A stretch of 64,000 nt of DNA, from contig OZ024740.1 in NCBI GenBank assembly GCA_964016885.1, positions 267,592,001 to 267,656,000 of the forward strand, read 5' to 3'. The notes beneath the pieces are model-generated. The model did not search any database. It had not been told where the DNA came from and saw nothing but the letters and a program-made list of their open reading frames with translations. The translations under genes and the position numbers were made by a program. The DNA comes from Eledone cirrhosa (Eukaryota). This document shows positions 1-64,000 of the stretch, one piece after another; position 1 is the first letter of the stretch, and the number at the start of each line of letters is the position of its first letter.

Positions 1-128
1 TGCCATTCTGCGTTCAAATCCCGCCGAGGTTAACTTTGCCTTTCATCCTTACGGGGGGTCGATAAAATAAAGTACCAGTAATGCACTGGGTAATTTGCTG
101 ACCTTGTGCCAAAAGTAGAAACAATTAT
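1..128 (+). mobile_element. tRNA-derived SINE family A (Deu/Nin-like core), 3' part
   Basis: gttcaaatcccgccgagg (B-box-like), then gcctttcatcc..ggggtcgataaaataaagtaccagt core and (ATT)n tail; many near-identical copies in the window. Confidence 0.85.
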
Positions 129-213
129 TTGCTATCATCATGAATATAGTGATTATGACTACAACTATCATCCATCATGCTCATCATTACTAACATCGTT
201 TGTACTCTCGTAG

Positions 214-245
<32 letters not shown>

Positions 246-399
246 CCATCATCATCATTAAACCACAACCAGTGCCATTTATAACCACCTCCATTGCTAA
301 CATCAACACCACCAACACCGCTACCTAGGAGATCAAACCAGTGTAAATTTATGTTAGATGACAATCGCTACTTTTATATAAATGTTCACTTATTTTCTT

Positions 400-469
400 C
401 ACTCTCTCTCTGTCTCTGTCTCTGTCTGTCTCTCTCTCTGTCTCTTTCTGTCTGTCTCTTTCTGTCTGG

Positions 470-509
<40 letters not shown>

Positions 510-619
510 GTCAGTCTGTTGGCCACTCTCGTTGTCTCTCTGTCTGACTCTCTCTCTCTCACACTGTCTCTGGTTTTCTCTCTCTATCGTGCTGTCTTTG
601 ACTGGTTCTCCTTCTGTCT

Positions 620-660
<41 letters not shown>

Positions 661-718
661 TCTCTCTGGTTTTCTCTCTCTATCGTGCTGTCTTTGCCTG
701 TCTAACTCTCTCTCTCTC

Positions 719-756
<38 letters not shown>

Positions 757-813
757 TGTCTCTGGTTTTCTCTCTCTATCGTGCTGTCTTTGACTGGTTC
801 TCCTTCTGTCTGG

Positions 814-844
<31 letters not shown>

Positions 845-899
845 TGTCTCTGGTTTTCTCTCTCTATCTTGCTGTCTTTGACTGGTTCTCCTTCTGTCT

Positions 900-958
<59 letters not shown>

Positions 959-1000
959 TGTCTCTGGTTTTCTCTCTCTATCTTGCTGTCTTTGACCGGT

Positions 1001-1049
<49 letters not shown>

Positions 1050-1210
1050 TGTCTCTGGTTTTCTCTCTCTATCTTGCTGTCTTTGACTGGTTCTCCTTCT
1101 GTCTGGCTCTCTCTCTCTCTCTCTCACACTGTCTCTGGTTTTCTCTCTCTATCTTGCTGTCTGTCTCTCTCTCTCCGTCTCTGTCTGTCTCTCTCCCTTT
1201 CTCACTCTCT
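400..1210. repeat. (CT)n microsatellite containing about 7 copies of a ~65-bp module (cacactgtctctggttttctctctctatcttgctgtctttgactggttctccttctgtctgg)
   Basis: Module recurs near 560, 655, 752, 840, 954, 1045 and 1125, separated by variable (CT)n. Confidence 0.9.
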
Positions 1211-1826
1211 ATGTGCATCTCTTTGTTTTTATTTTCTGTCTTCCTCTCTCCTTTCTTTTTCTCTATTTCCATTTCTCTATTTCCATTTCTCTACTTCTAT
1301 TCCCCCCCCCCCTCTTCATCCCTTTCAATGTATTTTTCTTATTCTCTATGCATCTGTTTATCTACCAATTCTCTTTTCCTCCCCCCAAACCCCACTCCCC
1401 CACAATACCCCCCCCCCCCTTCAAATGTTTCTCACACTTTATGTCCTTTCTCTGTCTATATATCATTCTCTCCCACTCTCTCTCTCTCTTTTTTTTTTTT
1501 GGCTCTCCTCTGACTTTCTTAACATTTCTCCTTTCTAATTTCATGCCTTCTATTTATCTTTTCATCTTTCTCTAACTAACAAGTGTGTATATATGTATAT
1601 GCACGTATCTGAATATATTCATGTGTATTTTTACATACATATGTATGTTAGTGTATTAAATATGTGTGCATGCATGCGTGTCTGCTTCATCAAATCTAAC
1701 CTGGGGTTAAAAAGCAGTAACAGAAAGAACTAACAATAAGGGATCTTCTATATGGTTACTTATGTCAGAAGTAGCAACAAAATCACCTCAGTTTTCATGC
1801 CAACATATTGTATGATGTCAGTTTAA

Positions 1827-2015
1827 CCATTTAGCATTTAAACCAGTCATATCCGGCCAGAATTCTTTCACCTGTTCAAACCGGCTGCTCATACTGAAAT
1901 TAAGGTATTTTTCTCAAAATAGATATCAAAATCTCATAGATTCAATATTATGTGAGATAAAGTGTTTACCATGAAAATATAATAGTACATATAGAGTAAT
2001 GTTAATGCTAAAGGA
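1827..2015 (+). mobile_element. piggyBac-like MITE family 1
   Basis: TTAA|CCATTTAGCATT ... AATGCTAAAGGA|TTAA termini; homologous to 9608, 54411 and 54681. Confidence 0.8.
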
Positions 2016-2019
2016 TTAA

Positions 2020-2380
2020 CCCTTTCATTACCATATTTCTAATGAAACACACTGACCATGATTTTCAAATAATTTTGAAAATAATTAAGAATTTGGAGAG
2101 ATTTTGTAAAATCTCATATACCAACTAAACAATATGTTGATTAGCTACCTGGTCTTATAAATGGGGTTTGGATTTTTGCTCATTTCTCGGACATAAAATA
2201 GGGGGTTGGCTTATATTCAGATTGGCTTGTATTTGAGTATAAACGATCATTAAATTGCTCATTAAGGTGGTGCTTAGAGCATAACTTAAATATTCTTCTA
2301 TAAAATTAAGAAGAAAGAATCTTAGATAAATATAAATACATTAAAATAGTTTTGTAATCAGTTTGCTATAAAAAAGATTA
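2020..2380 (+). mobile_element. piggyBac-like MITE family 2 (decayed), with a Tc2-like MITE fragment nested at ~2110-2245
   Basis: TTAA|CCCTTTCATTACCATATTTC start shared with ~8338, ~29555 and ~55665; internal segment matches the 59359 MITE. Confidence 0.55.
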
Positions 2381-2757
2381 AATATACAAAAAGACAAGTT
2401 TAGATATGGCTGACTTGGAGTTAAATAACAACCAGAGAAATATGTAAATGAAGAGATAATGTTAAACTATTATTATTAGTTGTAATAGTTAGGTCAATGA
2501 AATAAAGTACCAGTAATGCACTGGATGAATCTACTTGCATTTTCCTACCCAAAAATTGAAGGTCTTATGTCTCTTGTGCCAAGAAGTAGAAACAATTATT
2601 ACTAGTGGAAAAGTGAGAGATAAATCATAACTCCTGAGTTGCTGCAGTAGAAAGAAACATATCAAGATACTGAGATATTCTCAGACTAGAGACAAGGTTA
2701 GAATACTTGAAACATAGGAGTCATTTTTAAAATAATCCAAGAGCCTATATGTTTCTC

Positions 2758-3074
2758 TGTTTCATTGTTTTGTAGATGTGTGTATGTATGTGTGTCGTTT
2801 TTCGAAATATTTACTTCTGCATTCACAGATTGATTTTTTTAGTTTCAGAAGATCCCGTTAAGGGTGAAAGCAGCGATTCTTTGCTTAAACTTTAAGCTGT
2901 CATTTTAATATATATATATATATATATATAAATAACAGATTAAAGTTTAAGCAAAGAATCGCTGCTTTCACCCTTAACGGGATCTTCTGAAACTAAAAAA
3001 ATCAATCTGTGAACGCAGAAGTAAATATTTCGAAAAACGACACACATACATACACACATCTACAAAACAAAGAA

Positions 3075-3077
<3 letters not shown>
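2758..3077. repeat. Long inverted repeat (~145-bp arms) with a (TA)n spacer
   Basis: 2765-2905 is the reverse complement of 2930-3070 with about 3 mismatches. Confidence 0.95.
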
Positions 3078-3109
<32 letters not shown>

Positions 3110-3592
3110 AACAGAATAAATGGAGGAGAATGCAATACCTTTAAAACCAAACTTTACATCTATACAATAGCGAGTAACAGTTCACACATATATTTGTGCA
3201 TGTGCGCACACATATACATTGTTGTTAATGATATTAATATAGAATCTTCAGAGAAGAAAGAATTGTTTATATTGATATTATTTGAGGTTAGTCCAACTAA
3301 TCATTCTTTGGATAAAAATTCCTTTAAAAGGAGAGTTAAATAGATGCTTAATCTTCTAAATATTAACCTTTCTATAATATTTAACACAACACCCCTAAGC
3401 ATTGAGCACACCTCGCTTCAGCTATTGTCGTCTAGTATACTGAATCACACGTTTTTCTCTCTCCTCCTTTCTTATGATACATAGCTCTTCTTTAATAACA
3501 TCATCATTATCATTATCGTTTATGTCTATCTTCCACGCTAGTATGGGTTACATATATATATATATATATACACACACATACATATATATATA

Positions 3593-3995
3593 ATAATTGT
3601 TTCTGCGTTAGGCACAAAGCCAGCAATTACCCAGTGCATTACTGGTACTTTATTTTATCGACCCCGTAAGGAGGAAAGGCAAAGTCAACCTCGGCGGGAT
3701 TTGAACTCAGACCGCAAAGGGACGTAACTATGCTGGAAAGCATGGCGTCCGACCCTCTACTGATACTGCCATAATAGTTGTTTCTACTTTAGGCACAACG
3801 CCAGTAATTTGAAGGCGAGGGGAAAGTCGATTAAATCAACACCAGTGCATTACTGGTACTTTATTTTATCGACTGCGTAGGGATGGAAGGCAAAGCTAAC
3901 TTCGGTGGAATTTGCACTCAGAACATAAAGGCCCATAACTATGTCGCTAAGCATGTTGTCTGACGCTCTACCGGTTCTGCCAATCCACCACCCTT
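3593..3995 (-). mobile_element. Two tandem SINE family A copies (short and long subfamily)
   Basis: Reverse-complement match to SINE A consensus at ~3593-3770 and ~3775-3995. Confidence 0.85.
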
Positions 3996-4169
3996 AATAA
4001 TAATACTACTAACAATGATAAAGAGTAGGAATGAGGTATCAAAATATCATCATGTTTATTCATGTGCGACATGTGTTTCACAATCAATCAACTTAAGGTA
4101 CAATCAGTATCAATTGCATCCGACTCTGGAATCAATAGCTCATCAGATTCATGGTTTCTTTATATATAA

Positions 4170-4213
<44 letters not shown>

Positions 4214-4260
4214 TTATTTACATACTCACATATATATATATATTTACATCACTCACACAT

Positions 4261-4292
<32 letters not shown>

Positions 4293-4588
4293 GGATAGAG
4301 AATTGGAAAGAAAAATAAACTGTAGGAAACGGCTAAACAAAGATGCTATCACCAAAAAATAAAAGGGGGGGGGGGGGGGGCGAATGGCAAGAAATGAAAG
4401 AAAGAGAAAATGGAAATGTTGAAGAGGTGGCAATTTGATAATTCCAATGTGAACAGAAGCAACTGGTGTATGCTAATGAAGACACTGTTGCATGGAATAC
4501 TCAAAATGAAAACTATACAGAGGATAGCAATTGGCACATGCTGATAAAATACATTTTCACATGAATTGTTTGAAGAACATGTAATGTA

Positions 4589-5206
4589 TCATATATACTC
4601 AAATATAAACTGATCTGAATTATGAGCCCCCCCCCCCCCATTTTATGTCTGAGAAATGCGCCAAATCCAAATCCCATTTCTAAGCCAAAGCAGCTAATCA
4701 ACACATTGTTTAGATGGTGAATATAACATTTTAACATTGATTTCTTTTTTTAGGGGGGTCACATAATCCTGGTAGTGAGACATGGGCAGCAACTTTGGAG
4801 GATATACGGCGGCTGAAGAGAAATGAAGCAAGCATGCTCCAATGGATGTGCAAAGTCAATGAACGACCAAGCATAGATGAGATGAGAGAGAAACTGTGTA
4901 TAAGCGGGATAAGCTGTAGTGTGTGGGAGAGAAGACTGCTTTGGTATGGACATGTGATGCACATGGAAGATGACAGCTGGGTGAAGAAGTGCCAAGAAAT
5001 CCTGGTGGAAGGAAGTTGCAATAGAGGAAGACCACGAAAAACATAGGTGGAGGTGGTGAGAGCTGACCACAGATCACTGAAGCTCACAGAGGATCGTAAC
5101 ACATGGAGTGATGCTGTGCTGAAGAGGAACCATTCTACCCTTGCAAGCAGGGAAAAGTGGATGTAAAATGATGATGAATCCCCGGCTTATATTCAAGTAT
5201 ATACAG
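4589..5206. mobile_element. Tc2/pogo-like MITE interrupted by an RTE insertion
   Basis: TIR-like ends TA|TCATATATACTCAAATATAA ... TTATATTCAAGTATATACAG|TA; interior homologous to 59359-59547. Confidence 0.7.
4770..5176 (+). mobile_element. 5'-truncated RTE-clade LINE 3' end
   Basis: Translation GSETW...RLKRNEASMLQWMC...RRLLWYGHVMHM...RGRPRKT; (GAT)n tail; AATCC duplicated on both sides. Confidence 0.9.
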
Positions 5207-5377
5207 TAAATTCAATAGCACAATAGTACAAAACAAGAAATATGTAACTACAATAAAATATTTTCCCCTCACTCCTTATGTGTTTATGATGCTGAGAAGA
5301 AGGTACATGTAAGATTTTCTGAAGATGACTTTCTATGTGTGGATAGGTATCAGCTAGGTCATAAAGCAGCTGAAATG

Positions 5378-5575
5378 TAAGGGTCAGCAGAAAAGTTCAT
5401 AGGCTGACTATGAAAGATTGATACTAGAGCTGTGAAATCTTGCATGCATTAATTTCAACTCTTCTTATTAATAACTGCATTGTTTCTTTCTAGGAACTAT
5501 GTTGAAAAATAAACCTCATTTGGTCATTCCATGAGAGTATCTTGGTCAGCCTATGAACCTTTCAGCTAACCCTTG
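5378..5575. mobile_element. mariner-like MITE
   Basis: ~30-bp TIRs aagggtcagcagaaaagttcataggctgac / gtcagcctatgaacctttcagctaaccctt; second copy at 49347. Confidence 0.8.
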
Positions 5576-6144
5576 TAGTAACCATTGTATGTCGAAGAGG
5601 AAGAAATAGAGGTGGACATTGGAGCAGTTTTTAGTTATACATAATTGAGGTTTGCAGAAAATTTGCCAACTGAATCAGGCTAATGATCCATTGCACTTTT
5701 TTTCTTTTGTCTCTAAGATGACAGAAAGGTTGAGATATGTCCCTGATCGGTGTGAATAATATAAGAATAAATACACAGATGGAATATTATACATAAAGGA
5801 TGAGGTATCTAATCAATGATTTTGTATGAGCAAGATGTAGTTCTATAACTAGTTTAGTCTTGGTCTATGACAATCCACATACCGAGATGGAAACTAGATG
5901 GATGGATGGGTGATGGTGGTGGTGATGATGATGATGATGATAATGATGATGCAAATTACTATGATCTATGTTAGTTGTTCACCAAAGATACTACTGAAAC
6001 CACATCTTTGAACTTATATTTATTTACCATCTACATTCTACAGAGGACCCACCTTCCTTTGCATACAAACTTAAAGCTACAGCCAGTAGGCACTTCTTAA
6101 CCCAATATACACCCCACACACCCTACGCCATCCTCCCATTTCCG

Positions 6145-6420
6145 TCCACTGTAAAGTGGTTGTGTAGGTGACACGACAAAAAGCATCCAGTACACACTGC
6201 GAAGCGGTCATGTGGGAGACACGGTAAAAAGGCTTCCAGTCCACAGTGTAAATGTGGTTGGTGTTAGGAAGGGCATCCAGCTGTAGAAAACCTGCCAGAA
6301 ACAGTTCTGTACGAGCGAGACATGGTCATCCGACCAATCTCGCCTCAAGTGGGACAAAACCATCTAACCCATGCTAGCGTAGAAGATGGACGTTAAACGA
6401 TGATGATGATGATGATGATT
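6145..6420 (+). mobile_element. RTE-tailed SINE body (48-bp-like units plus bipartite RTE tail)
   Basis: ggttggtgttaggaagggcatccagctgtagaaa motif and aacccatgctagc...gacgttaaacgatgatgat tail. Confidence 0.75.
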
Positions 6421-6999
6421 CCGTATCAGTTTTGTGACCAATCTATCATTCATTCATTGTTAACATACTTCTGGACATTATACATATATTGTACACATAT
6501 GTTTAAGAAAGATGTTATGAATATGATTATAATCTTCAACAACCAATCGAATTTAGACACTAGATTCTATTCTATTCTCTAATGTTCGGAGTATCAAGTA
6601 TTGACACAAATAACTTCGAAGAATCTCATTGATGCAAATATTGATTCTGTTACATGATTCATGCACAGAATTGAGAATAGTTAAATACAATTTGTCAAAA
6701 AGCTCCAGAGATACATTTTTAAAGAACAGGATTCTGAATTCTAGCAATTTTGGAGGCTTACTCCGTGATGTCTATCACGATATCAATTTTGTTTATTTGT
6801 GAATGCTATTTTACTACTTTTTATCAACTTCAAAATTAGTTAAACATATAGAAAAAGCTAGCATTATTGGAAAGGACTATAAATGCCATAAATGAGAGGA
6901 AAAGTAGGAGAAGAGCAAGGACTACTAGACAAAGGAAGAAAGAGGGAAGGGGAGTGGTTGACAGACTCTACAATAAATGTTTATATTGTAATTATTCAA

Positions 7000-7250
7000 A
7001 CACTCATTCCAAGTGGGTCCTGTCAGAAGCAACCATCTCTAACTGATCTGGTTGGGTTTCCAAGTCAGACCAACCAATCTCATAGATGTTATCCAACCAT
7101 CTTGCTTGAGGTCTAACCTTGGGTCTACTGTCAGTTGGTTTTGCCCATAAAATCTGTCCAGCAATTCTTTCCTGAGATATTCTAACCTAACCACATGTCC
7201 TTAGTATTGGAGCTGTGATCTCTCAATTCGGAGAAGTAGCAGTTATGAAT
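7000..7250 (-). mobile_element. RTE-like LINE 3' remnant (second family)
   Basis: Reverse-complement homology to 14790-15025. Confidence 0.7.
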
Positions 7251-8079
7251 GGCATTTGTTTTTAGTAATTTTGTATTCAGATATGTAAACAATAATGATA
7301 AGGTCAGGTTAGAATAGAAAGACAGGAAATGAATAATATTTATATAATTTGCATATTCAGTGCTTAAAGTTCTGTTTTAGTTAAATTTATAGAAATATTT
7401 TGTGTGTGAAACAGTATACACATTTTATTAGAAAAATCTCAATTTTCAATTACTCTTTTACCTGTTCAAGCCATCTGGCTCAAAACAGCGCCAGTGGTCG
7501 ATAAGTTTGATAATATCAACTTTGATATTAGATATAAACGAAGTAATCACATGGCTAAGCTCCCACACAGATTACATAAAAATAATAAGGTATTTAATAT
7601 TTAGTCAAACATAAAGAAAAAGAAAGTAGCAACCATTCTCCTTTAGCCAAGGAGAGACACCTTAAAGCCAACCTCTACACAGTTGCTCAACCTGTTAGAA
7701 ATAGTAGCCATATTTTCTTCCAATGAGACTCCATCTTAAGAATAAAAAGGATATACTGGATAATAATGGTTCTAGATTCACTGACTAATTAAAAAAAAAT
7801 GGGATGGATAAGCCTGGAATGCCTTTGATCATAGATCTGCTTGATCAGAACTGATGTATGGCTGAACTAACACATCTAGAATATACATTAAGACAAAAGA
7901 AAAAGAAAAATAGAAAGAAAAAACTAAAATAGAGTTTCAAAAGTTCCAATAATAGCTACTCATATAGCTATCATATTCAGACAATGAACCTATCCCTCAA
8001 TATAGACAGGCCTCAGATAAAATGTGCCAACTGAAGCTTTACAATAGGAATTGTTCTAGCATGAGAAAAATACACCTAG

Positions 8080-8320
8080 CCCACTCTGTGAGGTGGTTGT
8101 GCTAGTACTACAATAAAAAAAAACATTCAGCCTACCCTGTAAGGTGGTAGTGCTGGAGCCTTGACAAAAAGACACTCAGCTCAGCCTGGAAGGTGGTAGT
8201 GCTGGGACCCTGACAAAAAGTACCCAGTCCACCTTGTAAGGTGGTAGGTAGTACTGGTGCTAGGATAAAAAGTACACCTTGTAAGTTGCTAGTGTTGGTG
8301 CTATGGTAAAAAGCAGACAG
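8080..8320 (+). repeat. Degenerate tandem array of the SINE-internal ~45-48-bp unit
   Basis: Recurring ...aaaaa(g)cac(c)cag..c.c.ctgtaaggtggtagtgctgg... Confidence 0.65.
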
Positions 8321-8674
8321 TTCCTTTTGGGAGCATTTAACCCTTTCATTATCATATTTCTAATGAAATGAAGGATTTTGTAAAATCATTATGACATTAG
8401 GAAAGCAAGTTGCCATAGAAACCAAGCCAAAAGCAGAACATATTAACAAGACATGGTCATTTAATCAGTCTAGCCTGAGAACATGACAACCTGTCTAACC
8501 TAAGCAAGCATGGAAAATAGAAGTTAAACAGTGTTGTTGATGATGATAATGATGGTGATCAGAATGATAATGATGACCTGGAGCATGAAGTGGAGAAATG
8601 AAGTGTGATGTCACATAATATATTAGACGCAGTCATCAATAACCTTGTACATTTAACAAGTGTTTAGATGTGAA

Positions 8675-8935
8675 GACACCACCACCACACCCACAACCAC
8701 CACCATCACCACCATCATCATCAACCACATCAACCGTCCCCAGCACCAGCACCAGCACCACCATCATCACCATCACAATGTCCATCACCACCACCACCAT
8801 CATCATCACCATCACAATGTCTACCTCCACCACCACCATCACTACAACAACAACCACATCAACCACCACCAGCACCATCACAACCACTACCACCAACACC
8901 ATCACCTCCAGAACCACCATCATCACAAGCACTAC
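8675..8935. repeat. (CAC/CAT)n cryptic trinucleotide repeat
   Basis: Direct inspection; gives spurious His/Thr-rich ORFs. Confidence 0.9.
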
Positions 8936-9607
8936 TGATTTAAAAATGGAGCAATCTCTTTCCTAAAGATGAATTTTATTCAACAAATTTCAATTAGATT
9001 ATATAATGTTAGCATTAAAAACAGAAACAAAGAAGAGAAAAAGAAGTTAAATAGCAAAAGCAAGGGAAGGGGAGGTAGTGGCAGACTCTATACCCCTGTC
9101 TAGGTGGTATGTTACAGCTGGACCCAGCAGACAAAACACACTCACACATGTATATCATGACTCATACACTGTCCATTTTCCTGACATTTGTACATTATTC
9201 TATGTACTATACATGCACCTTTGATGAGTTGTAGTACACCTGAGCACTGTACACCACCACATCATCATTCACATCCTCACCATCCTCATCCTCGCCATCC
9301 TCATCCTTACCATCCTCATCCTCATCATTATTAAGGTATAACTATAGAGAACAGCCAGTGATACTTGATGCATCAGGCACTTTATCTCTCGAGGCTCAGG
9401 TAGGATGGACTCCTCCCACTTTTGCTGAGGAAAATGGTACTTTGGGGACTGAGGCAACCAGAATAATAAACCACAAGATCAAATAATGAATACATTCAAA
9501 ATATCTGTTCCATGAAAGTATATATAAGCTATTACCTGCACATTATCTATGATGTATTAAAGAAAGATTTAAAAAAATATCTACAAGTTTATACATTTCT
9601 TACTTAA

Positions 9608-9827
9608 CCCTTTAATGTTCAAACCGGCCAAAACTGGCCAGAATTCTCTACCTCTTTCTATTGAAACTGGCTGTAACTGGCCACTCATACTGATGTTAAG
9701 GTATTTTTCTCAAAATAAATACTTTCAAAATCTCATAGATTCGGTATTTTGTGAGATAATTATGCGAGGTAAAGCCTTTACCATGAAAATATAATAGTAT
9801 ATATAGAATAATGTGAATACTAACGGG
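9608..9827 (+). mobile_element. piggyBac-like MITE family 1
   Basis: TTAA|CCCTTTAATG ... TACTAACGGG|TTAA. Confidence 0.8.
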
Positions 9828-10169
9828 TTAAGCTGAAGGTCCACACATTCATCTAGGGTGTGTTTCTGGATTTGTTTTGGGAAGGCTATGTGTGAGCAGG
9901 CAATTGTGTATGTGATTGTGTGACACCCATGAATGAGATCCTGATGTTTTAATGGTTTCTGATTTAGACACAAGGCCAACAATTTGGGACAAGGGGAAAG
10001 TTGATTAAATCAAACTCAGTGCATCATTGGTACTCTATTTTATTGATCCTGCAAAGATGAAAGGTAGGTTTTAACTGTGATTGATGCACAGCAGCAGTAA
10101 GTAGCAAGAGCTTACAGGAAACAAACTCCTTTAAATGATCAGAGGGCTTTGTATAAGTAGTTGATAATT

Positions 10170-10695
10170 TCTGTTACCTGCATGACTAAATTAGCAGTGG
10201 AAGTGGGTGTTCTGAAAGTATAGTAGCCAGAGTGAGAATGGGATAGAAAAAGTTCAGGGAGGTATTATTGCTGCTAGTTACAAAAGCCTTTTTCCTCAAA
10301 ACAAAACAAAAAACAGATTGCATGAAGCTTGTATACGAACAGCAATGCTGCATGGAAGTGAGACCTGTGCAATATGTGCAGAAGATCTACAAAGATTGAA
10401 AAGAAATGAAGCTGGAATGCTTTGATGGATGTGTAATAGTAGTGCACATGAATAACAAAGCATCAATGATCTGAAAAAGAAACTAGGCATAAGGGGGGTT
10501 AGATGGTGTGTGCAGGAGAAGAAATTGCAGTGGTGTTTGGCACTAGGATAGGTATCCAGGCATAGGTTCCAAGCCAAAGTGCAGATCTGTATGAACAAGA
10601 CATGGTCATCTGACCTGAATTGTCTCATAACAAGACAACCCATCTAACCCATGCTAGCATGAGAAAATGTACATTAAACAGTGATGGTGATGATA
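10170..10695 (+). mobile_element. Decayed RTE LINE C-terminal fragment joined to an RTE-type tail
   Basis: Translation ESIVARVRMG*KKFRE...ACIRTAMLHGSETC...LQRLKRNEAGML*WMC. Confidence 0.8.
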
Positions 10696-10737
10696 CATGC
10701 ACACACATATATATATATATTATTTAATATAGAAATG

Positions 10738-10787
10738 GCTTCTACAGGACTAGAAATGTTTTATTCGAAGGAAATCATCAGGAAAGC
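10738..10787 (-). ncRNA. Type I hammerhead ribozyme motif (decayed; GAAA reads AAAA) in a (TA)n-flanked element spanning ~10721-10866
   Basis: Minus strand reads gctttc-CTGATGA-tttccttcgaat-aAAAC-atttctagtcct-GTA-gaagc; homologous to both arms of 57321-57434. Confidence 0.65.
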
Positions 10788-10943
10788 ATATAATTTGTTG
10801 AGTGCTTTATATCAGTTATACAAATATTTGCTTGTTGTATCCCAACAAATTAAATATAACTTCTACATATATATATATATATATATATATAAATTATTAG
10901 AGAAACATGATCATCATACATATTAAATATGTATTGATACCTT

Positions 10944-10989
<46 letters not shown>

Positions 10990-10990
<1 letters not shown>

Positions 10991-11177
10991 CGAAGGAAAT
11001 GTGGTAAGGAACCAAGTGGACCATAACGCACCAAAGTACTCAATACTTAGGGTAGTAGAGTGGGTAATAGGAACGAGTAGGACCCCGACGGCTGAGCTCA
11101 AGCCGTTTCGACGGCTAATTCAGTCCAGAATTAGCCGTTGAAACAGCTTGAGCTCAACCGTCGGGGTCCTACTCGTT

Positions 11178-11182
<5 letters not shown>
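10990..11182 (-). mobile_element. (TA)n-embedded fold-back element: palindrome 11067-11182 plus unique tail 10990-11066, containing the 3' half of a hammerhead
   Basis: 55-bp arms with 3 mismatches and a 6-nt loop; minus strand reads ...GCCGTC-GAAACGGCT-tgagctc-AGCCGTC-GGGG; (TA)n on both sides. Confidence 0.75.
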
Positions 11183-11228
<46 letters not shown>

Positions 11229-11419
11229 TATGTATATAGACTATTATATAGACTATTATACTATGTCTGTGTTAAAAATCTGGATCAATAATATATATAT
11301 GAGTCTGAAATGTGTACTTGTATTGATATGATGATAAAAACTTCCCTAAAGGTGAATGCCCCACTGTAGCTGCAGTCCAATGAAGGACAATAGTAACAAA
11401 GTAACATACAATTTTTTGT

Positions 11420-12445
11420 ATGCACACATACACACAAACATACAGACACACACACATACAGACATACATACACACACATACAAACACACATACATACAGA
11501 TACAGACACACACAGATTCAGACACACACACACATACATACATACATACAGATACAGACACACACAGACAGACACACACAGACACACACACATACACAGA
11601 CAGACACACACACAGATACACACACACATACACACACACACACACACACAGATACAGACAGACAGACAGACACACAGATACAGACATACACACAGACAGA
11701 CACACACAGACACAGACAGACATAGACAGACAGACAGACAGACAGACACACACATACATACATACACACATACATACACACACATACAAACACACACGCA
11801 TACAGACACACACAGATTCAGACACACACATCCATACATACAGACACAGACAGACACACACACATACAGACACACACACACACAGACAGACACACACAGA
11901 TACAGACAGACACACACAGATACACACACACATACACACACATACACACACACACACACACACAGATACAGACAGACACACACACATACACACACAGCTA
12001 CAGACATACACACACATACAAACACACACACATACACACACAGATACACACACACACATACACACAGATACACACACACACACACAGATACAGACAGACA
12101 GACACACACACACACACACACACATATACAGACACACACAGACAGACACACATACACACACAGACAGACACACACACACAGACACACATATACACACATA
12201 CACACACACAGACACACACACACAGACAGACACACACAGATACACACACAGATACAGACACACACACACACAGATACAGACATACATACACACACATACA
12301 AACACACACACATACACATACACACACAGATACAGACACACACAGATACACACACACATACACACAGATACACACACACACACAGATACAGACAGACAGA
12401 CACACACACACACACACAGATACAGACACACACCCATACAAACAC
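11420..12445. repeat. ~1-kb compound (CA)n/(CAGA)n/(CATA)n microsatellite
   Basis: Direct inspection. Confidence 0.95.
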
Positions 12446-12464
12446 ATGTGTGTGTATGTGAGCG

Positions 12465-12632
12465 TCTATTAGAGTCGGACGCCATGCTTTCCAGCATAGT
12501 TACGTCCCTTTACGATCTGAGTTCAAATCCAGCCGAGGTTGACTTTGCCTTTCATCCTTACGGGGTCGATAAAATAAAGTACCAGTAATGCACTGGTAAT
12601 TGCTGGCCTTGTGCCTAAAGTAGAAACAATTA
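12465..12632 (+). mobile_element. SINE family A (short subfamily)
   Basis: Near-identical to 16280 and 27672 copies. Confidence 0.85.
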
Positions 12633-13299
12633 TATGAAATATACTGCAATTCTATGCCTACTGCCATCACCACAGCACAGCACAAAAAGTAAAGTAAAAG
12701 AAATCATAAAAAAGAAAACATTAAGAAAAAGAAACCCCTCCCCCCATCACCCCAACACACATACACACACAAAGACAACGATATTACACAATCAAAAGCT
12801 ATAAACATGTTCTACAATGGTAAATATACTTTCTGTCTTCATTTAATATCTTTTGATCAATATTTGAACCATTCTTGTTTAATAATTTCTCACCTTTCCC
12901 AGCTCTTTCTCTTTCTTTAAATCTTTCTCACTCTTTCTCCCTCTCTCTCATCTCTCTTTTTTTCTCTCTCTCTCTCTCTCTCTTACTCTCACTCTCTCAT
13001 CTCTCTCTTTTTCCCTCTCTCTCCCTCTCTCTCCCAATCAATCACAACATCTATCGTTTTAATAATACAAAGCTATTTTCTTTCTCTTCCTCTCAACTAA
13101 CCTTAATCCCCCATCCTTTCTCTTTCTATCAATATTTTAAAATTGCTAAGATTCTGAACCTTTCTCTCACAAAACTATTACCCCCCCCCTCTCTCTCATA
13201 TATATATACACACACACGTACACACATATATATATATATATATATACACATACATTATATATATACATATATATATATACATTACATACACATACATTA

Positions 13300-13465
13300 T
13301 ATGTATATACACATAGATACATTATATATGTATATACAAAGATACATTATATATGTATATACAAAGATACATTATATATGTATATACAAAGATACATTAT
13401 ATATGTATATACATAGATACATTATATATGTATATACATAGATACATTATATATATATATATATA
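13300..13465. repeat. 25-bp minisatellite (attatatatgtatatacaaagatac), about 6 copies
   Basis: Period 25 seen at 13321, 13346, 13371 and onward. Confidence 0.85.
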
Positions 13466-14714
13466 TAATCCTTTTTAAACTCTTTATCTTTTACAAAACC
13501 TATTTTTCTATATTTTTTCACAAAATTGCCGACCAGCTAACCAACCTACCAACTCTGCTTTTTCTTTTCTCTCTATATATCTCTTGTATATAGGTACATT
13601 TTGTTTATTTTTTATTATCTATCCAGTTATCTACATTTCTAAATCTCTCAATTGTTCCAACACACACACACTCATGCACCCCTCACACACATAGTTTTTA
13701 CTTTCCGCTCTCTCTTATTTGCAACCTGTTCACTTCTACTTATCTATCACTTTTTACCATCCACAAGTACACCTATATACCTCTCTCTTACCCACACATG
13801 CTCTTTCTCTCCATCACTTTCTGCTTATCTTTTTGTTTGTTCACAAAAGACTACATATATTTTTGAAGACAAACTATCTCTCTTTCTTGCTCTTTTTTCT
13901 CTTTCTTTTCCAGCAGACACTGATAGAAAATAATCCTGATTTGTGCAAAACACTTTTGTTTCTGTCAGGTTGATGGAACAAATAATTGAATTTCCACATT
14001 ATTCCTTGGCAATTCTTAGCCATGCAAATAATATCATTAACTATTGATTTAACCCTTTTCCTACCAGTCCAAGAATGATAACAAACAAAACACCAGGAAG
14101 CAGAAAGGAATGTAGAAAGAAAGGAAGAAAGAAAGAAACAATGCTAGTTGAACTTCTAGTAAATCCACAATTTAAAATCGTATTACATTTTAGTAGAGTC
14201 ACATTGAAGATTATTTAAACACACACACACACAAATATAAATGCAGACATGAACATAGTCGCACATAAATACATAAGCATGAACACACAAATATATTTTT
14301 TCTTGGATTGTTCTAGAGAATGGAGCTATGTCTATTGCTTTAACAGACTCTCTGGGACTGGTTAAATTGAAACTATTAACATGCTGCTTAAACTGTTACA
14401 AGTCAATAACTCTAGGAAAACAGTGCTGGGAAAATTCTAGAGGGCAAACATTCTGGGAAGGAAAGACAGGGGATATGGTCAGTTCAGGACCAGGGGTGTG
14501 GATATAATATACATGACATTGCATAATATTGTCTTAGAATGTTCTATCATTGAACAAAAAATAACAGAGTGCCTTTGATCATATGTCATCATGATTGGAG
14601 CTGACATAGAGGTGGACAACAATACACCAAGTTCCTGTACTAGATTTGAACTGATCATGAATAGAAGTGCCCAAAATGGGTTTCCTCCAAAGGGTCTTTG
14701 GAGTAATGTTACTC

Positions 14715-15070
14715 AATAGTGTCTAGCTTGGAGATCAGAGAGTTGCTCGAGAGAGAGCCACTACTTCTTCAAATTGAGAATTGCTCCAGTGAGAGCCACT
14801 ATTTCTCCAAATTGAGAGATCACAGCTCTGCTATTATGGATATGTGGTTAGAATGTCTCAAGAAAGAATCGCTGGACAGATTTTACAGGAAAAAAACAGC
14901 CAGCAGGAGACATAGGCAAGATGGTTGCATAATATCCATGAGTTTGGCTGGTCTTGCTTGGGAATTCAGCCAGATCAGTTGGAGATGGTTGCTTCTGACA
15001 GGGCCTCCTGGAATGAGTGTTTGAGGACCCTGCCTTCATGACCCTCTCAGGAACAAGTGGGCAAAGAAGA
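14715..15070 (+). mobile_element. RTE-like LINE 3' end remnant with an internal ~38-bp duplication
   Basis: SSLEIRELLEREPLLLQIE...YYGYVVRMSQERIAGQIL...LGIQPDQLEMVASDRASW; gagagccacta...aaattgaga occurs twice. Confidence 0.75.
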
Positions 15071-16277
15071 ACAAGACTTTAGAGTTGACATCCCAATATC
15101 ATAGAAATAAATACAGTACTCAAATGCACAACGAAATACCCACAGTTGTATTTAGCTATTTTGTTCTTGAATTTACTAAATGGTTGAACTAATACAAATC
15201 TATCAAAGATGGCACTGCAAAAATTATGTAAATATTCTACTTATGGTTGTATATCTCATTTATTTCAAGGGAGTTAATTTGGTGTATAAGTACTATAGAA
15301 GAGGTAGGAATCTTGCAGTGAGGTAAGTCTACAACACAAATTCAAATTCTAGTAGGGTCTGTTTCTTTTACTTCACTTAGTGTAACATTAACTGCCTGAA
15401 GAGGGATGCGATCTATCAAGTTCTCTTCTCCCTGCACACTACATAAGCAAAATGATGACAAATGGTGATTCAATGACATAACTGTCGAATGTAAATGTAT
15501 TCAAAGCTCAAAAAAAATTTTATGGACCTCAGCTTAGTCTTAGTTTAAAGACAGTAAACAGATAGGTAATGATTCTTCATTTGGCTTGAACACCAGTCTG
15601 TTTTGTATAATATTCTCAGATGAAATAATATTCTATCATTTTGTCATTTCACTCTTGCTTGTCCTATAAAGGGTTAAGGGAAAATGTTATCTTTTCAATT
15701 AATTTTGTACAGGAATTTAAAAATAAAAGATGCTGTTTACTTTAATATTTCTCATTGTACAAAAGCAACAATAAAAAAAATTATGTTTGCTTTTTTTCTT
15801 TCTCCTAAAGAATGTTCTTTCCATTTTTCAGAAACAACAATGGATTTGGTAAACATTTATTTATTTTATTTACAAACTAATTTAATAAATATATTTAATT
15901 CATAAAGCAGTAAATTGGCAAAGACTACAAATTGGCAGTGTCATTAGAGCATTGAATAAAATACTGGGATTTAATTTCAGGCTCTCAGTACACTGAGTTT
16001 AAATCCCAGTGAAGTCAACCTTGCCTTTAATTTGAATTGTGGTCGATAAATAAAGTGCTACTCCAGGGTGATGATTGACAGAAATGTGACAGCTTTAGGC
16101 AGGATGCCTTGCACCATTTGTTCTGGATATATGAATTTCGAGTTTAAATTCCACCTCTATGTCGCAAACCTCCTTGTGACAAGAATTAGGTCTCTCGGGA
16201 CCTAACCAATGTTGATAGGCCATGAATCCCAGACAGAGTGGTACATTGGTTGATGTAACATCATGGTTACATCAATA

Positions 16278-16470
16278 ATAATTGTTTCTACTTTAGGCAC
16301 AAGGCCAGCAATTACCCAGTGCATTACTGGTACTTTATTTTATCGACCCCGTAAGGATGAAAGGTAAAGTCAACCTCGGCGGGATTTGAACTCAGATCGT
16401 AAAGGGACGTAACTATGCTGGAAAGCATGGCGTTCGACTCTCTACCGATACTGCCAATCCACCGCCCTAT
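16278..16470 (-). mobile_element. SINE family A, full length (short subfamily)
   Basis: Head agggcggtggattggcagtatcggtagag (A-box-like), B-box gttcaaatcc, Deu/Nin-like core, (ATT)n tail. Confidence 0.9.
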
Positions 16471-17370
16471 CAATAATAATGAGAAGATTCTGCACAATGC
16501 AAGAAAAACCTTAATGACAGATCAGACAACAACTAAAACATAAATTCATAAACATCTATGGCAAAGTTTCTCAATCTTTTACCCTTGTGGAACCCTTGAA
16601 ATAGTTTTCGTGCATAACAATTATTATATACCATTATTTCAGGTATTGACATAGTTTTAAATAATATAGGATAGAGAGTGAGAGAAAAGAAATGAGAAAG
16701 AGATATACAGGAAGAATAGACCCCAGTACTTGACAGGTACTTTTTTATTGACCTCAAACGGATGAAAGGTAAAGTTGACCTCAGTGGGATTTGAAAAGAG
16801 AACAGAGAGCTGGATCGAATACCACAAAGCACATGAACTGCCGTTCTAATGATTCTGCTAATTCACTGCCTGATATATTTTAAGTATAGTATGGATTATA
16901 AAAATAAATACTAAGCTCTAGTTTCAAAGTGTTAATTTTCAGCCAATTTACGTAACTTCTATGTTAGAAATAGCAGCTAAATTTCCTTCCAATCACACTA
17001 TACTATCTTAAAAAAAGGAAGGAAGCAATGGATAACATAATCTTAGATATGCTGATAATAAAATGGGAAAATGACAGCTGGGTTATCTTTGATGATTTGT
17101 CAACTGAATCAGAGCTGACTTGATGCTATACATCAATGATCAGAATAAGTGTTTTTGTTCCATTATGATTCCATTTACACATCTGGTAGGATTTATTAGA
17201 ATATTAAATTGGCTCTAGTACTTGATTGATACTTTATTGTATCGATAGATACAGAAGGATAAAAGATAAAGTTGTCTTTCGAGGTTATTTGAATTTAGAA
17301 CATAAGGGGCCATAACTATATAATGTAATTTATTTTGTGTAACTTCCTAACAGAATGTCATATCATATGT

Positions 17371-17595
17371 AAGGGTAGTGGAATGGCAGTATTGGTGGAG
17401 CGACGGACAACATGCTTTGTGACATAGATTTATGGCCCTTTACATTCTGAGATCAAACCCCGCTGAGATTTGATCTTTATGTTGCATTTTTACAGGGTTG
17501 ATAAAATGAAATACCAGTAATGCACTGGGATTGATTTAATCCATTTTCCCCTTCTGCAAAATTGTTAGCCATATGCCTAAATCAGAAACCATTAT
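17371..17595 (+). mobile_element. SINE family A (long subfamily, older)
   Basis: Diverged match to SINE A including the ggattgatttaatc...cccct segment. Confidence 0.8.
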
Positions 17596-18713
17596 ATCAC
17601 AGGTAACATTCTTAGAAGGCTGCCTGTTCAGGGCTAACCTAGGGCTAAACAACAACAACATAGTAAAGTGATGATGACGACGATGGTGTTGATAATGAAA
17701 ACAAATAAACAATGAAACAACAACAAAGAAAGAGAAAAGGAAACCTAAGTGCTGATGTTAAGTAATAAAGTGTTGTTTGTTTCTAATTCAATTGTAACTG
17801 TTTGTAACCATGGTGATTATAAAAATGGGAGGAGTAAGAGGAGAGAAAGGAATAGGATGAAGAGAAAAAGGAGAAGTAGTGCTTAAGTCTTTCTTTTTCT
17901 TCTTCCTCTTATTATTATTACTATTTTCACATTTTTCCTTTTCCTCCCCCACCTTTCCTTCCCCACACTTTTCAATATAAACAGATTTATTGAATAAGAG
18001 AGAGGCCATGTAGTAAAACGTCTGGGTTTCTATATAGCTTTACAAATCAATCAGTGCAGATTGCAGAGACCAAAAGGGAAGATGAAATAAGCAGGTTATA
18101 AAAAATATATATATATGCATATAGAGAAAATTTTTTATATAGCTTCACTTAAACAAACACACATGTATACATGCATGCAAACAAACAAACACATGTTAAC
18201 ACCTGAATAAACATCTGTGCTGCAATGAGCTAGCAAAAGAGTGTTTATGTGGTCGCTTGATATGCTAGCAATAACAGCTAAACTTACAGTTTTCATAAAA
18301 AGAAACGACATGTTTAACAATGTAGTCCTTGATGCAATATCAAATAATTGTTTCTACTTTTTGGCACAAGGCCAGCAATTACCCAGTGCATTACTGGTAC
18401 TTTATTCTATCGATCCCGGAAGGATGAAAGGCAAAGTTAACCTCGGCGCAATATCAAATAATGATGATTGAAACACTAACAATCATAGATCTGGTTAACC
18501 AAGAATAAACTAGGGTTAAACGACAGTAGGTTTGTACATATTCAGGCTTCTATAGATCAAAAAGTAATTCAGCCCATAAAGTGTCAGTATTGAAATAGAT
18601 TTTTGATGAATATATATATAGATAAAACTTCAATAGATTCCACTAGTAAGTAAATTACTGGCCTTCATTACATATACACCATATAATCTATCTATATATC
18701 TATATATATATAT

Positions 18714-18776
<63 letters not shown>

Positions 18777-18789
18777 AAGACAAATTTAA

Positions 18790-19350
18790 TAAAGGTGCTT
18801 GGTTGAGAGGACCCTTCAGTCATGTTAAGGACATGACAGTCTTCCTAGTGCTGATGATCTATACAATAAATTCACTCAGTATATGCTGTAATGTTGGTGC
18901 TAAGAAGGGCATCCAGCCATAGAAATCTTGCCAAACAAAGGGTTGGGAGGACCCTCAGTTGTGTCAAATACATGACAGCTCCTTCTGTGCACTTTGTGGA
19001 ATGTGAGACTGCACATAAGTGAGACACTGATCCTTGGCCTGCCTAGGAGATCGGTGGTTCTGTTTCAGACTGACTTAGTCTATGTGGACCCATCCAACTG
19101 TTGTTAGCAGAGAAAGCAGACCTTAAAATGATGATGATGATTATATATATATATATATAAACATTTTTTAAAAAAGGGGTGGATTGAGAGGACAACCTTC
19201 AGTCATGCCACATTATGGCAACTTCACTGGTGTCAGTGATCTACATGATAAACGCACCCAGTACATGTTGTAATGTGGTTGGTGATAGGAAGGGCATCAA
19301 ACCATAGAAAGTTTGTCAAACAAAGGGTTGGGAGGACCCTTCTGCCATGT
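18790..19350 (+). mobile_element. RTE-tailed SINE/non-autonomous repeat cluster
   Basis: Repeated ggttggtg(a)taggaagggcatc...aaacaaagggttgggaggacc; similar at 41400-41720 and 60530-60965. Confidence 0.6.
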
Positions 19351-19357
19351 CAAGTTT

Positions 19358-19880
19358 GGGGAATAAAGCTATGGAAGCTTAAAGAGGCACTGAACAATTA
19401 TAAAAATGACAGAAGTTCTTGTTGAAGCATTTGAGAAGAGGGAGGAACAGATGGAGATATAAAGTTCAACTGCGTATGCCTACAAGACAATCTACTGAGG
19501 GATACAATCTGAATCTGGGGTAGATAACATTAGTCAGAGAGCCACTGACATGGTGGTAAAATAGTGCTGTACATAGAGCCATAAAAATGAAAAATGGCAA
19601 GGCTGGAAAGATTGAAAGGTAAGGAGACAGCAAAGAACAATATCAAAAGTAGATAGAAGAAAAGCTAGACATTAGATATGCTTGATTAAGGAAGGAGCAA
19701 AAGTTAAGAAGTTTGATAATGTTCTATGGTGTAAGAATCAGAAGTCATCGGGATTGCAAGGCTGTGTACTAGAAAAAACCTTGAGATATTGTGTCAGAGA
19801 TGTGTATATAGAATGATAATGGTACAGTTGCTCTTACGGATGCCCCAAAAGAAAAAAAAGAGGTATGGAAGTACTATTAA
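19358..19880 (+). pseudogene. Decayed RTE LINE ORF fragment (endonuclease-RT linker)
   Basis: IKLWKLK, TWW*NSAVHRAIK and EVWKYY motifs, with stops and frameshifts. Confidence 0.6.
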
Positions 19881-20559
19881 ATCTTAGTTTGTAGCCCTTA
19901 ATGAAGATTTACCAGCATCAACTTGTTAAATTTGGTAGAGTGTCTTGCTTAATTGAGCTACGTCTAAACATTTATGTTTTAACTTCAAAATTTATTGATG
20001 TTGGCTTTGCTCTTCACCCTTCCAGGGACAATAACATGAGCCATGTACTGAAAATGGTTAAATTAAATCCTCTTTTTCATAAAATTGTGTTGTTATTATT
20101 ATTATTGTTGTTGTTGTAACTGACATTAAATTCTCTTTCTTTGCTGTCACCTGGAGGAGTTTGTATGCCTTTATGATCCTGTGAGATATGTTGGTTGGTG
20201 TTCAAATGTCTCTCATATATAATTAATTTAGACAAGTTTTAGGCAAAAGGCCAAGTCTAAATACAAGAAATCAGACCTACATGTTAAGGATTAGGCATGG
20301 AGCTACTTACCACATTTTATAAATACTAAAGTTTGTTATGGAAACTACAAAGGAGAGCACAATAGTACAGTAACTGAGACAAGAGACTGGCTATATATAT
20401 ATATATATCATCACAGTTTAACATCCATTTCTCCAGGCTAGCATAGGTTAAGCAAGTTGTCCCATTGTGAAACAAGCCAGATCAGATGACTGTGTCTTGC
20501 TCATACAGAACTGATTTTAGCTTGGTTTCTACAACTGAATGCCTTTCCTAGTGCTAATT

Positions 20560-21065
20560 ACATTTACAGTGTGGACTGGGCACATTTTGTTGTGGCACTA
20601 ACACAACCACCTTACAGCGTGGGTTGAGCACCTTATGTTGTGTCACCAACATGACCATTTCACAGTGAGGACTGGGTGCTTTTTGTTGTGTCACCAACAT
20701 GATTACTTTTCAGTGTGGACTGGGCACCAACACGACCACTTTACAGTGTGGACTGGGCATTTTTTGCTGTGGCACCAAGATGACCACTTTACAGTGTGGA
20801 CTGGGTGCTTTTTGTTGTGTCACCAACATGACCACTTTACAGTGTGGACTGGGAATTTTTTGCTGTGGCACCAACATGACCACTTTACAGTGTGGACTGG
20901 GTGCTTTTTGTTGTGTCACCAACATGACCACTTTACAGTGTGGACTGGGAATTTTTTGCTGTGGCACCAACATGACCACTTTACAGTGTGGACTGGGTGC
21001 TTTTTGTTGTGTCACCAACACAACCATGCTACTGAGTTGACTGGGTGCTTTTTGTTGTAGCACCA
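20560..21065 (-). repeat. 48-bp minisatellite (about 10 units, partly alternating A/B variants) inside an RTE-tailed SINE
   Basis: Unit cactttacagtgtggactgggtgctttttgttgtgtcaccaacatgac at 20881 and 20929; SINE tail at 20410-20560. Confidence 0.9.
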
Positions 21066-21167
21066 AATATTTTTGTTAAATAATAGTCTGATCAATTTAA
21101 ATATCTCACTACACACTGTATTATAGTACAAGTGGCCAAGTATTCCACATATACACACACATATATA

Positions 21168-21528
21168 TGGCCTTGCAATCGAAAGGTTGTGAGTTCAATT
21201 ATCAGACCGGATGATGTGTTGTGTCCTCGAGCAAGACACTTTATTTCACATTGCTCCAGTTTACTCAGCTGTAAAAATGAGATGATAGGACTGGGGTCCC
21301 TATCATTCCACTGCAAAGTGGTCGTGGAGGTGCCACGGCAAAAAAGCACCCAGCCCACACTGTAAAGTGGACGTGTAGGCACCACGGAAAAAAAGCACCC
21401 AGCACTCACTGTAAATGAGGTTGGTGTTAGGAAGGGAATCCAGCTGTAGAAATCAAGCCAGAATCAGTTCCCGTCCCACCCTTGCAAGCAGGGAAATGTG
21501 GACGTAAAATGATGATGATGATGATGAT
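21168..21528 (+). mobile_element. Composite SINE family B (tRNA head, CORE/V-like domain, hairpin, tandem units, RTE tail), head truncated
   Basis: Collinear with 25122 and 61419 copies. Confidence 0.85.
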
Positions 21529-22274
21529 ATATATATATATAGATGAATGTAATCCTTAGGCAGAATCAGTTTGAGATTGATCATCAAATGGCCTTTCATA
21601 CAGTTTCAGTCTTTTCTTTTTTATTTTCAGAGCTTGGTTTAAGAAACTGAAGTTGCAACAGATGATACTTGCTTAAGGAGTAGCCACAACTCTTAGAATT
21701 ACAATAAAAAAGGAATAGCTTCATTACATCAGTCTATTAGCTCTTCACTTTTCAAGCAATGAAGCTTAAATGCAATCACCATCAATATTTCTCATTACTG
21801 ACTAAATTTTATTAGAATCTTAGAATCTTTACTGATTACAGCTGAGAGCCATTTTGACTGAGGCATAGTAGCAAAATGAGAAATTGTATACAATACCATA
21901 TTCTACAAATTGTCTGAAGATCTAGAGTAACCATGGCAACAGAGAATGTATATACATTTTTTTTTTAATGTTGCTATAGCAAAGTAGCTATGTAACTATG
22001 GTAACAAATAAAAATAAATGTTGCTTCCAATGCCAGCTACCCTTATAAGTATGTGTATGTGAACACAGATACATTACACACTTGCACACGTGCCACACAC
22101 ATACACACTCATACACACGTGTGTGTGTGCATGAGTGTAAAAATTGCAGTCACGAGAGTAACAAGCTGTTTTCTTGTTTAGCTTTTACATTATTTGAGAG
22201 AAATATAGTGCATCCATAGTGAGAAATTTACACTCTTAGATATTCATTTTCCTATTTTATGCTAGCATGGTTGG

Positions 22275-22710
22275 AATCATCATCGTCGTCATCATCATTA
22301 TGATCATTTTTTTTATATCCAATTTTGCATTCCTGCATGGGTTGGACTGGTCCATTTCAACACACCATTTCTCCACTCAATGCATTCCTTCATCATCTCC
22401 TCTGCGAGTTTCAGTGGTTTGAGATTAACCCTCACCATCTCTGTCCAGGTCTTCCTTGGTCTACCTCTACTGTGGATTCCTTCTACTGTGATTTCCTGGC
22501 ACTTTGTCACCCAGCAAACATTATCCATGCACATCACATGCCTATACCAGCCTAGTCTTCTCTTATGTACACTACTTTGAATTCCTCTTAAACCCAGTTT
22601 CTCCCTCAGTTCGTTCAAGCTGTCTTTCTCTCACATTTACATTGCACATCCAATGAAGCATGGGTGCTTCATTTCTCTCCAGCCTAAACATATCCTCTGC
22701 AGTTTTTGTT
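22275..22710 (-). mobile_element. RTE LINE 3' end
   Basis: AEDMFRLERNEAPMLHWMC / ELREKLGLRGI..RRLGWYRHVM..RGRPRKTW. Confidence 0.85.
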
Positions 22711-23534
22711 AAAACAGTTATTTTCTTTTTACAGTTGGTTGTATTTATTTCTGTTTTAACCACAACTCAACTATGAAGTAAGAAAAGAATCTCTTTGTCA
22801 GCCAGTAAAATTGAAGTAAACAGACTTATATATCTCATCAGGGGAACAAAATGATTGTGTAGTTGGCTTGAATAAATGAAGTGGCTAAATGTTTCCTATG
22901 TTATCTTTTTTAATTATGTATTTATGCATTTTGATCACAGAATTTTTTTCTGGACATCTACATTACATTGCATTTATATACAATGACAATAACTTGAATG
23001 AAAATGAATTATATACTAGCAACCATTGAATGATGTTGAGGTACAAGGAGAGAAACTAATAATATACTACAATATGAAAAAACTATGAAAAAATTATTCA
23101 GTGAATAATTTAACAATTTACTATTCAAACTAACTAAAATCCAACAATTCTAATGGCAGCACAGTTTGCTCAAACCAGCTGTGCCAACCAGAATCACATA
23201 AGAAACCAATTTTTAAAAAAAATTCTTCTATTTTAGTTTCGTCAGTTCATCAATCTTTTAAAGAATACATCACAACTAGAATTATGAGTGTTAAAGAGTT
23301 AAAGAATAATTCTGAAAGATAAAATCTACGCATTCGTTCTATAAAGAAAAATTACAAAAATCTGAATTGAAATAAGAATATATAAATAACATGTTAAATT
23401 ACCAAGTTTAAACATAAACACACAAATCATGTAATAACTAATAAATAATCTCTCTCTTTACTTTGGTCAATGGGTACAGTAGTGGCTGTGTTGTTAAGAA
23501 GTTTATTTTGCAATCTCAAAGGTTTAATCCTTCT

Positions 23535-23765
23535 ATGTGATACAACACAGTTGGAGAGCAAAAATTGAAATTGTCAGCTATGTGTTTCTGTGGACACCAA
23601 GGCAGAAATATCCTAATGTGGGCGACCTCACAGAATCTACTGCAAACATCAATGTGAGGATGCTGAGTGAAACACAGATGAGCTGCGACAAGCAATGGGC
23701 GACAGATTTGGGTGGAGAATGAGAGTCATGGCCACTATACAGACTGGTTGATTTGTGATTTAGCT
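23535..23765 (+). mobile_element. RTE-X-like LINE 3' end remnant
   Basis: HSWRAKIEIVSYVFLWTP..VG then RPHRIYCKHQCEDAE*NTDELRQAMGDRFGWRMRV in a shifted frame, resembling the RTE-X C-terminus. Confidence 0.6.
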
Positions 23766-24834
23766 GTTGTTTCAAGCCAGATCAATTAGGCATGTCATAG
23801 TGACAAATTGATTCTGTTTACAAATTACACAAAGCTACATATCTGTATGTGTTTATGTGTGATAGTGTGCAACACATACTTAGCCAGTTACATAAAATGG
23901 CTGAAAGCAACAATAGTTCAGAGGTTATGTAGATCACTTTGCAATCTCACATTTTTGGGGATTAACTCTACTATAGACATAAGGTTGTTAGTGAAACTAG
24001 GTACATGGAAACTGTCTGAAACCTGTTGGATGGGTTCAACAGCTCAGCCATATTTCAGTGTGTCATGCTGATTCTGCCTGATAATATTATGATAAGGAAC
24101 TACATAACTGTGTTATACTCTTCCACTTACATGCTAATCCAATGAATAAGTCATCTAATTCATCAAACTACTAAATGCTCATCGTTGAAACTGATGGTAG
24201 ATCAATTATGTACTAATCATTCACAAGTGTTACACCATGTCACTGTGTGTCATGGAGATATTTCATTTAGTATTTTTTTATTTTTGTTTTTCTCTTTTAA
24301 TATAACAAAATCTATATTTCATATTAATAAGTAATTTAAAAATGTCATAAACTAGGACTTTTCAACACGCTGACACATGTGCGTGTGTGTATGTGAATCT
24401 GCACATTCACATGTATGAGTATATAAATATAAAAGTGCAAACGCAGACACACTTATAAAAATAAGCACTCACAGACATACATTCACACAACACACACACA
24501 CATTTATATCTACACACACACACACACATTTATATCAACACACACACATACATTCACACTAAAACACACACACATACATTCACACTAACACAAACACATA
24601 GATTTACACATACATACAGATACACTCACACACAGCATAGCAAATAGAACGCCAGTCGCTGTTTTGCTATACTTTTTTCACCATCCTCTTCCTTCCTTTT
24701 ACACACACATTGACTCAAATACACGCATATTGTTTGATGAATGGCTGGAAGTCACTCAAATATATATATAATAATAAAATAATAATAATGAAAATATTGT
24801 GTACAGTGCTCAGGTGTACTACGACTTTATATAT

Positions 24835-25070
24835 ATATTTATAAGTCGTTTGGAAGCCTCGACAATGCAAATGGGTAAATCTCCGGGTAACAAGGTCCGG
24901 TGGTGGAGAGAGAGATATGTAAGTGGGTGTACGTTGAGATGCGTGGTGTGTATAAGATGTGTGAGATGTGTAGAATGAAGGGAAGAGTAAAAGGGTAAAA
25001 ATAATAACAACAACACAAGAGAGAGAGTTACCTTGGGAGAGATTTAATAGTCCCTATATATTTTGGATTC
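24835..25070 (-). mobile_element. (TA)n-flanked Penelope-pLTR-like element, truncated
   Basis: Homologous to 43068-43270; minus strand tccAAAAtataTAggg (hammerhead 3' half-like), then attaaa and aaggtaac. Confidence 0.55.
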
Positions 25071-25121
<51 letters not shown>

Positions 25122-25480
25122 GGAGGCACATGGCTTAGTGGTTAGAGCATTGACCTTGCAATCGAAAGGTTGGGAGTTCAATTCTCAGACCGGGTGATGT
25201 GTTGTTTCCTTGATCAAGACACTTTATTTCACATTGCTCCAGTTTACTCAGCTGTAGAAATGAGATGATAGGGACTGGGGTCCATATCATTCCACTCAAA
25301 AGTGGACGTGTAGGCGCCACGGCAAAAAAGCACCCAGCACTCACTGTAAATGAGGTTGGTGTTAGGAAGGGAATCCAGCTGTAGAAACCAAGCCAGAATC
25401 AGTTCCCGTCCCACCCTTGCAAGCAGGGAAAAAGCGGACGTAAAATGAAATGATGATGATGGATGATGATGATGATGATG
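25122..25480 (+). mobile_element. Composite SINE family B, full length
   Basis: ggaggcacatggcttagtggttagagca (A box), gagttcaattc (B box), cc/ttgagcaagacacttt-like core, RTE tail ccttgcaagcagggaaaaagcggacgtaaaatga(tga)n. Confidence 0.9.
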
Positions 25481-26119
25481 TGTGTGTGAGAAAAACAAAA
25501 TAATATGAATGATAGAATATGTATGTATGGACTCATTACTCCTGATGGATCTGTAGTGTGGCACAGAGATATAGATATAGAACATGTCTTGGGCATTTTA
25601 AACATGGGGGAACTCATCCCTCTCCTGGTCTGATCACAGCTGATATTTTCAAGAGAAAGAGACAGAATGAAGGGAGTGAAAGGGGGGAGTTAAAGAGGAA
25701 AAATTGATGTATATATACATATATATATATATACATACATATACATATATATATATATATACACATGCATGCATATACATACATACAAGATATGATGGCT
25801 GCCGCCTCGTTATCGAGTATGGCCATTGGACGATATACCATTATCAATAATTATTAATTAATTCTATCGCGCAATTCCTGTGCCTGAAGATATTTTTTAA
25901 AGTGAGCAAAGACTGTGCACTGAGCCAATCCCACTCTCTGAGCGACAGTAGCTATAACCCGAAAAGAAGAAAAGATCAACATCATCAGTAACTACTCAGC
26001 CGCAGGTTTTATATCGGAGTTATCCCAGTTTCTTGAGTTGCCTTCTCCTAGAAGAATGCCCTGAGAAAGGATAGGGGGTCCTTCACTCCCAGTGGTTTAA
26101 CCGTGCAGTACATGTCTAT

Positions 26120-26600
26120 ATACATATTTACACACTTTTGGATGGCCGTTGACATACACATATACACACATACATACACATACATTCATATACATACATA
26201 CATACATACACATATACACACATACATACACATACATGCATATACATACATACACATATACACACATATATACACACATACCTATATATACACACACACA
26301 CATATATATATATACATTTACATACACACACACATATACATACACATATACATTTACACACACCCACACATTTATACACACACACATACATTTACATACA
26401 CACACACATACATTTACATACACACACACACATACATTTACATACACACACACACATACATTTGCACACACACACACATCACACACACACATATATGCGT
26501 AGAAGATGGATGTTAAATGATGATGATGATGATGATGATGATATATACATATATATATATATGTGCGTGTGTATGTGTGTGTGTATGTGTGTGCACGTGT
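26120..26600. repeat. (CA/TA)n compound microsatellite with a short RTE tail
   Basis: Direct inspection. Confidence 0.9.
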
Positions 26601-26679
26601 ATACATTTTTATCAACCCTGCAAGGACGAAAGGCAAAGTTGATTTCAGTAGAACAGAATATCCAATGTTGTAATGAATA

Positions 26680-26870
26680 TAATTGTTTCTACTTTTGGCA
26701 CAAGGCCAGCAATTACCCAGTGTATTACTGGTACTTTATTTTATCGAGCCCCGTAAGGATGAAAGGCAAAGTTAACCTTGGCGGGATTTGAACTCAGATC
26801 ATAAAGGGACATAACTCTATGCTTCAAAGCATGGCGTCCGACCCTCTACCGATACTGCCAATCCACCACC
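26680..26870 (-). mobile_element. SINE family A
   Basis: Match to consensus. Confidence 0.85.
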
Positions 26871-27258
26871 ATATGAATATAATGAATATAGAATATAATG
26901 TGCCTAAAGTCTATATTAGTTAAATGTTGTTTGGTTGATGTGTAATGGGTAACAGTGTGTTTGTTATATAAGAATACTACTACCAAACAAAAGCAGACAG
27001 TATGTGGCAGAAGCCACATAGTGGAGATAGAGCAAAGAGTAAGATAAGGGAGAAAAAGAAAGCGACGGGAAGAATGAGAGTAGGAGATAGGGGTAAGGAA
27101 GAGGTAAAAAAAAAAAAAAAAAATTTGACAACTAATTATTCTGCTGTCTGTCTATATAACTATCGATCAGTCAACCTACTTTCTGGTGACCTACACACAC
27201 CACACTTCTCTCTACTAGCAGAAACCTTGCTATATCATATTGATCTCCTAACACACCA

Positions 27259-27292
<34 letters not shown>

Positions 27293-27443
27293 GTAGTATA
27301 CACACACACACACACACAGACACACATTTATGATTATCTAAGTCATTCATTGGTGAAGATGTTTCAAAAACAACCATGTCAGCATCAACTCAAGTCAAAT
27401 GAAGAAATATTAATGTTGTTATCGTAAAGATGATGATGATAAG

Positions 27444-27476
<33 letters not shown>

Positions 27477-27670
27477 AGTGATGAAATGCCTACGACGGTT
27501 GGAAGGCCACTGATGAAGGGAATTGCATGGTATTGGTTGTTAGAAATCATATGAAACAGAACCAACACACATATGTATTACTCTATTACTCTATTACGTG
27601 TTCCAGCCAACAGGCTGAGGCCATGCTGGGGCACAGCTGTTATATGTATGTGTGTGTGTGTGTATATATA

Positions 27671-27856
27671 TAATTGTTTCTACTTTAGGCACAAGGCCAG
27701 CAATCACCCAGTGCATTACTGGTACTTTATTTTATCGACCCCGTGAGGATGAAAGGCAAAGTCAACCTCGGCGGGATTTGAACTCAGATCATAAAGGGAC
27801 GTAACTATGCTGGAAAGCATGGCGTCCGACCCTCTACCGATACTGCCAATCCACCG
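27671..27856 (-). mobile_element. SINE family A
   Basis: Match to consensus. Confidence 0.85.
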
Positions 27857-28056
27857 TGTATATATATAATATCATCATCATCATCATCATCACAGTTTTA
27901 TGTCCATTTTTTCATGCTTGCATGGGTCAGACGTGTCGTCCGCGTCAAGAGATAAGTCCGGCCAGGATTGACCATTACATAACTTGCTCTGACAGGACTG
28001 TAAATTTGGCCAGGGTTTTTTTACAGCTCGGTGCCCTTCCTAACATCAACCACATT

Positions 28057-28097
<41 letters not shown>

Positions 28098-28101
28098 CAC
28101 A

Positions 28102-28428
28102 TAGACGAGTTGAGAAAGAAACTGGGTATAAGAGGGATAAGTTGTGGTGTGCAGGAGAGAAGGCTGAGATGGTATGGACATGTGATGTGCATGGAGGATG
28201 ACCACTGGGTAAAGAAGTGCCAAGAAATACCAGTAGAAGGAAGACGCAGTAGAGGAAGACCACGAAAAACATGGGCGGGGATGGTGAAAGCACACCTCAG
28301 ATCGCTGAAACTCACCGAGGAGATGACGAAGTACTGTGACAAGTGGAGAGATGCTGTGCTGAATAGGATCCATCCAACCCTTGCAAGCAGGGAAAGGCGG
28401 ACGTAAAATGTTGATGATGATGATGATG
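28102..28428 (+). mobile_element. Young 5'-truncated RTE LINE 3' end
   Basis: Open frame DELRKKLGIRGISCGVQERRLRWYGHVMCMEDDHWVKKC..RGRPRKTW; (GAT)n tail; atacatacaca flanks both ends. Confidence 0.9.
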
Positions 28429-28523
28429 ATACATACACACACACACACATTTATTCACAAATATATATATATATCTAACCCATGCTAGTGTGGAAGATAG
28501 ACGTTAAACGATGATGATGATGA

Positions 28524-28564
<41 letters not shown>

Positions 28565-28857
28565 TTTATTCATATATACACACACACAAGTCTAATGTGT
28601 AAGAATGGAGGTTAGAATTATAAGAATGAATCACACCTCTGTTGATAATGGACCAGCTACATCCTAATTATTTTTCCATACGAGTTATTAACTTTATGAG
28701 GTGTAGTAGATAACATTTTAATTATGACACACTATATAAACTTTTAAGTGTTAAAAATACCATAAAAAGGGAAGAAATAAATAAATACATAAATAAATAG
28801 TTGCAAACTGCTTTAACTAGTCACACCTACATCCCTTCTAATTAGTGGATTTTAGCC

Positions 28858-28992
28858 CCTACTACTACTACTACTACTACTATTACTACTACCACTACTA
28901 CCACCACCACCACTTCTACCACTACCACTACTACCACCACTACTACTACCACCACCACCACCACCACTACTACTATTACTACCACCCACACC
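28858..28992. repeat. (CTA/CCA)n trinucleotide repeat
   Basis: Direct inspection. Confidence 0.9.
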
Positions 28993-29049
28993 CAAATATA
29001 TATCCACAAATATGTACAAAAGACTTGCTATGAAACCACTAACAACATC

Positions 29050-29411
29050 TACTCTCTGGTCTTGAATAATCGCCCCCCTCCCAAGTTATTAATTTTTCAG
29101 ACCCTGCTCCCTGCACACACACACTTATTAAATTTTGCTCATCTATCTCCAGTGAAATTTAATTTTAATTGGTAGCATTCCTCTGACAATTTTCTTTATA
29201 CATTACAAACATTATACATGACAAAATAAGTGCATTACAAGAAATCCCATACATTATAAAATAGATAGGATGGTTTGGGGTCTCAATATGTAAAGTAAAC
29301 GATTAGTTCTTGTTTTTTAAAAAATAAATCAATGAAGACAACCTAGAAAAATTACCGATTTTCCAAACCCCCTTATTCCTCCCACCCTCTATTATTTGGG
29401 ACCTGATAGTA
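29050..29411. mobile_element. Putative MITE with decayed TIRs
   Basis: tactctctggtcttgaataat ... attatttgggacctgatagta imperfect terminal inverted repeats. Confidence 0.5.
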
Positions 29412-31427
29412 CACTAATAGGAGGAAACTGCACTAACCATTCCATTTCTAAACTAAGTATCAGTTCCATAGTGAGTGCCTTTGTTGTATCTCTTTTTTTA
29501 CTAGTTATTCTTAGAGTATTTCGCAAATAATTACATAGAGTCATTGAAATACCTTAACTCTTTCATTAACATATTTCTCATGAAAGACTATGATTTTCAA
29601 ATTTTCAAATAATCATGTATTTGCAGGGATTTAGGTGGTGTAAGGGTGATGGACTGGTAGAATTATTAGAATGTTGGAAAAATTCTTAGCAGTATTTGTT
29701 CCAAATCCTGCCAAAGTTAGCTTTGTCTTTTATCCTTCCAGGGTTAATAAAATAAAATACCAATAAAGTACAGGGATTAATTGAATGGACTTTACCCTCC
29801 CTAGAATTGCTGGGTTTGTGCCTAAAGTAGAAATCATTATTAAGGTGGTGTGTGGAACATAACATTTTGATTGAAAATATTTAGATAAATATAAATAAAT
29901 ATTATGAAATAAAGTCTTCTTATAATAGAACCAGGGCAGTTTCAGTCAGTTTGGTATCATAAAGCTTGATAAGTATTGCACAACTGCCGACTAAATAAAA
30001 AAAAAGCAATAATAATGGCTACACATTTTAGTGTGTGTGTGTGTGTGTGTGTGAGGGGGGGGGGGGCAAAGTCGATTATATCGACCAAGTACTTTATCTT
30101 ATCAATCTCAGAAGGATAAAAGGCAAAGTTGACCTTGGTGGGATTTCATCTCAGAATGTAAAGGGTAACTATAAATACTGCAAAGCATTTTGTCTGATGC
30201 TGTAATGATTCTGCCAATCCACCACTACAGTAGTAGTAGTAGTAGTGGCTGTAGTAGTATTAGCGGTGGTGGTGGTGGTGGTAGTAGTTATAGTAGTAGT
30301 GATGTTGATGATAATATTAATAATCAACATCATAGTATTAAGAAATAAGTGAATAAATATGAAAATGATGATGACTTGTAGATATTAAATATTTCAAATT
30401 GGAATATCTATAACTATGTAAAATGCATAAGTATTTACACAAAATAAAATAAAATGTTTGCACTTTTGAAATCATCTAATACGATGGTAAAAAAACGGTT
30501 GGTTGAACCATACAGTCATGTTTTTTAAATTTTTCAGGCACATCATCATCATCAACACCATTTAATGTCCACCTTCCACGTTAGCATAGTATATTTAAAT
30601 GTACATTGTGAAAAGTGTTTTCCCCATTTTAAGATGGTATGGAGAGATTTGATGTGAATTGACTTGCTGCTTCTAATGGTTTCAGTGGTTTTGTATATCC
30701 TTGCATATTAGCTCTGATACAAGAAACATATAAGCAAAGGTATTGCAAGTATTTCCAACCAATCCTTTAAGGCATCTAGGGCTACATCAGGCAATGTTTT
30801 GTTTTTCCATTTTTATGATTTTAGATATATGATGTAAGCAAGATGTGGTTTGACAATCATCTTCATCATTGTCACCATTTAACATCCATTTTCTATGCTA
30901 GCATGGATTAGACGGGTTGTCGTGTTGTGGGATAAGTCAGATCGGATGACAATGTTTTGCTCGCATAGAATCAAATAGTTACATTTTTTTTATTGCTTAG
31001 TAGTCAAGAGAGGGCAATGCCTTTGGTTCTTTTTAGAGTCAGAGACAGGTGAGAAAGAGCAAAGATGTTATCTTCCAACTAGAGACCAATCTCAAATATT
31101 TGCAACATAGTTGACTCTGCTTAAAGGACTAAGGGGCCAGGTGGAGGTGTTAAACTGGCAACAGATTAAGACTACTAACCAAGTAGGACATGACAGGATT
31201 AGAACTTGGAATGCAAAGAACTGAAAGAAATATCACAATGTATACAGTTCAATGCTTTAACATTCCTGTTAGATCTTTGTCCTAAACTGGTAGTTTATCT
31301 AAGAATTCCACAATTTCAGAAATATGAAATATAAAGTTACCTCAACAGAATTTGAACTCTGAATGCAAGGAACTAGAATAAAATACCACAAAACATTTTA
31401 TCCAATGCTCTAAAATCTCTGTTTTGT

Positions 31428-31710
31428 GGAGGAGTGTGGCCTAGTGGTAAGGGAGTTGGAATTACGATCATAATGTCGTGGGTTTGATTCCTGGGCTAGG
31501 TTGTGTGTTGTGTTCTTCAGCAAAACACTTCCTTTCCCATTGTTCCAGTATACTTAGCTGAAAATGAGTACTAGCAATAGCTGGGGGGTTAACCCTGTGA
31601 TGGACTGGGGTCCTGTCCAGTGGGAAGTATTGTACTCTCGGTCCCTTCACGCCATGAAACCGGAATAAGTACCGGGCTAACAAGCCTTCTGGCTTAAGAC
31701 AGACTTTAGA
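31428..31710 (+). mobile_element. tRNA-derived CORE/V-like SINE (third family)
   Basis: tggcctagtggtaaggg A box, ggtttgattcc B box, ttgtgttcttcagcaaaacactt core, ccctgtgatggactgg..cctgtccag. Confidence 0.75.
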
Positions 31711-32181
31711 TCTAACATCTCTGCCAATTTTCTCTTGTTGGACAATAGTAATAGTAATAAAACAACAGATAAATAATACAAAACATAGTGTTCACAAAAC
31801 TAAATATCTTCAATAATTCTTATTTCCTTAAAAAAAACAAAACAAAATAAGACTAAATTGGCTAATTATCTGTTATCTTTTCAGTCATTGCTTTGCTGAT
31901 TTATTTATTTATTTAGTTATTCATTCAGTTGAGACAGATGGCAATTCCCACCATATATCTTGTTTTTTTTTCTGTAGCAGCAACAAAAGAAGCAAAATAT
32001 ATATATATACTCTTTACTCCACTAAGCATATAATTACTGCTACATGTGAAGGACTGTTGCAGAGAATTAACAGATGATGATTGCCTAGAAATACTGCACA
32101 AGCAAATATAGTCCTTACTATTGCAACAATGCTAAAATAAATAAATAGATGATAATAATAATAAGTATTATTACTATTATT

Positions 32182-32410
32182 AGGGCAGTGGATTGGCAGC
32201 ATTGGTAGTATGTTGGACAATATTCTTTGTGGCATAGAGTTATGGCCACTTACACTGATTTCAAATCCCACCGAAGTTAGCTTTGCCTTTCATCCTTACA
32301 GGGTTGATAAAATAAAATACCAGTAATGCACTGGAGTCGATTTAATTGGCTTTCCCTTTCGCCAAAATTGTTGGCCTTGTGCCTAAATCAAAAACCATTA
32401 TTATTATTAT
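32182..32410 (+). mobile_element. SINE family A (long subfamily)
   Basis: Match to consensus with (ATT)n tail. Confidence 0.85.
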
Positions 32411-32419
32411 TTCTGTTAT

Positions 32420-33450
32420 TGGTCACAAGGGCCCAAGACATTGAGGACGATATAAGGACAAAAGAAAGCATCATTGAGTGAAGGAAAAGGGACATCACTG
32501 AAGAGAAAACAATAGGGAGAGCAATAATCGAATATACATAACAATAGAAAAGAGTAACAATAACGAAAGACAACAAGGACCAGTTCCCTAATAGTGGAGA
32601 GAACTGTACTTTAAGGTAATTCCAGGGAGAACCCCACACAAACTACCCTGTTGGCTCACAGGCATTGAAAACGCCCTCTCCTAGTTTCATTTCTCCTGCT
32701 TAGAAAAGCATAATCAGTGAAGGCCTGTTCAGCTACATCAATCTAACCTCTCTCACTCATCTTTCATAAAACATTAGAAGGCAGTACCTCCCTCTCTACC
32801 CTCAAATTTCTCCTCATGTGAAACTTGAAGAAGTTGATGTGGGCTTGGTTGGAGAGAAAGATTCCTGTCCTCAATCCCTTTAGGTGAGTCCACCATATAG
32901 CTTCCTTAATCATAGCTACCAGGCAGAGGAAAACTTGCTGCACCTCCTTAATAGTTCAATTTTCACTATAGACCTGGATGATAGCCAGATCTGTCTTACA
33001 CACAGTAGCAGTTGTTTGGTACAAGCTCACACCTCTGAAATACACAGGTACTGGACAATAGCATGCAGGTCTATTTTGTCACCCTACATGCATCTCAGAC
33101 ATGTCTGACTGTTGGCACTTCTTTGCCTGTAGAGCTTGTCTTGAACTGGAAGTGACCTTTCTGTAGCACTACATGCCAAGGTTTTTTTGAAATCATCCTT
33201 AAACCTTGACTTGAAGAGCCTGTTCAGACTGTCCTCATCAATGCTTGGAGTCAATACAAGGCCACTATTGCTCATAGCTTCCACTAACCCTCTATACAGT
33301 GCAAGTTCTGTTTTCTGGCCACCTATCATGTTATTCAGTTGGTAGAGCTGAGGAAAGATATGTCATTTGAAAGGTGCCCACACTGGTCGGGCTTCACTTT
33401 GATTATCATAGGCATTGCTGTTCTTGAGGTAATTCCACAGGTGCATAGAA
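32420..33450 (-). pseudogene. Decayed L1/Tx1-clade LINE 3' region (zf-RVT/CCHC-like) plus 3' UTR
   Basis: ...FKKTLA..SLPVQDKLYRQRSANSQTCLRC..DLHAIVQ.. resembles the Tx1 ORF2 C-terminal zinc knuckle. Confidence 0.7.
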
Positions 33451-35262
33451 TCTATGAAAAAGTAATAATATTCATCTACTATATTATATCATATGTGTTT
33501 CTGCATGTTTACATATGTGTGTATAACTCATGCATGTATGTATGTATATCTATTTAACTATTATTTAAAGATCCACACCAATTGAGTGTTCTAAAGAAAT
33601 ATCATCTAAGACATTCAAGCCGTGATCATGCTATCTGTATTTCAGACATCATAAATCTTGAATTACATTATTCAAATGTGTCTGTCCTTTTTAAAGACAG
33701 TATCCTATAATTCAAGGGACGTTTGTCTGCTATTTTTGTTAGCTCAAACATTTTAAATGTGTAATATATCACATATTGGTTGTTTCAATGATGTCAGTGA
33801 ACTTTCAGTGGAAGAGAATATCATATGTTAAAGAAATCTCAATAAAATAAACAGTCTTCTGCTCTTTTGTTTGAGTTTAGTTCTGACAACACTATAGTTA
33901 GATGATTAAGGAGATACATTGTTCTATATCTAGGAACACTATTTCAGAGTTGAAGAAATTTGTCCCATTTAGAGTGTTAGGAGCAAGTCAAGAAGATGAA
34001 AGTATTTTTAGCTGTGAACTGAATATAATGTAGGGTTTTGGTTGATGCTAAATATATGGGATTTTCAAACAGAGATCAGCAGATAAAAAAAAAGAAGGCT
34101 TGATGTGTGCAAGGGTGAAGATGGTATTCTTTTGTATGTGTATTTTTCTTCTTAGTATGTATGAAGACGTTTGGTTAATGTTTTGATGTTATAGTTTGCT
34201 GTCATTAAATATTGATGTTTATAGTTTGACAAGTCAAAGTAAATGGTTGAGTCAGTTGAATTAAGAATTTCAATGGGCTCTTAACCATTATAATGAGATA
34301 AAAATCATAAGTTAACCTCACCCAGTTATGAAATCAGAATAGTGAAGACTAAACTGGATATATTGAACTTCTCTGTATAGTTTTAAAGATTATTTTTTAT
34401 GTTACTAGCTCAACATTTTTAACACTATCACCAACCATTAAATATTTATTTATTCCAACTAGATTATATGAACCGAATGTATGCAAATTGAGCCAGCTAG
34501 AACTTCATTTCATAATCTTTAGTCTCATTTACCCTTATCAAATATTTTTTTTTATTTAGTACAAAGCCCATTTATGCAAAATGAAAGAAAGGGTTTATAG
34601 TTAATTGTGTGTGTGTGTGTGTGTGACTTTGTATGCATGTACACACACACAAACACATGCCTACACAATCAATATATATTTTATCTCGGAATGTAATTTT
34701 ATTTTGTTTTTCTCCCATATATAAACTCATGTTTTTTAGCCATACCTTTTTTCTGTATTTCTTTTACTTAGGAGTTTAGCGCAAAAGCTTATTTAATGTA
34801 CTTAAAAAATAAGAAACTAGCTGCACTTTTGAAAGAGCAATCCAATTTAATTACTCATGTCAAAAACTTCCCACAAAATGACACATTAGTACTAAACTAT
34901 CAACATTTGCTCATCCCACTATTATAAAGAAATAAAAAATAAAGAAAAACTAACACAAAAATCCCCAACACAATCAATAATAACACAATACCAAAAGCCT
35001 TTAAATTCTTCTACATTCTCTAATATTATCTCCCCTTAATGATTGCATTTAACACTTGACACTTCTCACTGAACAGGTTTCTTTAATTTCATTTTTGTAT
35101 TATTATTGTTTTTTATATGTATAACTATTTTCCAAACAAGACCTTAACTAATTGTATGATTAAAAGAAGGCTTGGAGCCAACAGAAGAATTGACTGCCAG
35201 GATTCTGGGAAATGTAAATTCCAATATTCAGTCTCTAACAATTTAGCACAGAAATAATAACA

Positions 35263-35840
35263 ATAATTGTTTCTATTTTAGGCACAAGGCCAGCAATTTG
35301 AAGGGAAGGGGAGAAAGTCGATTAAATCAACCCCAGTGCATTACTGGTGCTTTATTTTGTCGACCCTGTAAGGATGAAAGGCAAAGCTAACCTCAGCAAA
35401 ATTTGAACTCAGAACATAAAGGGCCGTAACTATGCTACAAAGTATGGTGTCCGATGCTCTACCAATAATGATAAAAATAATAATAATCATCATCATCGTC
35501 CTTTAATGTCCGTTAAATGCTAGTGAACAATGATTTATAACCAACACAAGGTCATATATTTTAAAGAAAGGTAGAGTTGATTAAAGCAAAACTCAGTACT
35601 TAAGTGGTACTTATTTTATAATACTGATGATGGTAATAATGGTTTCTGATTTAGGTACAAGGCCAACAATTTGAGGGAAGGGTAAAGTCGATTGATTCAA
35701 CACCAATGCATTACTGGTACTTTGTTTTATTGAGCCTGTAAGGAAGAAAGACAAAGATAACCTCAGTGGGATTTGAAGTCAGTATATAAGGGGCCGTAAC
35801 TATGACACGAAGCATGTTCGCTGATGTTCCACCGATACTC
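35263..35840 (-). mobile_element. Two SINE family A (long subfamily) copies at ~35263-35465 and ~35636-35840
   Basis: Match to consensus. Confidence 0.8.
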
Positions 35841-36129
35841 AATAATAATGACAATAATGTTGAAGATTTCTAATATAATAATAATATAAGAAGGCATGTT
35901 ATGGACCTGTTTTGCCTAAAATATATAACTGTGGCAAGAAATTGGTTTAGACTTTGAACAGCTAAAGTCTTAATTTAACACAGCAGTAAAAACAAATACA
36001 TTAATAGCACATTGGCTAACTGTGGTGGACAACCATAAAGGCATGTTTTTATATGGCCAGTATTTTTGCAAACCATATGCTCACCGAATAAATATGAAAT
36101 TATACATAAATCTTGTGAGAATAGAGTAT

Positions 36130-36490
36130 TAGGAGCGACATTTGAGATACAATAACTGGCCACAACCTCTAGTTATATTGAAATGAATATTGACAACTAC
36201 AATATAGATATCACATGATAGCCATGAGCAGCATTTACTGAGACAAAATGCCATGTTCTATCAATATGTTCCTCACTAATTCTGACAAAATATAATTAGA
36301 AACACAATAATGTATCAAAGCTGCTGTATGAAACAAAGCCACCAAATTTCAAATGCTTCAAGAAAACTCCTCAGTACTTCTATGAAACTTCATCTACCTT
36401 AGAAAATGCCAATGTTAAAGTACTATGGAACTTTAGCATGTAGACAGGAAGACCAACAGATATCATATAATAAGCCTAACAGAAATTTTC
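36130..36490 (+). pseudogene. Decayed R4/Dong-like (restriction-like endonuclease) non-LTR fragment
   Basis: EIQ*LATT, KHNNVSKLLY, LENANVKVLWNFSM*T..NKPN resemble the RH(N/D)..LEN..K.LWDF.IQTD..NKPD motifs. Confidence 0.5.
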
Positions 36491-36559
36491 ATGACAAAAA
36501 TGACAATAACATAACTGCATATTCACCAAAATAGCAATACAATGATTTGTAAACATCAT

Positions 36560-36772
36560 TAGGGCATTATAAGTAGAGCGTCAGACATCATGCTTCACTG
36601 CATAGAGTTACAGTCCTTTACATTCTGAGTTGAAATCCTGCCGAGGTTAGCTTTGCCTTTTATCCTCATGGGGTCGATAAAATAAAGCACCAGTAATGCA
36701 CTGGGGTTGATTTAATCAACTTTCTTCTCCCCCAACTTGTTGGCCTTGTGCCTAAATTAGAAACCATTATTA
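36560..36772 (+). mobile_element. SINE family A (long subfamily)
   Basis: Match to consensus. Confidence 0.8.
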
Positions 36773-37202
36773 GGGCATTCTCACAGCATTTGTTTACCTT
36801 ATATATTTTCACAGTAGCAAATAGCCCTTCAAGACACAGTCCATATCCTAAATAAGATACCTTCAAATTAATAGTACAACTCACACAGCATAACTCTAGA
36901 TATATAACCACCACCCAATAAGATAACACAGTTCATACAATACACGCTCTAGAGAATCAACAACAAATTTACCTAACACAAGTCACATAGAATATACTTT
37001 TCACAATCACCAACCAATAAAATATTACTATATATGCTCATTCAAAATCAATACTCAATACTATTACACATCACACTGCCAACAACACACTTTATACATA
37101 ACAGCAACACAATAATATATAATTATAAGATATAAATTAAATGACATCATGACATCTTGTTTGAAGCAGAGAGTGTTAAACTAGTGTAAAGACCTCCATC
37201 AG

Positions 37203-37522
37203 TCACAAATGACCATGGGATTTGAACCTAGAAAGTTTCCCTCTGAGGCACAACTCCAGGCAAGGTTGTTTGTGGAAGATCAGCAGTCGCCCATGCATAC
37301 TGGCCTCTCTTCTCCATGCCACCGATGATGTCCAAGGGAAAGGCAATGGCTGATACAGCTTGATACCAGTGATGGGCAACTCATTTCTACAACTGAGTAA
37401 ACTGGAGCAACGTGAAAATAAGGTGTCTTGCTCAAGGACACAAAACATCACCCGGTCCGAGAATCAAACTCACAACCTTCTGTTTACAAGCCCAATGCTC
37501 TAACCACTAAGCCATGTGCCTT
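37203..37522 (-). mobile_element. tRNA-derived SINE sharing the family B head and core but with a different 3' part
   Basis: Minus strand ggcacatggcttagtggttagagca...tgtccttgagcaagacacc...gctccagtttactcag. Confidence 0.8.
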
Positions 37523-39089
37523 AACCAGTTTATCATACCAGTAATTATTTATGAAGCCAAAACACGATAGATGTATAAAAAGAAGAAAAAAGCAGAATAG
37601 ATCTGTAAACTAATACAAAGAAGTATGGAAATTTTTTGATATGAATTACTAAAAAGAACAGAAAAACCGTTATAAGAGAGCCTTGCAGAATATACTTTAG
37701 AATTATTATGTTTTGTATTCAAATCTTGTCACGGTCAACTTTACCTCTCATTTCTTGCGGAGGGGAGAAGCCAATAAAATCATGGCAACCTCATTTCATG
37801 TCATTAAAACATTTCAGTTCTAACCTTTTAATTCCAAACTGGATAACTCTTACTACTTCCTGTTGTTTTTGTGGTTTCTATACATATAAAATGGACATAG
37901 ACACAAGTCATGAAGAAATACTCGGACTAACCAGCAAACTGCAACAGATATTTTATTATTTTTCTTGTTATCTTTTTATATGTGAATGAAGATACTCCAA
38001 GTTATCCTACCCACTGTTAAGTGTAAGTGAAATCTTACAAAATAAAATACCCATCAAAGTATTGGGGTTGATTTAATCAACTTTACCCTCCCCTAATCTG
38101 CTGGTCTAGGGTTTAAATTAAAAACCATTACCATTAGTATTATTGTTGGAAATAGTGTGTTCTTGTAGAAGGCTACAGCAATGCAAATAAGACATTCAAC
38201 ATTAAAATAACAATAACAAAGTACTTTATCATTGTTATTTTTAAATGTAATATCCTGTCTGCACTGCTGTAGCCCTCTAAAAACACTATTTTCTACACTT
38301 TCCACTATATCTCAAGCAAATTACAACATCTACTTATTGTCGTTGTCGCCCTGTGTGGTGTAAGTGCAGGGAAAATATGTGGGTCTTGGTCTTTTGGGTG
38401 CTGAGCCAAAATTATTCTTGTTCAATGTCATGTTGAGCAATTGCCTTGCCATTCTTATTCATTGGTTTTGATTTAGTCTGTAATGTGTCTGTGAATTTTC
38501 ATTATTGATTTTTCTATGTTAGAAAAAATATACATTCTGTGTGTGTGTCTGTGTATGTGTTTTGTATGCAGGTTTGTTTGAGTATGTACTGTTGTGCTGT
38601 GTTTGTGTGTAGGTTTATATGGGTATGTACTATTGTGATGGGTGGTTGTGAAGTATGTGTGTATTGTGTGTGTGCGGGTTTATTTAGATATGTACTGTTG
38701 TGTTGTGTGTGTGTGTGTGTGTGAATTTTATGTAGGAGATAAGGTGGAGTGGAACACTATAATATTTTTTATTGAGTGTCATAGATGGCTAGGCAAGAAC
38801 ATTTCAAAGCAGACTGTCCAGTTTCTGTTTGAAAGCTGTCCATCAGTATAATACTTGTGGGTATGAATTTAATTTATTAATCCTTCTTACATGTGAGCTG
38901 TGTGGCTCACTTTCTCGACTGTCACTGACTAATTCATAAAAGCACTATGATGCTGCCCAGTTTAAAACCAGTACCTGGTCCTTGGGTGACTTTAGTTGAA
39001 TTCCCTCTGTACCAAGCTTTCAGAACAGAATTACAATTATTTCCCTGTCCACATTGTTTTTGTTTTATTTTGCATACATTGATTTGCTG

Positions 39090-39540
39090 TTGTTCAAGCT
39101 GGGCATTAGCTACGTAGCTAAGACTGCATCTAAAAGCCTGGCCCTATTTCTCAGAGGCAGAAAATTCTTCATCCCCCTACAACTCTGACACTCTTCAAAG
39201 CTTAGGTAAGACCCAGTGTAGAATACTGCTTTTACATCTGCGGTGATACTACTACTGCTACTACAACACACAAACATCTTTGACTGCATCCAGAAAAAAG
39301 CCCCTCATCTAATTGGCATAAAGTCAAACAGACATACTTCAGCTACTGGCCCTCAGATATTCTGTCTCCTCTTTCTACCTTTTCAACTGCAATTTCAATG
39401 GCCTCTTCTTTTCAGAACTGACTGACCTCTTTTGCATTTCTCCTCCTCTTATCACCGATATTGTGTCCAACTCCCCGAGTCCTGCAATAAACACTACACC
39501 CAATCTTTCCTCTTCAAAATGTTCTCCTGTAGGAGTGGAC
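39090..39540 (+). pseudogene. Decayed CR1/Jockey-group LINE C-terminal fragment
   Basis: FKA*VRPSVEYC and FDCIQKKAPHLIG motifs. Confidence 0.55.
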
Positions 39541-40309
39541 TTGCAACAATTTAAACTGAATATCAACAATATCCATCACATTCATCTCATAGGATATGTA
39601 ATGTTGAAGGGTACATCTTGTTCCTCCAGACAGAGTAAAATAAATATATATGTGTACATGCAAGCAAAAATGTTTGATGTTACATGTGTATCCCCTGTAC
39701 ACAAAGATGCATGCATGGTTCATAACTTTTAAGGAAGTCGTAAGGGTGTCGTGTTGACATTTGACATTTCTATGGCCTTTTTTAAACCTGGCACAGCCTA
39801 TCTTCTCTCCAGGTCTGAATATAGCAGATTTCTTCGAGAGAGTAAAAGAATGAAAGTGAGAAAGAGATATAGAGGAAGAACTGACCATAGTACTTGACTG
39901 GTACTTTTTTTATCAACCTCGAATGGATGAAAGGCAAAGTTGACCTTAGAGGGATTTGAACTCAGAGAGGAGAGAGCCAAAACAAATACTGCAAAGCATT
40001 CTATCTGATGTTCTAATGAATCTGCTAATTCACCACCTTCATGCACAAACATACATATTTACATATGCATATTGTCTTCGTTTTTTAAATGAAATAACTT
40101 TTGATATATAACTCTGTAGGTAAATTGTTTAAATGGCAACTGCAGAGTAAGAAAACATTCCAAAGACACTGACAAACCTTCATGAGGAGTAGAAAGTAAT
40201 GAGAGTGAAAGAGAAAATAGAAATAAAAAACAAAAATAAATAGAGATGATGTGTTTGTGAAAACAGTAGCATTAATGAGGAAGAGAATTTGTTAGTAAAG
40301 TGGAGGGAG

Positions 40310-40432
<123 letters not shown>

Positions 40433-42860
40433 AGAGAGAGAGCAACTGGTAAATGGAAGAAAAGGAGCAAGGGGAAGGGAATTAAAATACACAAAGTCTG
40501 AAGAAAGATAGAAGTAGAGAAAGAAGTGATTATTACATAAAAATAAGAGAAGAGAAGGAGAAACAGATACACACACAAAAACATTGGCAAATATATATTA
40601 AGATAATAGTTATACTTTTTGCCTATCCAAATAGCATGCACCTACTGTGTGCGTATGTATGTGTGCGTGTATGTGAATGAGGCTTCAGCATCGCCAAATG
40701 TAAAGAAGTTCACTTCACAATCTCGAAATCCTGAGATTGAACCTATAATCTGACACCTTCGACAAGTGTTTTTTATCATAGCTTTTAGTCGGCACAAGCT
40801 TTGTCAGTGAAACTGGATAGTTGAACACTGTGCAGAAAAATCAGTTGGATGGATTTGCAGCTATAATTCAAAGATCTGATTTTATCACTTACTATGTCAC
40901 ATTGATTATACCAGAGGGTTATGTTAAAAGGTACATGCTTATGGAATATTTGATCACTTACTGTATATACTTGTATATAAGCAGAGAAATATGTGATAAA
41001 AAAATTGATAGTAAAATGGTGGGGTTCAGCTTATAGTTGAAGTCAATATTTTGCTGGTTTTCCACCAACTTCAAAATTCTATGTAAATGAGGTGCTAAAA
41101 TATTTTCGTTTTGGAGGTGAATTTTGCACCAGTTTCACTTTCAATGTGAAATTGATATTTTGTATTGTGTTGATGCTTTGAATGAATATGGTTTCCATAG
41201 CAGTTGGAAATTGGTAAACAATCATTATGTAATGGACTTGTGAAACAAATATACTCATTTTTTAAAATATCAAAATATTAAAACTTCATGGGAATTTCAA
41301 AACCATATCCAAACATAATGTAGTAATTACTGGCCTCGGCTTATAAATGCTGTTTCGATTTTTTACTATTTCTATAAGGGGCAGCTTATATTCAAGTATC
41401 AAGGACACGACAACCTCCCTTAGGTTTGTGATCTATATGATAAATGCACTCAGTACATGCAGTAAAGTGGTTGATGATAGGAAGGGCATCCAGTCATAGA
41501 AATCTTGCCAAACTAAAGGTTGGGAGGAACCTAAGTAGTGTCAAAGACATGACAACCTTTCCTGTGTGCTCAGTTAAGTGTCAACCATATATAGGTGAGA
41601 CACAGATCCCTGGCCTGCCTGGATGATCAGTGGTTCTGCTTTAGTTCTGACTTGGTCTATGTAGACATGTCCAACCCTTGTTAGCAAGGAAAGAGGGCAT
41701 TAAAACAATGATGATGATATGCTATGTCATTTCTTTGTAAGTTGATAGAACAGTTGAGTACACATTAAAATTGACAGTTCCATCTATTTTACTTTATATG
41801 AATGAGATGATGGAATCCATGTTGTATTTAGTCACTGAACTTTCCATTTTATATATAGATAACTCTTGCCAGCCTGGGAAACAGACATTAAATGATAATG
41901 CTGATGGTGATGATAATGTTGATGATGATGGTAGTGGTGATGATGTTGATGATAGTGTATCAAAAGAAAGTCAACCAGTCATAGGTTATCATTGTCGGTA
42001 AGAACATTTAGGTTTATCACTCTATATTGTTGAAACAAGAGTTTTTTTTTGTTTTTGTTTTTTGATATGTTGTGGTGGTGGTTGTTTTTCGTCTGAAATT
42101 GGTTACATAATATTAAACATGAAACTGTTAACTATAAAACATAATCTCTTGTAGATTCTGAACATATTACAAAATATCTTCCTTGTAATGTGGGAAGGCA
42201 AGCAGGAAGTCTAAGAAGGTCAATGTATTCCATGAGCCGTAGATAATCTTTCATGAACTATGAAGAAAATATTTGTTTTTCTTTTTAAAGTCATACAAAA
42301 CAAAGAAATTTCTCTCATAATAATGCCCCCTACCAGCCACCACTTTAAAAATTCAATCATCATCATTATCATCAACTAAAATATGCAAACAATATCATCA
42401 TGAGTAGCAGCACTGTCAACTTCATTATTATCACTTTTAATTAACCTCATCATCAGCATCATCACCATCTCTATTATCTTCAGTGTTATCATCACTTCTC
42501 CATTTCTTACATAATTAACAAACCGGCTGACATGAAAAATCAGATCAGGTCAGATGAAAGAAACTGACATAATCATTTTAATCTGGTTGTTTTATTACAG
42601 ATTGTAAGTACCTTCATTGAGGTCTCCCAACACACAGAGATAGATAGCTACATAAATGGAGAGAGGAAGAGAGAGAGTATATATATATGGAGAGAGAGAG
42701 TGAGAGAGAGGGAGAGAGGGAGAGAGGGAGAGAGAGTGAGAGAGAGAGAGAGAGACTAAAATAATTTATGACTCTTCATCTTCAGACACATTACAATTAT
42801 AAAACTGCAATAATTATGCGATAAATTCTAATTATATATATAACATTTTTGGTCGTTTTG

Positions 42861-42892
<32 letters not shown>

Positions 42893-42894
<2 letters not shown>

Positions 42895-43270
42895 CCACTA
42901 TTCTAGTGTAAAAGAACTGCTGCAAACTTTATTTGACCGCACAAATACTGCATGCGATTCTGCCCGATAGGGTATTTCAGTTGTACACACATGGTAAACA
43001 ATAAAGGCCACATGTTATCCTTCTACAACTCTTTCCCTTCGGAAAACACCCCTATTGATGAATGTGAAATCCAAAATATAGGGACTAATAAATCATTTCC
43101 AAGGTAACTATCTCTTGTTATCTTTTTACACCTTTCTTACGTTCTCTTACACTCTCTATGTCTCTTTCTATGGTTCCTCCTACATCTCTCTCTCTCAGCT
43201 CAATACCACCTGATTCTATTACCCGGAGATTTACCCATCTGTATTGTTGAGGCGTCCAAAATGACTATTT
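42893..43270 (+). mobile_element. (TA)n-flanked Penelope-pLTR-like element with a decayed minimal hammerhead
   Basis: ccct-attgatga-atgtgaaatcc-aaaa-tata-ggg at 43050-43083, then aataaa and aaggtaac; homologous to 24835-25070. Confidence 0.55.
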
Positions 43271-43332
<62 letters not shown>

Positions 43333-43481
43333 TACATATATAAACTTAAGAAAATTAACAAAGAGAGTACACAGAACTTTGGCAATTTCAACCCAGTGTC
43401 ACAATGTCTGACATAAGCCAAATGTTGTCCATTGAAGTAAGAGATGAGAGACAAAACATTAATTTATAGCAACACACACAC

Positions 43482-43529
<48 letters not shown>

Positions 43530-43531
<2 letters not shown>

Positions 43532-43680
43532 GGAATTTATCAGCTCGTCCCATGTTTTTCTGGGTCTGCCTACTCCGTGGCTACCGTCTATCTTTATTGC
43601 CCTGCACTTTGTTATACAGCTGTCGTCTTTCATGCGCATCACGTGACCGTACCAACGTAGCCTTCTCTGTACAGTTATGT
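43530..43680 (-). mobile_element. Short RTE fragment
   Basis: VQRRLRWYGHVMRMKDDSCITKCRAIKIDGSHGVGRPRKTWDE. Confidence 0.85.
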
Positions 43681-43711
43681 TGGTCCCACAACATCCAGGC
43701 CGAAACAAATG

Positions 43712-44074
43712 AGATCGTGTAGGTGTCACGACAAAAAACACACAGTCCACGCTGTAAATGTGGCCGTGTAGGCAACACGGTAAAAACCTCCCAGCCCCAC
43801 ACTGTAAATGTGGTTGGTGTTAGGAAGGGCATCCAGCTGTAGAAAACCCGCCAGACAGTCCACGCTGTAATGTGGCCGTGTAGGCAACACGGTAAAAACC
43901 TCCCAGCCCCACACTGTAAATGTGGTTGGTGTTAGGAAGGGCATCCAACTGTAGAAAACCCGCCAGACAGTCCTATGCGAGCAAGACAACCACTCTTGCC
44001 TCAAGTGGGAAAACCCCCGTCCAAACCCATGCAAGCGTGGAACACGGACGCTAAACCTGATGATGATGATGATG
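43712..44074 (+). mobile_element. RTE-tailed SINE body with an internal ~111-bp tandem duplication
   Basis: acagtccacgctgtaa...gtagaaaacccgccag occurs twice (from ~43742 and ~43854); (GAT)n tail. Confidence 0.8.
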
Positions 44075-44411
44075 AATGGAAACCGGCGGTTTCCATTTAC
44101 AAAAGATTAGAAACTCAGAGAATCTCCAACGGAAAGTAAATTTCATCAGATAGCTATTTCCATCCTATAGGACTTAAGTCCCACGGTCTGCAAATATAAT
44201 GCCAACTACCAGCTCGTATGAGTTATGGTCGTTAAAGTGACCCACATGTGACCTGGCCGCTAGTGCAAGCGGGAATATTACAGATGTGTTGATGGCTTTG
44301 CTGCTAAAAAAAATAGCAGTAAGCAACAACAAATTTTTTCTCTACATAGATTGGAGAGTATATAAAAATGAGGTAAATATCTCACTGAGTACTAAGTACC
44401 CATAGAGATAT

Positions 44412-44617
44412 AGCTGTAGAAATGAGATGATAGGTACTGAGGTCCTTATCATTCCACTGTAAAGTGGTCGTGCAGGTGCCACGGCAAAAAAGCACCCAGC
44501 ACTCACTGTAAATGAGGTTGGTGTTAGGAAGGGCATCCAGCTGTAGAAATCAAGCCAGCATCAGTTCCCGTCCTACCCTTGCAAGCAGGGAAGAAGCAGA
44601 CGTAAAATGAAATGATG
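44412..44617 (+). mobile_element. SINE family B, 5'-truncated
   Basis: Match to 25250-25460. Confidence 0.85.
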
Positions 44618-48325
<3,708 letters not shown>

Positions 48326-48391
48326 TACAGAGTACCCGACCTCCCATGGGTACAAGCTGAAGCATATAGACAATACGCCCCCCACACCCCC

Positions 48392-48535
48392 CACTGCAAG
48401 GTGGTCGTGGATGTGCCATGGCAAAAAAAGCACCCAGCCCACACTGTAAAGTGGACGTGTAGGCGCCACGAAAAAGCACCCAGCACTCACTGTAAATGAG
48501 GTTGGTGTTAGGAAGGGCATCCAACTGTAGAAATC
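48392..48535 (+). mobile_element. SINE family B internal fragment
   Basis: Tandem units plus the ggttggtgttaggaagggcatcc motif. Confidence 0.8.
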
Positions 48536-48740
48536 ATTTATTATAAACCTTTAAGGAATTACACCAGTCCAGCCTCCTGTTATTTTATAATAATTAACTC
48601 TGTACTCGCACCACCAACAACACAAACGAAGACGGGTGAGTTGTATTACATCGAGTGCTCTCGCTAATATTACATTGAGGTTGACCATACGGAATGACCA
48701 GTTCTATCCAGTGGTGAACCAACAAACATAAATATATATA

Positions 48741-48983
48741 TATTAGAAATGTAATCTATCGCCGTATTTTGACTAAAGAAATGACAGAAATTATTTAGCC
48801 TGATAGTGAGGTTAAGAACCCTCGGAGAAATGGAAAAAGATGAGTATCTTTTTCCATTTCTCCGAGGGTTCTTAACCCCACTATCAGGCTAAATGATTTC
48901 TGTAATTTCTTTAGTCAAAATACAGCGATAGCTTACATTTCTAATAATTTCAAACCCACTCGCTGTTTTGAAAATATTCTTAC
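48741..48983 (+). mobile_element. (TA)n-embedded fold-back element: palindrome 48741-48946 plus 37-nt tail
   Basis: 101-bp arms, 4-nt loop (gagt), about 5 mismatches; (TA)n on both flanks. Confidence 0.8.
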
Positions 48984-49346
48984 ATATATATATATATAAA
49001 TTGGTTGGCATTAGGAAGAGCATCTAGCTGTAGAAACCATGACTAAATATGAACAAGATGTTCTTATTTAACCAGTCATATCTGGTCTAGCCAATGTGGT
49101 AAATAGACATAAAATATTATCATGAAGTGAACTTAACCACAATTATGCCTGCACTGGTAAATTCAAAATGTGCAACTGACATTATGTCCTCTCATTTGCT
49201 CTTTCATATGAAAAGTAAGAGCTTGATGCATTAGATTCTTCATCCTCGTTTCACAGTTGAACTTGCCATAACTCTCCTAGAATTTTATCGACTAATGACT
49301 GCTGACATAGATTCTAACCACTTTCCCTAAATTCCTGATTATCTGT

Positions 49347-49536
49347 CGAGAGGGTGCTGAAAAGTTCATAGGCTGATTATGAAGGATTAATGCTAGAGCT
49401 GTGAAATCTTGCATGAATTTATTTCATCTCTTCTTATTAACAACTTCATTGTTTCTATCCAGAGACTATGTTGGAAAAAATTGGTCATTCCATAAGAGTA
49501 TTTTGGTCAGCCAATGAACTTTCTAGACAACCCTCA
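49347..49536. mobile_element. mariner-like MITE (copy of 5378-5575)
   Basis: Same interior and TIRs. Confidence 0.8.
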
Positions 49537-49575
49537 TATAAAAAGACAGGATAGTTACAACTGGAAAACCTTTGA

Positions 49576-49727
49576 TAATTGTTTCTACTTTTGGCACAAG
49601 GCTAGCAAATACCCAGTACATTACTGGTACTTTATTTTATCGACCTCGTAAGGATGAAAGGCAAAGTTAACCTCGGCGGGATTTGAACTCAGATCATAAA
49701 GGGACGTAACTCTATGCTTCAAAGCAT
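49576..49727 (-). mobile_element. SINE family A, 5'-truncated
   Basis: Match to consensus. Confidence 0.85.
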
Positions 49728-51190
49728 TATCGTTCTGTTCAATCAGGGTTGACTTAGGCTAAACAACAATAACTTTATCAAATCCAACACATGATTAATG
49801 CCAGAAAACATGTTTACTGTATTAGATTCAACCCACGCTTGTGTGGATAATGGATGTAAAATGGTGATGATGATGATGATGATGATGATGATTGACATTT
49901 TATGCGCATTAAGAAACTACGTGTATTTATTTATCTGCTTATGTGTGTCTGAATTTATGTATCTGTGTATGTGTCTGTCATGATGATGATGATGATTATG
50001 ATGATGATGATGACTATGTTGATAATGATGTCAACTACAAGTATACTAGAAGATAATGATGAAGATGTTTATGGTAACATTAATAATGATGATGATAAGG
50101 ATAATGGTGATGATAGATAGTAATGACGAGAGTGATGTTGATGATGACTATACATTTTTGCAAGTAATAGATTATGATACTCAATAAGATGTTAACATTA
50201 TACAGAAACAATGTTGAGAATGATGATGATGATGATGAGGAGGGGGGGGGGAAGATAAAGTGGATGACAAAAATGAAGATTATAATGATATCAATTTATT
50301 TTAAATTTCTTAAATGATCAACAAGATCCCAGCCCTCATTCACTTAACAAGTGTGGGGGAACTCATCAAATCAGACCAAAGAAACAATGTTTCCATTGGG
50401 CTTTCCATTGCTGATACTATTTACTAGTCACAACTCCTGGCCGGTAGAGCAACTTGAAATAAAGTGTCTTGTTCAAGGACATAATGCATTGCCCAGTTCA
50501 AAAATCGAACTCACAACCTTACTATAGTGAATCCAATTGTGTAGCCACTAAGCTATGTACCTTTAATTCTAAGAGCCCAAGTCTACCTAGTCAAGAACAG
50601 GTGCCAGATTATCTGGAAATATTACTGCTGATTGACCAGTTTCTTATCCAATATCAGATTTAAATATCATCCAGTTATCTTCATAAAAATTACCGTGTTT
50701 CAGCACTCCAGATCTGCCAGTCACAACTCTTGGCAGAAAGAGCAACTTGAAATAAAATGTTTTGCTCAAGAACATAAAACACTGCCCAGTCCGGAAACCA
50801 AACTTGCAACCTCATGAGTGTGAATTCAGTTCTCTAACCACTAAGCCAGACATCTTCATGATATCAATAATGATAATGATATACAGAGGAAAATATGAAT
50901 TCGTTAATATAAGTCATTTAAAGAAACATTTATGGGGGATTGTTTAGACAGCTGGAGCAAAAGAGAAAATTTACAATGAGAATTTAAATGATGACTACAG
51001 TGACTGGTAATAGATGAAAGGATAGGGAGAATAAAATGGGTGTACAGTCAACATGATAACAGAGTTAATGACTAGTTAGCATGTATGGGTAGATAGATAG
51101 GCAGTAATTAGGTTTTCAAGTTTGGTGTTTATGTTCTCCATCTCTTTTTTGTCAAACAGCAATAGCACTGGACATAATCAAACAGTAAAT

Positions 51191-51248
<58 letters not shown>

Positions 51249-51332
51249 CAGGCTTCTACAGTTTCTATCAAATTTCACTCACGATGCATTAATCAACCTG
51301 AGGCTGTAGTTCAAGACAGTTGCCCAAGGTAC

Positions 51333-51398
<66 letters not shown>

Positions 51399-51401
<3 letters not shown>

Positions 51402-51785
51402 TCATCATCATTTTATGTCCGCTTTTCCCTGCTTGCAAAGGTGGGATGGGAACTGATTCTGGCTTGATTTCTACAGCTGGATGCCTTTCCTAACACCAAC
51501 TTCATTTAGAGTGAGTGCTGGATGCTTTTTTTCCATGGCGCCTACATGTCCACTTTACAGTGTGGGCTGGGTGATTTTTTTTTGCTGTGGCACCTCCACG
51601 ACCACTTTGCAGTGGAATGATAGGCACCCCAGTCCTATCATCTCCTTTCTACAGCTGAGTAAACTGGAGCAATATGAAATAAAGTGTCTTGCTCAAGGAA
51701 ACAACACATCACCCGGTCTGAGAATTGAACTCACAACCTTTCGATTGTAAGGCCAATGCTCTAGCCACTAAGCCATGTGCCTCCA
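51399..51785 (-). mobile_element. Composite SINE family B, full length
   Basis: Reverse complement of 61419-61809. Confidence 0.9.
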
Positions 51786-51836
51786 TGTATATATATATAT
51801 ACACACACACACACATAGATATACATACACATATAC

Positions 51837-52073
51837 GTGAAATGAAGTACTACCTAGTCAAAGAATTAATTCCATGATATTAGGATCATGAACTCAACAA
51901 GCTAATACACGGATACACATCTTCACATACATATATATATATAAAAAGCGGACGTAAAATGATGATGATGATGATGATATGTATGTGAAGATGTAGCCTT
52001 GTAGTTAGCTTGTTGAGTTCATGATCCTAAGATCATGGAATTAATTCTTTGATTAGGTAGTACTTCATTTCAC
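51837..52073. repeat. Inverted duplication (~97-bp arms) around a (TA)n plus RTE-tail spacer
   Basis: gtgaaatgaagtactacc...cttcacatacatat mirrors atatgtatgtgaag...ggtagtacttcatttcac. Confidence 0.9.
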
Positions 52074-52253
52074 ATTGCTCCTGTTCAATCAGCTGAAGGG
52101 AACACTTTTTATTGTCAGTGGCTTATTGAAACTGGGACAAGCTTCAGCTTAATGAGGATCTTATCATCATCCTTTAATCTCTGCTTTCCTTGCTAGCAAA
52201 GGCTAGACTTAACCTCTGTCATCTAGAAACCACATTTCTCTAGTGGCAACCTG

Positions 52254-52515
52254 GTGCATTTGGCTCCCACCCCTGGTTCTGCTGCCCACCAGGCTGAAGA
52301 GGGCAAACTGTCCAAGTATTGGTCACTTTCTGATAGGTTTGATATAGAGCCTGTAGCAATGGAGACTTCTGGTATTCTTGTCCCCCTCCCTCGATCACAT
52401 CCTGGTATCAGAGGGGAGTTGGCTGCTCACAGGTGTAAGCCCCGCGAGGCAAGTTGGATGTTCTAGCACGTCTCTCTCGCTATCCTCCAGGGCAATGTAT
52501 TCTCCATCCTGTAGG
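52254..52515 (+). pseudogene. CRE-clade non-LTR retrotransposon C-terminal restriction-like endonuclease fragment
   Basis: PGSAAHQAEEGKLSKY..FDIEPVAMETSG..PREASWMF*HVSLAILQGNVFSIL matches the CRE-type AE..K..KY / PVA.ET.G / QR.S.A..RGN pattern. Confidence 0.75.
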
Positions 52516-53898
52516 CCAGGACTAGAGGTAGATAGAAAGATAGTTGGAGGTGGAGGATACTTGTTTGAATGTCACACATACCCAACCACTTACACTTTCT
52601 CATTTATATAATCCAATGTGTTCTAGTGTTTTGTTTTTTTAAAGACAATAAGAATTATGATTAAAAAGAAACTTGACTGTTATTTCTAGCAGTTCAAATG
52701 ACAACATAAAGTCTCTTTAGTTGAGATTGTTATCATTGTTGTGATTGTATTGTTAACATATGTATTTGAAAGTAATTAATAAACCGATATTAAAGAAATT
52801 ACAATGAAAAAGACAAAAAGAAAAGAAAAATTGATATAACATTAGCAGATTAGCAAAACTATTAGTTTTGCATTATTAACAACAACAATAACAATAATAA
52901 CAATAATAACAACAATTGTACTAAATAAACAAATAATTGTTTACCAGATGAAATTCCTAATGATATGCTGACCAGACAGACAGATATCTGTGACATTACA
53001 TGAGCAAATATAAAGATCCATAGATTTAATTGCTATTTCAAGTAACTACTTTTTTAAATAGAAATAGACACTTTGTAGTAGTAATAGTAGTAGTAGTGGT
53101 AGTGGTGGTGGTGGTGGTGGTAGTAGTAGTAGTAGTAAGCATCAGAACTAGTAGTAGTTGATATGCAATCAATTGTAGGAAAAAGAATAAAGCAAAGGGG
53201 AAATTGTCTGTATTAGACAAGAATCAGATGGACAACGATGTTTTCTACAAAAACAGATTGGTTATAAGTTTTGTTGTTATTATTTTGATCATAGGTGAAA
53301 GAGATTCTAGAGCTGACCATCTTGTTTTTTATATATCAGAGACTACATTGACCATCATCATCATCATTATTATCATCATTTTATGTCTGCTTTTTGCACT
53401 GGCATGGGCTGGAGAGGTTTTCACAGTTCAAGACAAGTCCGGGTCAGATCGACCTGTCTTCCTCATATGTTCCATATTTGGCATGGTTTCTATGGCTGAA
53501 TGTTCTTCCTAACATCAGACAGCAGAGTGTATTGGGTGTAGGTTTGGGTTTTTTTTCATGACAACAATCACAACCATTTTACACTTCCAATATGCCATTT
53601 GTTTTATAGTAAGGATAGTAAGAAGTAAGGTATGATTTGAGGGTAGTGTGGTTGTAATTTTGACATCATTACAGGATGTCAATAGTTATCTCTTTTGTTG
53701 CCATTTATTTTTAGGAAAGAAAAGTATGATTTGAGGGTAATGTGGTTGTAATTTTGCTGCTGATGTTGATGATGCTAATGCATAAAACTCTAATAGCATT
53801 TTATGTAAAATGTAAAAATGGGAAACTGATGAATAAATTGCTAAAAGCAGACTGACTTGTGTTTAGTGCAAATCATCTTTTACATTGTGGGTTATCAC

Positions 53899-54056
53899 CA
53901 GGGCAGAATTTAGGAGAAATGAGACCCTGTGCTAGTTAAGTTATGAGGCCCCTTTCATTTGAAAAATTCATCGTAAAAAAATTTTGGGTCAAGAAGATGG
54001 GATCCCCTGGCCAATAGAGCCATGCACGCCAAAGCACAATGGTAAATTCGGCACTG
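53899..54056. mobile_element. hAT-like MITE
   Basis: TIRs cagggcagaattta / taaattcggcactg; 8-bp TSD gttatcac / gctaccac. Confidence 0.75.
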
Positions 54057-54410
54057 GCTACCACCCATTGAACTAGAATGTAATAAGTCCATAGCATCTA
54101 TTTTCCAAGAGTATACAGTCAAACCTCAGCTATCCAACCATCTATTATTTGACCAAGTTACTGTGAATATTTAATTAACTGTGTAGTGTATGTAATATGA
54201 ACTTGAAAATAATACTTGTATTATCATTTTGTCTATTGTTTACAATAATTCAATGTGAATTTCTGAAGAAATCCATTTCTGAAGAAAATATAAAAATGTT
54301 ACATCAAAAAGATTTTGCCAACACTAGTGTGACAATCATCTCTTATTTACAGTTATCAAAAGTACCTGTCATGATTGGTCTGTTAGTTTCATCTCAGTCA
54401 GTTACTTTAA

Positions 54411-54621
54411 CCCTTTAGACATAACATTACTCTATATTTACTATTATAATATTTTCATGATAAAGGCTTTATCTCACATAATTTCGAATCTATGAGATTT
54501 TGATATTATTTATTTTGACAACAATACCTTAACATCAGTATGAGCGGCCAGTTACAGCCAGTTTCAGTAGAAAGAGGTGACATATTTCTGACCGGATGCA
54601 GCTGGTTTAAATGCTAACGGG
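54411..54621 (-). mobile_element. piggyBac-like MITE family 1
   Basis: TTAA|CCCTTTAG ... CTAACGGG|TTAA. Confidence 0.85.
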
Positions 54622-54680
54622 TTAAACAGTATTAAAATAATTTTAATACATAAAAATGATTAACAGATTAAAAAATTTAA

Positions 54681-55065
54681 CCCTTTAGCATTTACATTAC
54701 TTTACTATTATATTTTCATGGTAAAGGCATATCTGACATAATTATCTCACATAATTATCTCACATAATATGGAATCTATGAGATTTTGATGATGTTATTA
54801 TTTTGAGAACAATACCATAATGTCAGTATGAGCAGTCGGTTATGACTGGTTTGAACAGAAAGATGTGAGGGAATTCTAGCTGGATATGGCTGGTTTAAAT
54901 ACTTGTTTCTACTTTAGGCACAAGGCCAGCAATTACCCAGTGCATTACTGGTACTTTATTTTATCGACCCCGTAAGGATGAAAGGCAAAGTCAACCTCGG
55001 CGGGATTTGAACTCAGATCGTAAAGGGACGTAACTATGCTTGAAAGCATTTTAAATACTAAAGGG
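54681..55065 (-). mobile_element. piggyBac-like MITE family 1 with SINE A nested at ~54904-55049
   Basis: TTAA|CCCTTTAG ... CTAAAGGG|TTAA; SINE flanked by duplicated tttaaatact. Confidence 0.85.
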
Positions 55066-56149
55066 TTAAAAGGATGGCAAAATCAATGACAACTTCAGTC
55101 ACTCTACAAATTTGTTCCGAGTATGTATCAATTTCAATCAAACAGGTTTGTTGCTGTTACCATCTGTGGCAAGAAAGCAAATACCATTGATAATGAAGCA
55201 GAAAAACAAGAGTTTATATCCCACTGGGTTCATAAAAATACCAGTAACACACTGGCGTCAATTTAATCGACTTTCCCCTCTCCCCAAAATTATTGGCCTT
55301 GTGCCTAAATCAAAAACCATAATTATTATCTGAAAGGCAGGATGGGGAGTGGAGATATTGGTTGAGTATCACATCAATTGTTTTGTGGTATTTAGTGAGA
55401 AATCATTTATATTAATGTGCTTGTGATGGTGTTTTTGTGTTCCAATGTAACACTTAACATTAACATCCTGTACCACATGAAAACACATTAGCAAGGCATT
55501 CTTGCAAAGTACAAAGAGGTTCAATGGCAGCATCACATTAAAAATGTAATTTAATACTGCTGCAAATTTTCACAACAATCTGTCCACTAGCAAAATACTA
55601 TTAAACATAAATTAACCAACTAGTTTTCAGACATTTTCATCTAAATTATTACAGGATGTCAAGGGTTAACTCTTTTGTTGCCATATTTATAATTAAATAC
55701 ATTGTTTTAATTAATGAAGAATTTGGAGGGATGTACTAAAATTATTTAAGATTGTATTTGTAACAACATTTTTTATATAAAATATGTTGGAAGATTTTAA
55801 TTAGAATAGGAATTCTTTTAAAAGGGTGGTTTTGTTTCAATGAAACAGAGGCAGTTGTGGGCAGGTAAGTATCAACAGAGTTAAACAACCTGAACTACAA
55901 AATTAAACTGAAGATATAATTGAAATACTGAACAAGATGAAACAAGTTTAGTTGTTACCCATTTAGCAACCTTAAGTATAGAATGAAATAAGATCAATTG
56001 TTATACTTTACACAACCTTAACTATGGAACAAAATTGAAGACATAGTCAACTTTAACTTCATAAATCAATGATATGAAGACCTCAAGATAGTTATATGAA
56101 TACTTATAAAACATGAAAATGTCACAGAATTTGCTAGTCAGAATTATTT

Positions 56150-56415
56150 TTATTAGAGCAATGGTACGAATATGTAATCCACTTCCCACCAGATCATCCT
56201 ACTAAGGCCTTACTCTCATTTGACAAAGTAGCAGCAGGCTGGAAGAGGCTCTGCGGTTGACCCCACACTATATAGCTAGATTGGATTCAGGAAGATCTCC
56301 CAAGGCTCAATGTGACGTTGGAGAATGCAGAGGAGCTGGCAGAGGTGGACCTGGTTGGCTCTATGCCTGACGACACCTCTGGGACCACTGTACAAGGTGA
56401 TCCCAGACCCATCAG
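56150..56415 (+). pseudogene. RTE-like LINE 3' remnant
   Basis: QWYEYVIHFPPDHPTKALLSF..AGWKRLCG*PHTI*LDWIQEDLPRLNVTLENAEELA. Confidence 0.7.
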
Positions 56416-57278
56416 GTAAAAGCAACAGATAGATGGATAATGATGGTGAAGTGTCAGAATAGCTGTATCATTAAAAGAAATGCCTGAATAAAATACTATC
56501 CTGGACACAGTTGAGTCACTTTTGATCATATATCTGTTAGATCAAATTATTGACAAGGCTGTGTGTGCTAAGAAGTTTAATTTACAATCATTCCCGTCTG
56601 AGTTGGATGCTATTGTTCTAATATAGTCTTGCATTGACCAACACTTGTGAGTGTGTGTGTGAGTGAATGTGTATATCTTTCGTCAATCATTGGGAGGAGA
56701 AAGAGAAAAAGAAAGGTTGAATAATGTGATAAAGATGAGAAAATGAAGAATAAGAAGAAAAAGAATAAGAAGAAAAAGAAAAAAAAGAAAAAAAAAGAAC
56801 AAAAAGAATTAAAAAAAGCGAAAGAATAAAAGAAAAATGCAAAAAAAAAAGAAGAAGCAAAAGCAGAGCATCAACATCATCATCATCATTATCATAATCA
56901 GCGTCAGTAGTAGCACAGCAATGACTATGGTAAATGTGAAAGAATGACTAAAGACAAAATAGCTAAATGAAAAAAAATACTAATAAACAGACAGAAAGAG
57001 AGGTAGAAATTAATGCAGTAGAAGGTGAGGGTGAGATTATAATCCCTTCCCCAACACCATAAAAAACAGAAGAGGGGAGTGGTGGGAATAGAGCTTCCTA
57101 ACTATCTTTACTCAGGTTACAAGCACTGATGGAATGTTTTCACATATTCTCACATATTTCTCACCTAGCGCTAACATAAAAATAAAAAAAAATCAACCTG
57201 ACCATCTTAAAAAAGTTATATGCATAGTGTGTGTGTATCAATACTGGACAGAGGAAAAATATCTCAGGTGGGGTGTAC

Positions 57279-57320
<42 letters not shown>

Positions 57321-57328
<8 letters not shown>

Positions 57329-57434
57329 GGCTTCTACAGGACTAGAACTATTTCATTCGAAGGAAATCATTAGGCTTTCCTGATAATTTCCTTCAAATGA
57401 CACAGTTCTAGTTTTGTAGAAGCCATTTCTATAT
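57321..57434. mobile_element. (TA)n-adjacent fold-back element with a hammerhead motif in each arm; its tail is interrupted by the Helitron and resumes at 57938-58000
   Basis: Imperfect ~55-bp arms; plus strand 57374-57423 reads gctttc-CTGATAA-tttccttcaaat-GACAC-agttctagtttt-GTA-gaagc; homologous to 10721-10787. Confidence 0.7.
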
Positions 57435-57440
57435 TAAATA

Positions 57441-57937
57441 CTAGCAGTGGTACCCGGCGTTGCACAGGGTAAGGTATTTTGGAACATGGGCCGCCAAACA
57501 GACCTAATCGTGGAAAAACTGCATGCCTGGACAATATGTAAAGAAAATAAACCGAATACTCTGATGGATGGATAATCTTTAAGATTTTCCTCGATGAAGC
57601 AGGAAAAATGCAGGTTTTCACCTAATGCGAGCCCTAGGCCATAAAAAAGTTGGTTTTTCTTTCCTCATGGTATGACTAATACATAGTTACAATTTCAAGG
57701 AAACGGTCTGATGTAACGCCTCAAAAAACCCCTAAAAAGCTGAAAAAACCGCAGTTTTTCACCTAATGCGAGCTGTAGGGGATCAAAAAGTTAAATTTGT
57801 TATGTGCATAACATTCACTGAAACATAAATAATACACATGTAAAGTTTGAAAAAAATCGGTTGGGTACTTCTCGAGTTTTAGGGATTCAAACTCACAGAC
57901 ATACACACACAGACATCCTCAGTTTTATATATAGAGA
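57441..57937 (-). mobile_element. Non-autonomous Helitron
   Basis: Minus strand begins TC(tctatatataaaac), ends with a GC-rich hairpin-like ccctgtgcaacgccggg and CTAG; inserted between A and T; internal repeat ttttcacctaatgcgagc twice. Confidence 0.85.
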
Positions 57938-58024
57938 TTTATACTCTGCTATGTATTGAGTATCTTACTTGGTGTGGTTACCCCCGATTGAACCCGGGAT
58001 ACACATACATACATACATACATAA

Positions 58025-58182
58025 TAGAGAATCAAGGCCCGACAGCTGAACTCTTGCCATTTTGAAATGGCAAGCACTCAGCCATTGGGCCCTAATTCTC
58101 TACTAAATGTAAAATCTACTATCTTAAGTATCGGATACTCTGCTGAATTATGCTCTTACTAGTTTAACCTGATATAATCCTG
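58025..58182 (+). mobile_element. Fold-back element (palindrome 58025-58102 plus tail), same family as 10990-11182
   Basis: Shares cccgac(a/g)gctga(a/g)ctc and the tail tctacta.c.taagtat....tact; flanked by (TACA)n and (TA)n. Confidence 0.7.
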
Positions 58183-58265
58183 ATATATATATAGATTAAT
58201 AAATTACGTGAATACACCAAATTCCGTAATTGAAGGATCAATATATATTATGTAACCTCTCTCCA

Positions 58266-58296
<31 letters not shown>

Positions 58297-59358
58297 TAGT
58301 TTATTCTTCTGCTTGTTTCTGTAATCAGCCTGCAACCATGCCGATGCACCATTTAGAGTTGACCATTGTGACCTGGTACTAATTTCTTAAAGTCTGGTAC
58401 TTATTTTATCGATCTTTTTTGTAGAACCTCTAAGTTATAGGGCATATACAAAAACACACACATGGATGCATTCATGCAAACACACATGCACACACACACG
58501 TGTTTATGTCTGTATTTACATTTATGTCTGTTTATGTCCCATAACTTAGTAGTTTGTCAAAATAAAATCAACAAAATATGTACCAGATTTGAAAAAAACT
58601 AAAATGTGCTGGTATTAATATTATTAAATAATTCAAGGCTCTAAGATGGTGGCAATCTACCGACTGAAACAAGTAAAAAATTAAAAGAATATTATATGTA
58701 GGCATGTCCGTTTTCTTTATATTTATATATGGAAGAGGGAAGGCCTGATGTATCAATATGCATATGCCTGTGTTTATGTGAGGTTGATAGGGAGAGAGAG
58801 AGAAAATAAGTGATAGAATAGAGGAGAGATGAAGGGAAGATATAAACACACATACACTCAGGTCAACATCCCAATATAGATTTTTATTATATAAGATTAT
58901 TAAAATGAAAAGTATATAGATATTCAAAACCGACTGCTCTATAAAAATATACTGAAATGCATACACACACGCAAACTTTAATATTAAAATTAATATAGAT
59001 CAACATTCCAAATGTGACCAGATTTTTTTTTTACCTATGTATATGGGGACTAGTACCTCATTATTGAATGTGTCAATTTCCAAGAAAGTGAACTGTAATT
59101 TCAGGGAAATGTGACTGCTCTTTCTAACTGAATAAGTTGACATGTAGAGGTTCTCTCATTGGCTTATGAGTGTTACATAAAGTTATTAACATATTTGTTA
59201 TATAAATGAGAAGGATATCCAGCGCGGTAGAAACCAAGCCAAAATACAGATCTGAATGAGCAAGATGTAGTCTCTGGATCTGACTTGTCAACCCACCTAT
59301 GCACGTGGGAAAAATGGACATTAAATGATGATGATATATAAATATATATATATATATA

Positions 59359-59547
59359 CCATATATACTCGAATATAAGCTGAGGAATATGTGACCAAAA
59401 GATTGATGATAAAATAAAGGATCAGCTTATATTCAGGGTTAATATTTATGTGGTGTTTAGTTGCCTTGGCTTATAAAAAGGATTTGGATTTTTGCCCATT
59501 TCTCAGACATAAGACAGGAGGAGCTGCTTATATTTGAGTACATATGG
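59359..59547. mobile_element. Tc2/pogo-like MITE
   Basis: TA|CCATATATACTCGAATATAAGC ... GCTTATATTTGAGTACATATGG|TA. Confidence 0.8.
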
Positions 59548-61150
59548 TATGTATGTGTATGTGTGTGTAAAACCAAAATCCCCTCCCCACTACATACACG
59601 TGAACCTACACACATACACAAGCACAGCTACATGCTTGAACACACAAAAATACATAGACCTTCATTCCAATATATATATAGATGTGTGATACTAAAGGTT
59701 ATTAAAATATTACCTATAAATGTCTAACTAAACACACACATTCACCACTATTTACACTCACACACACATACATATATACATATATATATATATACACACA
59801 CACATATGTATATCTATCTATTGACACTTCAGTTGTACCATAAACAGAGCAATCTCTCTAGTGTTGGTGATCTACACAATAAATGCACCCAGTACATTAT
59901 GTATAGTGGTTGAGGATAAGAAAGGTAGCCAACTGTAGAAAAACTATCAAGGGAATGGTGTGGAGGACTCTGCTGGTAAAATACATTTGATAGAGCACGG
60001 GATCATATGTTGAGCCCCTGGTCCATCAGACCATTGGATAGAGTACAGGAAAATGTCACTATGCAACACAAACAGCACAGGCCAATGGGAGTGCCTCCAG
60101 GTGGTTGTTTGACTTGCTAGAAATAATAATAAATTTCTCTAAAATAACATGCTATCATGTTAAAAACGAAAAGAAAAATAGATACATTGAACAAATGTAA
60201 TACTGGGTAGATTTGCTGTTTGAATATAGAAATTATCTATATTTCTAACTATTTATATCTCTATCTACTTTACAAACTGTATACAGATGGATCGACGAAT
60301 CAAAATTCAATACTTTTGATATGTAGGCACATTGGCCATTTGATATTTCTCCAAACTGTCAATGACTGCTGCTTTTATAGTTGAGCTAGCAAGATGCTAC
60401 AAAAATAAAATGCAAATGCACAGAAAATACAGAAAGCAACTGTGCACAATTAAGAAGTGCACTGATAGAACCAGTCTAAGAAATTCCACAAGGATTTAAT
60501 TTTCAATATATATATATATATATATATATTGCTGGTGATCAACACAATAAAAGCATCAAGTACTTGATGTAAAGGGGTTGGTGTTAGGAAGGGCATCCGG
60601 CTGTAGAAAGCTTGCCAAACAAGGAGTTAGGAAAACCCTTCAGTTGTGTCAAGGACATGACAGCCTCTCTAGTGTTGGTGATCTACACAATAAAAGCTTC
60701 CTGTACCCGCTGTAAAGTGGTTGGTGTTAGGAAGGGTATCCAGTTGTATAAAGTTTGCCAAACAAGAGGTTAGGAGGACGCTTCAGTTTGTGACAAATGA
60801 CATGACAATGCCTCCTCTGCACTTAATAAGACAGTACGTAAGCGGGATACAGACCCATCAGCCTGTCTGGAGGGTCAGTAGCTTTGCTTCTATACTAACT
60901 CGGTCTATATTAGACCCTTTCAACCCTTTCTAGCAGGTAAAGTGAATGTTAAATGATGATGATATTTTCCATTTCTTCTGTTACTGAAGTCAATGGAGAG
61001 CAGCCCTGTTATGTCATCAGTTTAGTTAATCATATCAACCTCCAGTATATAATTTTAACAATCTCTATTTGCTGAACCACAACGATTATGGCATAAACAA
61101 ACAATACTAGGTTTTAAGAAGTGTGTGTATGTATGTATATATATATATAT

Positions 61151-61406
61151 ATTCTCAGAAAAATGGGAAAACTCGGCATATGGAAGCTGTTAGAACAGCA
61201 AAATACCATCGAAGTCACATTGGGTATAATATTACCTTGAAGGACAGATCAGCCGCTGATCTCTGTCCTTCGAGGTAATATTCTACCCTATGCCACTTCA
61301 ATGGTATTTTGCTGTTCTAACAGCTTCCATACGCCGAGTTTTCCCATTTCCCTGAGAATCCTAATACACTCGCATCTCAAAACTCTATTTTTTAGTTAAT
61401 TTGTTT
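61151..61406 (+). mobile_element. (TA)n-embedded fold-back element: palindrome 61151-61359 plus ~45-nt tail
   Basis: ~100-bp arms centred on gatcagc-c-gctgatc; (TA)n upstream and tatatat downstream. Confidence 0.8.
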
Positions 61407-61418
61407 ATATATATTGAT

Positions 61419-61809
61419 GGAGGCACATGGCTTAGTGGTTAGAGCATTGGCCTTGCAATCGAAAGGTTGTGAGTTCAATTCTCAGACCAGGTAATGTGTT
61501 GTTTCCTTGAGCAAGACACTTTATTTCACATTGCTCCAGTTTACTCAGCTGTAGAAATGAGATGATAGGGACTGGGGTCCCTATCATTCCACTGCAAAGT
61601 GGTCGTGGAGGTGCCACAGCAAAAAAGCACCCGGTCCACACTGTAAAGTGGACGTGTAGGCGCCACGGAAAAAAAGCACCCAGCACTCACTGTAAATGAG
61701 GTTGGTGTTAGGAAGGGCATCCAGCTGTAGAAATCAAGCCAGAATCAGTTCCCGTCCCACCCTTGCAAGCAGGGGAAAGTGGACGTAAAATGATGATGAT
61801 GATGATGAT
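61419..61809 (+). mobile_element. Composite SINE family B, full length
   Basis: tRNA head, core, atgataggg..ccctatcat hairpin, tandem units, RTE tail. Confidence 0.9.
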
Positions 61810-62109
61810 AGGTGTTAATGGTAAGAAACTCTTAGGAGAGCTGGGAAGCAGAAGGTCTTCAGAGAAGAAGTCTCTCTCAAGCAAGTGTTTCAGCCCTTAA
61901 CTATATACGTATACACATTATACTCACACACACACACACACACACACTGACCTTCTGCACAGTTTCCATCTACCAAATTTCCATCACAAGGTACTGACTA
62001 ATCCTAGCTATAATAGAAGACATTTGCTTAAGGTGCCACACTGTGGGACAAACCCAAACCTGTGCAGCCAAGTCAACACACAGACACTCACACACACAGG
62101 CACGCACAG

Positions 62110-62144
<35 letters not shown>

Positions 62145-62559
62145 CATACACATACATACAGAAACAACTCTCTTCCACAAACCCATACCCCCACCACCCC
62201 ACAAATATCCTGTACACACCTGCACCCTACCTTCCACTGAAACAAAAAATAAGTAAATAAATAAAACAATAAAAAAATATATTAAATAAACTACATGGCA
62301 TTAGGCAATGTTCTAATGAAGTTTCCCTACCTAAAATACCTTTGCTCCCCCCACCCCCCACCCCAAGTCTTCACAGCTCATCCTAGAATCAGCAAAAATA
62401 GCTCTAATCTAAAAATGGCAAGATGCTCAAGGCCCAGGTATGACTGTGATAATCCTCATAGCAGCATAAGAAGAATCACTTAGTTGGGTTTTTACAGAAA
62501 CGAATGAACAAAACTTCTGTCGCATATAGGGTGGTGAACGCGAGAGGATGGGTGGGTAT

Positions 62560-62764
62560 ATGTAGATGTCAGAGAGAATGTCTGTGTGTGTGTCAGAGAG
62601 AATGTGTGCGTATTGGAGAGGGACTGTGAGAGTGTGTCTGTGTGTGTGTGTGTGTCAAAGAGAATGTGTGTGTGTTGGAGAAGGGAGTGTGAGAGTGTGT
62701 CTGTGTGTGTGTTGGAGAAGGGAGTGTGAGAGTGTGTATGTGTGTGTCAGAGAGGAGAGAGAGA

Positions 62765-62842
<78 letters not shown>

Positions 62843-63360
62843 AAGTGTGTAAGAGAGGGAGAAAGTGTGAAAGAGAGAGAGAGAGAAAGTGTGTAAGAGT
62901 GAGAATATGAGTGTGTATTGGAGAGGGAGTGTGAAAGAGAGAGAGAGAGAGAGGGGGAGGGAGTGTGTGTGTTGTGATAAAGAGAGAAAAAGTGTGAGTA
63001 AGTGAGTGAGAAAATGATAGAGATAGGGAGTCTGTCAGAGAGTGTGTGTGAGAGAGAGAAAAACTTGGTATAAAGATAGAGAAAACGTTTGTGTATGTGT
63101 GTGTGTATGTTTGTATGTGTGTGTGTGTTTGTATGTGTGTGTATGTGTGTGTGTGTTTGTATGTGTGTGTATGTGTGTGTGTGTGTTTGTATGTGTGTGT
63201 ATGTTTGTATGTGTGTGTGTGTGTGTTTGTATGTGTGTGTATGTTTGTATGTGTGTGTATGTTTGTATGTGTGTGTGTCAATATATCAATGTTTAAGAAT
63301 GAAGGAATGTGTGATTCCATATGTGTGTGTGTGTGTATGTATGCAAGTATGTGAGTGTAT

Positions 63361-63398
<38 letters not shown>

Positions 63399-63400
63399 TG
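62560..63400. repeat. (GT)n/(GA)n compound microsatellite
   Basis: Direct inspection. Confidence 0.92.
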
Positions 63401-64000
63401 GACTGAGATTAAATATGAGCACTAACAGTGATGGGAAGCAGTATGCTGGGTGGGCAGCTAAGGTAGAGAGCAGAAATAAAGGTAGACACACAGAAAATGT
63501 GTATTAGCACATATCTGAGTGTGTTTGTGAAATCTTCTGAGTGTCTGTCTGTGTGTATACGTGTGTATGTGTGTGTGTGTGTGTACGTGTGTGTGTTTAT
63601 GAGTATCAGTATCTTGTTACATACGAAAAATATATAGGAGAAAGAAAGAGGGTATGTATATATGTGAATGTGTGCATGAGAATGCTAGAAAGGGGGAGGG
63701 AGAGGGAGAGAAAGAGAGGGAGGGGAGTGTAGAGGTGATGAGTTTATTAATATAGAATGAAACATGTTCACTTCTGTGAGTGTTTATGTGTGTGTGAAAA
63801 GTGATATAATTACCTGGGTATGTGTATCAGTGTGGAAGTTATATATATATATATATACATACACACATATATATAAAAACATACATACACACACACACAC
63901 ATATACACATACATACACACACATATACACATACATACACACACATATAAAGATCTATAATGAAAATATTTTCAATGCTGAGGAACAGCTGGATTTAATA

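What the first reader, a model, noticed from the sequence alone, without database searches (positions are those of the whole stretch)
11067..11182. CpG-rich palindrome containing the 3' half of a hammerhead, folded back in putative stem II
Seen: the minus strand reads GACGGCTAATTC-like arm, loop, GAATTAGCCGTC-GAA-ACGGCT-tgagctc-AGCCGT-C-GGGG. That gives a GAAA core, a perfect 6-bp stem III, a GUC triplet (11089-11087) and a G-rich stem I strand. The CUGAUGA half is absent and replaced by the inverted copy. The arms differ at only 3 of about 55 positions. Inference: the cDNA snapped back on stem II and copied itself.
Basis: partly seen in the sequence, partly recalled or inferred. Interest (0 to 1): 0.75.

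Follow-up and report, generated by a model that had tools for sequence, protein, structure and literature searches.

The report
Two-ended Penelope-type insertion, half hammerhead
This mirror-image stretch is one short copy of a very abundant repeat that sits in TA runs; it likely arose when a Penelope-type jumping-gene enzyme copied the same RNA end into both sides of a DNA break and the two copies were joined head to head, a layout already described for these elements.

Summary
The palindrome is real: arms 11067-11121 and 11128-11182 pair at 52 of 55 positions, and GAAA, a 6-bp stem III and GUC are where stated. It is the core of a 190-bp insert (10990-11181) between two (TA)n runs, with a 77-nt extension (tail) on the left arm only. 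Sequencing runs show a very high-copy family with two alternative TA-joined ends, the mark of Penelope-like elements (PLEs). The 12-bp 'stem II' is made by the inversion: other copies continue with unrelated sequence, and the 6-nt loop is native sequence of the tail-less arm, so self-copying cannot explain the tail on the other arm. Junctions in other copies fall at many places. Best reading: two cDNAs primed from both sides of a break, joined at their 3' ends. The decisive test stays open: no CTGANGA lies in the tail or within 52 nt upstream of GAAA in the one long copy seen that far, and further letters could not be displayed. Head-to-head PLE ends with a one-sided tail are published, and this scan noted the same layout on other DNA of this genome.

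The parts
10964..10989 (.). left (TA)n run, insertion target
   Evidence: tail-bearing copies abut (TA)n in 1228 X14 reads
10990..11066 (-). 77-nt optional 3' extension (tail), on this arm only
   Evidence: X14 reads join (TA)n directly at 11067 (3488 reads, agreement 0.81) or near 11000; tail follows 11182 in X6 and X7 contigs; related tail of the same length at 58106-58182
11067..11121 (-). left arm: element 3' end in RNA sense on the minus strand, motif intact
11087..11109 (-). hammerhead-like 3' half: GAAA (11109-11106), 6-bp stem III with 7-nt loop holding the palindrome GAGCTC, GUC (11089-11087)
   Evidence: no Rfam hammerhead match
11080..11086 (-). G-rich strand after GUC, candidate stem I 3' strand; partner not seen
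   Evidence: inference
11122..11127 (+). 6-nt spacer; native upstream sequence of the right arm, not an RNA loop
   Evidence: reverse complement of the continuation seen in other copies (table 7)
11128..11182 (+). right arm: second copy of the element 3' end, no tail, 3 substitutions
11180..11227 (.). right (TA)n run, insertion target
58022..58182 (.). older, diverged member of the same family, also head to head with a one-sided 77-nt tail; turns at the GAAA core with no spacer (centre 58063/58064)

Best explanation
The stretch is a short insertion of a high-copy repeat in a (TA)n run, likely written by a Penelope-like reverse transcriptase that primed two cDNAs from the two sides of one break and whose products were likely joined head to head. 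Shown: two alternative TA-joined ends 77 nt apart, one used by each arm; spacer native to the tail-less arm; varied junctions. Inferred: the endonuclease nicks both strands of (TA)n; one cDNA starts at the tail end, the other at the inner start site; both stop in the stem II region of a hammerhead-like motif; the 3' ends anneal through 1-4 nt (here AAT with ATT) and fill in. The CUGANGA half is missing because copying stopped before it, possibly at the RNA's 5' end.
For: High copy: 17337 contigs laid in X1, 24296 reads in X14. Two ends on (TA)n. Native continuation identifies the spacer's owner. 10 of the 15 joints shown (26 found) link a tail-side arm cut at 11014-11079 to an opposite arm starting at 11121-11123; 6 of these 10 break inside the tail; raw X14 reads support 4 of the 10 (11041, 11045, 11061, 11073). 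Four further, all different, junctions in X5 (3) and X6 (1). Family member at 58022-58182 turns elsewhere with no loop. Three more head-to-head inserts with an extension on one side only, beside TA runs, in the window. Published: inverted 5'-truncated copy, one-sided tail and (TA)n bias (PMC8557442); a PLE protein cuts and extends both strands and starts at two internal sites that bound the tail (PMC11167929).
Against: No reverse transcriptase or GIY-YIG frame is linked to the family: 0 of 148 window frames and 0 of 2 arm frames hit one. The tail (77 nt) is about twice the published 30-40 nt. Contig joints are biased to junctions near 11122, since short contigs must overlap the reference. In the family E palindrome (57326-57440) and in the X6 contig the longer arm carries the tail, which fits fold-back as well. 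Copies in X4, X5, X7 and X9 run at least 20 nt further upstream, so the stop is not absolute. CTGANGA and the stem I partner were never seen.
Confidence: 0.7

Rival explanations
1. One cDNA or antisense strand folded back on itself and copied itself.
For: Near-symmetric arms with a 6-nt loop; 3-nt AAT/ATT match at the turn; self-priming proposed in PMC3846280 (passages); compatible geometry in family E.
Against: Here the loop belongs to the arm without the tail, so the copied arm holds 77 nt its supposed template lacks. No native 12-bp hairpin. Junctions with 0-1 nt loops (58063/58064; X6) and junctions inside the tail. Rescue needs a template switch or a later flip of the spacer.
Confidence: 0.12
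2. The GAAA-stem-GUC match is not a working ribozyme half but a relic or a different hairpin (a start or packaging signal) in a PLE-type end; insertion mechanism as in the best explanation.
For: No CTGANGA in tail or 52 nt upstream; no Rfam hammerhead match; a competing hairpin that closes over CGAA is as stable as stem III (-8.0 against -7.7 kcal/mol); no compensatory change beyond CpG decay among listed variants or in the 58-kb copy; copies read through GUC without a drop in depth.
Against: Motif rare by chance (3 of 20000 shuffles); it sits about 20 nt from the inner end, where PLE hammerheads lie (Hydra table; family E in this window); 5-bp core and GAGCTC-like loop recognisable in the diverged copy.
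Confidence: 0.3
3. A fold-back or MITE-type DNA transposon with TA targets.
For: Short, non-coding, long inverted repeat, TA on both sides.
Against: One-sided tail, two alternative ends, single-armed copies, variable centre.
Confidence: 0.05
4. Assembly or library artefact, or later replication fold-back of a solo copy.
For: Palindromes can arise in amplification; no read was shown to span this exact locus.
Against: Arms differ at 3 places, 2 by CpG decay; flanks are not mirrored; the right arm ends exactly at the family's inner natural end; X1 contigs 2 and 8 cross the same junction register with other variants.
Confidence: 0.05

Closest known systems
Endonuclease-bearing Penelope-like elements: inverted 5'-truncated pLTR with one-sided tail (PMC8557442 passages and supplement part 2; PMC3846280 passages)
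   Same: Head-to-head arms, optional tail on one end, (TA)n target, hammerhead-like motif near the 3' end, palindromic junction
   Different: No coding body in this copy; tail 77 nt, not 30-40; only half the motif; clade not assigned; geometry argues against the self-priming proposed in PMC3846280
Poseidon of Anolis, PAc (PMC11167929, parts 1-2 of 4 read)
   Same: Two internal start sites that bound the tail; both target strands extended; uncut RNA copied through the ribozyme
   Different: PAc has a complete compact hammerhead overlapping its start codon; no conserved frame is evident here
PLE minimal and variant type I hammerheads (PMC4209133, parts 1-2 of 4 read)
   Same: GAAA, C before it, UH, palindromic loop 3; that paper also notes motif pairs on opposite strands 100-700 bp apart
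   Different: Stem III of 5-6 bp is long for animal PLEs; CUGANGA not located; stem II would need an insert of about 37 nt or more
Naiad 'HHR_half_core' elements of cephalopods (PMC8557442 methods and File S1) and type-SGC hammerheads (PMC10085705, part 1 and passages)
   Same: (TA)n target, core halves far apart
   Different: There the CUGANGA half is the one present; here it is absent downstream, so a scrambled order with C after G is excluded for this copy; 4 family motifs had no match in File S1 and an 8-mer matched only unrelated places

Membership tests
Penelope-like element (EN+) or its non-autonomous derivative | RT plus GIY-YIG open reading frame in full-length copies | not testable with these tools
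   No genome held; none in 148 window frames; public contig scans empty
Penelope-like element (EN+) or its non-autonomous derivative | Optional tail at one end, two alternative 3' ends | tested here: met
   77 nt, longer than published
Penelope-like element (EN+) or its non-autonomous derivative | Inverted 5'-truncated copy, head to head, variable junction | tested here: met
Penelope-like element (EN+) or its non-autonomous derivative | Insertion in AT-rich or (TA)n targets | tested here: met
Penelope-like element (EN+) or its non-autonomous derivative | Partial tandem (direct pLTR) copies | not testable with these tools
   needs genome or long reads
Type I hammerhead ribozyme | GAAA, stem III, UH | tested here: met
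Type I hammerhead ribozyme | CUGANGA core 5' of stem II | tested here: inconclusive
   Absent in this copy and in 52 nt upstream of GAAA in X7 record 10; 64 further letters not displayed
Type I hammerhead ribozyme | Native stem II | tested here: inconclusive
   CGGCTA, complementary to TAGCCG, lies 37 nt upstream in 1 contig (X7); it may instead be the end of a mirror arm, and the X5 consensus of 3 contigs differs there
Type I hammerhead ribozyme | Stem I | not testable with these tools
   partner strand would lie beyond the displayed letters
Type I hammerhead ribozyme | Self-cleavage after UH | not testable with these tools
   bench assay
Type II or scrambled (SGC, GCS) hammerhead | CUGANGA downstream of GAAA | tested here: not met
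   none within 1 mismatch in 10986-11185
MITE / fold-back DNA transposon | Fixed symmetric termini | tested here: not met
   one-sided tail, two ends, single-armed copies
Non-LTR retrozyme | Tandem units each with a complete hammerhead | tested here: not met
   this copy has no tandem unit and half a motif; other copies of the family not testable

The most novel reading that the evidence does not exclude
The element's promoter sits inside an enlarged hammerhead stem II (a TATTTAAATA box and an initiator-like TCATTT just upstream of the point where many copies stop), so its RNA begins with half a ribozyme that cannot cut itself, the whole ribozyme forms only on read-through, and the short palindromes are paired run-off cDNAs that mark the RNA's 5' end.
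Probability: 0.2. Interest if true: 0.6.

Novelty: new member of a known kind. Interest (0 to 1): 0.3.

Why it matters
How PLEs make head-to-head ends is unsettled in the papers read: self-priming was proposed from palindromic junctions (PMC3846280), while in vitro work shows extension of both target strands from two internal starts (PMC11167929). This locus gives a simple discriminator, which arm owns the spacer and which owns the tail, that can be tallied over thousands of copies. The locus itself is an ordinary dead fragment.

Tried and rejected
No genome held, so the genome-wide BLAST was impossible. Exact-pattern scans found nothing in metagenome contigs, genome contigs (21, 51) or viral contigs (22). 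Rfam gave only generic hairpin matches below gathering score. No window copy carries the upstream part. Pfam: 0 of 2 arm frames; 4 of 148 window frames had sub-cutoff hits, none retroelement. The '7223 molecules end at 11120' signal in X14 was rejected as biology: it falls on an AATT site in a RAD library, and reads passing it mostly lack the site (1228 of 1593 and 1102 of 1348); the enzyme is my inference, and it blinds X14 to the window's own subfamily upstream of 11120. X10 laid 0 records. No RNA holder listed. A 3' splice site at TTAG was considered; junctions scatter from 6 nt before to just after it, so it explains the stops poorly. Fold-back at native hairpins: none of the displayed junctions keeps a native hairpin loop (12 of 16 rows of table 5c, 10 of 14 loose ends were displayed). 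Sequence and nearby look-ups in earlier findings returned nothing. Literature searches listed no paper on this family; subscription papers, Repbase and Dfam were not searchable, and the bioRxiv supplement was not opened. Of 16 runs listed, 8 were laid.

Full report
Observation. The palindrome is as described: arms 11067-11121 and 11128-11182, 52 of 55 pairs, a 6-nt spacer, CpG observed/expected 1.21 against 0.30 in the window. On the minus strand GAAA (11109-11106) is followed by a 6-bp stem and GUC (11089-11087); this arrangement arose in 3 of 20000 shuffles. No CTGANGA-like word lies on either strand of 10986-11185, and Rfam gives no ribozyme match. The window is animal, microsatellite-rich DNA; earlier notes call the genome octopus-like.

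The insert runs from 10990 to about 11181 between two (TA)n runs, and the left arm carries 77 extra bases. No genome is held, so I used public runs (8 of 16 laid). The family is very abundant: 17337 contigs in X1 and 24296 reads in X14. Copies meet (TA)n at two places, directly at 11067 (3488 reads) and at the far end of the extension (1228 reads clipped at 11000); X6 and X7 contigs show the extension after the arm, others run straight into TA. An optional one-sided tail, an inverted 5'-truncated copy and a (TA)n bias are described for PLEs (PMC8557442, passages, tables), and the tail was shown in vitro to lie between two internal start sites of an enzyme that cuts and extends both target strands (PMC11167929).

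The turn is not a native stem II. After 11121 other copies read TGGACTAAAT (2249 reads in X14; 127 contigs in X1; X4; X9), or a variant from 11117 (2020 reads). The spacer is the reverse complement of the first 6 of these letters, so it belongs to the right arm, and the 12-bp hairpin exists only because of the inversion. A molecule that folds back can copy only what it holds; here the arm that owns the loop lacks the tail and the other arm has it. Junctions also vary: 10 of 15 displayed joints link an arm cut at 11014-11079 to an opposite arm starting at 11121-11123, 6 of them inside the tail; four more distinct junctions appear in X5 and X6; a diverged family member at 58022-58182 turns at the GAAA core with no loop and has its own 77-nt one-sided tail. 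Against my reading: contig joints are biased to junctions near the reference's spacer, and in family E and the X6 contig the tail sits on the longer arm, which fits either model.

Mechanism. Most likely two cDNAs were primed from the two sides of a break in (TA)n, one at each start site, and joined through a few complementary 3' bases (inferred; 0.7). Self-priming, proposed in PMC3846280, fits this locus only with an added template switch or spacer flip (0.12).

Is it a hammerhead? Position and motif favour it: about 20 nt from the inner end, as for Hydra-clade motifs and for family E in this window, whose linear copy keeps CTGATGA at 10781 on the minus strand. But the defining core was not found. 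Copies in X4, X5, X7 and X9 share some 20 further upstream bases. In X7 record 10, the only one seen to 52 nt upstream of GAAA, the display ends at CGGCTA, a perfect partner for the TAGCCG before the core, 37 nt away (paired by eye). This would make a long stem II with CUGANGA just out of view, but the same letters could be the end of a mirror arm, and the X5 consensus differs there. A core downstream (type II or scrambled, PMC10085705) is excluded for this copy. A hairpin closing over CGAA competes with stem III. Depth does not fall at GUC, so uncut RNA was copied, as in PMC11167929.

Why copies stop here. In X14 reads that lack the AATT site the consensus breaks up after TGGACTAAAT (agreement 0.51), which ends at the A of TCATTT in the long form, with TATTTAAATA about 25 nt upstream. 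TCATTT matches an initiator consensus that I recall, not one from a call; internal promoters and TATA/initiator-like words in pLTRs are reported (PMC2377424; PMC3846280). The evidence here is thin: one subfamily, a RAD library, and several longer copies.

Verdict. A new member of a known kind: a short PLE-type head-to-head insertion. No coding partner was found, so the clade is open. At least three other families show the same layout in this window and earlier notes report it elsewhere in the genome. Interest 0.3; the useful residue is the tail-versus-spacer test and the open question of a promoter inside stem II.

Noticed in passing
window 48741-48980: Head-to-head insert, arms about 103 nt, 4-nt spacer, about 37-nt extension on the right, between TA runs; unrelated sequence.
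   Followed up: partly
window 61153-61410: Head-to-head insert, arms about 97 nt, extension of about 50 nt on the right only, TA run on the left.
   Followed up: partly
window 57326-57440 and 10721-10865: Family E: a palindromic copy with a 13-nt one-sided extension, and a linear copy 125 nt left of the finding that keeps CTGATGA (minus strand, 10781) with a decayed GAAA.
   Followed up: partly
window 2796-3039: Inverted repeat of the opposite layout, with (TA)n in the middle and the mirror extending into flanking CA/TG runs; the left arm reads like a hammerhead with CAGAAGA in place of CTGAAGA (read by eye).
   Followed up: no
window 51837-52073: Diverged inverted repeat (76%) around a TA and ATG microsatellite centre.
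   Followed up: no
window 4741-5046, 22313-22630, 28044-28406, 43388-43819, 10296-10643: Several frames with a shared RLxWYGHV-type word, resembling 3' ends of RTE-type LINEs (label recalled); no Pfam hit.
   Followed up: no
window 3593-3779, 16278-16464, 27670-27856 and 5 more: Dispersed repeat of about 187 nt in 8 copies, SINE-like (D17).
   Followed up: no
window 44500-48450; 20515-21093; 11400-12460: A 4-kb TA/TACA array, a 48-bp minisatellite and a 1-kb CA/CAGA array.
   Followed up: no
window 39517-39909 (-), 38937-39143 (-): Sub-cutoff Pfam hits to Copper-fist (E 0.00045) and Cu2_monooxygen (E 0.0046); may be chance or small host exons.
   Followed up: no
window 61428-61485: Weak tRNA-like match (28.1 bits, just under the 29-bit cut-off) next to the 61-kb palindrome, perhaps a SINE head.
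   Followed up: no

Follow-up and report, generated by a model that had tools for sequence, protein, structure and literature searches.

Hammerhead ribozymes in the pseudo-LTRs (pLTRs) of Penelope-like elements (PLEs), the Hydra clade included, are already published. In the survey of Cervera and de la Pena (2014, PMC4209133) they are described as type I motifs within the pLTR that occur mostly as scattered singles, with some close opposite-strand pairs, a palindromic stem III region and predicted action as dimers, and the hammerheads described here resemble them in each of these respects. Low, dimer-dependent activity is reported for metazoan PLE hammerheads (PMC4209133; PMC6765202). Among the C-terminal EN+ PLEs, hammerheads are reported for the Hydra clade, for which the supplement lists a cephalopod family, Hydra-1_Obim; the same account describes the role of PLE hammerheads as unclear (Craig et al. 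2021, PMC8557442). In work on the green anole's Poseidon element (Frangieh et al. 2024, PMC11167929), purified PLE protein extended both target strands, working with unprocessed RNA, and its two internal initiation sites set the bounds of the tail.

Here we describe a hammerhead found in 64,000 nt of the genome of Eledone cirrhosa (contig OZ024740.1, positions 267,592,001 to 267,656,000 of the forward strand; "the window" hereafter means this whole stretch). The host genome is 3.0 Gb in size and rich in microsatellites. What the window holds is an expected feature, a decayed PLE hammerhead.

Two decayed insertions in the window

Positions within the element are numbered from the first base of stem I (+1). 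The relevant features of the window are as follows.

57325..57374, minus strand: left arm of a palindromic insertion, short and tail-less, with the hammerhead from about +6 to +56
57373..57424, plus strand: right arm, a type I hammerhead relic, with stem I at 57373-57379/57419-57424 and the core from 57380
57425..57440, plus strand: element sequence 3' of the hammerhead, reaching roughly the first of the family's two preferred 3' ends (+67)
57441..57937, plus strand: later insertion of an unrelated 497-nt repeat, sitting between A and T without target duplication
57938..58002, plus strand: remainder of the right arm, a tail of about 65 nt (element 5' UTR) that stops at the second preferred 3' end
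10721..10787, minus strand: separate tail-less copy spanning +2 to about +68

An earlier note on this DNA had placed hammerhead sequence at 10787-10738 (minus), 57374-57423 (plus) and 57374-57330 (minus), with a different core mutation in each copy, and we found all three stretches at these coordinates and strands, each with its own damage to the core. The count of three copies was too high, however: a single insertion supplied both copies at 57.3 kb as its arms, which leaves two that are independent. The left arm, which terminates in a (TA)n run, carries the core lesion G5A at 57371 and has no 5' strand of stem I. The right arm has two core lesions (G8A at 57385 and A14C at 57401) as well as changes in stem II and stem III, and its predicted cut falls between 57418 and 57419. 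In the copy at 10787-10738 the core lesion is G12A at 10762, accompanied by one change in stem III. Neither window locus can fold an intact core. A PLE open reading frame (ORF) is absent from the window, the copies are not arranged in tandem as the units of non-LTR retrozymes are, and the 114-nt region around the palindrome folds as a plain hairpin (-60.9 kcal/mol). The right arm is interrupted at 57440 by the 497-nt repeat and resumes at 57938, and a CA/TA run adjoins its end at about 58002. The interrupting repeat, presumably Helitron-like going by its end motifs, gave 3,492 first-look candidates in the genome, 40 of which were scored; it contains an internal 55-nt direct repeat.

Other repeats were seen in the same window. 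At 10989-11180 lies a second abundant repeat, unrelated to the hammerhead family (2,598 first-look candidates), of the same build, i.e. a head-to-head palindrome with a tail on one arm and TA flanks. Its junctions cluster about 30 nt below a TATTTA box, and it contains GAAAC, a palindrome centered on GAGCTC and GTC, while CUGANGA is absent; a longer copy had no Rfam match. On its sequence features, this repeat may be a PLE end with a non-canonical ribozyme. Long near-perfect hairpins at 2838-2998 and 48795-48892, which gave sub-threshold matches to microRNA families, are probably other inverted repeat insertions.

A hammerhead family with intact genomic copies

The complete type I core (C3 U4 G5 A6 N7 G8 A9, G12 A13 A14, A15.1-U16.1 and H17), found in none of the three window copies, is present in the family to which they belong. 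The 50-nt majority consensus that the earlier note had assembled from decayed copies is, letter for letter, a genomic copy elsewhere (locus L066); as intact copies exist, no reconstruction was required. Among 30 loci picked by upstream sequence alone, three had the unchanged consensus and eight an intact core (L064 is among those without), and the genome-wide consensus retains CTGATGA and GAAAC. The exact 24-mer from CUGAUGA to GAAAC had 1,214 genomic matches, a sister form with a different loop II had 10,768, and the exact core plus stem II with loop II left free had 25,814; the reversed control of each had 0.

Two subfamilies, 74% identical over the start of the ORF, have in common the core, stem II and the entire 16-nt stem III segment, with stem I swapped on both strands. 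In subfamily A, to which the window copies belong, stem I is GGCUUUC/GAAGCC with a bulged U, or a bulge-less variant; in subfamily B it is AGAUUC/GAAUCU. The earlier note gave stem I as GCTTTC/GAAGC; in its subfamily the helix is one of 6 bp with one bulged U. Across 184 intact-core copies, a sample partly selected by core patterns, conservation was 42-58% in loop II columns and 95-99% in stem III loop columns. Subfamily B is younger than A; the core is kept in 49/60 B arms that reach C3 versus 21/34 in A.

Searches against Rfam returned no hammerhead family for the window among 150 of the 180 matches, and none for a palindromic copy or, at E ≤ 5, for an intact copy. Since Rfam is blind even to an intact copy, this check is uninformative here.

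The parent Penelope-like element

The suggested PLE origin was borne out by the position of the motif, which lies in a pLTR upstream of an ORF for a reverse transcriptase (RT) and a GIY-YIG nuclease. In subfamily B (L098/L187), the ORF for the RT with C-terminal GIY-YIG nuclease begins about 136 nt after the predicted cut; the hammerhead likewise directly precedes the ORF in subfamily A (L090), and A-type nuclease ends were found upstream of the pLTR in L075 and L083. A reading of subfamily A as a 420-nt non-autonomous unit standing alone was dropped, since such A-type ORF pieces adjoin A copies. The ORF carries YRDD and YIG motifs and has 596 unnamed homologues. Its only Pfam match was a sub-threshold one to GIY-YIG (E = 0.015, with none at 0.01), and a search of solved structures with the ORF gave no match. 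None of the element copies examined was fully intact, L187 having a frameshift and stops.

Loci L122 and L123 show a hammerhead-bearing pLTR, together with a tail on one side and inverted copies truncated at the 5' end. The L187 translation contains RWR and DKT motifs, and L122 contains a CxCX5C linker, CxxC and CxH, each of which is present in 23-25 of 27 aligned proteins. TA runs adjoin the majority of arm ends, as judged by eye in a genome rich in such runs. By these motifs, on which the clade label rests, the element carries the diagnostics of the Hydra clade, in favor of which a Neptune clade label was dropped. On the minus strand of L125, positions 3587-4630 hold the 3' portion of a further PLE ORF of like type that shares 35-43% identity with subfamily B; other related PLE families therefore exist in the same genome.

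Covariation and strand bias in relatives

Related ORFs (∼40% identical) were examined in 78 metagenome loci, drawn from the best 80 of 463. The hammerhead motif was present on the ORF strand in 56/78 and on the opposite strand in 2, compared with 0-1 per shuffle over 20 shuffles; the core positions were part of the search pattern, yet this excess shows that they are kept. In a hand-picked subset of 20 upstream copies, the cut site was 84-185 nt before the start codon in 17, with two of the remaining three at 356 and 390 nt and one lacking a long ORF. In the same subset a second hammerhead copy often lies downstream of the ORF. Stem III in the Eledone family is a 16-nt segment with an 8-nt loop, in contrast to the 8-10 nt usual among these relatives.

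A search that used core letters only, with no pairing demanded, gave 50 distinct hits in 48 loci. Stem I was Watson-Crick paired at 190/200 positions, with all four kinds of pair represented (500 reshuffles: mean 71, maximum 91), and positions 10.2-11.2 and 15.3-16.3 were paired in 50/50. The type I topology proposed for the window copies is thus upheld, with three stems round the core, open at stem I and supported by covariation. Position 10.1/11.1 was U-U in 25 hits, G-C in 17, G-U in 5 and A-U in 3. The U-U that the earlier note had pointed out there is the commonest state in this clade (25/50). With half of the relatives sharing it, the U-U pair is normal for the clade. Type I members usually have a pair at 10.1-11.1, mostly G-C, where this family has U-U; natural U-U at this position is reported, as the mismatch best tolerated there (PMC3088659), so as far as that source goes it is a tolerated natural variant compatible with type I membership. 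The relatives (L269-L346) include groups of hammerheads with stem II of 2 to 11 bp, among which both U-U and G-C recur. Standard scans can miss these hammerheads, as the clade-wide U-U and the Rfam non-detection indicate, and L269-L346 provide a ready set for the covariance model that Rfam is missing.

Predicted folding and activity

In prediction, the catalytic fold of the monomer has a free energy of -4.2 kcal/mol against minima of -6.7 (A) and -7.6 (B) kcal/mol, i.e. 2.5-3.4 kcal/mol above the minimum, with a probability of about 0.001. The stem III region is predicted to pair with itself at -12.8 kcal/mol as a dimer and at -1.4 as a hairpin. In the best predicted dimer, stem II is paired in a shifted register that occupies the GAA of the core. 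Two natural tandem units were predicted at -14.9 as a double hammerhead versus -8.1 as two monomers, with another fold at -21.1. The hammerhead is likely to cleave only weakly and as a dimer. Lunse et al. reportedly described PLE hammerheads that cleave as dimers.

Insertion ends, a putative promoter and a proposed mechanism

Arms were sampled by 17-mers downstream of the cut (13,166 and 8,206 matches), of which the first 73 (B) and 71 (A) were taken, giving about 130 insertions, all from the start of contig C1, with 5' ends scored once per insertion. Two 3' ends are preferred, at about +67 or about +133. Of the 67 B insertions, 25 extend upstream beyond -10, and the other 42 have their 5' end in the interval from -10 to +51. 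In 33 of these 42 that end falls at -3 to +10, and in no case does it lie within 2 nt of the first base after the cut. Among A insertions, 8/63 extend upstream and 55 end inside the same interval (-10 to +51), 27 of them at -3 to +10 and 4 within 2 nt of the cut; the A peak is broader, with 9/71 arms ending at +41 to +49. The concentration of 5' ends at the first bases of stem I, with none at the cut site in B, suggests run-off copying of uncut transcripts. Uncut templates need not mean that no cleavage occurs, as cut products could be lost. Thousands of young insertions of this kind constitute a natural record of where reverse transcription began and ended.

In both subfamilies the start of a TATA box precedes stem I by 30 nt and C3 by 36-37 nt, and upstream of it are CCAAT and CACCC boxes. 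RNA polymerase II follows a spacing rule between TATA box and transcription start. In relatives, TATA[AT] was found 33-43 nt before C3 in 20/44 motifs, compared with 1-8 in six control windows, and was lacking in 24/44, although this window was picked after the data were seen and the relatives are not independent; the 44 were what remained of 52 distinct motifs once duplicates, poor hits and short flanks were dropped.

We consider it likely that the stretch at 57.3 kb is a dead head-to-head PLE mini-insertion whose hammerhead, itself likely weak and dimeric, likely formed the first 51 nt of the transcript, with uncut RNA as run-off template. A CCAAT/CACCC/TATA promoter in the pLTR would start transcription at the first base of stem I, and the element protein would nick both strands of a (TA)n target. 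Internal sites near +67 and +133 would then serve as the two starts of reverse transcription. On an uncut transcript started at +1, both cDNAs would extend 60-130 nt to the 5' end of the RNA, run off there and be joined head to head, yielding a hammerhead palindrome with a tail on a single arm. Copies inserted in this way would then decay. The one Penelope promoter studied, in Drosophila virilis, is described as internal and TATA-less (PMC2377424), so a TATA promoter in the pLTR would be a difference between clades.

The 5' ends at stem I might instead reflect RT pausing, or fold-back of the cDNA through a GG/CC mini-hairpin, on longer read-through transcripts that start elsewhere. Read-through templates do exist, as the 25/67 B insertions that pass the predicted start show; 25/38 B arms ending at -3 to +10 were flagged as inverted, short GG/CC microhomology at many junctions could bias inversions to the start of stem I, and the internal position of the D. 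virilis promoter fits a start elsewhere. However, the same stop at +1 to +3 is seen in non-inverted arms next to (TA)n, a point against fold-back, the main rival, as the only cause. A block by structure would be expected on entry into the fold (+51), not on exit from it, and the TATA spacing is kept in both subfamilies and enriched in relatives. We regard this explanation as rather unlikely.

Slimmer still are the prospects of a reading in which the selected fold mainly binds protein or controls translation in the 5' UTR, with cleavage rare or never occurring. It would account for the zero B insertions that start at the cut site and for the poorly populated catalytic fold, and in the anole element core mutants are reported to be without effect on in vitro insertion, with no reads ending at the cut (PMC11167929). 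Nevertheless, all catalytic core positions and the NUH triplet are kept across proteins only ∼40% identical, and the same source reports that the anole motif was cleaved once protein was added. To a chance likeness within a non-coding repeat or miniature inverted-repeat element we give practically no credence: the lack of an Rfam hammerhead match and the plain hairpin of the 114-nt region would fit it, but it is refuted by the covariation and strand bias and by the fixed position before a PLE ORF, and the unequal 3' ends of the arms and variable junctions are unlike fixed terminal inverted repeats.

A hammerhead satellite and a wider reading

Subfamily B also occurs as a satellite of 78-nt units in tandem, whose junction sequence had 1,800 matches on one strand and 3 on the other; this array explains the strand excess of the genomic motif counts. 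On contig C28 the satellite starts near 30,496,740, next to a tailed inverted arm of the usual kind. All 8 six-kb probes as far as 30,856,000 are filled by it, and the 5 probes from 30,900,000 on lack it; if continuous, it would extend over about 360 kb and comprise about 4,600 units. The core was kept in 450/603 sampled units (75%), and no selection on the core within the satellite was detected (2.4% versus 3.2% per site, P = 0.15). At C1:350,200,260-350,200,850, eight further units follow one another with this same junction. Both arrays consist of tandem units that each carry a hammerhead, as non-LTR retrozymes do. Contigs from two runs of one study, matched to an element copy, showed joints of the head-to-tail kind and, immediately upstream of the hammerhead, loose ends; it was these contigs that led to the satellite, so they are not independent support for it, and they show no start or splice site. 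No RNA data set among public runs was listed as containing the element, which has no bearing on its expression.

A more general scheme is conceivable, if doubtful. In Hydra-clade PLEs, a TATA promoter in the pLTR would start the transcript at the first base of the hammerhead, and cleavage would strip the capped 5' 45 nt and retire the RNA from transposition, acting as a dimer-dependent, concentration-sensing brake. Only uncut RNA would be copied, run-off would explain the tens of thousands of solo and head-to-head hammerheads in animal genomes, and one insertion would have grown into a satellite of thousands of units.

Comparison with known systems

A literature search that covered few subscription papers found no published link between insertion junctions, transcription start and hammerhead, and no prior report of the junction pattern, the clade-wide U-U or the satellite. 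The element corresponds to the Hydra clade (PMC8557442) in having a single ORF of <3 kb with RT and C-terminal GIY-YIG, RWR (for RWK), DKT (for DKG), a CxCX5C linker, and CxxC and CxH around conserved E and N. It likewise has (TA)n targets, a hammerhead, inverted 5'-truncated copies and a one-sided tail. Its tail is about 65 nt, in contrast to the 30-40 nt given there, and it has a pLTR, whereas Hydra-1_Obim is noted as being without one. No hammerhead variant, junction map or promoter is given in the parts of that account dealing with the clade. Relative to the hammerheads of PMC4209133, where G10.1-C11.1 is described as highly conserved, helix II as long and A9 as followed by an extra base, the family described here has U-U at 10.1/11.1 and a stem II of 3 bp.

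Although Poseidon belongs to another clade (PMC11167929), its tail too is bounded by two preferred 3' ends, its targets too are AT-rich and, as far as the published account goes, there is likewise no sign of cut RNA as template. Its hammerhead overlaps the start codon and its RT start sites lie within the ORF (PMC11167929), whereas both sites in the element described here lie in the 5' UTR. The junctions suggest that the templates were uncut and had their start at the ribozyme, in agreement with this one in vitro study. The C28 array resembles non-LTR retrozymes (Cervera and de la Pena 2020, PMC7229834) in being a PLE-derived run of type I units. Its 78-nt unit falls within the range of 51-972 bp given in a recent retrozyme preprint (Li, Clavereau and Pollet 2026, 10.64898/2026.07.22.740005), and its estimated number of units, if the array is continuous, compares with a maximum of 300 reported there.
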